From: the human T2T-CHM13v2.0 reference genome, Homo sapiens | Reading direction: 5' to 3' (one strand) | Length of the DNA stretch: 64,000 nt | Assembly: GCF_009914755.1 (NCBI RefSeq) | Contig: NC_060932.1 | Shown: one piece after another, positions 1 through 64,000 of the stretch | Position numbering within the stretch: the stretch's first letter is position 1 | How the letters are laid out: every line of letters begins with the position of its first letter | Notes under the pieces: generated by a model | Told to the model about the DNA's origin: nothing | Seen by the model: only the letters and a program-made list of their open reading frames with translations | Database searches by the model: none | Program-made: the position numbers and the translations under genes

Positions 1-680
1 TTTTACACTGTTGGTGGGACTGTAAACTACTTCAACCATTGTGGAAGTCAGTGTGATGATTCCTTAGGGATCTAGAACTGGAAATACCATTTGACCCAGC
101 CATCCCATTACTGGGTATATACCCAAAGGACTATAAATCATGCTGCTATAAAGACACATGCACACGTATGTTTATTGCGGCATTATTCACAATAGCAAAG
201 ACTTGGAACCAACCCAAATGTCCAACAATGATAGACTGGATTAAGAAAATGTGGCACATATACACCATGGAATGCTATGCAGCCATAAAAAATGATGAGT
301 TCATGTCCTTTGTAGTGACATGGATGAAATTGGAAATCATCATTCTCAGTAAACTATCGCAAGAACAAAAAACCAAACACCGCATATTCTCACTCATAGG
401 TGGGAATTGAACAATGAGATCACATGGACACAGGAAGGGGAATATCACACTCTGGGGACTGTTGTGGGGTGGGGGGAGTGGGGAGGGATAGCAATGGGAG
501 ATATACCTAATGCTAGATGACGAGTTAGTGGGTGCAGTGCACCAGCATGGCACATGTATACATATGTAACTAACCTGCACAATGTGCACATGTACCCTAA
601 AACTTAAAGTATAATTAAAAAAAAAAATTCAAAAAATAAAGAAATAAATAAAGTTCCATATCAACTTAAAAAAAAAAAAA
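1..680 (+). mobile_element. L1PA2-like LINE-1, 3' end (ORF2 C-terminus to 410, 3'UTR, poly(A)); continues off the left edge
   Basis: ORF 168-410 is the L1 ORF2p C-terminus (...KTKHRIFSLIGGN). 3'UTR has GATGACGAGTTAG (GAG, not the L1HS ACA/ACG diagnostic) together with young-type GAGATCACA, GAATATCAC and GCACAATGTG. Confidence 0.9.
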
Positions 681-684
681 GAAT

Positions 685-797
685 CTATTGGTGCCTTGAT
701 CTTGAACTTCCCAGAGTATAACTGTGAGAAATAAATTTCTATTGTTTATAAGCCACCCAGTCTAAGGTATGTTGTTATAACAGAACAAACTAAAACA
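685..797 (+). mobile_element. MLT1 (ERVL-MaLR) LTR, 3' fragment
   Basis: CCTTGATCTTGAACTTCCCAG...AACTGTGAGAAATAAATTTCT...TTTATAAGCCACCCAGTCT is the typical MLT1 3' end. Confidence 0.75.
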
Positions 798-799
798 CA

Positions 800-2050
800 C
801 CTCCACCCTAAACACTGTCCCGAACTCCAGACTCAGGTATTCAGTTGCCTACTAGCATTTCCCCTTGGATCTCTAAGTGATGACTCAAACTTAACTTGCC
901 CTAAACTGGACTTTTGATCTTTGCCCCAAACCTGTGCCACTCAAAGTTTTCTTCATCTCAGTTAAATCAACTCCATTCTTCTATACTTAGAATCTTCCTG
1001 GATACCTCCTTTATTTTCATATCCCATATATGACTCATTAGTAAAGCTATTTAGTCTACCTTTTGACAATATCCAGAATCCAATCACTTTTCACCACTGC
1101 AACCACCACTACTCTACTCTAAAGCAAATGCAATCTTTTGCTTGATTTATTGTAATAGCTCCTAACTGACTTTGCTGCTTCCAGTCTTTCTCCTCTGTAA
1201 TCTATTGTCAACTCAGTCGTAGGAGCAAGCTTGTGTGTTCTAAATCCTCTGTATTAGTTTTCCTAGGGCTGCCATTATAAATCACCACAAATTGAGTGGC
1301 TTAAAACAACTGAAATTGATTGTCTCGCAGTTCTAGAGCCTCGAAGTCTGAAATCAAGGTGTCAGCAGGGCCATGCTCTCTCTCAAGGCTCCAGGAGAGG
1401 ATCCTTCCTTGCCTCTTCCTAGATTCCAGCGGCAATCCTGGAATTCCTTGTAATTCCTTGGCTTGCAGCTGCATCACTCCAGTCTCTGCTCCCATCTTCA
1501 CATGGTGTTCCCCTCCCTGTGTGTCTGTGTCCAAATTTCCCTCTTCTTATAAAAACGTCAGTCACAGGATTAGGGCCCAACCTAGTTCAGTATGACTTCA
1601 TCTAAGCTTGATGACATCTTCAAAGGCTCCATTTCCAAATAAGGCCACATTCATAGGTACTAGGCGTTAGGACTTGAACATGTCTTTTCAGGAGACACAA
1701 TTCAACCCTCCACACCTGCCAACGCCTTCCTTACTCAAAGTTACTATAATGACCTCACACGTGTCTCCTCCATGTACTCTATGAATTCATCTCAAAGTGC
1801 TCACAATCTATCTCCATCATACTGGGCATATTCTCTCCTGGGGACACTTGTACCTGCTCTGCTCCTTTTGCCTCATGTCCTCTTTTCCAAGACAATTCTG
1901 CATTCTTCATCTTCATCCTCTTTCAGATCTTCAGTCTCCTTCTCCGCAAACCTCCCTGACCATCCTACTTAAAATTCCTCCACTACCTCCTCATCTGACA
2001 TTCTGCATCCCTATTCTAGGCACTATTTTTCTCTTCTTGATTAGGTACTA
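800..2050 (+). mobile_element. L2 LINE remnant interrupted by MLT1C
   Basis: CCCGAACTCCAGACTC...TGCCTACT...CTCAAACTTAAC...ATCCAGAATCCAATCACTTTTCACCAC resembles the L2a 3' region; resumes after 1714. Confidence 0.65.
1250..1714 (-). mobile_element. MLT1C-like MaLR solo LTR
   Basis: TG...CA termini (TGTATTAGTTT...CCCTCCACA); GAAGTCTGAAATCAAGGTGTCAGCAGGGCCATGCTC motif; about 465 bp. Confidence 0.8.
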
Positions 2051-2774
2051 ACTGTTACCATCCTCATTTCACAGTAAGCTCAAGTATCTTGCTCAAGATC
2101 ACAGAGCTAGAAAATGAAAAAGCCAAATCTCTGCAAGCTTACTCTAGAGTTTGTATTCTTACCTAGTGTTTTATAGAGTCTCTTAATGACTATTTTCTAT
2201 AGCTAATTTATTACCCACTTGGCTAGGATGTAAAGGCCCAGGCTTAGTGACAATCGACAGATGTCCTACCAAGGATAAACTGTACCTTGCCACAGTTTTT
2301 AAATTTTTCTTTGTCAACATTCGTAAAAGTCTGATTTTCAGTGAAAGATTCAACGTGGAAATTCTGAGCATGAGGGTATAAATCAGTATTTTCATTTTCT
2401 TTGACTAGTGATCCAGGAGGCTGACTGAGCAATAAATCAAGGAGAATTTATGTTTTATTGAGTCCCCATCATGTCTAAACACTGGGGGGTCCTGGGGCCT
2501 ACAGAACAGCACAGACCCATAGTTAAATCATTTATTTCACCAAGCAATATTGTTTCTACAAATCAATCAGAAATCATTATCAATAGCACCATTTCTAAAC
2601 AAAGTCTTGTTTATTGGTGTGATGTCACCCTGATACACTTATTTATTTGCATGATATGACACACACTCATACACATTTATTTATTTGCCTGATACTGTAT
2701 CCCCCCCCCAAAAAAAAAATGGTCAGCCATGCCTGAAGAGATTTCTGGGAATTACCCAAAGCTACAATAATATT

Positions 2775-2950
2775 CATAATAACAGTTACCATTCATTGAG
2801 TACTGCCCATGCACTAGTGACTGTGAAAAGTGCTTTTGATGTATTGCTAATTTAATTTCCATAACAACACTGAGGCAGGTATTTTATCTCTGCTTTCCAG
2901 ATGAAGAAACTAAGCATTTAGGAGATTCACTAACCTTGCCCAATGTCAGT
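2775..2950 (-). mobile_element. MIR SINE
   Basis: Reverse MIR core CAGATGAAGAAACTAAG...AACCTTGCCCAATGTCA. Confidence 0.75.
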
Positions 2951-4674
2951 CTGCCAGAAAGTCAGGATATTTTTTAAAAGTTCTAAAAGACTATAAAGGA
3001 GTACAACACAAAGATTGTTCAGTACACTTATTAATTTCCAGTGAAAAATATGCATGGAGCAGTCAAGAATATTTATGTTGGCTAGCTGCATGCACAGTCT
3101 TCTCTTGAAGAACGTCTACATTGGCAACCATATCACTATCAGACATGGTGTTTGTGAACATCAGGACATTCGTCTCTTGGGCAGTCCTCAAAAGGCACAC
3201 AGAATCTTGCATTTTCTCTACTTAGTGTAAATCATAAATCATCACCTTTCCATTATTTTGCAATTCACCTCACATTCTTTCCACTACAATTGCAAAGATG
3301 ATGGTTTTATTTCTATCAGTTAGAATACAGTTATATTTTCCAGGAGGACACTGACCATCTTGATTGAATTTGGGAACACCTGGCCTCTAGATAAGCCACA
3401 CATAATATACCCCTCACTCCCGGACAGCAGGCTTACAAGCTTCTGTGGCCCCAACTGACTGGTTCAGGTAGCTAATCTCATCAGATCTGTATTGATTCTG
3501 ATTATCTTCAATACAGAGTGGTTGGTTTATTATATCTGTGTCCAAAATATCTGAGGGTGCACATTTTTTTAGAGACTGTGGGTCTCCTGTACTGACCTCA
3601 TCTCATAACTAAGAATCACCATTTTTTAATATAGAAAAAATTAAAATATGCTAACAAGTCTGAATTTTGTTTTATAACAAATTTGTTATAAAACAAATTT
3701 GTACTGTACTGTTTTATAACAAATTTACAAACAGTTTTTCTTTTGCTAGAGGGAGATAAAATAAACCTCTTCACAGACCTATGGCCTTTAAAACACATAG
3801 GTCAGTTACCAGGGCTTCCTCAATAAATGTGAGCTTCCCAGGATTACATCCTATCTTACTTATTACTATATTCTGCACACCTATCAAGAAGGTTGGCACT
3901 TAACAGTTCTCAATGCACACCTAGAAACTGGATGCAACTAACTCCAGCCCCTGCCCAAATCAGCCATGTGGAGTTTCTCCACATTTTTTATAACCACCAA
4001 GAGAGCAAGCACTGGCGGACAGAGAGATGACACTAAAGAGGTACACTTATGGATTTTTTTTTAATCTCTGAAAAAAAAGAAAGAAAGGTATTATACAAAG
4101 CTGGACAGAATTTCTGTCTTAAAGTCAAGTGCCTAAGAGTATAAAGCCCTCCTATCTCAATAGTTTCATATCAGTTATTTTTCTTGAAGTAAGTAGGGAA
4201 ATTATCTAATTCTCATTTTATAGAAATAGAGAATACCAAATTTAACCAAGTTGATTCAAGTCACACAACTCATTGGTGGCATGGCTGGGACCAAAAACGA
4301 GGTCCCTGGCTATCGTTCCTTGTTTTATTCTATTAATAACATCCTGAGCAAGCAAATAAAGGGCTTGTAGAAGAGAGGCGATAAATGTGGTTGTAAGCAG
4401 TCAGGGTCTGCGCATTTTTGGCCTAAAGCACTTTCCATTAGTTGTGTGTAGCTGACTCACACTCTTAACTAACACTGGCTCCCCAACTGAACAAGCCAAC
4501 ATAACTGCAACTTGTTCTTTTTGCCTCTTACAGAACATTTATTTGAGGTAATCTCCAAACAGTCATCTGGGAAAAAAAAAATTTTTTGACTTTAAACAAA
4601 TCCTGCAAGCCTCTTGTTATCTCCAGTAGAGGTCTGGGCTGTCAGAAAGGGTACAAAATAAAATCCAACTTTGA

Positions 4675-4835
4675 TTGAGAACTTAGAATGTGCCAGGCAA
4701 AGTCTAAGAATATTACACATACGACCTCATTGAATTTTCAGAAGAACCCAGAGGTAGGTACTAGTCTTGGTCTCACTTAACAGATAAGGAAAATAAGGCC
4801 AGAGAGAGCTAAGATTTGAACCCTGGGAATCTTGC
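4675..4835 (-). mobile_element. MIR SINE
   Basis: GTGCCAGGCA...ACAGATAAGGAAAATAAGGCCAGAGAG...GATTTGAACCC. Confidence 0.65.
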
Positions 4836-4847
4836 TCCCAAACTATA

Positions 4848-5460
4848 CAGTAGTTCTCTTTTAACCATGGTTTTACTTTTTGCAGTTTCAGCTACCTGAC
4901 ACTAACTGCAGTCTGAAAACATTAAATGGAAAAATTCAAGAAATAAACAATTTATAAGTTTTTTATTTCATGCATTTCTGAGTAGTGTGATGAAATCTGA
5001 GACTGTCCTGCTCCATCTCGCCCAGGATATTAATCTACCCTTTGTCCAGTGAACCTGCATTATAGATGCTACCACCCTGCCCTTAGTCATTTAGTAACCC
5101 TTTCAGTTATTAGCTCAACTGTCCTGGTGTCACAGTGCTTGTGTTCAAGTAATGCTTATTTGACTTAACAATGTCCCCAAAGCACAACATTAGTGATGCT
5201 GGCTGTTTGGATATACCAAAAAAGAAGCCATAAATTGCTTTCTTTAAGCAAGAAGGGAAAAGTTCTCAACAAGAGAAGAAAAAAAATTGCCTGCTTAAGT
5301 TGCTAAAATCTATGGTAAGGATGAATCTTCTGCCTGTGAAATTCTGAAGGAAAAAATCATGCATAATTTATACAGGCTTCAGTACTATCTTCAGTTTCAG
5401 GCCTCCGCTGGGGGGTCCTGGGACATATCCCCCATGAATAAGGGTGTGGAGGGGCTACTG
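4848..5460 (+). mobile_element. MER44-family (TcMar-Tigger) non-autonomous DNA transposon
   Basis: Terminal inverted repeats CAGTAG...CTACTG flanked by TA target duplications (4846-4847 and 5461-5462); internal MER44B-like sequence. Confidence 0.8.
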
Positions 5461-5467
5461 TATTCTT

Positions 5468-5782
5468 TTTCTTTATATTTATTTTATTATGCATTTATTT
5501 ACCTATTTTGAGACAGAGTCTAGCTCTGTCACCAAGGCTGGAGTGCAGTGGCATGATCTCAGCTCACTGCAATCTCTGCCTCCCAGATTCAAGCAATTCT
5601 CGTGTCTCAGCCTCCGAGTAGCTGGAATGACAGACGCCAGCCAGCACACCCAGCTGATTTTTGTATTTTTAGTAGGGATGGGGTTTCACTGTGTTGGCCA
5701 AGCTGGTCTCGAACTCCTAACCTCGTGATCCACCCGGGCTCCCAAAGTGCTGGGGTTACAAGTGTGAGCCACCGCACCTGGC
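5468..5782 (-). mobile_element. AluS SINE
   Basis: Full dimeric Alu, antisense. TSD TACTGTATTCTT duplicates the MER44 right terminus. Confidence 0.92.
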
Positions 5783-5914
5783 TTACTGTATTCTTGAATG
5801 TTACAGTAATATGCCTTTATATTCCTAGCAGTTAGCCTATTACTCAACTAAATCTTCTATTCTTATTTTTAGCCCTTGCCTCTCCCCTGGAGAAAAACAT
5901 ATGAGTCCTTTGAG

Positions 5915-6790
5915 AGCATTCATCCATTCATATGTTCACTCTTTTAATAAATTCTTCATTTATTTGTTCAGCAAACATTTCTGAGAAGTGGCATACTCTT
6001 GGGTAGATTCTGGGGATATAAGGACTGAACATTGCCCTTTCTTTTAAAAAGCATGTAATCTGGCAGATAAGGTGGACAAATAACATTGATACATGGTGAT
6101 ATTATGCTGTGGTACTAAGGAAGCACCCAGGAGAAATATGAACCCCAGAGTAAGGTAAGAAGATAAGTCAGGATTCAGGATGGGGAAGCATCTAGCTGTC
6201 TTAGAGGAACTACCATAGATTTTATGGATGAAGAACATTGATAATGGCACTTCAAACACAGGGGGAAAACTATGAAAAAACAAAAAAAAAATTTACCATT
6301 AGAAAACTGCAATAATTCCGTAGAATATAGGTCAAAAAAGGCAAGTGGGTAACAGGTCACAAAAGACCTTGATAGTCATATTAAGGGACACACATGTTCT
6401 TAGACTGTTTGTGGCAGAAAGTCGATGGAGGGATTAAAGAGACAAGCAACATAATACATTAGAATTTTTTTTAAATGACTCTATCTCAATAAGAAGAATA
6501 GACTAGAAAGGGTAAAAATAGAGGGAGGGTATCAAGGTAGGACATGTGTGCAGCAATCCAAACATGAAATAATAATGATGGAATGTCCTAAAGCAATGGC
6601 AGTAAGAATGTTGAGACGGGAAGTAGATTCTGGACATATTAGAGAGAGAAAGTCAACAAGTCTGAGAATGGTTAGATGTGCTGTACAAGGTACTCATATA
6701 CTGGTTGGGCAGTGTACCCTTCATTGACATGGGACGGGGCACAGGAGAACATATGAGTGGAAGGAGAAAGATGAAAACCTCTAATTTTGT
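5915..6790 (-). mobile_element. L2 LINE remnant (3' end at left)
   Basis: CATTCATCCATTCA tail, CAGCAAACATTTCTGAG, and a purine-rich antisense L2 body. Confidence 0.6.
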
Positions 6791-6878
6791 ATATTGCCAG
6801 CTTTTGGGTTCCAAAGAAGAATGAACCTAATGACTTCCCCAGTAGAGCTGGCAGCTCTAAAATTTCAAAAGAAATGAG

Positions 6879-7002
6879 GGCCAGGTACGGTGGCTCACAC
6901 CTGTAATCTGAGCAATTTGGCAGGCCAAGGCAGGAGGATCACTTAAGTCCAGAAGTTCAAGACCAGCCTGGGCCATATAGTGAGACCCTATCTCTTTAAA
7001 AA
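6879..7002 (+). mobile_element. FLAM (free left Alu monomer)
   Basis: Single left arm GGCCAGGTACGGTGGCTCAC...GAGACCCTATCTCT followed by an A tail. Confidence 0.8.
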
Positions 7003-8299
7003 TAATGATAGCAAATAAAAACATAAATAATGGAGACAGATGAGTAAGTAAACTGAGCCATTATTGAGGGTTTACAGGGCAGTTGAGGGGAAAAGATAGA
7101 AGACCTTGTGCTGGAGAGTTAAGCTGGCAATAAACTGGGAGAAGTGAGAAGGCTTGGGGAACTGACAATCTCTGAGAGAAAAACGTGTACTTGGGAGTGA
7201 AGAACTGAGAAGTCTTGGAGGAAAGAGGCTTTGTTTAAAGATTTGTACTTTGTGGTTTAAGATTTTCAGAGTTGTAGAATTGATGGCAGCTTTTCTAGCA
7301 GAGAAAGTTTATAACATTACCAAATATACCTCTTTTGATTCAATCTCTCAAAGTTGACAAAAGGCTAAGTGCTTTTTAAAGAAAAGTACATGAAATCCAT
7401 GTGGTTATCTTTGTTTTCCACAAGGATATCCTAAAGGCATCTGTGATCATTGACATGTGCAATTTTCATTACTTCCAGTTATTTGATATAGAACTATTTA
7501 GTAATAACCTTCTCTAGAAGGACTGAGAAGATAAAATTCATCTAGAAAATATGTTAATCAATAATGTAATTTATTCCTTCACTTACCATATGGAAAGTAT
7601 AGTAGAGTATATATTTTCCCAAATGTATTAGAGATTTTTATCCATTTCATTTTTCTTTTTTTGAAGGGTTGTCTGACACATACTTTAAAGACATCATTCC
7701 TCAGTTGGGTTTTAGTCTGTTAAAAGTTGGATTCTTATATCCCTAAAGACAAATCATGTGCAAGACATGTTCGTCTCCTGAGACTGCTCTGTGGAGATTT
7801 GGAATGTGAGAGTTTTGCCAAACAGTTGCTAAAAGGCAAACAGTTGAGATACCCCAACATTTTTAATACAATGCAATTTTCTTTGAGCCATCAGATTTGG
7901 ATGAATATCAACTCATTGAAAACTCATATATTAATTGCAATTTCCTTTGAAAACAAGTTCAAGGAAAATATTGCTTATGAAAATGAAGATAAATTATGAA
8001 ATCAGAGAACATGCTGTACCATAGGAAATATGAAAACAGCTCTCAGCTACATTGTACTTAGAAATGTTTTGTAAAATTATCACAGTCATATCTTTGAAGT
8101 AGGTAACCATTTCACCAACAAAAAACCAATACCATTTCCTATTCAAAAGAGAAAACACAGGTGATTTAACTTTTACAAACTATAAACTACTAAGACAGTA
8201 AAAGCTTTAACATTAAATTTTAATGAAATAATTATTAAGAAATGCTTTTTTATTTCAAAGAGGCTACACCAGACATGGAGAATGTGTACTAAATTTACA

Positions 8300-8420
8300 A
8301 AACATACTTCCCTCAGTTTCCTCGTCTGTAAAATGATCCTATGCAAGTATATGCCATGAGAATTAAATGTGATAATACATATGAAACATCCTATATAAAG
8401 GTCCTAAGTTGTAGTACCTA
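8300..8420 (+). mobile_element. MIR SINE fragment
   Basis: CCTCAGTTTCCTCGTCTGTAAAATG core. Confidence 0.65.
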
Positions 8421-10481
8421 AAACAAATTTGGGGGTAATTTTCATTGAGTCACTTCCTGCAGAACCAACAATTATTATGATTACCCTCTTTGCTTACCAA
8501 CACATGTAGCTGCCTATTGAGACCACATATAACACAGTAGAGGAGGCCCCTTCACTAATCCTAGTGAGAGATTACACCATACTTTTTATATGGTACAGTC
8601 CCTCATGTACCAGACATAAGACTGGATTGGTAAGATTTAAAGTGTTTTAAAAATTGAAATGAAATGAGAATTTTTAAAGCTCCATTAGTGACTTTTCATA
8701 ACTGGGAAGTTTTTGAAACTGTATCTTTGTTATCTTAGTAGATAAAATTTCCCTATCAATATATTATTGGCAGACTGGCACATATGCTATGAGATTTTTC
8801 CATTGTGGGACTTGCCCTCTTATTCCTTTTTTGAGGAAGATCACCAAGAAGCTAAGAGTACTCCTAACTGGGTTGATGGAGTAACATAGGAGACAGAATT
8901 TGGAAATAGTCACCTAAGTGTTTATTTCATTTAAATTTCACTATAAGCTCTTTACACCCTCATGAAATTTGAATGTAGGAATTTTGATAGTGAGATATGA
9001 TTTGGACAAGTAGAAATGGAATGAGGTCATATTCTATTATATGGTTTTCCTTGGTATAATTTGGTGAACAGTGAATACAATAATAAAAGTCCCAATCCTG
9101 ATTGGCATCTAGAAAGACTGTTTTTCTCCAGAAAGAAATGACAGAGTTTTGAAGAATCTTTGTTTTTCTGATACTAGAATTTCATTAGGTTGATTACTTC
9201 TGGTGGGTCTTGATCATTGACTCTTCATTTCCATTGTTAACTCTATGGATGTGGCCCCCACCCCTACTCTGGAGGTACCCAAAGTAGAGACAATCACTTT
9301 TCTTTGAAGAAAATCCTGGGATCTCAGCAAGTTATGAATCTACTGGCTTGTTAAAGATATTTTCCAAATTTCATGTCACTTTCTTTTTTGGGGCAACAAA
9401 TTGTAAATAGGCCAACATCCTACACAGGAAGAAGGTGGGCTCTTCCATGGCTGATGATTGTTACACAATGTATCATCCTTTGAGAAACGCGGAGATGCAG
9501 CAGAAGATTTGCAACTCTCATTGATAGCTATTCAACCTTCGAATTTATGGACAGAAACTAATTATGTATGAATTCACTCCAGATTCATTGTTATTCATGT
9601 ATATACTAGATATCAAATTTTAAGTACGTAAAATGGTGGTGGGTTTTTAGCCACTTTCTCTTTGCCTTGGATCTTAATGATAAATGCGGGAACAATGGCT
9701 CTTCTGCTACCAAATACAGACAGCTAAATGTGCTTCTCTATTTCATTGTTTTCAGGTGGATAATCAAGTGATTTGGTTGCATTACCTGTGAACTCACTGC
9801 TTATCAGGTTTGAACTGATGAACTAGACAGTGTCTCCTCCATTGCTCCTGGGGTTACATGCTGGCTGAAAGGCAATGACCCTCCCAAGTAGCTAAGAATA
9901 AATAAAGCCAAAAGAAAGTAACAAGTTTCCATGTGATTTTCATTAAAAAGAGTGAGTTGAAAATCAAAATTTTAAAGCCAAAATAATCACTTTTGACAAG
10001 TGTCCTCCAATGTTTAATCGGCAAGTGTCTGTCAATTCTCCACATGAAATCAAATTGTTTTACTATCTAGGGTTATATTTTTCTCACTAATCTACGTTTG
10101 ATTTTTGTAAAAGAGCTAAATTGGTTTAAATTAGCTGACCTGCATATATCCTTATGGAAACTATTTTATACTACCACAGGCAATCATCAATACTTCGTTT
10201 GAAAATCCTCCAAAATAAATTGGTGTGGTTGTGCCCTATAGAATTGAACTTTGGGATCTCAGAACCCATGTATATAAAAGTTCAAGAGGACCTAGATCTT
10301 CCTCTGAGTAAAACCTTGTGCTACCTGTAGACAGTACTTCACACCATCTTAATACTGATATCAGGGAAGTGGCACTAATCTTTATTTTAGTTAACTACTT
10401 CAGTCTTCCTTTGACCCATTTATCTACTTATTGTATCCAGTTGTGAATAATGTTTCTCTAAGGCATGAACTCGAACACTTT

Positions 10482-10800
10482 ATTATTATTATTATTATTT
10501 AAAACTGAGTTTTAATAATAAAACAAGAGTTTGCTCTGTTGCCCAGGCTGCAGTGCAGTGGCACGATCTCGGCTCACCGCAACCTCCACCTCCCGGGTTC
10601 AAGCAATTCTCCTGCCTCACCTCCCGAGTTGCTGGGACTACAGGCGTGTGCCACCATATCCGGTTAATTTTTGTACTTTTAGCAGAGACGGGGTTTTGCC
10701 ATGTTGGCCAGGCTGGTCTCTAAATCCTGACCTCAGGTGATCCACCCACCTTGGCCTCCCAAAGTGCTGGGATTACAGACATAGGCCACTGCACCTGGCC
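10482..10800 (-). mobile_element. AluS SINE with (TTA)n tail
   Basis: Antisense Alu; TSD CTCGAACACTTTA / CTCAAACACTTTA. Confidence 0.92.
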
Positions 10801-12439
10801 AACCTCAAACACTTTATGTTCCAAAGTGGGATATAAATAAATGGTAAGAAGAATAATAACAGCTACTATTAACAATAAATTTATACCTTAGACTTTTCCA
10901 GCTGGAAGAGGCCTGTAGAGACTGCCTAGTTTTTAATCTTAACAGCTGAGATTCAGAATAGTTAAGCAACTTAAGTCTGTAGCAGTCTCTACTACATTTC
11001 TCTATTGGTGAAAATCAGTAATTTCTCATTCTCCACTTAATATTCTCTCCGCTATTCCATGATGTGTCTCGGGCCAGGTGGCTCTGATTTTTCAGAGCAA
11101 TAGTTTTTGTTCTCATCCTTTGACCAAAAGAAACATCTGGAATCTATCTATCCTCTGCCAGAATATCACTAGAAACCATGAAAGTAGGGATTTCCTTTCT
11201 CTAACACTGACCCTTTCACAAACCTGAAAATTTTCTGAACAAAAATTCCTGTTTGAAAATCTACATAAACATTAAAGCTTCAACTTGGGTTTTTAAGAGT
11301 TAATAACAGTTAAAATATCTTATAATGTAGTAAAATCTTCACACCCCATACACAGGGCTTGTAGTTGCATTTACATAGACATTCAGAATCTGAGAATTGT
11401 TATAAGTATTAGTAGCTGGCAAGAGAAAATAGAGGGAATCCAAAATTAAAGTGATTAAATCCATCCAAGAGGCTATTATCAAAAGGAAACTCCTCTCATT
11501 CTCATTCCACTTCCAAAGTGGAAAACAGCCAAGAAGCATTTTTCCCTCACCTCTTATCAAAGATTGCGTCCCTAATTTCAAAATCTAATGGTGCTAGCCT
11601 TTTTCTGGATCCATCTGTGCTATGTCTGGACTCTCTCTGCCACAGAAACTCAGGTCTGGTTTTATTCAATTGTACTTTGTGCTTTCTTTTTATGTACTCT
11701 TTAAATGGTTATTTTGACTATAGTTCTCATCAAACAAAAGATGTCTATCTTTTATCATTTGGAGATATTGAAGGAATGTATCTTCTCTCACTGCCTCTCA
11801 AAGCATTTACACCATTATATAATGAGAAGAGAAATTCCTCGGAGACCAGTTACCATAAACATGTGCAGGCTAAAGATATGCATATGTATTTTATATTTGA
11901 TATATTTAGTTCAATATCTGAAAAGGCCTGAGTAAATTTATGATGTTCTGTTGCAAGCTATGTGATTTTTATAGACTCCAAGGAAAATATATTCTAACTT
12001 TTGCTCCCTCAGATAAAATGTATATTGAATACAAGACAGCTTGCCTTCTAAATGCACCTACTCATGTTGGAAGTCTAAGTATTTCATGGTATTTTGAAGC
12101 ATACTTTGATATTTGAAAATGCATTGGTTTGCATAGATCTCTTTTGTCACAATGTCAAGCTTAAGTAGAAATATTGCCCGCAGTATTATTATCAGTCCTA
12201 AAGTATAATGATGACATGATTTGAAATGCAGCCAGCTGCAACCTGTAGTCTAGAATGGTAAAAATGACAGTCATACCATCAACATGTGATCTGGTGCCCA
12301 CATGAGCTCCTCCTAGGACAGAGGTGGAGATGGCGATGCCAAAGGCACAGAAGGGATGTAGCAAAAGACCACACAGATGTAGTGTTTGCTGGGCCCTTTG
12401 ATTAGATGTCTTGTGAATATTGCAAGAAGGTTAGGCTAG

Positions 12440-12860
12440 CTGTCATTTGTTAACTCGTGTGGGTTTGAACCCTAGCTCCAGGAGTATACAAATGGTGTTC
12501 ACTTGTGCAAATTATTTAACCTCTGTATGTCTCCATAGCCTCTTCTGTAAAGTAGAAAAACAGTAGTCACCTCACAGAATTATTGAGGTTTAATAAGATA
12601 ATGAATATCAAGTTCTTGTCAGAGACGTCTGTAGAAAGCAATGGTTAATAATGCAGACTCTGGCCCAAGAATGGCTAAGTTTTAAACTTGACCCTCACAC
12701 TATCTGTGAAATTTTCTTAACTTCTTTTAGCCTCAGTTTTCTCTTTAGAAATATGGAGATGGTAAATAATAGTAGCATTGTTGTGTGGATAACATTAGTT
12801 AATTCATGTGATTGAGAAAAGTGCCTAATGCATGACAAATGCTCAAAAATATTAGTTGTT
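12440..12860 (+). mobile_element. Two adjacent MIR SINEs
   Basis: Two cores: TTTAACCTCTGTATGTCTC...CTGTAAAGT and GCCTCAGTTTTCTC...AATATGGAGAT. Confidence 0.65.
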
Positions 12861-14546
12861 ATTAGATTTCCTTAAAATGTTACTTGGAAAGCATCCAGGG
12901 CTGTGGAAATAGGGTTTGCTTTCAATTGTTTGCTTAGCTTTCTCCCATAACAAATAGAATGAGAAAGATTCTCCCTTTTTTTCTCTTCCTGTCAGTATCC
13001 CTCTTGTCTAAACCCATTTTCTCTGCTCTCAGAAGAAAGGAGGTATACTTGCTTTGGTGGTGGTGGAAAGGGGAGGGGTGCACATTAGGCTTGCATCCTG
13101 ACCCACCTGTCTAGCAATATCCCCAGAATGCAGTGTGCACTGCCATGAAAGCTGGGAAACCAGACATTTGCAAGCACATGCGTTTCCCTGAGTGGTGTTA
13201 CAAAGGATTCTACTTTATCTTGACTGCATTTTAGAGGTCTTAGATTTCATCTTTATTCATGGGATCAAAAAGTATGGCTTCCAATGCCAGGGTGCAGTTG
13301 TCTGTGGCTCAGCACTTGACAAAGGTGATTTTACTGGATGATGAATCTTACTGAATGTTACAACTAACAACGCTATTGTATGTAAGTAGATGGGGTTTGA
13401 TGTACAGCCAGATGTACCAATCCTGAGAAAAGACAATGCTGCATTGCATTATCAATTTAATAAAGCATGTGCTGTCAGTAATATTTATTTCATTAAAAAA
13501 TACATATGGTTGCTGATACAGTTTTTTGAATTGTGGCATATTGAGTCCTTGAACTCACAGATTCAGTTATATCAACATGAGCATCTTGTACAAATGTTAG
13601 CCTTGCCCACTCACCACCCTAGTGGAAAAGGCTACTGAAAAAGCAGGTCTAGTTGCCTGAAACGTCTGCCTGTCTATTTGAAAGGAGGAATTGAAGTGGG
13701 TTGAATAAGTAGAGAGACAGGTGGGTGGAAAGTAATAAGAAACTAGGTTTAGCTAGAAAGCGATTTCCTAAAGAACTTTTACTCTCATTGGTGTTCATCG
13801 TCCATAAAACTTGGCCTTATTTCCAGAGAAAAAGAATTAATGATCATGTGAAATTGGATGTCTGTCAATTTTTCTTAAGTTTCTCAGCAGCAAAACTTGT
13901 TCTTCACCCAAGTGTAACTGCTATTTGGTCAAGGTAAGACAACTTTCTATGTGTCTAATTCACTGTGTGTTATTCATGCTAAGAATGCAGTACAGGACTC
14001 TTTATATTAACTGAACAATCAGATGGTAAAAGAATCACTTTGGCCATTTGCTGTGTGAAGTTCAGGAACATTTTTTGATAAAATAAGTAATTCCATATGC
14101 ATGTGAATTCTTAGTATTTGATTCCTGTTTCTCTTGTAATGTCCTTGGTCTTTTGTCTTTTGAATCAATTAGGTCAGTCTCAAGGGAATACAAAAAGAAA
14201 AAGAAAGAAAGAAAAACAGACCATAGTTTAAGCCAGAACACTCTAATACTGTCCACTCAACATATGGTGTTTATAGATCTTGAAAACAGAATGAGGAGGA
14301 ATGCTTCAGGAATGCTCCCTACATGGTTTTAATTTGTTCATGTTTTAAGTCTTTGGTTCTGGAGTAGTTCTTATTACAGTGAATAAAATGGTTAGTGAAA
14401 TGAGGGTAAAATATCATAATTATGTTCCTTAAATAAGACTTGTATGTCCCCTGTGGTATGCAAATATGCCACTTTTTACTCTTTTTGTTTTTTTAAAAAA
14501 GAAAATGTTAGAAGAAGGTCAGATTTGCTAAGGATAGAGGACTTAC

Positions 14547-14765
14547 CTGATAATTCTGCACCTCTTCTAAGACACAATGTGAGAAGCTGCTGCATGGAGG
14601 TAGAGCTACCTTAAAATTCTTTGCTCTGAGCCAGGGCAGTACTGCTGGCCTTTGACTCCACAGGAATGTCCGCCCTCTGTCCAAACCTTCTTGGTCCAGA
14701 CAGCCCAGCACAGATGGCATGAGTGTTTCTGCCGAGCCAGCCGGCAAGAACAGGCAGGCGGACAT
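14547..14765 (-). other. Candidate 219-nt internal exon of a minus-strand (probably non-coding) transcript
   Basis: Minus-strand acceptor TTCCCTCCTGGCCTTCACCTGCAG|A and consensus donor CAG|GTAAGT (intron starts 14546); open frame of 73 codons. Confidence 0.55.
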
Positions 14766-14918
14766 CTGCAGGTGAAGGCCAGGAGGGAATCACGACTGGA
14801 AGGTCACTGAAAGTCGATGCACAGAAAGGCTGTTTCCCCGGCAGCAGAAATTACCCTGTAAGACCTCTGCAGGTCCTCATAGGCAGTAGGCCAAGAGCGA
14901 CGGACGCTGCATACTTAC

Positions 14919-15170
14919 GCAGCCCTTAGAAGGGGATCCTGCACCTGGTGTCTATTAAAATCCAAAACACCTGAGTCACATCTGACTCTAAGATTATAAC
15001 AAGCTTCCACCTAAGGTTCTGAGTGCCATACTGCCCTAGGAATGGGTCTGTTAGCACATTAAAATCACATGGAAAGTGTTTTAAAAACCCAGTGCCCAAG
15101 CTATACTCCAGAACAATTAAGTCATCATCTCCGGGGGTGGATAACAGCATTATCTACCTCTAAACAGTTC
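14919..15170 (-). other. Candidate 252-nt minus-strand exon containing a MER5A fragment
   Basis: Acceptor TTCCTTTCTGTTTGAGCCTTGTCCTCTGCAG|G and donor TGC|GTAAGT (14918), giving a 153-nt intron to the next candidate exon. Confidence 0.4.
15045..15150. mobile_element. MER5A (hAT-Charlie) fragment
   Basis: GCACATTAAAATCACATGG...CCAGAACAATTAAGTCATCATCTCCGGGGGTGG. Confidence 0.6.
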
Positions 15171-15548
15171 CTGCAGAGGACAAGGCTCAAACAGAAAGGA
15201 ACACTCCTCAAAGCACAAAGCTATGGTGTTTTCTGATATGCTGTGTTAAGGGAGGCAGAGGCTGAGCTCTGGACACCCAAAATTAAAACTTGAACCGGTG
15301 GCTATAGAGATGTTATTTTCTCTTAAGAAATCGTATGTTAAGGAATAGAGAACTTTAGTTTCCTCATATGTAAAATAAGATAATTGGATAAATTGATCTC
15401 CAAGGTTCTCCCATTTCTATTTCCATAATCAAATGCTGGTGTAAAATTTCACACAGACTATTCTTTTCCTTTTTTGCCAAAATGTTCATTGATTTTTCTG
15501 ATGATTAAAAAATGAGAATATTGGAATTTTATGTTTTAAAGTGCCTCC

Positions 15549-15849
15549 CCTAACCATCATTCTCAGCAAACTAACACAGGAAAAGAAAACCAAACACCAC
15601 ATGTTCTCACTCATATGTGGGTGTTGAACAATGAGAACACACGGACACAGAGAGGGGAACATCACACACTGGGGCCTGTCAGGGGGGTGGGGGGCTAGAA
15701 GAGGGAGAGCATGAGGACAAATAGTAGATGACAGGTTAATGGGTGCAGCAAACCACCATGGCACGTGTATACCTATGTAACAAACCTGTACGTTCTGCAC
15801 GTATATCCAAGAACTTAAAGTATAATAATAAAAAAGTCAAAAAATAAAA
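15549..15849 (+). mobile_element. 5'-truncated L1PA (about PA8-PA10) 3' end
   Basis: L1PA 3'UTR plus A tail; TSD AAAGTGCCTCC at 15538-15548 and 15850-15860; TTTT/AAAG endonuclease site. Confidence 0.88.
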
Positions 15850-16454
15850 AAAGTGCCTCCGCCACATTTCCAAATATCACATAATAGTAAATGAAACATT
15901 TTAAAAAGTTAAAAAGCTATTCACCACTTCTGTTCAAAATTGTATGCAAGGTCCTAACCGGTACAACAAAAGAAGAAAAAAAATTAAAGAATACAGTTAA
16001 AAATAAAAAAAAAACTACTTATATTCACAAATGACATGATTGTCTACATTTTAAAAATCCAAAAATATACGAAAAAGACAACTATATTTAATAACTGAGT
16101 TTGGGATATGAGGTCTTGGTATATAAGAACAATATACAAATATCAATTATATTTTTGTATAAAAGCAAGGAAAAAATCACAAATTTTTTAAAGTATAATT
16201 TAAAATTACATCAAAAACACCAACTACTTAGATATAAATTTAACAAAATCTGCACAAGATTTGTATGTTAAAACTACAAAATATTGATAAGAAAAATTAA
16301 AAATCTTTGATGTTCATGGATTACAAAGCTCAAAGTTGTCAAGATGTAAATTGTCCCTAAATTGATCTACAGATTCAATGCAATTTCAATATCCAAGCAG
16401 GCTTTTGTAAAAACTGAAAGGCAGATCCTAACATTTATGTGAAAAAGCAAAAGA

Positions 16455-17334
16455 AGGGTGGAGCCAAGATGGCCAAATAGGAACAGCTCCGGTCTACAGC
16501 TCCCAGCAGAAGATGGGTGATTTCTGCATTTCCATCTGAGGTACCGGATTCATCTCACTAGGGAGTGCCAGACAGTGGGCGTAGGTCAGTGGGTGCGCGC
16601 ACCCTGTGTAAGCTGAGGCAGGGCGAGGCATTGCCTCACTTGGGAAGTGCAAGGGGTCAGGGAATTCCCTTTCCTTGTCAAAGAAAGAGGTGACAGACGG
16701 CACCTGGAAAATCGGGTCACTCCAACCCGAATACTGCGCTTTTCTGACGGACTTCAAAAATGGCGCACCAGGAGATTATATCCCACACCTGGCTCGGAGG
16801 GTCCTATGCCCACAGAGTCTCGCTGATTGCTAGCACAGCAGTCTGAGATCAAACTGCAAGGTGGCAGCCAGGCTGGAGGAGGGGCGCCGCCATTGCCCAG
16901 GTTTACTTAGGTAAACAAAGTAGCCAGGAAGCTGGAACTGGGTGGAGCCCACCGCAGCTCAAGGAGGCCTGCCTGCCTCTGTAGGCTCCACCTCTGGACA
17001 CAGACAAACAAAAAAACAGCAGTAACCTCTGCAGACTTAAATGTCCCTGTCTGACAGCTTTGAAGAGAGCAGTGGTTCTCCCAGCATGCAGATGGAGATC
17101 TGAGAATGGGCAGACTGCGTCCTCAGGTGGGTCCCTGACCCCCGAGCAGCCTAACTGGGAGGCACCCCCCAGCAGGGGCACACTGACCCCTCACATGGCC
17201 GGGTACTCCAACAGACCTGCAGCTGAGGGTCCTGTCTGTTAGGAGGAAAACTAACAAACAGAAAGGACATCCACACCAAAAACCCATCTGTACATCACCA
17301 TCATCAAAGACCAAAAGTAGATAAAACCACAAAG
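16455..17334. promoter_or_regulatory. L1 5'UTR bidirectional (sense plus antisense) promoter
   Basis: Intact YY1 motif CAAGATGGC near the 5' end; CpG-rich; antisense splice donors CAG|GTGTGG (16788) and CAG|GTGCCG (16703) intact. Confidence 0.75.
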
Positions 17335-18350
17335 ATGGGAAAAAAACAGAGCAGAAAAACTGGAAACTCTAAAAAGCAGAGCGCCTCTCCTCCTCCAAAG
17401 GAATGCAGTTCCTCACCAGCAACGGAACAAAGGTGGATGAAGAATGACTTTGACGAGCTGAGAGAAGAAGGCTTCAGATGATCAAATTACTCCGAGCTAC
17501 GGGAGGACATTCGAACCAAAGGCAAAGAAGTTCAAAACTTTGAAAAAAATTTAGAAGAATGTATAACTAGAATAACCAATACAGAGAAGTGCTTAAAGGA
17601 GCTGATGGAGCTGAAAACCAAGGCTCGAGAACTACATGAAGAATGCAGAAGCCTCAGGAGCCGATGCGATCAACTGGAAGAAAGGATATCAGTGATGGAA
17701 GATGAAGTGAATGAAATGAAGCGAGAAGGGAAGTTTTGAGAAAAAAGAATAAAAAGAAACGAGCAAAGCCTCCAAGAAATATGGGACTATGTGAAAAGAC
17801 CAAATCTATGTCTGATTGGTGTACCTGAAAGTGACGGGGAGAATGGAACCAGTTGGAAAACACTCTGCAGGATATTATCCAGGAGAACTTCCCCAATCTA
17901 GCAAGGCAGGCCAACATTCAGATTCAGGAAATGCAGAGAACACCACAAAGATACTCCTCGAGAAGAGCAGCTCCAAGACACATAATTGTCAGATTCACCA
18001 AAGTTGAAATGAAGGAAAAAATGTTAAGGGCAGCCAGAGAGAAAGGTCGGGTTACCCACAAAGGGAAGCCCATCAGACTAACAGCGGATCTATGGGCAGA
18101 AACTCTACAAGCCAGAAGAGAGTGGGGGCCAATATTCAACATTCTTAAAGAAAAGAATTTTCCACCCAGAATTTCATATCCAGCCAAACTAAGCTTCATA
18201 AGTGAAGGAGAAATAAAATACTTTACAGACAAGCAAATGCTGAGAGATTTTGTCACCACCAGGTCTGCCCTAAAAGAGCTCCTGAAGGAAGCACTAAACA
18301 TGGAAAGGAACAACCGATACCAGCCGCTGCAAAATCATGCCAAAATGTAA
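17335..18350 (+). pseudogene. L1 ORF1p, disrupted
   Basis: Starts MGKKQSRK...; TGA at codon 49 (17479-17481), TGA at 17737-17739, and a 1-bp deletion near 17851; C-terminal part read by ORF 17853-18350. Confidence 0.93.
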
Positions 18351-18413
18351 AGGCCTTCGAGACTAGGAAGAAACTGCATGAACTAACGAGCAAAATAACC
18401 AGCTAACATCATC

Positions 18414-22240
<3,827 letters not shown>

Positions 22241-22679
22241 ACAATGAGAACACATGAACACAGGAAGGGGAACATCACACTCTGGGGACTGTTGTGGGGT
22301 GGGGGGAGAGGGGAGGGATAGCATTGGGAGATATACTTAATGCTAGATGGCGAGTTAGTGGGTGCAGCGCACCAGCACAGTACATGTATACATATGTAAC
22401 TAACCTGCACATTGTGCACATGTACCCTAAAACTTAAAGTATAATAATAATAAATTAAAAAAAAAGAAAGAAAGAAAAAGCAAAAGACATAGACTAACCA
22501 AAACAATTTTGGAAAAACAACAACAAAGTTGACTGATTCACACTACAAGATTTAAAGACTTAGAAATCAGGACAGTGTGGCATGAGACTTTCAGAACTAG
22601 GTGAGGGCCGGAGGATATGGATTGAAGGAGGCACCTGAACCATACCACACACGGCTCACACAGTAGGAAGGGACCCCAT

Positions 22680-22918
22680 CCATGCACTGGTCCCATTTTT
22701 GTAAATAAAATTTTATTAAAATACAAATCATTTTTTCCTGTAAGTATGACTTATGCAACAATCATGATATACTTAAACTACAAAAATGTTTTATGGCTTA
22801 TCTAAAATTCAGATTTAACTGGGTGTCCTGTATTTTATCTGGCAAACCTATGCATAATCTCAAAGACTAAAATATTTACTATTTGGACCTTTTATAGAAA
22901 ATGTTTGCCAAACCCTGG
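22680..22918. mobile_element. MER58A-like hAT element with a nested MER53-like fragment (about 22740-22850)
   Basis: TTTTTGTAAATAAAATTTTATT...AAAATATTTACTATTTGGACCTTTATAGAAAATGTTTGCCAAACCCTG; inner TTTAACTGGGTGTCCTGTATTTTATCTGGCAAACCT. Confidence 0.6.
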
Positions 22919-23139
22919 TTGGAAAGGAAGAAAACTGTCTCTAAAAATTATATTATCAATATTTCCAATCATTTAAAACTGTGCTGTCATTAAAGGAATT
23001 CATAAAATAAATAAAGCATAAATATATTTGTCTTCGTTCAGCTACAAAGATTGAAATATTATACACAAAATTTTAACAATATGGCTATTTTCACCAGTTT
23101 TAAAACTTTCATCTAACCATTCTAAATGTGAGAGTATAC

Positions 23140-23520
23140 TATATTCTAGAGCAGCAGATCATAAACCTGCACATCAGATCAACCTAGGATGCTTTTTTAA
23201 AGAAAAGCACATATTCTTAGACCTCCACTCGGAAATTCGGATTTTTTAGTGCCTGAAATAGAAACTAGGAATCTGTATTTTTTTTTTTTTTAATTTCTTT
23301 GAGATGATCCTGATGTACAGACCAGAGACCTGGTGAGTTCCAGCAGTAGTCTGAAAACTTTAACCTGCATTGGAATAAGCTGGAAGTCTTGTTTAAACAG
23401 ACTGCTGAACCCCCAACTCCAGATGTTCTGATTTAGTAAGTATACAGTCGGGCACAAGAGTGTCTAACAATTTTCCATGTGACGCTGGTACTGCTGGTCT
23501 GGGGACCTCATTTTGAGAAA
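23140..23520. mobile_element. Two MER5-family (hAT-Charlie) elements
   Basis: GGAATCTGTATTTT...GATGATCCTGATGTACAG; CTGCTGGTCTGGGGACCTCATTTTGAGAA. Confidence 0.6.
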
Positions 23521-23886
23521 GAATGTGTTGCAGAATTTTATGTACCTAATTTGTGGCTCTCTTTTTAAATTCAAATCCACATTATTAACAAAAATTCAAT
23601 ATTATATAATATAATGGAATTTTATCACTACAAAATGGACTGTATTGTTTATTTCATCTAGAAAATAAATACTACGTTTTTATATTTGTTCTTCAAACTG
23701 TTTTGCTATAACCTAGAATGTCTCTAATTTCATCAAAAAAAGTCATAAGAATGTAATGCCTGTAAGTCTTAAGCAGTTAAGTCTTAAATGTGGGATTGGA
23801 AGATTATTGTAAAAATTAAGCTATTTACTAATAAACAAGCTTAGTAAAGTTTCAAGATACAAAATCTATATGTAAAATTCAACTGT

Positions 23887-24192
23887 TGCTGGGCACGGTG
23901 GCTCACACCTGTAATCCGAGCACTCTGTGAGGCCAAGGTGGGCAGATCACCTGAGGTCAGGAGTTCAAGAACAGCCTGGCCAGCATGGTGAAACCTCATC
24001 TCTACCAAAAATACAAAAATTGGCCAGGCGTGGTGACTCATGCCTGTAGCCCCAGCTACTTGGGAGGCAGAGGAAGGAGAATTGCTCAACCCAGGAGGCA
24101 GAGGTTGCAGTGAGCTGAGATTGCACCATTGCACTCCAGCCTGGGTGACAGAGAAAAACTCCATCAAAAAAAAAAAAAAAAAAAAAAAAAAA
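23887..24192 (+). mobile_element. AluS SINE
   Basis: Full Alu with a long pure A tail. Confidence 0.93.
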
Positions 24193-24989
24193 GCCAATTG
24201 TGTTTCTCTAAAGTAAAAATGAACAAACCAAAAATACAACTAGGAAAACAATTATATTTTTAAAACATCAAAAGTAATAAAATGCTTGACAATAAATTTA
24301 ACCAAGGAAATGTAAGACTTATACACTGAAAACTATAAACATTGTTGAAAGAAATTAAAGAAGAGCTAACGAAGTGAAAGACATCCCATGTTCATGGCTT
24401 GGAATGCTTAACATTATTAAAATGACAATACTCTGCAAATTGATCTACAGATTCAAAATGATTCCTATTAAAATCTTAGTTAACTTTTTTGGAGAAATTT
24501 GCAAGATAATCTTAAAACTCCCATGGAAATGCTAGAGAAAAAGAATAACCAAAAAATCTTGAAAGGGAAGAACTATGTTAGAGGATTCACATTTTCTAAT
24601 TTTGAAACTTACTTGAAAGCTAGAATAATCAAAACAGTGTGATACTAGCAATAGACTAGACATTGAATTATGAGTGCAGAAATAAACCCTCACATTTTTA
24701 GTCAATTGACTTTTGACAAGGGTGACAAAACAAATTATCTTTTCAACAAATGGTTCTGGGATTGCTGGACATTCACACACAAAAAGAAGAAAGTTAGAAC
24801 CCTCTGTTACACCATATACCAAAATTAATTCAAAATAGATCAAATAACTAAATTAAGTGATTAAAATTATTTTAAAATAATTTTTATTAAAGATTATTTA
24901 CAATGTATACTTTTTTATAAAAATATTAGAAAACTTGGGTTTAAATCTTTGTAATTTGAAACAGAAAACTGCTTCTTAAATAGGGCACA

Positions 24990-25357
<368 letters not shown>

Positions 25358-25597
25358 TCAGAATTTAAAACTTTTGTGCTTCAAAGGACACTACAAAAAA
25401 GCAAAAGGGCAACCCACAGGAGAAAATTTTTGTAAGTAATATACTTGATAAGGGACTAGTGTCTAGAATATATAAATGACTATTAAAACTCGGTAGTAAA
25501 AAGACAACGCAATTGAAAATAGGCAAAAGATCTCAATAGACAGTTATCTAAAGAAGATATACAACTGTTCCATAAGCACGTGAAAAGGTGCTCAAGG

Positions 25598-25697
25598 TAC
25601 TTGGGAGGTTGAGGCAGAAGAATCACTTGAGGCCAGGAGTTTTAGACCAGCCTGAGCAACATAGCAATACCACGTTTCTAAAAATAAATAAATAAAT
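25598..25697 (+). mobile_element. Alu monomer fragment (FLAM-like)
   Basis: TACTTGGGAGGTTGAGGCAG...GACCAGCCTGAGCAACATAGC followed by an A tail. Confidence 0.7.
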
Positions 25698-25812
25698 ATG
25701 TTAAAATCTAAAAAGGAAAAAAAGATGTTCTAGGTCATTAGTCAACAAGAAAACACAAATCAAAACAACAATAAGATACTGCTTCATAGCTACTCAGATG
25801 GCTACAATAAAA

Positions 25813-25826
25813 ACACACACATACAT

Positions 25827-25857
<31 letters not shown>
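25813..25857. repeat. (CA)n microsatellite
   Basis: Interrupted ACACAC run. Confidence 0.9.
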
Positions 25858-25860
<3 letters not shown>

Positions 25861-26517
25861 AGAAAATTACAAATGTTGAAGGGAATATGGAGAAATTGGA
25901 GCCTTCATGCATCACTGGTAGAAATGTAAAATGGTGCAGCCATTTTGGAAAACAATTTGCCATTTTCTTAAAAACTTAAACATGGAATTACTATATGAAC
26001 CAGCAATTCAACTCCTAGGTATATACCTAAGAGAAAAGATAATGCATGCCCACAGAAAAACGTGAACACACATGCTCATAATAGTATTATTTATAATAGC
26101 AAAAAGGTAGAAACAACCCAAATTTCCATCAGCCAATGAATGGATAAATAAAATGTGTTATACTTATGCAACAGAATATTATTCAGCAATAAAAAATAAA
26201 TGAAGTACTGATACATCCTACAATATAGATGACCCTTGAAAATGTTATGCTAAGTTAAAGCAACCAGACACAAGACACTACATGTGGAATGATTCCACTA
26301 ATATAAAATGACCAGAATTGATGCATCTATAGAGACAGAAAGTCGATTAGCAGTTGCATAGAGTTGGTAGATTATGGGAAGATTGGAGGGTGACTACTGA
26401 GGGATACAGCATTTCTTTTTAGGGCAATTAAAATGTTCTAAAATTGATGGTGATGGATTCACAACTCTGGCTACACTGAAAGTTTTTGAACTGTATATTT
26501 TTAAAGTGTGAATTGTA

Positions 26518-27445
26518 GCCTGGGCAACATAGTGGGACCCTGTCTCTACAAAAATATTAAAAATTCACTAGGCATGGTGGTGTTATGGGATCTTTGGGGT
26601 GTTGCTTTTCTGGCCAGAAACTTCTCTGGCTGGTGGCACCTTTGCCTAAGTTCTTGTCCTGTGTCCTAGAAGAACGGGATGTGCAGACAAGTGGAAGGTG
26701 AGCAAAATGAAGAGGAGCTTTACTGAGTGTTACAACAGCTCAGAGGAGACCCAGAGTGGGTAGCTGCTCTCTGTAAGCAGGTTGTCTCACCAGGTGTTCA
26801 GTTCTCAGAAGAGAAAAGGCCCTGGAGAGGGTAGCCTCTCCAGGGGGAGGGTGGGGGCAAGCCATCAGTGACACAAATCTATAGTATACCTGCCTACTCC
26901 CAGCTCCCAAGAGAACAGGGGTGCCTGAGTTTCAGCCATGGCTTGGGAATCTGCAGCTGCACCTGGGGAGCTCCTGCTCTGCCAACTTGGAAGGGGCAGA
27001 GTTCCCACTTGTCCCCAATTCCCACTGGCTCCATGGAGCCTGGCACCCAGTCATGCTCCCTTGTTTCCTGGGACAGGGGCTCCAGGCCCTCGCTGGGTCT
27101 GCGCTGGCATTCAGGGCAGGGGCGATGTTGCCACAAGCTCCTCCTGTGGCCCCAGCACTCAGTGGTGGCCTAGCACATAACCCGGACTGGCCCCATCATA
27201 GTGGTCTCCAGGATGGTGGGCTGTCCACCTCCTTCCCGTGCCTTCCCGGCAGCTGCTGGTGTGATGGCAGTGGCTGCACCAGATGGCCCACTGCTGCCAT
27301 CAGTGGCACACATCTGTAGTCCCAGGTACTTGGGAGGGTGAGGGAAGAGTATCCCTTGAGCCCAGGAGTTTGAGGCTGCAGTGAGCTGTGATTATGACAT
27401 TGTACTCCAACCTGGGTGAGAGTGAGACTCCATCTCACAATAAAA
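26518..27445 (+). mobile_element. 5'-truncated AluJ split by MER52 (26518-26580 and 27303-27445)
   Basis: GGCATGGTGG|LTR|GTGGCACACATCTGTAGTCCC; AluJ-type GAGTTTGAGGCTGCAGTGAGC. Confidence 0.85.
26581..27302 (-). mobile_element. MER52-family ERV1 solo LTR, internally shortened
   Basis: TG...CA termini, 4-bp TSD GTGG; minus-strand start TGATGGCAGCAGTGGGCCATCTGG matches the MER52 5' end. Confidence 0.8.
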
Positions 27446-28122
27446 GGATGATTTGTGTAGTATGAGTTATATATCAAAAAATGTGTTGTTGTTTTTAAAA
27501 AAAACACTTATGTTAAGAACATTGTTCTGTAGTAAAATAGGCATTTTCAATTGCAACAAAAGCAAAAATTGACAATTGGGTCTAATTAAACTAAAGAGCT
27601 TCTACACAACAAAGGAAACTATCAACAGAGTGAACAGACAACCTACAGAATGGGAGAAAAATTTTGCAATCTATCCATCTGACAAAGGTCTAATATCCAG
27701 CATCTATAAGGAACTTAAACAAATTTACAAGAAAACAAACAAACATCCCCATTAAAAAATGGGCAAAGGACATGAACAGACACTTCCCAAAAGAAGACAT
27801 ACATGTGGCCAACAATCATATGAAATAAAGCTTAACATCACTGATCATTAGAGAAATGCAAATCAAAACCACAATGAGATACCATCTCATATCAGTCAGA
27901 ATGGCTATTATAAAAAATCAAAAAATAACAGATGCTGGTGAGTTTCCAGAGTAAAAGGAATGCTTATACACCGTTAGTGGGAGTACAAATTTGTCCAACC
28001 ATTATAAGACAGTGTGACAATTCCTCAAAGACCTAAACTAGAATTGCCATTTGACTCAGCAATCCCATTACTGGATATATATCCAAAGGAATATAAATTT
28101 TTCTATTATAAAGAAACTTGCA

Positions 28123-28419
<297 letters not shown>

Positions 28420-28654
28420 GACACATGCATGCATATGTTCATTGAAGCACTATTCACAATAACAAAGACACGGAATCAACCTAAATGGCCACCAGTGATA
28501 GACTGGATAAAGAAAATATGGTACATATACACTATGGGATATTATGCAGCCATTAAAAAAAACAAGATCATGTCCTTTGCAGCGTCATAAATAGAGCTGG
28601 AGGCCATTATTCTTAGCAAACTGACACAGGAACAGAAAACCAAATACCTCCACC

Positions 28655-29025
28655 CTCGCAATGCTGTAAGAAACTACCTAAGACTGGGTAATTTACGAAG
28701 AAAAGAGGTTTAATCGACTCATAGTTTTGCAGGCTGTACAGGAAGCATGGCCAGGGAGACCTCAGGAAACTTACAATCATGGTGGAAAGTGAAGGGGAAG
28801 CAGGCACATCTTCACATGGCAAAGCAAGAGAAAGAGAGCAAAGGGAAAAGTGCTATACACTTTTAAGCAACCAAATCTCATGCGAACTTACTCACTATCA
28901 TGAGAATAGCAAAGAGGACGTCTGCTCCCATGACCCAATCACCTCCCACCAGGCCCTCCTCCAACAGTGAGGATTACAATTTGACATGAGATTTTGGTGG
29001 GGACACAGACCCAAACTAAATCTCC
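28655..29025 (-). mobile_element. MST/THE1-family MaLR LTR
   Basis: GACTGGGTAATTTA...GCAGGCTGTACAGGAAGCATGG...GGGGACACAGACCCAAAC. Confidence 0.8.
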
Positions 29026-32000
29026 ACATTGTCTCACTTATAAGTGGGAGCTAAATGATGAGAACACATTGAACATGCAGAGGAACAACACACACTGGGG
29101 CCTATCAGAGAGTGGAGTGGGGGAAGAGGAAGAGGAATCAGAAAAAGTAACTAATGGGTACTAGGCTTAATACCTGGGTAATGGAAATAACCTGTACAAC
29201 AAACTCCCATGACACAAGCTTACCTATATAACAAAACTGCACATGTACCCCTGAACTTAAAATAAAAGTTAAAAATTATATATGTACATTTTGATGTTCA
29301 GTCCTAGTTCTCTCTGAAAATATGTTGTTGAATTTACGTTGAGTTTAGCGTTTGTTGCTTAATTTTGTAGTCTTTATAGTAAAACTACAGTACCACATAT
29401 TTTCACTGTGCAAATAAGCAGCCTTTGCTTCAAATGGATGTTTCTATTAACACTATGCTAATTATTGAAAATAAATATGTGCAAGTATGAGCTTCTGCTG
29501 ACTGCCTCTCAACCTATCTTTTCCTCCTGCTGGTTCATGCTGAGGGGCTTTGGCTTACTGAAGCTTGCCAGGGACCCGGTTTGAACATTCTCTTATCTAA
29601 TAGTAATCTACGGAGACTATCTGATCACTGAAATTTACACAACTCTTTTCATCATCCTGGTAAAGAAAAATCATACATAATACATGTAATACTATAAAAC
29701 AAATAAGGAAATTTTCATTCAAAATAAAAAGCTTAGCTCATGAAAGACTGTATTTTTAAGATAATTATTTTTTTTTTGATGAATGAAAGCAGGATCCCAG
29801 AATCCCAAATCAAATCCCAAAACCAAAATCATGGACTAAGGTGAGCATGTGTCTGCATGACAGAATATTTAAATAAATTTTTAAAAGCTAGACACTTAAT
29901 TTTCAACTAACAAAATTGGCAATGTTTGGGGTGTGGTAAATGCTTGTTTCCTCTTTCTGCTTTCTTTTTAAGCCTTCAAAGTATTAATCCTCTTTCTGTT
30001 CAATAATTTCTATTTCACACCATTTTTTAGGCCGTCACAGATTCTTCAAGTCTTATTTTGACACATTGTATCATAACCATTCTAATGCTACGAAGATTAG
30101 GCATCATGACTAACTAACTGGGAGACCATTCTGACAGACACGGAATAATCCTTGGGAGCTTCTACCAAGTGGAGCATGGGTATTTCTTTGTATTAGGAAT
30201 ATATTTAAGTCAATATATGGAAAGCAGTGTGCAAGACCAAATATGATATTTTCCCTTCAATGATTAGGTGCTCTACAATAAACATAAAAGAATTTAGCAA
30301 GATAAGAGACATGAAACAATCTTATAAAGTATCATACAAAGATTATTTAGAACTGGTAGTAATAACAGTAATAATTTCTGAGAACATAACGATTATTATT
30401 CATTTGCAAAGCTGCATGGATTTAGTAACTCTTTAAAATGCTTTATCTATAAAGTTCTAGGGATATGAAATTAGAAATCAAATCAGATTTACTAAGATTT
30501 GGAACCAGGGCATATTGCCATATTCTTAGAAGAGAAAATATATTGTATTTTCAACATGATTTAGTGGTAAAAAGATTTTATTATTACCGAGCCTATTGAG
30601 GCCTAGAAGATCATCAATAAACAGTGATAAGTAGGCTCACTTGCAAGGAAAAAATGCCTAGCCTCTGCAAACGAGATTTCCTAATGCAATACTGGGCCAA
30701 ATTTGACTTTATTTCATTCAGTGACTTCACAGCTTCTGAAAAAGGGGTTCTTGTGACTTCTGCAGTTCAGTGACTGCAAAGATTGAGCAAAGTGTGTTTC
30801 TTTAAGTAAACACCTCAAAATGGATACCTTGTGAGAATAAATACCTTTTGTCTGTAATATTTGTTTTATGGGAAAAAAAAGATGTCCTAATTTAAATAAA
30901 AGTCATTTCTTTGGAGGAAAGGAATCATTAATGGTAAGAAATAAGGACCCCTCAATTTCACCTGACCCCTTTCACCGCCCCCCCCCATAAATTTTAGGTA
31001 TGGATGATAGAGAATATTTTAACAAAACATAAAAAAAAACTTCCTGTTTCATATGAAGGCAGGTAAAGTGATAAATAGATATCCGGAGCCCCAAAGAGCT
31101 AATTTCAAAACTTTGCACATCTGTCTAGATTCTGGTAAAGAAAGGCTAGTTTGGCTAATTACCTGGCCTGAAACTTGTTCCTGTTTCCATTATTTTAGCC
31201 AATTCGCTTATATTTGTTATATGAGTAATAAAGTACTTATAATTCCTTCTGAGTTTTTTCCCCAGATCTCTCCATTATGACTTAATTTTTATAGTAAATG
31301 GTTTAATTTTTAGGCTAAAGATCTTGAAAACGGGTGATTCACTACGGATCTGCTAAAACACCTCCTCAAAATATAAAGCTTTCTATTATTTCTTCAATAC
31401 AGTAATACTGCACTTTATAGAATCAAAGAGTCCAAACTGCAAGAAATACAAATATCGTCTGCCTTTCTAGAAAAAGAAAAGGCTAATGCCAATTAAACTA
31501 TGGTTCATGCCTCCTTATACTGAACATCTTTATTTTCCATTTAATGACACAGTTATTTGAGACTTATTTGGGCATAGATATTTATCACCCAAGTCCCATG
31601 TAGAAAGGAAAATAGAAGCAAAATCAATTTATTATGACATTTGTAAATCTTGGCATGTGACAGAAAATCCTTTAGCACACATCTCAGTACCAGGCATAAC
31701 ATGGATTCCACTTTGGGGCATCTTTCTTTCTAAGATCTCATAAGGCATGTGGTTATTGCCTTATAAGAAAATATGAAGTTGTGGTAATTTCCACAGGGAT
31801 GAGCATTTTCTTCACTATATCATATTGATGCTTCATTGCTATGCTTCTGTGCTTTTCTGTTACATAAATGTCTATTTCAATGCCAAATCATAGTGTAATA
31901 TTTTTAAGAACATTTTGCATGGCATTTAAACTCAACACATACGGCTGACTCAGTTGAATTAACAACAATAAGACCAGCAATGACCAGGTTCACACATAAG

Positions 32001-32169
32001 CAACTAATGACTACTATGTCAGATTGGCTCCTAACCATCAATTGTAAGATTCATGCTGATTTTAAATATGTTAAAATGGGAAGAAATGTGAATCTTAGAG
32101 TCATTTAAATCCAGTAACGATCTTTATATCTGTGTCATGGTGGCTATCATCATGAATTTGGTAATGAAA

Positions 32170-32510
32170 TAGACATGGATGCTGATCTAGTCATTTAATG
32201 CTGTGTGATGCCAAGCAAATTAACCTCTCTAAGCCTTAGATCTCTTAAAAGTGAGTACCATAGTAATACGTACTGCATAGAATTAGTATAAGGATTAAAC
32301 AACATAGTTTCTACATAAACTGTCCATTAGATATTAGATATTATGATTTTTATTAGAAATATTACCTTTTTGAATCTTCATAACCATCTGTGATATGGAT
32401 AGGGAGACAATATTATCCCCATTTTGCAGCTGGGAAGAACAAGAATCAGAGATTGTGATCTACCCAAGATCACAAAGCCAGCAAGTGTCCTGGAGGGAAT
32501 ATCAGAGGTC
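32170..32510. mobile_element. Two MIR fragments in opposite orientations
   Basis: GCTGTGTGATGCCAAGCAAATTAACCTCTCTAAGCCT (+); TATTATCCCCATTTTGCAG...CCCAAGATCACA (-). Confidence 0.65.
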
Positions 32511-32619
32511 TTTCCATACTCCTCTTGGGTTGAAGCTGGTATTATATAGATAAAGTTCCTATTCCCGTTTTTAAAATGTTGAATTAGCTCGAATAAATAT
32601 AAAAATGATCTTAGCATTG

Positions 32620-33140
32620 TGGATATTTTCAGTTCTAAGCATCCAACTTCTCTTTATTCAAGTAACTGTAACTCTTCCCAACTTTCAATCCATATGCTTT
32701 GCACTGGGCCTTAATTCCTGGTTTAGGGGATAGAACAAAAGGCCTAGGTTTGGCCAATCAGGACTTTGAATTCTTCTGGCTGCAGTTTGATCCAAGAATA
32801 GACACTTAATTCAAGCCAAGTCAGTCAGAATAAATCAGAACTAATCTCAGGACTTTTACTTGACTAACCAGAAAGAGATATTTAAACAGAACGGACATTT
32901 CCTTCTTCTGTTGGGCTTTAACTTGAGGAGGTGTGAGGCTGGAGCAGCTGCTGCCATATTGTAACCACATGGATTCTGAAAATGAAGCCAAAACATGGAA
33001 GAAAGTATGGCCAAGCTGGGCGACAGATAGAGACCAGCTACTAAATCCAATATGTGAGCTTCTGAATCCAGCCACACTTGAATTTAGCCCTAGTTTTTAC
33101 TTCTCAGTTATATCAGTCAATAAATTCCCTTTCTCTGAAC
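32620..33140 (+). mobile_element. Old MLT1 (K/L-like) LTR
   Basis: TGGCCAATCAG; GCTGCTGCCATATTGTAACCACATG; AGTCAATAAATTCCCTTTT. Confidence 0.55.
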
Positions 33141-34222
33141 AAATAACAGACTCCTGAGCAAAGGGCTCTAGGTGGGGCAATATAAACTAACAACAGGTAT
33201 GTGTGTGACAGGTACCATGACTTCCATGTCCAATACATAATTCTTTATCTTTTTCCTAAAACAGCCAAATTGGACAAATAGTAATGATTTAGTAATGATT
33301 GAACACCACCCATCTGCAGTGCACACAAGTCCAACAACAGCAAAAAAATGTTTACTGTGTCAGTGTCTGTGCCACTGGCCAACCATGTTTCTATGTTAAT
33401 TTATACTAAGCAATGCTGCAGGAAGAGTTAGTTTTGTGCATATTTAAATATTTTGTGCCCTAAATGACATGCACATGGAATTGTTTATTTCACTATAGCT
33501 AAGTCCACTCTGATTGGTGTCACCATGCATTTGAAAATGGTTGACCCTATGCAATTAAATTTGTTGCCTCTTAATACTCTACAATCTGACTAGTCAGAAA
33601 GCCAGTGAAATTAATCCAACTAGCTAATTACAATAATCTATTCAGACATGCTAAAGAGTAAAATCTAGGCTCATCAAGACACCACTAATACTGATGTTCA
33701 AATATAAAATCAGAAAAAGGGCAAAATGGCAAGTAAACATTTCCTTTACTAGATAGGTAGTACATTTTCTTTACTAAATGTGAAATATTTATTGAGGAGG
33801 TTAGTGTATCTAAGATTCTTTCAGGAGATATTAACAACAGCTGAAACATTTATATGCATATACAGAAATCTATATGTTTCCACATTTTAGTATTTCCCTC
33901 TTATTTCCACTGCTACAGAGAAATTACTGTACTATTTTGATTTTTATGTTTCTTAAACATGGTGACTTAAGTTGTTGTTTTAACATAATATTTTTAAACC
34001 ATCTATTCCTACTACTAATCCACATGTGTTGCAAAAATGTTTGTATACAGAATGGGGTTCCAAAGAGAAACAGATTGTGAGTTAACACCACACACATAGA
34101 GTTTTGTTAGATTTAACGTATAATTATATATAGCATAGATAATAAATCTGCATAGGCACATGTGTTCAATAAGTATGAATATTATCATACATATACACTT
34201 CTATTTCTTATGTTATTTCTTT

Positions 34223-35323
34223 TTTTTCCAGGAGAAATAACTTTGTTTGGACTGAGAGCTGGAGAACGAGAATAGGACCTGAGACAGCATATTGGGCTAA
34301 GGAGGAGAGGTGAGTTTCCTAAATGGCAGTCAAAGCTCATCGACCGAACGGACTCTACTTCCCAGCAACCTTGCAGTTAGTGCAACCAACAAAAGGCCTG
34401 CTGAGGAATGTATTTGCCACTAAATTCCCCAAATATGCCAACACTACAAAAAAGACGGAGGCTTTTTGTTATAATTAAATTTCCACAAACCTCCCCAATC
34501 ACAAGTATTATAAGAGGAAGTAAAAAAATCACATTTTACAGATCTCAAGCTTGTCTTCAACATTTAGTTCATCATCTTAAAGAAATAACTCCCCTGCTAA
34601 ACTCATTAGCTATAGGATCTATCCAAGCAGCAAGAAGATGGCCATGCCATGGCAATCCTCTTCCCATCTTCCCTAGCCACTCAGGGCTGAAGAGCAAGGT
34701 GAGGCTCAGGTGGGGGTAGGGGTGGAGAGCCCAAGGGCTACTTTTCCCCAGTAGATCATGGCATCTGAAGCTAGATGGGAGAGCAGAACTGATGAGACTT
34801 GAGGGAAGGGTCCAGGGCCTGTATTCAGTCAGAGTCACTGCTGGAAGAGGAGGAGGAAGGGGAGGAGGAATGCTTGGCATGCTTGTGGTGCTTGTAGTGC
34901 TTGTGTACCTTTTTAGGAAATTTCTTCATTTTCTTCTGAATCTTCTTGTCCACTATCACTCCTGGTCCAACCATGTCAGGAGCCAAGGGATTCACAGGAG
35001 GCATTCCAGGGGCAGGAGGGGGTGTGAAAGAGGGTGGGGAACCAAGGGTTGGCATCCTGGATACTGTGGCTGTGGCACAGGATGAGGGGCTCCACTTGGG
35101 GGAAAAGTTGGATTGCCCTGCAGAGCTCCTCAGGGAGGAGGAAAGGGGCCTGGGGAAAGGGTGGATTGATAGGTGGTGGGTGGGCAGGATTGGGCCTCCA
35201 GGGTACCCAATGTTGGGAGAATATAGATTTGGCCCTGGCTGCCCGGCATTGGGATTCCACGTGTTTAGATGTGTCCTCCAGCCCCATCACCTTTCCACCA
35301 CCACCTAGGCTTGGTGCGTTCTG
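34223..35323 (-). pseudogene. PRR13: Processed pseudogene of PRR13 (proline-rich 13 / TXR1)
   Basis: Intronless; translations WNPNAGQPGPN, NPAHPPPINPPF and PPVNPLAPDMVGPGVIVDKKIQKKMKK...SSSSSDSD*; start ATG>ACG at 35260-35262; frameshifts; short poly(A); TSD GTTATTTCTTT at 34212-34222 and 35324-35334. Confidence 0.95.
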
Positions 35324-35490
35324 GTTATTTCTTTCTCCTTTTCCTTACAGGACAAGAATCGAGAGAGAAAAATTCTTCCTCAATTTACCACATCAAAAAA
35401 TGATCCACACATATATGTTCTCGAAATAGTAATTGCTACTGTCTGCCTTCCCTCAATACAGCAGATGAAATGTTAAATTAAAGAAGCTTT

Positions 35491-36132
35491 TGTTACTGGT
35501 GAAGGGTCTTGACTATGAGTGGTCCAGGTTCTTGCCATTTTGAACAAAGAATTGGACAAAATGCAAAAACAAAGCAATGAAATAATAAAGCAACAAAAGC
35601 ACAGATCTATTACAATGAAAGTACACTCCACAGAGTAGGAGCGGGCTTGAGCAAGCAGCTCAAGAGCACTGGTTACAGAATTTTCTGGGATCTAAATACC
35701 CTCTAGAAGTTTCCCATTGGTTATTTGGTTTACACCCTATGCAAATGAGGTAGTGACCTGCAACCAGTCTGATTGGTCATGGAAGGTGACCAGTCAGAGG
35801 CTGAGTGAAGTTACAAAGTTAACACACTATGCAAATGTCTGATTGGTTGCAGGAGGGGACCAATTAGAGGCTGAAGTAAACTTACAAAGTTATACCCCTA
35901 TGCAAATGAAGACTAGGCCTGTGACCAGTCTGACTGGTTGTTGTATGGGAATAATCAGAGGTACTTTCCATTTCTCATCTGTGATTCAGAAAGGAGTGGG
36001 GCAAAGGAAGTAGCCTCTGTTCTTTTGTTACTTGGGTGTGGAAAGTTGGGGTTTTCCTTTTGATTTATTTCTAGGAAGTCAGTGTGAATTGGCCTTAGGT
36101 TCCCTACCTCCAGGCCCTATTCTCCTGCCTCA
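35491..36132 (-). mobile_element. MER51A-like ERV1 solo LTR
   Basis: Minus-strand start TGAGGCAGGAGAATAGGG; TG...CA termini; TSD CTTT/CTTG; internal octamer and CCAAT repeats. Confidence 0.85.
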
Positions 36133-36515
36133 CTTGACAGCTTGCCATTGATTGAAATGAGATGGGAAAGAACTGGTCAGCTAATCTTCCTCAGCCCCTA
36201 CAAAACTTCTCCTTTTCATTCCCTTTCTATTCTTGCCGTGTCATCTACTTGAGGTGTATTAGGCTGTCAGTTACCTGTAAACATTTAACTTCACAGGAAA
36301 AAGTGCTCGCTATGGAGTAGTGGAGTGATAACAGTGATCCGACTGATATTTTGCTGAATGAGTTTTTCAAACATTTTAAACCCCAGCCAATAATAAGAAG
36401 CACACTTCTGATAACAACTCAGTACATATAAATATTTATATTTTTATATATATGTATAACTAAAACAAAGTTTCAACCAATGTTAACCATTATTACACGC
36501 AATGCATGCTGCTAA

Positions 36516-37170
<655 letters not shown>

Positions 37171-37184
37171 TCCTGGATGATCTC

Positions 37185-37512
37185 TCAAAAAGAATGAGAT
37201 CATGTCCTTTGCAGGGACATGGATGGAGTTGGACACAGGAACAGAAAATCAAATACCATATGTTCTCACTTATAGGTGGGAGCTAGATGATGAAAACACA
37301 TTGACACATAGAAGAGAACAACATACACTTGGGCCTACCAGAGGGTGGAAAGCAGGAGGGAGAGGATCAGGAAAAATAACTAATGGGCATTAGGCTTAAC
37401 ACCTGGGTGATAAAATAATCTATACAACAAACCCCCATGATACAAATTTACCGAAGCAGCAAACAAGCACTTGTACCCTTGAACTTAAAATAAAAGTTAA
37501 AAAATAAATAAA
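37185..37512 (+). mobile_element. L1PA15/16-like 3' end
   Basis: GAGATCATGTCCTTTGCAGGGACATGG...GGAAAAATAACTAATGGG...AAAATAAAAGTT. Confidence 0.85.
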
Positions 37513-38088
37513 TATCAAGAAGCCTGACAAGGAACAAGTTCTATGCAGAAACATTGCATTTCAAACCCTTTTAAAACCCTTTCTCTGTCTCCTTTCTTCT
37601 TAGTCTTTCTCATAAACCCAGAGGCAAAACAGTTGTTTTTAATAGGGTCTCTCACTTTAAAGAGTGAGAAACTACTTATGGAATCTCTTATATCTTAAAC
37701 TTTTCCACTAAATTCTATGCAGAGCTGGATAATCATTCTTTAGAATATCAGGATCAGAAATTTCCACATCTAAACTTCAAAATCCTTGGATTGACCCTTA
37801 CCCATCGTGATCTGACCCTGCCCTTTTTCTCCAACATTATATCAAAACATTTCCCCACCTTCCACTCCAACCTTCTAAAGCCCTCCACACCCCACCTGGT
37901 CAATCCTATTAGTTGCTGCTTTGTTATGCTCCATCACGCTTTTGTGTTTTGCAAATTTTGTTTTCTTTGTGCTGGCCTCATCACCTCCTCCCAGCATTCC
38001 ATTCTGCCACTTAGTGCCTATGTAATCTTGGGTAACTTACTAATTATTTTTAAACACACTTTCCTTGTCTACAACTTGAGAATAATAT

Positions 38089-38841
38089 TGTGTCCAGAAT
38101 TGGTTCCTTCCAGTGGGTTCTTGGTCTCGCTGACTTCAAGAATGAAGCCGCGGACCCTCGCTGTGAGTGTTACAGTTCTTAAAGATGGTGTGTCTGGAGT
38201 TTGTTCCTTCAGATGTCCAGATGTGTCCAGAGCTTCTTCCTTCCGGTGGGTTCATGGTCTTGCTGACTTTAGGAGTGAAGCCGCAGACCTTCACAGTGAG
38301 TGTTACAGCTCTTAAAAACAGTGCACCTGGGAGTTGTTTGTTCCTCCCAGTGGGTTCGTGGTCTTGCTGACTTCAGGAGTGATGCTGAAGACCTTCATGA
38401 TGAGTGTTACAGCTCGTAAAGGTAGTGCAGACCCAGAGTGAGCAGCAGCAAGATTTATTCCAAAGAGTGAAAGAACAAAGCTTCCACAGCATAGAAGGAG
38501 ACCCAAGCAGGTTGCCACTGCTGGCTCCAGGGGCCAGCTTTTATTCCCATATTTGGCCCTGCCCACGTCCTGCTGATTGGTCCATTTTACAGAGCGCTGA
38601 TTGGTCCATTTCACAGAGTGCTGATTGGTGCGTTTACAAACCTTTAGCTAGACACAGAGCGTTGATTGGTGCATTTTTACAGAGTGCTGATTGGTGTATT
38701 TACAAACCTTTAGCTAAACACAGAGCATTGATTGGTGCATTTTTGCAGAGTGCTGATTGGTGCATTTACAAAACTTTAGCTAAACAGAAAAGTTCTCCAA
38801 ATCACCACTCGACCCAGAAGCCCAGCCAGCTTCACCTCTCA
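38089..38841 (-). mobile_element. LTR12 (ERV9) solo LTR inserted in a MIR
   Basis: Termini TGTGTCCAGAATTGG...CACCTCTCA; TSD ATAT/GTAT; seven TGATTGG (CCAAT) repeats; tandem GTGAGTGTTACAG U5 repeats. Confidence 0.93.
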
Positions 38842-39454
38842 GTATTATTTACCACACAAGGGTTCTTGTCAGGAGCAATGACATTAAGGTTGTCAATTGA
38901 CTGGCATATACTAAGTACTCAAGGAATGATGACAGTAATATTTTTGTTATTATAATGTTTATCATTCAATGCTGAGTTTAAGCACCATCTGTTCTAGGAA
39001 ATCTTCGCGGACTCTCTCATTCTGGGTTGCATGCCCTACTTCTGGGCTCCCCTTGCACCCTGTGTAAATGTCTCATCACAGTATTAGTGTGCATGTCATA
39101 AGAATTGTTTTCTTGCTGCCTCCCAACAATACTAGAAGCCTCTTGAGGACAAGGATGTGTCTTGAATCTCCAAATCTAAAACATCTAGCAAAGAGCCTGC
39201 AACATTGTAAGATTCTAAGTGTGTTTGTTTAATTTCTTTGGTGGATAATCAGAATACAGAAGTGCATAATGACCATCTCTATTGTGTCCTTTAGAACCAA
39301 AAAATGTAAGAATAAAAAGGGTGATTGCTAAAATATAGACTATTCAAAATGAAAGGCTGTTCTGCCATTTCAAAAACAAAGTAGTGCTAAGGAATTACTT
39401 TCTCATTTTTAACTTCCCCAGATTCCTTTAGGATCATGAAAAGAGAGGCCTCCT

Positions 39455-39770
39455 TTATTCAGTATTTTTCATTCATGTAATAACAACTTACTGTGTGCCA
39501 GGCACATTGCTTTATGTTCTGGAGATATAGCAACAAACAAAAGTCCACACCCTGGAGGAGCTTACATTCCAATGGAAAAACAGAGTCAAATAGCAGAAAT
39601 AAATATATTCTATTATATACAACATATTGTAGGTAATGCAACATGCTATAGAGCAAAAATAAAGCACAATGAGGGAATAGCAATGATGGAGTGGGCGGGG
39701 CTCTCTTGTACAGAATGTAGAATCAGAGAGGGCATCTGAATGAAATGAGGGAATGAGCAATGTGTTTAAG
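39455..39770 (-). mobile_element. L2a 3' end
   Basis: CATTCAT...ACTGTGTGCCAGGCACATTG...CCCTGGAGGAGCTTACATTCCA. Confidence 0.7.
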
Positions 39771-40178
39771 TCTCTTAAACACTTCTACACCTAATTCTAA
39801 AATTTTCCAGGGTTGAAGACGATGACAAACTAGGGAAAAAACGTTAACCATCCCAAGCAATTTAAGGGGAGACTATCTCAGATGCTTAAAGCCACATAAC
39901 AAGCAGAGATTTCAGCTTGAACACTAATTGGATTCTCAATTGTGACCTTGAAGGAACACACTGAACTCTATTTATAATTGCTATGGGAGTTACTCTATGA
40001 TTTAAAGAAAGTGGCCCGGTGGCCCACGACCCTTTTATGTCATCAACTTATTTTATTTATTCACAAAAGCCTGCACCTTGACCTACTTAGACTAGGTTAC
40101 TTGACTTGATATTTCATTAATTTGGTCACTAAAATTTCTGAAGTATCGTTTCCCCCTAACTTTAAGTATCTTATACTT

Positions 40179-40616
<438 letters not shown>

Positions 40617-40720
40617 TTATTGATCCAGATTTGTTTATGAAAACTCACCTCAAGTTTATATTAATATGATCATTTCAGAATATCTAAATTAATGCTCGCT
40701 TTTCAAAATGTCTCCACTAA

Positions 40721-41031
40721 AGTGGGTACAGTGGCTCACCCCTGTAATCCCAACACTTTGGGTGGTCAAAGTGGATGTATGGCTTGAGCTCAGGCATTTG
40801 AGACCAGCCTGGGCAACGTGGCAAAATCCCATCTCTACAAAAAAAAAAAAAAAAAAAAAAAATTAGCCAGGCGTGGTTGTGTGTGCCTGTAGTCCAAGCT
40901 ACTAGGGAGGCTGAGGTGGCAGGATCACTTGAGCCCAGGAGGTTGAGGCTATAGTGAGCCGAGATGTTGCCACTGCACTCCAGCCTGGGCAACAGAGTGA
41001 GACCATACCTCAAAACAAATAAAAATAAATA
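40721..41031 (+). mobile_element. AluJ SINE with expanded middle A tract
   Basis: GGATCACTTGAGCCCAGGAGGTTGAGGCT; degenerate TSD AAAATGTCTCCACTAA / AAACTGTCTCTACTAA. Confidence 0.9.
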
Positions 41032-41289
41032 AAAACTGTCTCTACTAAAGTAGTATAAGCTGCAAAGCCAAGATAATTTCTCTGAGGGATATTTCTAACC
41101 ATATTCACTTTATACAGACATACTGTAGGCAATCGAACTTGAATAAGGAATAGGAACTCTCTTCTTTCTGACAAGACTTGACATAAACCTCTATAACTAA
41201 AATAGTTAAGTCGCATTGCAAACTGATCAGTAAGTAAGGAGAAAAACAAACAAACAAACAAACAAAAAACCTAGGTTGAATTTGTGTCT

Positions 41290-41460
41290 ACACAGGTTTG
41301 CAACCTTGGAGCCATAGACAATATCATAGAGCCTAGGTGTGTAGTAGGCTCTACCATCTAGGTTTGTGTAAGTATACTCTAAGAAGTTCACACAATGATG
41401 AAATCACCTAAGGATGCATTTCTTAGAATGTATTCTCCTTGTTAAATGACACATAACTAT
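41290..41460 (+). mobile_element. Tigger3/MER47-family 3' terminal fragment
   Basis: GCCTAGGTGTGTAGTAGGCT...CATCTAGGTTTGTGTAAGT...GATGCATTTCTTAGAATGTAT. Confidence 0.7.
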
Positions 41461-42074
41461 TTGAAATTGTCCAAGTGAGTAGGTCTTAATTGTTCTCTCA
41501 CACACACAAAAAAACAATGGGGTGGATAAATATGTGAGATGATGTATAGGTTAGTTAGCTTGATTGAAGGAATCATCTCGCAATATATACATCTATTGAA
41601 ACGTCATAAGTATGCACAATGTTTATGTGTTAACTATACCTCAAAAGCTTGGGAGAAAAAAGTAAATGTAATTATTGACTCAGAGGAGGAGGCACCCGCC
41701 ATTTGGCTCTGGTGGTGTCTCTGAGCCTGGAACTTAAATCTCTGGGATTCTGAGGTCTCTAAGGTCACTGAAGCCAATTCTTCAAGAGATAGAAAAACTA
41801 TAAGCTGGTTTTAGCTGCTGCTACAGGAAGGCACTTTGAGAAGCATCACTGGGGTAATGCTCAAAGGAACTACCAGGAGAAAGAAATTCTATAGAAAGCC
41901 CACAGGGAACAAATAAGAAGAAGCAAATGCCTCCTCCTTTTTCCAAAATTGCTGTATCCCTCTATTGCTGCCTGTTGGCAAATCCTAATATGGAACCAAC
42001 TGACAAAGTAGAAACATGGTTTGCAGACACCCATTTAGCTGGGTTTGAAGCTGAGATGCAATTACTGACACAGT

Positions 42075-43790
42075 GGGTTTAATAGCAGGTTAAAGAGAGA
42101 TGAAGAGAGAATTCATTAATTGGAAGATAGAACAGAAAAAAATATCTAGACTGAAGCTGCAGAGTAAATGGAGAGATAATACACAGCATAAATTCAAAGA
42201 TCTAACATACATTTAACTGGATTCCCCAAAAGAAAGGAGAAACAGAACAGGACTGATGCAATATTTTAAGAAATAATGACTAAAAACTTTCCAAAATTGA
42301 CAAAAGACATCAAGACTCAGATTCAAGAAGTACTACAAACCTAAGCCTGGTAAACATTAAGAAAAACACACCTATGAACATCATAGTGAAAATGAAAGTC
42401 AAAGACAAAGACAAAAGTCTGCGGGGTGAGTGGATTATCTGCTTTCAGAGTCAAGGTTTTCCGGCTTGGGTAGCCAGGTGTCACGGCCCAGTGTCCACCT
42501 GCAGCTGCTTTCTGTGTCAGTCCTCTGCACCGCCAAGGTCATAGAGGTGGTTGGTGTGGGTAGTGGGACACTCCAAGGAGCCACATGCCAGCCGCACCAT
42601 GGTCCACCTCACTACTCTCCTCTGCAAGGCCTACCATGGGGGCCACTTAACCATCTGCCTTGCCCTGGGCAGCTTTGCCAACCGGCCCTTTTACACCATT
42701 GTGGCTGCTCACAGCAAGTGTCCCAGGGATGGTCTTTTGGTAGAGCAGCTGGGATCCTATGATTCATTTCCCAACAGTCATGGGGAAAATCTCATTGCCC
42801 TCAACCTGGACAGGATCCAGCATTGGATTGGCTGTGCTACCCACCTCTTTTAAACCTATGGAAAAGCTTCTGGTTCTTGCTGGCTTTTTCCCTCTGCATC
42901 GTAAGATGATCACAAATGCTGAGAGACTGTGAAGGAAATAGGCACATGAAGTCCTCTTACTTTCTCAGAAAACAGATGCAGAGGCTACAGAAACATAAGT
43001 GAGCCGACTTCAGTGAGCATAGGGTGGGAACAAGGTCAAGGTCCTCTTAAAACACCATGCAGAGATTTTAGTTTTGTTAGACTTGGGGGTCAATAAATGG
43101 AGTGTCCTGAGTCACCCTTGTTCTTCTGGCCTGGCCTGCACAGGGCCTAGGGAGAGATTTTTTCTTGTGTGAACAGAGCTGGATCTATGTACTAATTAGG
43201 TTTTTTCAGACTTTGTCTTGGTAAAGACAGTGGCTACGGGAGGATTGGATATTTGAGTTGAGCTCTGGGTCTCTTGGACAACTTTACAATCTACTGGCTT
43301 CCAAGACTTCCTGCTCCAAAGCCCCCAGCCAGACTGTTCATGGCCCATTCCAAATCTTCATGTTCATCCCACAGGTGCAAAGAACAGTTGCCTTTCTTAT
43401 TGATTTTGTAATTGGAGAATTATATTGTCTTCCTTAACACATATTTGCAAATATATAAAGGTAGATTGCTTTTGGGCTGTAATAACCTAACTTTTAAGAA
43501 TGAGAAACTGCTGGGCTTAAGGGAGTTCATGATGAATCAAGATTGAACCATTCAAATGTGTCTGCAGTTTCTCCATGTATGATAGATAGGATCCTTCTGA
43601 GGATACTGGAATAGGGAATTATGACACCAAGCTGATTCAACTGTAAACCTTATTCTTGTACTTTTCTTTCTTGCTGGTAATTTTATGGAGCAGGTTAAGA
43701 AAGCTGTTCTATGTTAGGATAGATTGTATACTAATTTAAAAAAAAAGAAAAGAAAAAATCTTAAAGCAACCCAAGAGGGAAAAATAATCA
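42075..43790 (+). mobile_element. Old L1M ORF1 remnant split by the MRPS16 retrocopy
   Basis: AAATAATGACTAAAAACTTTCCAAAATTGA...CAGATTCAAGAAG; resumes as AAAATCTTAAAGCAACC after the retrocopy. Confidence 0.65.
42421..43745 (+). pseudogene. MRPS16: Processed pseudogene of MRPS16 (mitoribosomal protein bS16m)
   Basis: ATG at 42599 gives [19 protein letters not shown]...[10 protein letters not shown]; 1-bp insertion causes TAA at 42851; later TGA/TAG stops; native stop 42996-42998; 5'UTR, 3'UTR and A tail; degenerate TSD AAAGACAAAAGTCT / AAAGAAAAAATCT; no introns. Confidence 0.96.
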
Positions 43791-43829
43791 AAGATTGTTT
43801 TTCTGTTTTCTCTGTGTTCTTAAAATTAA

Positions 43830-44540
43830 TAGGTGATTCCCATTTTAGTAATTGTTACCTCCACTCAGTTGCCTGTGCCTAAAATGCGCATGATGTCTCT
43901 CTTTATCTCATTTATATATCCAATTGATCAAAATTCCTTTCTTCTTTGGCTCTAAAATATGTCTCAAGCATATATTTTTTCTATTGTGACCACAACCACC
44001 AACTCTTATCTACCATCATCTCTATTTTGTATCAGTGAAATAGTTCCCAAGTGGTTTTGTCTGCTTTTATTCTACCTCCTCCAATCCGTTCTTCATATCA
44101 CAGCCAGAGAAATCCTTTTTAAATGCTAATATAATCTTGTCACCTTCCTAATGACTACCTATCAGTAGTTTCCAAATACTTTTAGGGCAAAAATCAAAAT
44201 CTTTACCACGTTCTACTAATTCAATCCGATACCTGCCTGCCTCAACAGATTCAGCTTCCTCTGCTCTTGTCAGCTCTCCAGACCTTCTTTGAGACACAGA
44301 AATGTAAAGTGCATCTTCCCACTTTAGAATATTTGTACAGAGAGACCAGATAGCATAGCAGTTAAGAGTATAAATCCTGAAGTCATACTGGAGTCAGAGT
44401 ATGAGTCTGGATTTGTACCCATTACCTACAAGTTGTAAGTTGTTTAACTTTTCTATGCCTTAGTTACATCATCTGTTAATGCACATTTTTGAAAGTGCCT
44501 ACTTTGTGGGTTATTGTGAAAATTAATATACATATATTCT
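43830..44540 (+). mobile_element. L2 remnant followed by a MIR
   Basis: CACAGCCAGAGAAATCCTTTTTAAATGC (L2); AGCATAGCAGTTAAGAG...TTAACTTTTCTATGCCTTAGTT (MIR). Confidence 0.65.
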
Positions 44541-46473
44541 TGTCATTCTTGTTTTGTTGTGCTTCACTTTATTGCAGGTATTAGTCTGTTTTCACACTGC
44601 AATAAAAAATACCTGAGACTGGGTAATTTATAAAGGAAATAATTTTAATTGACTCATGGTTCCACATAGCTGGGGTGGCCTCAGGAAACTTACAATCATG
44701 GCAAAAAGGGGAAACAAACATGTCCTTCTTCACAAGGCAGCAGGGGAGAGGAGTGCAAGTGAAGGGGGAAGAGCCCCTTATAAAACCATCAGATCTCATG
44801 AGAGCTCACTATTTTGAGAACAGCATGGGGAAAAGTGTCCCCATGATTCAATTACCTCCACCTGGTCTCTCCCTTGACATGTGGGGATTATGGGAGTTAT
44901 GGGAATTACAATTCAAGATGAGAATTTGGGTGGGGACAAAACAAAACCATATAATTGCACTTAGCAGATATGGCATTTTTTACAGATTGAATGTTTGTGT
45001 CAACTTTGCTTTGAGCATCTCTATTGGTGCCATTTGTTTTCCAATAACATGTGCTCTCTTTGTGTCTCTGTGTAACATTTTGGTAACTCTCACGATAGTT
45101 CAAACTTATTACTATTATTATATTTGTTATGGTGGTCTGTAATGAGTGATCCTTTTGTAATTGTTTTAGGGCAACACAAACTTCTCCCATATAAGACAGC
45201 AAATTTAATCAATAAATGTTGTGTGTGTTCTGACTGATCCACAGAGCAGCCCTTCCTTCATTTCTTTCACTCTCCTTGGACCTCCCTATTCCCTGAAACA
45301 CAACAATATTGAAATTAGGCCAATTAATTACACTACAATGGCCTCGAATTGTTCAACTGAAAGAGTCACACAGTTCTCACTTTAAATCAAATGCTAGAAA
45401 TGATTAGGTTTGGTGAGGAAGTTACATCAAAAGCTGAGATAGGCTAAAAGCTAGGCTTCTTTTACCAAACAGCCGATTTGTGAATGCAAACAAAAAGTTC
45501 TTGAAGAAAATTAAAAGTGCTACTTTAGTGAACATATGAATAATAAGAAAGTGAAACAGCCTGAATAATCATATGGAGAAAGTTTTAGTGGTCTGGATAG
45601 AAGATCAAATCAGCCATAACATTCCTTAAAGTCAAAGCCTAATCTAGAGTAAGGCCCTAATTCTCTTCAATTCTGTGAAGGCTGAGAGATGTGAAGAAGT
45701 TGCAGAAGAAACATTTGAAGATAGCAGAACCTGGTTCATAAAGTTTAAGAAGCTTCATAACATAAAAGTGCAGAGTGAAACATCAAGTGCTGATGGAGAA
45801 GCTGCAGCAAGCTATAGAGAAGATACAGCTAAGATCATTAATGAAGGCAGCTACCCAAGACAAGATTTTCTATGTAGACAGAACAGCTTTATAATGGAAG
45901 AAGATGCCATCTAAGGCTCTCATAACTAGAGAAAAGTCAATGCCTGGCTTCAAAGCTTCAAAAGATAGGCTGACTGTCTTGTGAAGGGCTGATGTAGTTG
46001 ATGACTTTAAGTTTAAGTCATTTACTATTCTGAAAACCCTAGGGTCTTTCAGAGTGATGCTAAACTACTCTGCCTGTGCTCTCTAAATGGATCAACAAAG
46101 CCTGGATGATGGTACATCTGTTTACAGCATAGTTTACTGGATATTTTTAGCCCACTGTTTAGACCTAATGCTCAGAAAAAAAAAAAAGTACTTTCAAAAT
46201 ATTACTACTCACTGACAAAGCATGTGGTCATCCAACAGCTCTGATTGAGATGTACAAGGAGGCTGATGTTATATTCACACCTGCTATCCAACATCTACTC
46301 TGCAGTGCATGGATCAAGGAATCATTTTGACTTCCGAGTCTAATTATTTAAAAAATACATTTTGTAAGGTTAGAGCTGCCATAGATAGTGATTCGTCTGA
46401 TGGATCTGGGCAAAGTAAATTGAATACCCTCTGGAAAGGATTCACCATTTTAGATACCATTAAGAACATCTAT
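44541..46473 (+). mobile_element. Tigger1 DNA transposon, 3'-truncated, with decayed pogo-like transposase
   Basis: Tigger1 5' sequence; ORF fragments ...[17 protein letters not shown]... (45675-45914) and MDQGII...WKGFTILD (46309-46527). Confidence 0.9.
44577..44954 (-). mobile_element. THE1C/D MaLR solo LTR inside Tigger1
   Basis: 5-bp TSD TTGCA at 44572-44576 and 44955-44959; CTTATAAAACCATCAGATCTCATGAGA motif. Confidence 0.9.
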
Positions 46474-46654
46474 GACATTTTTAGATGGGACATTTTACCT
46501 GTGTTTTGGAGGATGAACATGTGTTAATTTGGTGAAGAAGATTAAAGATGGAGTGGCAAACATTCCAGACAGAGGAAAAAGAATAACTAAGGGCTTACAT
46601 TAATTGAGCACTTACTATGTACCAAGATGTGTGCTAAGTGCCATATGGCACATT

Positions 46655-46972
<318 letters not shown>

Positions 46973-46984
46973 CCAGCCACTAAT

Positions 46985-48290
46985 TTTTGATATGATGATT
47001 CTAAAGTTCATCAAACAATAGATAAGAATAATACAGAATTTTTTTAAGTGACTAATTCAAAGGGATTTGCTTTAACCGATATTAAAACATACTTATTAAG
47101 CTCCAAAGACTAAAACAATATTATGTCATCAAGTAGAATCTACAGATAGGTGGCTGGAATGGGACAGCCATAAATTAGGTATTTTCATGTACAGATGCAA
47201 TAATTTAATATTTAACAAAAAAAAATCAGAAGCCTGTAGGGGGAGATAAATTATTTAACAAATTATACTGCAAAAATTGGCTATTTGTGAAAAATGTCAA
47301 TATGGATTCTCAACATAATAATGAATTCCAGTATACCAGAGTTAAATGTAAAACATAATCAAACCACAAAAAACTAGTTTATATACTCATTTAAACAGCA
47401 CATATACTAAAATTGAAACACTATGAATATTTGATGTACAAATATTTTAATCATTCTTCTGAAAATCAAAATACTTTAAAAAATGTATATATAAATAATC
47501 AATTGTCTTACAGTACATAAAGGCAATGCAAAAAAACGAAAGTAGCAAAGGCCAATGAATTTCCCTGAATAAAAATTTAAACACTTATATGTTAAAGAAA
47601 TTATAAATAAAACTGAAATTGGGAACATTTACAAAAATTAATTTGATTAGAATTTAATGTTCTCAATATATAAAGATGATGTAAGAAGTAATAAGACATA
47701 CTTTTACACTCCAGTAGATAAGTAAAGAAAATGAATAGATAATTCTTAGAAGGAATTTAAAAAAACCTGTAATACTCAAAGGAATATTGAAATACCATTC
47801 TCTAAATATCAAATCGTCAAGATTTATAAAAGTAATGATACCCATTGTTGGTGAGGAGGCAGTGAAGCAAGCACACTCATAGGCTAGTAGTAAGGTTTTA
47901 AATTAATACAATCTTTTTAGAAAGTAATAAGATAATATGCATTAAGAGTGGAAAGATTCTAAGGTAGAGTGAGTTAGAAAAAACAGAAAAGGGGTGGAAA
48001 GAGCCTTTTGGCTTATAAGCCATTTTGAAAATTCTATTCATGAATACTAATTAAGGTAATAGCAAATTACATATATAATTAAAAATTAAATATGAATAAC
48101 AGAATAAAACTGTATATGTATTATAGTTACAAATCTATTATATGCACAAAATATACAAAAAATAATACGCCAAAATATTAGCAGTAGTTAGCCCTAGGTG
48201 ATGTGATTAAGAGTAATTTACTTTTCCATTTTTTATATTTCTTTGTGTTTCCAACTTTTTTGCCATGCTTCTGTAATCAGGAAAAATTAC
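46985..48290 (+). mobile_element. Ancient L1ME-like remnant
   Basis: A-rich degenerate ORF2 and 3'UTR (CCAAAATATTAGCAGTAGTTA...ATTTACTTTT). Confidence 0.55.
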
Positions 48291-48611
48291 TTCACAAAAT
48301 AGCAAAAGCAAAGTCATGTTAAAATAAACCAATCATTGCTCACTTGTGAGAGTCTGGCATGCATCATGTTGTCTTATTCATCTTGTGGGTCTTATTTATA
48401 TAGAAAAGGACTGAATCTATGCCTATGCCTTGAAAAGCATCAAGCATACTATAAGGTATTCATGCATATTAAATAATTATTTAAAGTGAGAGACTATAAC
48501 AAGCAGGTGAGAGCCTGAATTTATTGATTCAAAAGCAGAAATAATTATGAGGTTTTAAGTGTCTCTCAATTCTGTAGATATGTTTATTGTAGTATGGTAA
48601 ATCTCTCAATT

Positions 48612-49600
48612 ACATCATGTGCCACATAACTTTTTGGTCTTGATAGGCCGTATATATCAAGGTGGACCCAACTTTTTGGTCTTGATAGGCCATATATATC
48701 AAGGTGAACCCATAAGATTATAATGGAGCTGAAAAATTTCTATCACCTAGTGACATCGTAGCCATTTTTAGGTTGTGGTGCCATGCATTACTCATGTTCG
48801 TGGTGATGCTGGCATAAACAAACCTACTGCATTGCTAATCATGTAAAAGTATAGCACATACAATTATGTACAATACATAATACTTGATAATGATAATAAA
48901 GGACCACGTTATTGGTTTATGTATTTACTACTTTATGCTTTTAATCATTATTTTAGAGTGCACTCCTACATAGTAAAAAAGAAAAGTTAACTGTAAAGCA
49001 GCCTCAGGCAGATCCTTCAGGGGATATTCCAGTAGAAGGCATTGTTATAGGCGATTCATAGGAGATGACAGCTCCACGCATGTTATTGCTCCTGAAGACC
49101 TTCCAGTGGGACAAGATTGGAGGTGGAAGACACTGATCTTGTTGATTCTGACTCTATGCAGACCCAGGTTAATGTGTGCACTTGTGTTTTATGTTTTTAA
49201 CAAAAAGGTTAGAAAAATTAAAAATCAAAAAGAGCTTATAAAATTAGATTATAAAGAAATAAAATATTTTTGTACAGCTGAAAAATGTGTTTATGTTTTA
49301 AGCTAAGTATTAACAGAAAAGAGTCAAAAAGTTAAAAAAAAGCTCATGAAGTAAAAGTTACAGTAAGCTAAGCTTAATTTATTATTGAAGAAAGAAACAT
49401 ATTTTATAAATTTAGTATGGCCTAAATGCAGTGTTTATAAAGTCTACAGTAGTGTACAGTAATGTGCTAGGCTTACACTTTCATTTACCACTCACTCACT
49501 GACTCACCCAGAGCAACTTCCAGTCTTGAAAGCTCCATTCATGGTAAGTGGCCTATACAGGTATACCTTTTTCTTATTAACTTTTATACTGTATTTTTGT
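48612..49600 (+). mobile_element. Tigger3 (Golem) derivative lacking its 3' end
   Basis: CCCATAAGATTATAATGGAGCTGAAAAATT...CCTGAAGACCTTCCAGTGGGACAAGA...CACCCAGAGCAACTTCCAGTC. Confidence 0.85.
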
Positions 49601-50112
49601 TGTCACAGGATGAGATAGGAGGTCAGCACAAGACACAGGTCACAAAGACCATGCTGATAAAACAGCGTGCAGTAAAGAAGCTGGCCAAAACCCACCAAAA
49701 ACAAGATGGCAATGAAAGTGACCTCTGGCCATCTCTACTGTTCATTATATGCTAATTATAACGCATTAGCATGTTAAAAGACACTACCACCAGCCCCTTG
49801 ACAGTTTACAAATGCCATGGGAAATTTTCAGAAGTTACCCAAAAGGAGGAACCCTCAGTTTCTGGAAATTCCCATCCTTTTCTCAGAAAACTCATGAATA
49901 ATCCACCCTTTATTTAGCATATAACCAAGAAATAACTATAAGTACACTCAGTAGAGCAGCCCATGCTGCTGCTCTATGGAGGAGTCATTCTTTCATTCCT
50001 TTGCTTTCCCAATAAACTTGCTTTCACTTTATGGACTTGCCCCAAATTCTATATTATGTGAGGTCCATGAACCCTCTTTTGGGGTCTGAATCGGGACCCC
50101 TTTCCAGTAACA
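49601..50112 (+). mobile_element. MER41B-like ERV1 LTR lacking about the first 100 bp
   Basis: GTCACAGGATGAGATAGGAGGTC...CAAGATGGC...GGGACCCCTTTCCAGTAACA; GAS-motif region present. Confidence 0.85.
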
Positions 50113-50803
50113 GTGAGTTCCCCTAATTCCATGTGTTTTTATTTGTGATACAGTTTTATTAGTAATACAATTATTTTTCTTACATTTAATATATCACGTT
50201 TATATTTTAAAAATGAATATACAGTAAATGAGCACACAAAACAACTCCATTAAATGTGTATTTTTCACTTCTCTAATAGTTTCTTCTTGAAAATGCAAGA
50301 TAATTAGATCCAATTCTGCAGAGGGTAATTCATACCTAGCAAAATATAACAAAGTGTACATTTTTGTTTCCTAGGTAATATTTGTTTTTCACAGACCTTC
50401 AATCCTTACCTCCTCCTATCCTGTGAATTTTTTCAGTTTCCCTTCTAACTCCTAAAGATTGTTGTACTATTTTTGGCCTCCATTTTTAATAATAGATCTA
50501 AGAAAAAAGCAAACAAGCAAAAACTGTCACCTAACTAAAGTCAAAATGAATGGTAGTGGTGAGTACTCCTATTTCTATTGCTATATTCGGCTTATTGTGT
50601 GATGTTTCCTCTGCCTTTTCCTATTGTCCAAACACACTTAGAGGAAAATGACTGGTGTTAAACTACTGTCTTATAACCTAATATTGATATAACATATAAG
50701 AAGATGAAAAGAAGAGTGTTAATAATGATGCCATAAAGAATATTAAGAAGAAAGAAAGGGCTCTCCCTACCAGGCCCCTTAAATAAAATCTCTTTTGTCT
50801 GAA

Positions 50804-51513
50804 TGATAGCAGCAGGAGGCAGAACAACCCTAAACAGACAGGGACGGGTCCCTGGTGAAACTCCACCTTCAAACCAGACAGTTTAAAGCCTGAAAGACAA
50901 GCTACAAGTCGAGTAAATCCACAGACTGGATTGAGAACTTCTCTTCCCATTTGGCGTGATTTCCTCGTATTGATCCTTACCTTTCACTTATTTTACACAT
51001 ACGTACCCTTCCGTAATTTGTATTTTACACTGTCATGCCTACCTTTGAGTGGTGCCTTTGTTTTACCCCTTTTTGCATACTCACAAACCAATTAGCACGC
51101 ACTCCCCCATTCTGAGCCCATGAAAGCCCTGGACTCAGCCACCCTGGGAAAGACCATCTGACTTCGAGTGGGGGTCCACCCTTGCATCCCCTCTCCTCTG
51201 AGAGCTGTTCTGTTGCTTAATAAAGCTCTTCTCCACCCTTCTCACCCTTCGATTGTCAGTGTAACCTCATTCTTCTTGGATGTGGAACAAGAACTTGGGA
51301 ACTGCTGAACACAGGTACCAGCTGTAACACAGGCAGGCTTGGGCACACCCAGCCCAGCTGCGGGCTAAGCCATGTGCAAATCACGTGTGGCCCAGCCGGT
51401 CGAGTGTGCAGGATGCCCCATGCGGCAGGCCCAGGGCTAAATAAGGCCCAGGTGGGGGCATCACCAGCTAAGGATTCTAGCTGGCAAAAGTGGCCAAGAG
51501 AAATACTGTGTTA
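50804..51513 (+). mobile_element. MER50-family ERV1 solo LTR
   Basis: Start TGATAGCAGCAGGAGGCAGA...GGGTCCCTGGTGAAACTCCACC; TSD TGAA/TGGA; internal AATAAA. Confidence 0.7.
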
Positions 51514-54475
51514 TGGAGAGCACAATAAAGAGTCTGCTGTGCAAAAGTGCCTATGAAGCTGAAGTTCTGGTTTCAGTAGAAATTCCCATATTGGCTAGTA
51601 ACCTGTGTGAACCTGACTTGTTTCACTTCTGTAGTTCCAACTAGCACTCACCCAGCTGTACTGATGTGCCTTTGGCAATATGAGCAGAAGGCTACATGAG
51701 GGTTTGAGTAGTGAAATATGACTAACCTGCCAATAAATCATCTCCACTGCTTTCAGAAACCTAGAGAACCACATAGTAGGCCTTTTTTTTTTTTTTTTCC
51801 TGCATGACTCTCATTTGGGGAATGATCACTAATGCCCATTCTGTAGATATGGGGTCAGTAACATTACACCAAATAGAAAATGTTAAATACAGAATTTCAT
51901 TTAGAATTAGCATTCTGTTAATTGCACATTTAAGTAATGGTTGATGGGAAGTTAGGTGCAAATTATTTAGTTGAGACGTATTTTACCCCAAGATTCATCT
52001 TAGCAAAGGCTAGCAACACTAGGGTTTTATTTTCACTGTTAATTCAACAAAGAGGAACCCAGGTAAAGAGATTAAAATATTTGCCACTTAAGTCTCTTGA
52101 AAAAATCAAGGATTGGAGATGGAAGAAAGAACACACAGTTAACTTAAGTAGTCAATTAAAACCCTGGTTAGAAACTTAATCTATTTTCCATTTTGCCACA
52201 ATATGGTTTAGAAGGTATAGCCTGGTAGTCACTGGGGTTGCAGGAAAGCACAGAGGCATACCAATGCACCTAGCCACTGCCAATATCTTTTTGCATGAAT
52301 TAATCAGTTGACTATGCAAACTAGATAATTTCATTGATTTATAATTTCTATAGTTTTAAAACATTCTCATTTTCATTCTGCCCAATCACTTGAAAAAAAA
52401 AAATTGTGTGCATATCTCTTTGAGCGTGTATAGTAGTGTAAACAAACTAGACCGAGAGAATTTGACTCTACCACATATTTTGCTTTATTGAAGTGACCAC
52501 AGACCAGAATAAAATTCAAAGACTGTAACATATTTGACATTTGCAAAACTAAAAGGTATTGTGATGTTTATTTGAGGCTCATAAAGGATAAATGAAATAT
52601 GCATGGAAAGGTGCTATAAATTCTTGCCATGTAATCTCTCATGGTCTTTAAATAATTATTAAGTTTTTATGCTAGCTGTTGCCTAAGGAGGTTATAAAGA
52701 GATTTTTGTCACTTCACTATTTTTTTCTTTGTCTAAAGAACAAAAATGTATTTTTCTAAAAAAATGCACATGAGAACACCAGAAGGAACTATTTTACCCT
52801 TAAGTGATTTAACCTTTTAACTCAGGCTGTGTTAAAATGTAAAGAATAGTGTGTGATCTGTTTCCATTTCCCCCAAGTTTTGTCTCAATTTGTTCACAAA
52901 TTCATATGAAGGGACAAAGTCAACTCTATGAACATCGTTCAAGTCACATCTTCACAGTGGCTAAAAGGGGTGTACAAGTGAGGAAAAAAATTAGCCCTCA
53001 TTGACTGCCAAAAGTCTCTTCTGTATTGTAAAAAAAAAATTTAATTGCATTCACTGATGACAAGTGTGGGTGCATTTGGCAGACAAGGGGAAAGGACTTT
53101 GCTATGTATCTGCTGTTTGAAAATTCTTCTCATTCTGCTAACACTTTTCCTCTTCATGTCATCAAAAATAATTTTTTACTGATTATGTTGACACCCTCAT
53201 AATGCCAGAATTTTTCTTACATCTCAGATGTAACTGTCTGTCATGATCTACATTCAAGTGTGTTGTCTTTTTTTAATATAGCATATATATAAAAAATACT
53301 TTTGAAACTACCAAGTTCAAGTTTTACTTTGCTTTATGAAGACTAGTTCATATCTACACAAGAATGGATAGGCAACACATTCATTTTCAACCTTCAGAAA
53401 CTAATTTTATCTTTCCTTTCAGTCTTAAAGCATATTAAGCCATGTTAGCTTACAACACAAAGTAGTGTAAAATGAGACTATTTTAGAAGGTGAATTACTT
53501 TTGTCATTTCACTTGTGAAATGGTTTCTTTCAGGATATTTTTAATTTAAAAGAGATATAATCTGCCAACAATAAAAATGGGAAAAATAAAAATTCACTCT
53601 ACGTTCTCTTATATAATAATTGTGTTCTTGAAAATGTACTTGGAAACCACATCATATTTTTTCATTGACTTCTTTTATACTTGAAAGATGTGTTCAGGCT
53701 CTTTTGCAAACCATATATTCAAAAGCATCTTTTTGGAACAACTCTTGATTTTATAATATTGCTGGTATCTCTATCTTTCACTAACTGGCCTCTTCTTAAA
53801 CCTTTTTTTATTACTGGTGATAAAAAAGTATGATTTCTTCTTTAGATTGTAGCATATGATTTCTGCAGCTTCTGCAAATAATCCCCCTTCTCCTTTCTTG
53901 ACTTCTAATAGAATTTAATGGAAGACTCTAACAGATAATCTCATGATAAATTGGAAATAGAAGGTTAATAATTTTTGTGCCTTTTTGCTTTCTGAACTAC
54001 ATTCAACTGAAGATCTTTCTGCTCAGAAAAATAATCAACTATCCAAAATAACTAGGAATTAAGATGTAAAAAAAAAAAAGACAGATTGAAGCATAAAAGA
54101 GACAGGACAAAAGCAAAATATCAAGGAATAGGATTAAATCAATAAAAAGCCTGAGGGAGAAATGTATATTTTTTTCATAACCAACCATGTTAAAGGAAAA
54201 CTACTAGAACAACATAGTGTCTCGTAGAATCTGTTTAAAGTATGCCCACTGAATCATTACATTTATATGTTGTCATAGATATACATATGATAGATATGTC
54301 TATGATAGTCTATGTAGATATATCATAGACTACATATGTAGTCATAGATGTATCTAGTAATCATCACTACAAGTAGCAAATATATCAAACAGATGCTGAA
54401 TAAGATTTTCCATGGCATTGACATGTTGCTTGGTCAGTTTTCTCATCAAGAATTTCAGAAACACAGATGCTCTAG

Positions 54476-54852
<377 letters not shown>

Positions 54853-56509
54853 AAGTGCTTTTTTAATATTGCTTAGTCCTGGTTGGGTATAATCAAGAAA
54901 AACATCAGAGACCAAAGAAAAAGAGGGTTTCATTGAAGGAAATGTGATAAAAATGCTATAATACATCTCTGTCCTGGAGGCACTTGCTATCTAGATAGGT
55001 AGCATAATCATACTCAAAGAAAATACATTATTTAACAAAAATGTACAGCTACAAAATACAAAGTAAATACTTATAATACCATTGGGAGGGAGAGATAAAG
55101 AAAATTAATTTATTCACATCAATAGGAATATCAAAATACAAGAACTTTCCACTCATATACTTGTTCACCAAATAATCTTACTTAAATCTGATTTTAATTT
55201 AAACATTTTTTCTAATATACATTAATATTAGAGTTTCACCTTGCATTCTTCATTTGCAATGTTAATTATTTATTTTTCACTTATTGGAACACTATGCCCT
55301 CATAATCAAGTAATCTGTTGGTAAGTTTCACTATTTATTTCTGAAATCAGTGGATTGGCCTTATGTTTATCAGTTCTTCACGTGAGAAAGAGGAGATTGT
55401 TGGCAAAATCAAATAAAATACAGTGGCTCTGAGCCTCTACCTACTTCATTCAGGACCTTAACATTTGCTGTCTCTTCTCTTCCTCATTAACTGTGGAAAT
55501 CACAAAGGGGAGTGCTTAAAAGTGGTCTTTGAGCTACTGTCACCGCATGGGGTATTTGCGGCAGTTTTTTTCTCTCTTGTTTCAGTTTCTACTTTGTTGT
55601 GTCCACTGTATGAAGAGTGGCTTGAGTTATTCCCACCATTGCCAGTGCACCTCCTGTGTGAAGACAAATACCCACACCAGGATTAGAAGGGGGAAATCTA
55701 CTGAAATGGCAGTGGGGAGGGATGGAAAGAACATACCCAGGAAGGCTGGAGAAGAGGCAGAAGATGAAAGCGGAGCCTGTATCCTGTCTCAAGTGAGGAG
55801 ACAGGTTTATGAGATGGAGAGAGCACAGAAGGTGTTTTGAGAGAATTGTATTGTGCATGGGAGACCAAGAGTCACTGAAAACAACTCAAATTTTTGTTGT
55901 AATTTCTAAAAGAATGTTAAGGGGATACCTATTTTTAACCCATGTCAACATTTCTTAAATTTCTCTTTCTCAGAGCATTTCTTTTTTTTATTGAGGATAA
56001 CAATCTTTTGTCACATAGATGTTGTAAATATGTTTACATGAGTTTTATATGATATAAGCATACCTTAATTGTATCATATGAAATTGTTTATATTCATAAG
56101 TTTTATAATTTTTGATAATCAAACCTTTTAATTTTCTATTATATTTTAGTATGAAGCTTACAAATATGTTCCTTTTGCCAAAATTTATGTAAATATTTGC
56201 CCATATATTTCTAGTTCTTCTACTATTTCATGTTTATGCTTAATTCTTTAATCAGTTGATTTTACCCATCTCACAGTCATTCATAAGGTAACCCAATATT
56301 TCTTACAATTTTAAAAATTACTTTTATTACATACTAAAGATTTAAACACTCTAAACTGTATTTGGAGGATTATATTCTGCTTCTCTAACCAATCATTTAT
56401 TTTAGTACATGTATAATATTCGATTAATTTTTGTAGTTTTATAATATGTTATTTGGTGAAATAAACCCTCCTCAATCATTATTATTCCTCTCAACTTTTT
56501 CTTGTCCTT

Positions 56510-57069
56510 TTAAAAACATAGTGGTTAAATAAACATAACATAAAATTTGTAATTAACCGTTCTTGATGTGTACAATTCTGTGGTATTTAAGTACATTCAA
56601 AATATTGTGCAGCCATCACTTCTATTGGATTTGGATAAAAATCCAGAATATTTTCATCATCTCGGAAAGAAATCCTGTACCTATGAAGCAGTCACTCCTT
56701 TTTTCTGTCTCTCCTTAACCTGTGGCAACCACTAATCTACTTTCTGTCCCTAATGGATTTGCTTATGCAATTCCACTCCTAAAAGAATTGAATACAGGTA
56801 TTCAAATAGAAAGTCATAGTGTTCATAGAGGCACTAATCACACCTGCCAAAAAGTGGAAACAACCTAAATGTTTATCAACCCATCAACAAATGAACTAAA
56901 TTTGGTATATTCATACAATGGAATAGTATCCGATTATAGTAATGAAATGCTGATACACACCATTACATGGATGAACCTTGAAAACATTATGCTAAGTGAA
57001 ATGAGCCAGATACACAGAGAACAAATATTATATGATTCCACTCATAAGCAAATCCATTAGGGACAGAAA
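56510..57069. mobile_element. Rearranged L1MB: 3' end on - (56510-56767), upstream part flipped to + (56768-57069)
   Basis: Minus: GTACATTC...TTGTGCAGCCATCAC...GGCAACCACTAATCTACTTTCTGTC. Plus: TGGATGAACCTTGAAAACATTATGCTAAGTGAAA. The two parts overlap by an exact 27-bp inverted repeat. Confidence 0.85.
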
Positions 57070-57491
57070 AGATGTTGGATAGCAGGTATGAATATAATAT
57101 CAGCCTCCCCGTACATCTCAATCAGAGCTTTTGGATGACCACATGCTTGTCAATGAGTAGTAATATTTTGAAAGTACTTTTTTTTCTGAGCATTAGGTCT
57201 AAACAGTGGGCTAAAAATATCCAGTAAACTATGCTGTAAACAGATGTACCATCATCCAGGCTTTGTTGATCCATTTAGAGAGCACAGGCAGAGTAGTTTA
57301 GCATCACTCTGAAAGACCCTAGGGTTTTCAGAATGGTAAATGAGCACAGGCTTCAACTTAAAAGTCATCAACTACATCAGCCCTTCAGAAGAGAGTCAGC
57401 CTATCTTTTGAAGCTTTGAAGGCAGGCATTGACTTTTCTCTAGTTATGAGAGTCTTAGATGGCATCTTCTTCCAATATAAAGTTGTTCTGT
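57070..57491 (-). repeat. Inverted duplicate of Tigger1 segment 45878-46296
   Basis: Manual alignment: about 14 substitutions and 4 indels over about 420 bp; no transposon termini. Confidence 0.95.
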
Positions 57492-57700
<209 letters not shown>

Positions 57701-58430
57701 CCCCACAATTTGATACCACCTTTACTTCTGCCAGAATGGCCATAATGAAAAAGTGAAAAAACAGTAGATGTTGGTGTGGATGCAGGATCAGGGAACACTT
57801 CTACACTGCTGGTGGGAATGTAAGCTAGTAGAGCCACTGTGGCGAACAGTGTGGAGATTCCTTAAATAACTAAAAGTAGAACTACCATTTGATCGAGCAA
57901 TCCCACTACTATTGGGTATCTATCCAGGGGAAAAGAAGTCATTATACATAAAAGATACTTGCCCACGCATGTTTATAGCAGCACAATTCGCAATTGCAAA
58001 ATCATGGAATCCACCCAAATGCCCATCAATCAATGAATGGATAAAGAAACTGTAGTATATATATACATATATGATGCACTACTACTCAGCCACAAAAATC
58101 AATGAATTAATGGCATTTGCAGCGACCTGGCTGAGATTGGAGACTATTATTCTAAGTGAAGTAACTCAGGAATGGAAAACCAAACATCGTATGTTCTCAC
58201 TGATAGGTGGGAGCTAAGCTATAAGGATACAAAGGCATAAGAATGATATAGTGGACTTTGGGGACTTGGGGAGAAGCATGGAAAGGGGGTGAAGGATAAA
58301 AGACTACAAATATGGTGCAGTGTATACTGCTGGGTGCACCAAAATCTCACAAATCACCACTAAAGGGCTTACTCATATAACCAAATACCACCTGTACCCC
58401 AATAACTTATGGAAAAATTTTTAAAAAAGA
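57701..58430 (+). mobile_element. L1PB1-like 3' end
   Basis: GAGCTAAGCTAT...AAAGGCATAAGAATGAT...CACCTGTACCCCAATAACTTATGG. Confidence 0.85.
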
Positions 58431-60243
58431 AATGACTTTTAGAATCTCATCCAGTTTAGATCAGGGAAGTAAATAGATAAGAATGATTGCTTTGGAAGTG
58501 GAATCAAGAGAGAAAAAGGGAAGAGAAAATGAGGAGAAAAATCAATAGCACTTGTTTAAAGTGTCCCTTTTTTGTGTGTCTGTATTCACTAACACACATA
58601 GGAAGTAATATATTAAGTAGAACTGTAGTAATATGTGTCTTCCAGATTCTTCTGGTGCCATTAGAAGTTGCAAACAACTGGTGCTGTGCCTTTTTATGAG
58701 GCATTAAAATACCAAGCCACTGTAACCCTAGACATAGTCAAATATAAAAGGCACACATGATACTAACATTGCAGAGCTCCTGAATTTTGTTCTAGCATGC
58801 TCTTTTTTATTGACCAAAATTTTTTCTAATTATTATAGTTGGAAAAATGATTTTTAAATTTTAAATCTGCTATTTAGCTGAATTGTAATTTATGTAAGTA
58901 TAAATCTTTGGAAGAAGCATAAAGTCAGTACTTCTCTCTGAAATCACTATTATGTATCAAAAGTACTACATAAAAGGTATAATCATAAGAATTTTTCTAC
59001 CCAATTCAGTGCACCAAAGCAAGCAAAAATATTTATAAATTTAGAACTAAAATTATATTTCCTTAACTCAGATGAAGTAGAACAGTAAACACATCTAAGA
59101 CAAAAAGATAATTTCTTCTTTTGCATTATCTTTTTTTCTCACTCCTTCTCTCTCATGCACAAACACACACACACAATACATAGACAAACATACTTCCTAT
59201 TTAAAGATACATTTGCTGATTGTGATGTGTATTCTTTTTCACTACATCCCATATGTAGTTTTTATAAGGCAGCATTCCATCAGGAGATGCTTCATAGGAA
59301 GAAACAAAGAATGCTAGAATCACATAAGTTTGACAAGCACTATTTGCCATATCACATTCTTGGAAATTCACAGTGCATGTTAGTGTAGTGAAGCCTTCCA
59401 GAGATCCTGAAGAAAAAAAAATTGTTTAAATTGGAATATCCCAAATTTAGTTGACCACAGGCCATTTTTATACCTAATACCTAACACAACACCATAGCAG
59501 TCAGGACATGCTTAGTCATGTCATAATAACAAGAAGCCCCAAAACATCAGTGACTTGCATTGTAAAGTTTGTTTCTCACTTAATACTACATATCTAATGT
59601 GGTTCTGAGGAAAGTTTTGCTTACTGTATCCACTCAGATAATCAGGTGAGTTGTTTTTTCCTTTCACAATCACTACAACAATGAGAAAGAAATTCAGGAA
59701 ATCATGCACTACTTTTAAAACTTCCCCCAAGTGACATTACTCTTTTTTTTTTTTTTTTTTTTGTCAATCCCATTGGCCAAGGTGAATAATATTATTGCCA
59801 TGCTCAACTTCAGTGTCAGAAGGGAAGGCTAATTCTACCATGTGTTCTGAAGAGAGGGAGTCAAATATTTTTGGTGAACAGCAGGACTACCACAAATAAC
59901 ACTTTAGAAAATGCTGGGCTGAAGAAACAGCTTTGGCACCTGTTATTCAATCACTCAGTGAACATACAAAATAAATACTCCTGGCAAGATAATAATCCTG
60001 GGCTTTGCCCAGTCGTCAGCATTGCCAACTTGGCTTCTTGGCTTTACCAGCTGCATAATGTGGTCTGTTCCAAGGGAGTTGCCCCATCTGTGACTCAAAT
60101 ACTGCCCTTTGCTGATGTTGCTTCCTGGCAAATAATGGCCATTATACTAACATAAAGCAGTTGTTCACCCATCTCCCTTGATACCAGCATTCCAACATAC
60201 CTTATCGCCTCTAAACCTATTTTAGTTCTTATCTCATAGTCTC

Positions 60244-60626
60244 TGTCTTAGTGTATTCAACCTGCTATAGCAAAATATCATAAACTGGGTGACTTATAAA
60301 CAACGGGAATTTATTTCTCACAGTTCTGGAGGCTGGGAAATCCAAGATCAGGGCACCAGCAGACTTGGCATTTTTGACATTCAGTATAGACCTGGCCCAT
60401 TTCCTGGTTCATAGATGTCACCTTCCCACTGTGTCCTCACATGGTGAAAGGGGCATGGCAGCTCTCTGGGACCTCTTTTATAAGGGCACTAATCCCATTT
60501 ATGAGGGCTCTGCCCTCATGATCTAATAATTACTTCCCAAAGACCCCATTTATTAATACCATCACCTTGTGGGTTAGCATTTCAACATATGAATTTTGGG
60601 GTACCACGAACATTCAGATCATAGCA
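60244..60626 (-). mobile_element. MLT1A0-like MaLR solo LTR
   Basis: TGTCTTAGT...TTTATTTCTCACAGTTCTGGAGGCTGGGAA...CATTCAGATCATAGCA. Confidence 0.85.
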
Positions 60627-62317
60627 ATCTCCAAAGTTATTTTCAGAAAGGAGCTATTAATATATTACTTATCAGAGACCAATATATTGTAGTGGCCTCC
60701 ATCCATGACAAATTAGACATGTACAAAATAATATTAAATAATAAAAGGGACTGCTTCCTTATCTCTAAAATTTTTAGATCTAGGAAAAGACGTTTTCAAA
60801 GCAGAGCTTGCTCCAAGAGAGGAAAGGACGCCATGTAGGTGGGGTTTGATTTTGCTTCCCTGGCTTCAACTCCCCTGCTTCTGGATTAATCTCCCTTGCG
60901 CACTTGGATTTCTTATATTACTTTGCCTATAATAAAGGTTCTTTGGATAAAAAAATATATTTTACCTATTGACTAAATGTTCCTTAAGGTCCTTTTCAAT
61001 CTTGACATTTTAACATACTCTGATCACCAATAAGAAGAGATATTTGACATTCAGTATAGACAAGACAAATTGTCAGTTCAGCTGATGTGAGTTGCTTTCC
61101 CCAGGTTAACCATGGTTAGCCCAGTTTTAGTATGCCTTTCTGATGACAAAGAGGATAACATGCTCCCAAGAATATGAAACTGTGCTGATTTCTTTACTTT
61201 TGTGTCTGCTCTGTGACACTAGTTATTCTCCAAAAATTTGAGGAGCTTAGCTTATACCCCTAAAGAGACATAAACCACTGGAGTCAAACTAAAGACACAC
61301 AGCTGGTGCAGAATGTGTACAAGGTCCAGACGCGCCATGTGCAGAGGTGACCCCTGAACTCTAGTGCAGTCTTTTCAGCTCCACCTAAGTCTGACTTAGG
61401 TGATGACACAAAGAATCTGAAGGATCCTGGGATCAACCCCTTACTGAGGACTGGAGGCTTAAATCCACTTAGTTTGAACAATGAAGCTTGGTATTTGGAT
61501 GTTCTTCACTTCCCATTCCTCCTAATAGTTCTTTTAAATGAGGCCACCAAAGTTTACTATAAAGATCATGAAAGGGTTTTATCCAAGTGATAATTCTGAT
61601 ATGTTGAGAATACTACTGGAGATTGGATAAGGAAAGGATTCTGAGGTCAAGCACAGACCCAGCAGAAAATAATATGATTATTCATTAGTGATGTCAGCAT
61701 GGCAGTGTTCATGCCACATATTTGTCATCCTGAGGTCCTTCTGATCCCATCACAAACTTTTGTCATCAAAATAATGACCTTCAAAGCAGTCCCTTTGTGT
61801 TTCCTATAACTGGAAGAGAAATGAATGATGTTCAAAGCATTAACACTCAAAATCCAGAGCAATAATAATGGATGTTCAACAAGGTGTCACAAATTGAATC
61901 TCATACTACTGTTTTGTGTTATTTTACCTTTGAATGGAGAATACATACTCTGTGTTTTTCACCTTTACTAAAAATATATAACTGGTATCATTTCTGTTGA
62001 TTTCATGAGAATTCACATTTATTCCTTCAAAGTTAAACAGGAATGCATTGATGTTCTCTTCCCATTATTTTCTTTAATAAGTTTTTATTTTTAGGAATAA
62101 AAATTTACAGGATAAAATGTAAGACCATGGTAATATAGTTAGAGATAAATATTATTACTCAATAAATATTGATTATTTAGAGGCCTTCCATCTGCACAAT
62201 TTACAAGCCCAAAGAGTAATCCCAATCAGAAAGCTGAGATTAAACCAGTTTGCTTCTGTTAGGTTAATCAGTCAATCTACTCTAAAAATGAAACTTCCAG
62301 ATATGAGGATTTATATT

Positions 62318-62630
62318 TCTTTTCTTTTTTTGTGGGGGTGGGGGGGATGGAGTCTTGCTCTGTCACCCAGGCTGGAGTGCAGTGGCATGATCTTAACTCA
62401 TTGAAACCTCCATCTGCAAGGTTCAAGCGATTCTCCTGCCTCAGCCTCCAAGTAGCTGGGACTACAGGCGCAAGTCACCATGCCCAGCTAATTTTTGTAT
62501 TTTTTTTTTTAGTAAAGTCAGGTTTCACTATGTTGGCCAGGCTGGTCTCAAACTCCTGACCTCAGGTGATCTGCCTGCCTCAGCCTCCCATAGTGTTGGG
62601 ATTATAGGCATGAGGTACTGTGCCCAGCCA
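62318..62630 (-). mobile_element. AluS SINE
   Basis: Full antisense Alu; degenerate TSD GATTTATATTTCT / GATTTATTTCT. Confidence 0.92.
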
Positions 62631-62899
62631 AGAAGATTTATTTCTGATCATTAATATTATTCACACCTACATAAGCAGAATCTGAGTTTCTTTCTGTTCA
62701 TTTTAACACAAAGATGCTCTCCAGTATGTGACAGCAGCCAAATCCAGCTATCATATTTATTCAGAATGAGCAAGAACTGAGACATATCTCTTCATAAGAG
62801 ATAATTTTTGGTTGGGATTTACACTCATTGTCTGTATGAAACCCACTAGGAATCTCACAGAAGATTCAGATGGCAAAAAATTCTAAGCAAAATGCTGGA

Positions 62900-63360
62900 T
62901 GCCGCTCCATCCCAATTTTGAAACTCAGCTCTATTTATCAAGACCAAAAAAGTGAAATAGGGTGCTGAACATAAGTTAGTTGTTCACTAAATTGTATCTC
63001 ATTTCTTTCTGGGCGCAAGATTATACAACATATTCAAGCATTCCTTGCACTTAAATACAGCTATATGAGAGCAAATTGCATTCAATAGATTGTGGGCAGA
63101 GTGGCACATGCCACTCCCAGGCCTGGCCTCCTACACACAACCATCTGTTCTCCTTTCCCATTCTTGGTCTAAATGGAGGGAACTCCAAGAACCTAAAGAA
63201 GGGAAGAGATAAAATGCAGAAGGATCTAGGTCCCTTAGTTGCACATGGATGATAAGTGAGCAAAAATGAGTAGACTGTTTCCTAAGTACTAAATAAACTG
63301 TTAATGTGTTAAGCCTACCTCTGAGATTTTAGAGTTCTTTGTTGGATCAGTTATTCTGTC
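62900..63360 (+). mobile_element. Old MLT1 LTR remnant
   Basis: TGTGGGCAGAGTGGCACATGCCACTCCCAGGCC...AAATAAACT...GTTAAGCC...CTGAGATTTT. Confidence 0.5.
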
Positions 63361-63479
63361 TTGATTAATCCAGCTAGTAAAACACAAGGAATCAATGATG
63401 ATCTGGATCATATTGCCTCCATTAAGATTCCTGGATAATAAGCCAATACATAATAATTATTAACACATCATAAATATCA

Positions 63480-63710
63480 ATGTGAATACCTATTTGTGGC
63501 ACCATAAGGACAGCTTACATTTTCTGAGCACTCTTCATATGCCAAAAACGTGTAATTTTGCTATCCCTATTTACCGATCATAAATGAAAAGCCAAATGAT
63601 TAAATAACTGGATCAAGATCTGTCAGTAAGTGGACCTTTAACTCAATTCCAACCTTTTTTTATTTTAATTCCTGAATCGTTAAGCACCAAGCCACATTGA
63701 CTCTCAGTTC
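63480..63710 (-). mobile_element. MIR SINE remnant
   Basis: TTCTGAGCACT...TATCCCTATTTACCGAT...TTAAATAACTGG...AAGATC. Confidence 0.5.
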
Positions 63711-64000
63711 TCACATTCATCCTGACTCACTTTTCTGACAATCATACAAACAAATTGACCTGTCTGCTTTACCACATCAGAATATGCCTACCGATTGATA
63801 TGATTCATTGTACTTGATATTCTTAAATTCTAAACCTGTTGAAAATTATAGCTTTGAAGTTTAAATCTATAATCACCAAAGATATTGCTTGCAAGTAGCA
63901 TAACCCACTTAAGCTAGTTTAAGTAGAAAAAGAGTATATCACAGCATATTAGGAAACTCAGAGGCTTCAGTAGGCTTATCAGATTATATCCAAGAACAAT

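What the first reader, a model, noticed from the sequence alone, without database searches (positions are those of the whole stretch)
14541..16950. L1 antisense promoter pointing into a chain of strong minus-strand splice sites: candidate L1-driven chimeric lncRNA
Seen on the minus strand: L1 antisense donors CAG|GTGTGG (16788) and CAG|GTGCCG (16703); acceptor ...TTGTCCTCTGCAG|G (exon starts 15170); donor TGC|GTAAGT (14918); acceptor ...CCTTCACCTGCAG|A (exon starts 14765); donor CAG|GTAAGT (14546). These alternate correctly, giving exons of 252 and 219 nt with a 153-nt intron. Known: young L1PA 5'UTRs fire antisense and splice from these donors into upstream sequence. Inference: a spliced minus-strand transcript driven by the L1 ASP and/or the local CpG-rich patch.
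Basis: partly seen in the sequence, partly recalled or inferred. Interest (0 to 1): 0.7.

Follow-up and report, generated by a model that had tools for sequence, protein, structure and literature searches.

The report
L1PA3 antisense promoter facing cryptic exons
An old, inactive human L1 element carries the usual backward-facing promoter and splice donors, and two good-looking exons lie just beyond it, but nothing shows that they are transcribed, so this is an ordinary candidate of a well-known kind.

Summary
Observation confirmed. All six minus-strand sites sit exactly where stated, giving exons of 252 and 219 nt and an intron of 153 nt.

The L1 is a full-length, plus-strand L1PA3 (3.5% diverged) with 14-bp target-site duplications. 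ORF1 and ORF2 are broken and ORF0 stops after 14 codons. Its two antisense donors are family features: the CAG|GT is at the same place in 10 of 12 (first donor) and 12 of 12 (second) L1 5'UTR copies compared. Reviews state that ORF0 holds two donors that splice into flanking exons.

The flank's splice chain is better than usual but not exceptional. It is equalled or beaten in 2 of 39 matched L1 flanks and 9 of 300 shuffles. Exon 14765-14547 ranks 5th of 706 candidate exons in the window.

No expression evidence could be obtained. The L1 is listed as promoter-bearing, but no chimera from it appears among 1677 brain and glioma chimeras, nor in the EST catalogue. RefSeq has no gene here.

Verdict: a plausible latent L1-driven noncoding transcript by a known mechanism, unproven. 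Interest is low.

The parts
16456..22473 (+). Full-length L1PA3 with an A-rich tail. It is coding-dead: ORF1 has an in-frame stop at 17479-17481, and ORF2 is split into open frames of 376 and 876 aa.
   Evidence: Sequence read; ORF list. Pinson et al. Table S1 has the row hg19 chr8:92903590-92909589, +, L1PA3, 35 per mille diverged. The mapping T2T minus 112,865 is checked by a second anchor at window 627.
16441..16454 (.). 5' target-site duplication, 14 bp. Its partner is at 22474-22487.
   Evidence: The same 14-mer is read on both sides of the element.
16456..17334 (+). L1 5'UTR, 879 nt. It holds the sense promoter and, on the other strand, the antisense-promoter region.
   Evidence: The ORF1 ATG is at 17335. 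Criscione et al. place antisense starts of L1HS and L1PA2-8 within the first 600 bp of the 5'UTR (passages).
16975..16993 (-). Exact match to the 19-nt target of sgL1ASP #1, the guide that activated the L1 antisense promoter in PMC7746726. It marks a conserved promoter core.
   Evidence: 1 match and 0 of 100 shuffles with a match. Guide sequence and effect from the passages.
16849..16893 (-). Remnant of ORF0: the ATG at 16893-16891 is followed by a stop after 14 codons. The rest of the ORF0-like frame lies in another frame.
   Evidence: A review gives ORF0 as 70 aa.
16783..16791 (-). First L1 antisense donor, CAG|GTGTGG. The intron starts at 16788.
   Evidence: Matrix score 6.0, rank 36 of 6476. 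CAG|GT is at the same place in 10 of 12 L1 5'UTR copies, this one included.
16698..16706 (-). Second L1 antisense donor, CAG|GTGCCG. The intron starts at 16703.
   Evidence: Matrix score 2.2, rank 283 of 6476. The motif is present in 12 of 12 L1 5'UTR copies.
15552..15850 (+). Old 5'-truncated L1 3' end. Its antisense strand offers two competing acceptors, with exon starts at 15694 and 15675.
   Evidence: direct repeat, 76-83% identical to the two other L1 3' ends in the window; acceptor scores 5.9 and 6.5.
14919..15170 (-). Candidate exon of 252 nt. No frame is open along its whole length. Bases about 15054-15137 are an old interspersed-repeat fragment.
   Evidence: four other genomic places match at 76-88% identity.
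14766..14918 (-). Candidate intron of 153 nt, running from GTAAGTAT to CACCTGCAG.
14547..14765 (-). Candidate exon of 219 nt. It is unique sequence and is open in frame 1 from an ATG at its first base.
   Evidence: 5th of 706 candidate exons; no paralogue.
14541..14549 (-). Perfect consensus donor, CAG|GTAAGT.
   Evidence: the only copy in the window; rank 2 of 6476.
14721..14920 (.). Small CpG-enriched patch: 10 CpGs, GC 0.57, observed/expected 0.62.
   Evidence: Three 200-bp intervals in the window pass the test. The other two lie in stretches that the hub table marks as masked repeat: 10501-10700 and the L1 5'UTR.
13252..13422 (-). My own addition: a possible last exon, with an acceptor at 13422 (score 7.2) and AATAAA at 13257-13252.
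   Evidence: This is inference only.

Best explanation
The locus is a latent L1 chimeric-transcript unit of the ordinary kind.

The L1PA3 inserted in the plus orientation. It can no longer retrotranspose, but it keeps the 5'UTR, with the antisense-promoter region and the two family-wide antisense donors.

Inferred route, if the promoter fires (the reviews cited say this usually needs loss of methylation or a permissive, transcribed neighbourhood):

1. RNA polymerase II starts around 16,850-17,050 on the minus strand.
2. The transcript splices from 16789 or 16704 to 15170, the strongest acceptor on that strand in the next 7 kb.
3. It leaves that exon at 14919, or at the weaker donors that end the exon at 14945 or 14971.
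4. It enters at 14765 and leaves at the perfect donor after 14547.
5. It probably ends in an exon that starts at 13422, with AATAAA at 13257.

The product would be noncoding: ORF0 is cut short, and the exon frames have no relatives.

Shown: the sites, the L1 anatomy, that the donors are family features, and the relative strength of the sites. Inferred: that the promoter fires here, and that these junctions are used.
For: - Exact sites.
- L1PA3 with the antisense-promoter region, listed in Pinson Table S1.
- A guide target in the promoter region conserved 19 of 19.
- Donors shared by 10 of 12 and 12 of 12 copies.
- Print: ORF0 holds two donors that splice to flanking exons, and antisense activity is found in L1PA1-8.
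- 15170 is the top acceptor, and 14546 the top donor, on the minus strand between 17100 and 9000. Only one weak ATTAAA (16092) lies between the L1 and 15170.
- The flank's best chain is reached in 2 of 39 matched L1 flanks and 9 of 300 shuffles.
- The only CpG-enriched 200-bp patch in the window that lies outside the repeat stretches listed by the hub overlaps the intron and the start of the second exon.
Against: - No RNA data could be consulted.
- No chimera from this L1 appears among the 1677 chimeras of 3 brain and 8 glioma samples. No number beginning 9290 occurs in Table S2.
- It is not in the EST and PacBio catalogue of Criscione et al., although that method needed an annotated gene exon.
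- RefSeq annotates no gene here (hub table).
- In Pinson et al., 635 intergenic L1s produced chimeras against 5359 that never did, which is about 11%.
- The chain is not exceptional within the window, 113th of 8858, and the locus was chosen by eye.
- Donor 16703 is weak by the matrix.
- My matrix uses recalled frequencies.
Confidence: 0.4

Rival explanations
1. Chance constellation. The L1 donors are real family features, but the two 'exons' are just strong-looking motifs in unique intergenic DNA. No stable spliced RNA is made from them.
For: - The window has no annotated spliced gene, yet holds 706 candidate exons and 113 chains at least as good.
- 2 of 39 other L1 flanks do as well. With 9123 promoter-bearing L1PA1-8 elements, that would mean hundreds of such loci.
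- Single motifs are within expectation.
- The locus is absent from two catalogues and from RefSeq.
- The open frame of exon 2 is not unusual: 7.8% of GC-matched 219-nt segments are open in frame 1 and 23% in some frame.
Against: - The flank is in the top 3-5% by every measure.
- The CpG-enriched patch sits exactly there.
- Strong sites downstream of a promoter tend to be used whenever that promoter is on (general knowledge).
Confidence: 0.35
2. The exons are real but are not driven by the L1. The transcript would start either in the CpG-enriched patch or the stretch 14,920-15,200, or further upstream on the minus strand. In the second case the L1 5'UTR is crossed or exonised through acceptor 16872 and donor 16788, with read-through downstream of RUNX1T1 as one possible source.
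For: - The CpG patch at 14721-14920.
- The L1 antisense strand has a good acceptor at 16872 (score 7.5), which with donor 16788 makes an 84-nt candidate exon ranked 3rd of 706.
- Criscione et al. had to filter out L1 exonisation as a confounder.
- RUNX1T1 lies upstream on the same strand (hub table).
Against: - The patch fails every 400-bp island window.
- The RUNX1T1 3' end is about 63 kb away.
- No annotation and no RNA data.
Confidence: 0.2
3. The exons encode a small protein: the 85-aa frame from 14765, or the 74-aa frame 15150-14926.
For: The ATG is the first base of exon 2, and the frame stays open through all 219 nt.
Against: - 0 Pfam families at E up to 1 for either frame.
- No paralogue in the genome. 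The best other matches have E 0.12 and 0.18 and contain stops.
- The open frame is within chance.
- The 74-aa frame ends inside exon 1.
Confidence: 0.02

Closest known systems
L1 antisense-promoter chimeric transcripts (LCTs): Speek 2001 and Nigumann 2002 (seen only in reference lists); Criscione 2016, PMC4908685 (abstract, passages, supplements searched); Pinson 2022, PMC9396940 (passages, Tables S1 and S2)
   Same: A full-length L1PA1-8 element with the antisense-promoter region, antisense donors in the 5'UTR, and flanking unique sequence with acceptors in the right order and strand.
   Different: No transcript is shown here. The partner is not an annotated gene exon. The locus is absent from both catalogues searched.
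ORF0 and ORF0-fusion transcripts (Denli 2015; not held here, known only through the reviews PMC4859970 and PMC13517631, passages read)
   Same: Both donors lie within the ORF0 stretch downstream of the ORF0 ATG at 16893.
   Different: ORF0 of this copy stops after 14 codons, so any spliced product is noncoding with respect to ORF0.
L1-derived lncRNAs in pluripotent and neural cells (Garza 2023, PMC10619931; Adami 2025, PMC12791003; search listings and abstract openings only)
   Same: A hominoid-age L1 5'UTR as a possible promoter of a noncoding RNA.
   Different: Membership is unknown.
L1 antisense exonisation and 'gene-breaking' (named in PMC4859970, passage read)
   Same: Acceptor 16872 with donor 16788, and acceptors 15694 and 15675 in the antisense strand of the L1 3' fragment.
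   Different: It needs a transcript coming from upstream, and none is known here.

Membership tests
L1 antisense-promoter chimeric transcript (LCT) | L1PA1-8 element that retains the antisense-promoter part of the 5'UTR (Pinson criterion: repStart below 400 and repEnd above 600) | tested here: met
   Row chr8:92903590-92909589, +, L1PA3, 126-6151 in Table S1. 5'UTR read. Guide target intact.
L1 antisense-promoter chimeric transcript (LCT) | Antisense splice donors of the 5'UTR are present | tested here: met
L1 antisense-promoter chimeric transcript (LCT) | Transcript 5' end inside the first 600 bp of the L1, antisense | not testable with these tools
   No CAGE, EST or long-read data are available here.
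L1 antisense-promoter chimeric transcript (LCT) | RNA that joins L1 5'UTR antisense sequence to flanking unique sequence | tested here: not met
   This was tested only in two catalogues. There are 0 rows with coordinates beginning 9290 in Pinson Table S2 and 0 in the 10 supplementary files of Criscione. The catalogues are limited to brain and glioma, and to ESTs that overlap gene exons, so absence is weak evidence.
ORF0 fusion | ORF0 open from its ATG to a donor | tested here: not met
   The stop comes after 14 codons, before both donors.
CpG-island promoter | At least 200 bp with GC at least 0.5 and observed/expected CpG at least 0.6. Stricter definitions need about 500 bp (criteria recalled). 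| tested here: inconclusive
   One 200-bp window, 14721-14920, passes (0.57, 0.62). No 400-bp window passes.
Protein-coding exon | Homology or a family match for the open frames | tested here: not met
Known structured RNA (Rfam) | Match to an Rfam model | tested here: not met
   0 matches at E up to 1 in 12500-17400.

The most novel reading that the evidence does not exclude
The L1PA3 insertion created a hominoid-specific noncoding gene about 63 kb downstream of RUNX1T1. It would have four exons (L1 5'UTR antisense, 15170-14919, 14765-14547, 13422 to about 13235) and be expressed in early embryo, germ line or tumours. The CpG-enriched patch would be kept unmethylated because the unit is used. 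The RNA, or the act of transcribing it, could affect the RUNX1T1 neighbourhood.
Probability: 0.07. Interest if true: 0.4.

Novelty: new member of a known kind. Interest (0 to 1): 0.2.

Why it matters
If the transcript exists, it adds one more entry to a list of well over a thousand L1 antisense chimeric transcripts. It would show how an L1 insertion can recruit pre-existing cryptic splice sites in unique DNA into a new noncoding gene. It would matter more only if the RNA were tissue-specific and influenced RUNX1T1. As it stands, this is a well-formed prediction of a textbook mechanism, not a surprise.

Tried and rejected
- **Coding reading.** The 85-aa and 74-aa frames have no Pfam match and no paralogue. 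The open frame is within chance.
- **Structured RNA.** Rfam gave nothing.
- **Repeat origin of the exons.** Only about 80 bp of exon 1 matches elsewhere in the genome, at 4 places with 76-88% identity. I recall it as resembling a MER5-type DNA-transposon fragment, which I did not test. The rest is unique.
- **Soft-masking.** I looked for it in the window file to get repeat bounds; there is none.
- **ORF0 fusion.** Rejected.
- **Exact conservation of the first donor.** An 11-mer or 15-mer search found it in only 3 of 12 copies. Looking at the aligned place showed that most copies have GTGCGG where this one has GTGTGG, and CAG|GT is kept in 10 of 12.
- **Earlier findings of this scan.** Not open.
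- **Papers not held.** Speek 2001 and Denli 2015.
- **Supplements not seen.** Locus lists from pluripotent and neural cells were therefore not seen and may bear on the claim.
- **Printed link to the neighbouring gene.** A search joining RUNX1T1 with L1 antisense terms (at least 2 of 4 terms) found 29 papers. None of the 15 listed holds RUNX1T1.
Full report
**1. The observation**

Reading the minus strand of 14300-17200 shows every site at the stated base.

- CAG|GTGTGG: the intron starts at 16788.
- CAG|GTGCCG: the intron starts at 16703.
- Acceptor ...TTGTCCTCTGCAG|G: the exon starts at 15170.
- TGC|GTAAGT: the intron starts at 14918.
- Acceptor ...CCTTCACCTGCAG|A: the exon starts at 14765.
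- CAG|GTAAGT: the intron starts at 14546.

The exon lengths (252 and 219 nt) and the intron length (153 nt) are right.

**2. The L1**

The element is full length and on the plus strand.

- A 14-bp target-site duplication flanks it, at 16441-16454 and 22474-22487.
- The 5'UTR is 16456-17334, and the ORF1 ATG is at 17335.
- ORF1 has an in-frame stop at 17479-17481. ORF2 is split into frames of 376 and 876 aa. The copy therefore cannot retrotranspose.
- Its 5'UTR is 88-92% identical to the 39 other genomic copies that were scored, out of 5999 candidates.

Table S1 of Pinson et al. 2022 (PMC9396940) is a RepeatMasker-derived list of 9123 L1PA1-8 elements that keep the antisense-promoter region. 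It has the row hg19 chr8:92903590-92909589, +, L1PA3, 35 per mille diverged, consensus positions 126-6151.

I reached that row by converting coordinates with a recalled position of RUNX1T1. The conversion (T2T minus 112,865) is confirmed by two anchors:

- The L1PA3 start falls at window 16456.
- The neighbouring row, an L1PA2 ending at hg19 92,887,762, predicts an L1 3' end at window 627. An L1 3' end with its A-run does end there.

**3. The antisense features of this copy**

- The ORF0 ATG is at 16893-16891. The frame stops after 14 codons. The rest of the ORF0-like reading lies in another frame, so ORF0 is disabled. A review gives intact ORF0 as 70 aa.
- At the homologous place in 12 L1 5'UTR copies (this one and 11 others), CAG|GT of the first donor is present in 10 and the second donor in 12. 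An exact 11-mer or 15-mer of the first donor is shared by only 3 of 12, because most copies have GTGCGG where this one has GTGTGG.
- Two reviews (passages read) state that ORF0 holds two splice donors, SD1 and SD2, that splice to acceptors in flanking sequence, and that such chimeras come from L1PA1-8.
- The 19-nt target of the guide that activated the antisense promoter about threefold in PMC7746726 (passages) is intact at 16975-16993.
- Criscione et al. 2016 place antisense starts of L1HS and L1PA2-8 in the first 600 bp of the 5'UTR (passages).

**4. The flank**

- The stretch 15552-15850 is an old, 5'-truncated L1 3' end on the plus strand. Its antisense strand offers acceptors at 15694 and 15675, scoring 5.9 and 6.5.
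- One ATTAAA (16092) is the only poly(A) hexamer between the L1 and 15170.
- 15170 (8.2) is the strongest acceptor, and 14546 (8.8) the strongest donor, on the minus strand from 17100 down to 9000.
- Downstream, an acceptor at 13422 (7.2) followed by AATAAA at 13257 would make a plausible last exon. This is my addition and is inferred only.
- About 80 bp of exon 1 (roughly 15054-15137) matches four other genomic places at 76-88% identity, so it is an old interspersed repeat. The rest of 14541-15200 is unique.
- The stretch 14721-14920 has 10 CpGs, GC 0.57 and observed/expected 0.62, against 0.17 for the whole window.
- It is one of three 200-bp intervals that pass the loosest island test. The other two lie in stretches the hub marks as masked repeat (10501-10700 and the L1 5'UTR). 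No 400-bp window passes.

**5. Is it more than chance?**

I scored sites with a position-weight matrix built from recalled frequencies. It is not MaxEntScan, and it undervalues TGC|GTAAGT, whose intron side pairs with U1 at +1 to +8 (general knowledge).

Single motifs are unremarkable:

- CAGGTAAGT occurs once against 0.54 expected.
- GGTAAGT occurs 4 times against 6.9 expected.
- GTAAGTAT occurs 5 times against 2.0 expected; 8 of 100 shuffles reach 5.

By the matrix, in the whole window and on both strands:

| Site | Rank |
|---|---|
| Donor 14546 | 2 of 6476 |
| Acceptor 15170 | 8 of 8567 |
| Donor 16788 | 36 of 6476 |
| Acceptor 14765 | 140 of 8567 |
| Donor 16703 | 283 of 6476 |
| Donor 14918 | 618 of 6476 |

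Exon 14765-14547 ranks 5th of 706 candidate exons, and the chain total is reached by 113 of 8858 chains.

As a matched control I took the 3-kb antisense flanks of all 39 other L1 5' ends returned. Two of them, L058 and L059, are identical duplicates. As a second control I made 300 dinucleotide shuffles of this flank.

| Measure | Controls at least as good | Shuffles at least as good |
|---|---|---|
| Best two-exon chain | 2 of 39 | 9 of 300 |
| Best exon | 3 of 39 | 9 of 300 |
| Best donor | 1 of 39 | 5 of 300 |
| Best acceptor | 4 of 39 | 18 of 300 |

The flank is therefore in about the top 3-5%. That is better than typical. With thousands of such L1s, and a locus chosen by eye, it is not evidence of function on its own.

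**6. Coding potential**

- An 85-aa frame starts at the first base of exon 2 and is open through the whole exon.
- A 74-aa frame (15150-14926) ends inside exon 1.
- Neither has a Pfam match at E up to 1. The 85-aa frame, the only one I searched in the genome, has no paralogue.
- Among GC-matched 219-nt segments of the window, 7.8% are open in frame 1 and 23% in some frame.
- Rfam finds nothing in 12500-17400.

Any product is best read as noncoding.

**7. Expression evidence**

None could be obtained with these tools.

- In Pinson et al., Table S2 lists 1677 chimeras from 3 brain and 8 glioma samples. It holds no number beginning 9290. All 6 occurrences are in Table S1.
- The 10 supplementary files of Criscione et al. 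hold none either. Their method required overlap with an annotated gene exon, so it would have missed this locus anyway.
- In Pinson et al., 635 intergenic L1s gave chimeras and 5359 never did. That is a prior of about 11% in those tissues.
- RefSeq on T2T has no gene here (hub table).
- None of the 15 listed papers, of 29 found, holds RUNX1T1 together with L1 antisense terms.
- Locus lists from pluripotent and neural cells (PMC10619931, PMC12791003) could not be opened.

**8. Reading**

What remains open is whether this promoter ever fires and whether these junctions are used. My estimates:

| Reading | Probability |
|---|---|
| Latent L1-driven noncoding chimeric transcript | about 0.4 |
| Chance constellation with no stable RNA | about 0.35 |
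| Real exons driven from elsewhere, with the L1 crossed or exonised through 16872/16788 | about 0.2 |
| Coding gene | about 0.02 |

**9. Novelty and verdict**

If real, it is a new member of a well-known kind. It is not in the two catalogues I could search.

Noticed in passing
window 34232-34309 (+): This is the strongest candidate exon of the whole window by my matrix (acceptor 10.7, donor 8.2). It lies just left of the pseudogene PRR13P7 (34628-35345, minus strand).
   Followed up: no
window 1-627 (+): This is the 3' end of a second full-length L1, which Pinson Table S1 lists as an L1PA2 at hg19 chr8:92881746-92887762. It is 97% identical over 300 nt to the L1PA3 at 21831-22130.
   Followed up: partly
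window 16789-16872 (-): Inside the L1 5'UTR, the antisense acceptor at 16872 and the donor at 16788 make an 84-nt candidate exon, ranked 3rd of 706. Any minus-strand transcript arriving from upstream could exonise the L1 through it.
   Followed up: partly
window 15552-15850 (+): An old, 5'-truncated L1 3' end with an A-rich tail lies between the full-length L1 and the candidate exons. Its antisense strand carries two moderate acceptors.
   Followed up: yes
window 5523-5724 and 10533-10734: These are direct repeats, 79% identical, probably two Alu copies. The stretch 10501-10700 also passes the 200-bp CpG test.
   Followed up: no
L058 (G000:C21:8313816-8316815) and L059 (G000:C13:11251760-11254759): Two L1 flanks, on contigs 21 and 13, gave identical scores in every measure. 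They are probably a duplicated segment. They count as one independent control.
   Followed up: no

What the first reader, a model, noticed from the sequence alone, without database searches (positions are those of the whole stretch)
56741..57495. Fossil three-junction template-switching rearrangement (local inversion, remote templated insert, deletion)
Seen: (J1, 56767/56768) a minus-strand L1MB flips to plus strand for about 300 bp and ends in CATAAGCAAATCCATTAGGGACAGAAA (57043-57069), the exact reverse complement of 56741-56767. (J2, 57069/57070) it jumps to the inverted Tigger1 copy; both donor templates share AGTAGAT at this point (L1 CAGAAAGTAGAT, Tigger CAGAGTAGAT) and the product lacks 2 nt of it. 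(J3, 57491/57492) it jumps into the middle of an AluS left arm with GT microhomology, so the Alu 5' part and the upstream L1PB are missing. Inference: a single FoSTeS/MMBIR-type event that postdates the AluS insertion.
Basis: partly seen in the sequence, partly recalled or inferred. Interest (0 to 1): 0.8.

Follow-up and report, generated by a model that had tools for sequence, protein, structure and literature searches.

The report
Fossil template-switch rearrangement among old repeats
A stretch of human chromosome 8 made of old jumping-gene remnants was rebuilt long after they landed, by flipping about 300 bases, pasting in a 422-base copy of DNA from 11 kb away and probably losing other DNA; this is a clear but ordinary relic of a known kind of DNA copying error.

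Summary
A perfect 27-nt inverted repeat (56741-56767 / 57043-57069) brackets a flipped 302-bp L1 piece. 57070-57491 is an inverted copy of window 45878-46296. An Alu starts at its position ~100 at 57492.

The flip is not L1 twin priming. The L1 arms are only 75-78% like their family majority, so arms as old as the L1 would stay 27/27 identical with P about 1e-5 to 4e-3.

The Tigger piece is a late local copy. It is 96.4% identical to the donor (15/414 substitutions), against 83% at most for any other scored genomic copy. Copy and donor share 48 derived columns, against 9 and 14 private ones.

The Alu is older per lineage (9/163 non-CpG differences against about 1.8%) and has no target-site duplication, so its 5' part and the upstream L1 were probably deleted.

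Best reading (0.6): one DNA-templated serial template-switch event (FoSTeS/MMBIR type) in a catarrhine or hominoid ancestor. No primate outgroup could be reached, so "one event" and the ancestral state remain untested.

This is a new member of a known kind, intergenic, with no sign of function. Interest is low to moderate.

The parts
44955..46475 (+). Donor element: a 1.5-kb remnant of a Tigger-family (pogo-type DNA transposon) copy, continuous on both sides of the copied stretch
Evidence: At least 8 of 28 other genomic copies cover 44955-46475 without a break. One of 14 stop-to-stop ORF fragments (46267-46524) gives a weak DDE_1 match, E 0.0028, 17.7 bits, below the 22-bit cut-off.
45878..46296 (+). 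Template of the remote insert, still in place
56505..56767 (-). L1 3'-end piece in its original minus orientation, ending at J1
   Evidence: Matches L1 3' ends elsewhere at 69-74% over full-length hits. It is 78.4% identical (192/245) to the majority of 58 copies.
56741..56767 (.). Left arm of the perfect 27-nt inverted repeat
56768..57069 (+). Flipped L1 piece: the part of the same L1 just 5' of the retained piece, plus a 27-nt overlap with it
   Evidence: The best other genomic match is only 77%, so no donor exists elsewhere.
57043..57069 (.). Right arm of the 27-nt inverted repeat, ending at J2
57070..57491 (-). 422-bp templated insert, an inverted copy of 45878-46296
   Evidence: 96.4% identical in substitutions, 15/414. 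48 derived columns are shared with the donor, against 9 private to the copy and 14 private to the donor. The next-best genomic copy is 83%.
57492..57691 (+). Alu from about its position 100 to its A-tail; the 5' ~99 nt are missing and there is no target-site duplication
57692..58430 (+). 3' part of a younger plus-strand L1 into which the Alu had probably inserted; its upstream part is missing
   Evidence: 28 of 39 other genomic L1 copies start to align at window 57692. The 3' end was read by eye. Plus-strand L1 homology covers 57769-58202.

Best explanation
This is a fossil of one DNA-templated complex rearrangement of the serial template-switch kind (FoSTeS/MMBIR type). It happened in a catarrhine or hominoid ancestor, long after the three repeats involved had inserted.

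Inferred course:
1. A growing DNA strand copied the minus-strand L1 up to 56767.
2. It left its template and re-primed on the opposite strand about 275 nt ahead.
3. It copied back 302 nt, overshooting its own departure point by 27 nt. This made the perfect inverted repeat.
4. It re-primed 11 kb away on a Tigger-family element, at a patch where both templates read AGTAGAT.
5. It copied 422 nt there, in inverted orientation.
6. It returned, through a GT microhomology, into an Alu that sat inside a younger L1.
7. Everything between the L1 piece and Alu position ~100 was lost.

Shown: the three junctions, the copied nature and late date of the Tigger piece, the youth of the inverted repeat, and the greater age of the Alu. 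Inferred: the order of the steps, that they form one event, that copying was replicative, and the size and content of the deletion. The product has no sign of function.
For: (1) Late local copy. 57070-57491 against 46296-45878 has 15 substitutions in 414 aligned bases (96.4%). Against the majority of 28 other genomic copies there are 48 shared-derived columns, 9 private to the copy, 14 private to the donor and 5 where all three differ. Genome-wide the donor is the best match at 94%. The next is 83%, among 40 scored of 3570 candidates.

(2) The donor lies inside a continuous 1.5-kb element (44955-46475). The copy is an isolated internal fragment with no more Tigger homology around it.

(3) The inverted repeat is young. 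The L1 arms are 78.4% (192/245) and 74.7% (224/300) identical to the majority of 58 family copies. Their best other genomic matches are 77% or less. Arms as old as the L1 would stay 27/27 identical with P about 1e-5 at 20% divergence and 4e-3 at 10%. The 27-mer differs from the family majority by 3 substitutions and a 1-nt insertion, and both arms carry all of them. Zero differences in 27 fits the age of the Tigger copy (P 0.37 at 3.6% divergence).

(4) The Alu is older than the event. It has 9/163 non-CpG differences (5.5%, CI 2.6-10.2%) and has lost 5 of 9 CpGs, against a majority that is biased in its favour. The copied piece has about 1.8% per lineage (CI 1.0-3.0%). Fisher P is 0.02.

(5) J3 is not a retrotransposition end. 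The sequence after the A-tail has no second copy nearby; up to 3 mismatches it matches only itself and one chance-level site at 1279. On chr6 a full-length Alu sits at the same A-rich L1 site, with upstream L1 and a target-site duplication. That shows what the intact arrangement looks like.

(6) Junctions. At J2 both breakpoints fall inside a shared 7-mer; 1604 of 200000 random position pairs (0.8%) do as well. J3 has 2 nt of microhomology.

(7) Both templates lie close by (0.3 kb and 11 kb) and both copies are inverted. Passages of PMC8421209 and PMC7954356 describe this for MMBIR-type inserts.
Against: No outgroup genome could be examined, so one event against several is untested.

The J2 product is not the simple microhomology product. 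It lacks GT, and at the exact join there is no shared base. This needs either extension from a 3' end with two mismatches (CAGA paired, AA unpaired) or a later 2-bp deletion.

The 2-nt microhomology at J3 is expected by chance in 16% of random joins. J1 cannot be scored because its second template is lost.

No L1 sequence 5' of the flipped piece survives nearby in minus orientation. The L1 may therefore have ended there, which is also what twin priming predicts.

The template of the flipped 275 nt no longer exists in its original orientation, so a cut-and-paste inversion cannot be excluded for that piece.

The L1 divergence was measured against a mixed set of 58 copies and includes subfamily differences, so the P values are rough.
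Confidence: 0.6

Rival explanations
1. Several separate events. First a small inversion with a short inverted duplication inside the old L1. Later, one or more deletions were patched with a copy of the Tigger element. The three junctions lie on different branches of the primate tree.
For: Nothing in a single genome ties the junctions to one moment. The 27-nt arm could be the remnant of a longer inverted duplication cut back by a later deletion. Zero differences in 27 only limits the arms to less than about 10.5% pairwise divergence, which is a wide window.
Against: It needs two or three rare complex events within 750 bp. J2 joins two young copied pieces directly, and both breakpoints lie inside a shared 7-mer. 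The ages of J1 and of the insert are compatible.
Confidence: 0.2
2. One event by breakage and rejoining rather than by replication. Several double-strand breaks occurred. The 302-bp L1 fragment, cut with a 27-nt stagger that was filled in, was religated upside down. The remaining gap was bridged by a patch copied from the Tigger element (synthesis-dependent repair or polymerase-theta end joining). The fragment in between was lost.
For: The flipped piece replaces its template, as in an in-place inversion. PMC8421209 (passage) says such inversions can arise by either route. J2 has no shared base at the exact join. From recall, staggered breaks are known to give inverted duplications at the two ends of an inversion.
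Against: The Tigger donor is intact, so at least that piece was copied and not moved. The model needs three breaks, a 27-nt fill-in and a copied patch.
Confidence: 0.1
3. The flipped L1 piece is an ordinary 5' inversion made by twin priming when the L1 inserted. The 27-nt overlap is the usual small duplication at the inversion point. The Tigger piece and the Alu junction came later and are unrelated.
For: The geometry is exactly that of twin priming: an inverted 5' segment contiguous in L1 coordinates with the 3' segment, with a short overlap (mechanism described in PMC2912911, passages). No L1 sequence 5' of the flipped piece is present nearby. From recall, 5'-inverted L1s are common.
Against: 27/27 identity in an element about 22-25% from its family majority has P about 1e-5 to 4e-3. 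All 4 differences of the 27-mer from the family majority are shared by both arms and none is private. No target-site duplication is visible. The young Tigger copy would have to begin exactly at the old L1 boundary.
Confidence: 0.04
4. The Tigger piece is an RNA-derived patch: a transcript of the donor region was reverse-transcribed into a break (class 2 templated sequence insertion). Alternatively, it is an independent Tigger copy homogenised by gene conversion with the element 11 kb away.
For: Templated patches from distant regions are known in human genomes (abstract of PMC5110952). Two inverted copies 11 kb apart could exchange sequence.
Against: The piece has no poly-A and no target-site duplication. 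It lies beside a locally templated inverted piece. The donor is only 11 kb away on the same chromosome. Gene conversion would need a resident Tigger copy, but no further Tigger homology flanks the piece on either side of the L1 and Alu.
Confidence: 0.04

Closest known systems
FoSTeS/MMBIR-type complex genomic rearrangements and MMBIR-linked templated insertions, including 'in-place inversions' (PMC8421209, passages read; the founding FoSTeS and MMBIR papers are recalled, not read)
   Same: Several junctions in cis. Inverted copies of nearby templates, with the donor retained. Short microhomology or imperfect 'microhomeology' at the junctions. An inverted piece that replaces its own template.
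   Different: This one is a fixed evolutionary relic in a gene desert, not a disease or tumour allele. The copied tracts are long (302 and 422 nt). One template lies 11 kb away, whereas that paper's search tool looks within 100 bp. The J2 product skips 2 nt of the shared 7-mer.
Short-range template switch events in great-ape genomes, four-point model (PMC7954356, passages read; PMC5453318, search listing only)
   Same: A reverse-complement copy of adjacent sequence creates a perfect inverted repeat in the descendant. The event is detectable as an evolutionary change.
   Different: In that catalogue the copied tract has a median of 12 nt and a maximum of 128 nt, and the strand returns next to its departure point. 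Here the tract is 302 nt, and the strand goes on to a second template 11 kb away before returning across a deletion.
L1 5' inversion by twin priming (PMC2912911, passages read)
   Same: An inverted 5' segment contiguous with the 3' segment, with a short overlap at the inversion point.
   Different: The overlap is perfectly conserved in a heavily decayed element. There is no target-site duplication. The outer end abuts a young copied insert.
Class 2 templated sequence insertion polymorphisms (PMC5110952, abstract read)
   Same: A patch templated from elsewhere fills a break, without a target-site duplication or poly-A.
   Different: The donor is 11 kb away on the same chromosome. The patch is joined to a second, locally templated inverted piece. 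An RNA origin is not indicated.

Membership tests
FoSTeS/MMBIR-type complex rearrangement | Two or more breakpoint junctions in cis joining segments that are not neighbours in the ancestral sequence | tested here: met
   Three junctions lie within 725 bp: 56767/56768, 57069/57070 and 57491/57492.
FoSTeS/MMBIR-type complex rearrangement | Inserted segments are copies, with the template retained | tested here: met
   The donor 45878-46296 is intact inside a continuous element. The 27-mer is present twice. The template of the other 275 flipped nt is not retained.
FoSTeS/MMBIR-type complex rearrangement | Microhomology or microhomeology at the junctions | tested here: inconclusive
   J3 has 2 nt (GT); chance gives 2 nt or more in 16% of joins. 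J2 has a shared 7-mer spanning both breakpoints (P 0.008), but the product lacks 2 nt of it and there is no shared base at the join. J1 has lost its template.
FoSTeS/MMBIR-type complex rearrangement | Templates lie close to the breakpoint, often in inverted orientation | tested here: met
   The templates are 0.3 kb and 11 kb away, and both copies are inverted.
FoSTeS/MMBIR-type complex rearrangement | All junctions arise in a single event | not testable with these tools
   This needs orthologous loci of other primates, and none is held. The own-genome search states 'no relatives here'.
L1 twin-priming 5' inversion | Inverted 5' segment contiguous in L1 coordinates with the 3' segment, with a small overlap or gap | tested here: met
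   There is a 27-nt overlap.
L1 twin-priming 5' inversion | The inversion dates from the insertion, so the duplicated overlap has decayed like the rest of the element | tested here: not met
   The arms are 27/27 identical while the element is 75-78% identical to its family majority; P is 1e-5 to 4e-3.
L1 twin-priming 5' inversion | Target-site duplication flanking the whole insertion | tested here: inconclusive
   None was seen by eye. The right flank is a young insert, and a duplication of that age would be decayed anyway.
Short-range template switch (four-point model) | After the reverse-complement copy the strand returns next to its departure point | tested here: not met
   The copy is followed by a second template 11 kb away and then a deletion.
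5'-truncated Alu retrotransposition (as the origin of J3) | Target-site duplication on both sides of the truncated Alu | tested here: not met
   The 16 nt after the A-tail have no second copy nearby. The chr6 comparison locus shows the duplication that would be expected.

The most novel reading that the evidence does not exclude
The three junctions are one germline MMBIR-type event fixed in the hominoid stem. It has unusually long copied tracts (302 and 422 nt) and a template 11 kb away. It also has a join (J2) made by extending a 3' end that paired over CAGA and carried two unpaired bases. That would make it a naturally dated example of mismatch-tolerant priming by a repair polymerase. It would also suggest that scans limited to tracts of about 100 nt miss a class of evolutionary template-switch events.
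Probability: 0.4. Interest if true: 0.4.

Novelty: new member of a known kind. Interest (0 to 1): 0.3.

Why it matters
This is a clean example that can be dated from the sequence itself. It shows that multi-step template switching with tracts of several hundred bases and a template 11 kb away has been fixed in the human lineage, outside disease and cancer.

It also shows how to tell such an event from L1 twin priming in a single genome. Compare the decay of the duplicated overlap, and the number of derived sites shared with the donor, against the decay of the repeat family.

The locus itself is intergenic, about 80 kb from RUNX1T1 by the hub's gene table, with no sign of function. The value lies in method and illustration rather than biology.

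Tried and rejected
- **Alu age from the window's own Alus.** The majority of 11 copies had decayed CpGs and gave inflated counts (21 non-CpG and 7 CpG differences). I replaced it with the majority of 20 genomic Alus. These came from the first 28 of 39 non-self hits; I skipped one near neighbour of a chosen hit and seven hits that did not cover the whole query.
- **Naming the repeats by protein domains.** Of 14 stop-to-stop ORF fragments, only one gave a sub-threshold DDE_1 match. The family names therefore remain untested.
- **Rest of the old L1 (5' of the flipped piece), searched to the right of the rearrangement.** No minus-strand L1 was found in 57070-61500. The only minus-strand hits there match Alus in the flanks of the comparison loci, plus one single-locus flank repeat at 60429-60628.
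- **More Tigger homology around the insert.** None was found, which speaks against gene conversion with a resident copy.
- **A paralogue that spans the Alu/L1 junction.** The one hit, on chr6, is an independent full-length Alu at the same L1 site. It is not a copy of this locus.
- **Literature on this locus.** A search for RUNX1T1 with 'template switching' and 'inverted duplication' listed nothing about it (8 of 149 papers listed). I made no other search for the locus.
- **A 16-nt deletion at the start of the 27-mer in the flipped arm.** I considered it as a possible fourth junction. Its placement is ambiguous by 4 nt, and two other family copies have independent deletions at the same spot. 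I left it open.

Full report
**Observation**

Arms 56741-56767 and 57043-57069 are 27/27 complementary, 275 nt apart. This is the longest perfect inverted repeat with arms up to 2 kb apart in the whole window; 30 shuffles of the window gave at most 18 nt.

Left of 56767 the sequence matches L1 3' ends on the minus strand. 56768-57069 matches the adjoining upstream part of L1 on the plus strand. 57070-57491 matches window 46296-45878 in reverse, 93.7% over 427 columns including gaps. From 57492 an Alu runs from about its position 100 to its A-tail. From 57692 a younger plus-strand L1 follows; 28 of 39 other L1 copies begin to align at exactly that base.

No repeat library is held. The only protein-level support is a sub-threshold DDE_1 match in 1 of 14 ORF fragments.

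**The remote insert is a late copy of the neighbour**

Genome-wide, the best match of 57070-57491 is the element 11 kb upstream, at 94%. The next of 40 scored matches (3570 candidates) reaches 83%.

I aligned the piece and its donor with 28 other genomic copies:

| Column class | Columns |
|---|---|
| All the same | 351 |
| Shared-derived (copy = donor, differs from majority) | 48 |
| Private to the copy | 9 |
| Private to the donor | 14 |
| All three differ | 5 |
| Gap in both | 2 |

In substitutions the two differ at 15 of 414 sites, about seven on each side. Most of the decay of this Tigger copy therefore happened before the piece was copied.

The donor lies inside a continuous 1.5-kb element (44955-46475, covered by at least 8 of 28 loci). 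The insert is an isolated internal fragment with no further Tigger homology around it. This argues against gene conversion with a resident copy.

**The flip is young, so it is not twin priming**

The geometry alone is exactly that of an L1 5' inversion by twin priming (PMC2912911, passages), and that was my first rival. But the L1 is old. Its arms are 78.4% (192/245) and 74.7% (224/300) identical to the majority of 58 family copies. The second figure is slightly low because the aligner misplaced the last 27 nt. The best other genomic matches are 77% or less.

If the overlap dated from the insertion, both arms should have decayed. The chance of 27/27 identity is about 1e-5 at 20% divergence, 2e-4 at 15% and 4e-3 at 10%. 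The 27-mer differs from the family majority by three substitutions and a 1-nt insertion. Both arms carry all four and neither has a private change. Zero differences in 27 fits the age of the Tigger copy (P 0.37 at 3.6%) and caps the pairwise divergence of the arms at about 10.5%.

**The Alu is older, and J3 looks like a deletion edge**

I compared the Alu piece with the majority of the 20 most similar genomic Alus. That yardstick is biased in its favour. Even so, the piece has 9/163 non-CpG differences (5.5%, CI 2.6-10.2%) and has lost 5 of 9 CpGs. The copied Tigger piece has about 1.8% per lineage (CI 1.0-3.0%); Fisher P is 0.02.

The 16 nt after the A-tail have no second copy nearby, so the Alu has no target-site duplication. 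On chr6 a full-length Alu sits at the same A-rich L1 site, flanked by a duplication of AAAACCA(T/C)AATGTG with L1 continuing upstream. That is what the intact state here probably looked like. The first ~99 nt of the Alu, its 5' duplication and the upstream L1 are missing here.

**Junction anatomy**

- **J2.** The L1 template reads GGGACAGAAA|GTAGATTAGT and the donor reads ACTGCAGAGT|AGATGTTGGA. Both breakpoints fall inside a shared AGTAGAT; only 1604 of 200000 random position pairs (0.8%) do as well. Yet the product, GGGACAGAAA|AGATGTTGGA, lacks GT and has no shared base at the join. Two readings fit, and both are inference. In one, the strand end paired over CAGA and was extended despite two unpaired A's. 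In the other, a clean 7-nt join later lost 2 bp.
- **J3.** It has a 2-nt GT microhomology, expected by chance in 16% of joins.
- **J1.** It cannot be scored because the second template is gone.

**Mechanism**

The intact donor and the doubled 27-mer show that DNA was copied, not only cut and rejoined. Both copies are inverted and their templates lie 0.3 and 11 kb away. The simplest account is serial template switching of one growing strand: forward to 56767, back for 302 nt on the opposite strand, 422 nt on the Tigger element, then forward again from the Alu. The interval in between is lost. I give this 0.6.

The rivals:

| Rival | Confidence |
|---|---|
| The same junctions made in separate events | 0.2 |
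| One event by multiple breaks with a staggered cut and a copied patch | 0.1 |
| Twin priming plus later unrelated events | 0.04 |
| An RNA-derived patch, or gene conversion | 0.04 |

Points against my reading are these. No outgroup was available. The J2 product is non-canonical. The microhomology evidence is weak. No minus-strand L1 5' of the flipped piece survives nearby, which twin priming also predicts.

**Dating (inference)**

Copy and donor differ by 3.6% (CI 2.0-5.9%). From recall, that is roughly the human-orangutan to human-macaque range. I therefore place the event in a catarrhine or hominoid ancestor.

**Comparison with what is known**

Complex rearrangements by template switching, templated inverted inserts and 'in-place inversions' are well described (PMC8421209, passages). 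Thousands of short template switches have been catalogued in great apes, with a median tract of 12 nt and a maximum of 128 nt (PMC7954356, passages). Patches templated from distant regions are known as polymorphisms (PMC5110952, abstract).

This locus is a larger, multi-step, fixed example of the same kind. It is a new member, not a new kind. A search for the locus in print found nothing specific.

**Limits**

- The own-genome tool holds no primate relatives.
- The majority sequences come from copies chosen for similarity to the query, so divergences are approximate.

Noticed in passing
window 57692-57712, and L111 (G000:C6:92091400-92091900): The same A-rich site of L1 ORF2 (…AAATCAAAACCACAATG…) carries an independent Alu in the same orientation on chr6. 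That one is full-length, with a target-site duplication. The site looks like a recurrent Alu landing spot.
   Followed up: partly
window 57038-57047: The flipped L1 arm lacks 16 nt relative to the family majority, right at the start of the 27-nt repeat. The placement is ambiguous by 4 nt because of a repeated ATA. It could predate the event or mark an extra slip or the initiating lesion. Two other family copies (L035, L036) have independent 13-nt deletions at the same spot.
   Followed up: partly
window 46010-46030 (donor) against 57343-57362 (copy): Since the copy was made, the donor has lost 8 bp and gained several neighbouring substitutions. The copy still matches the family majority there. 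This is a small mutation cluster in the donor lineage.
   Followed up: no
window 57110-57111: The copy carries a tandem TT-to-CC change (CCCCG against CCTTG in the donor and the family majority), which creates a CpG.
   Followed up: no
window 54576-54719 and 57509-57652: An Alu 2.8 kb upstream lies inverted relative to the truncated Alu (144 nt, 76% complementary). The similarity is too low and the distance too great to argue for a hairpin trigger, but I note it as a possible source of fork trouble.
   Followed up: no
window 3666-3697: A 24-nt perfect inverted repeat with overlapping arms (a palindrome, TTTGTTTTATAACAAATTTGTTAT…). It is the second-longest perfect inverted repeat in the window.
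   Followed up: no
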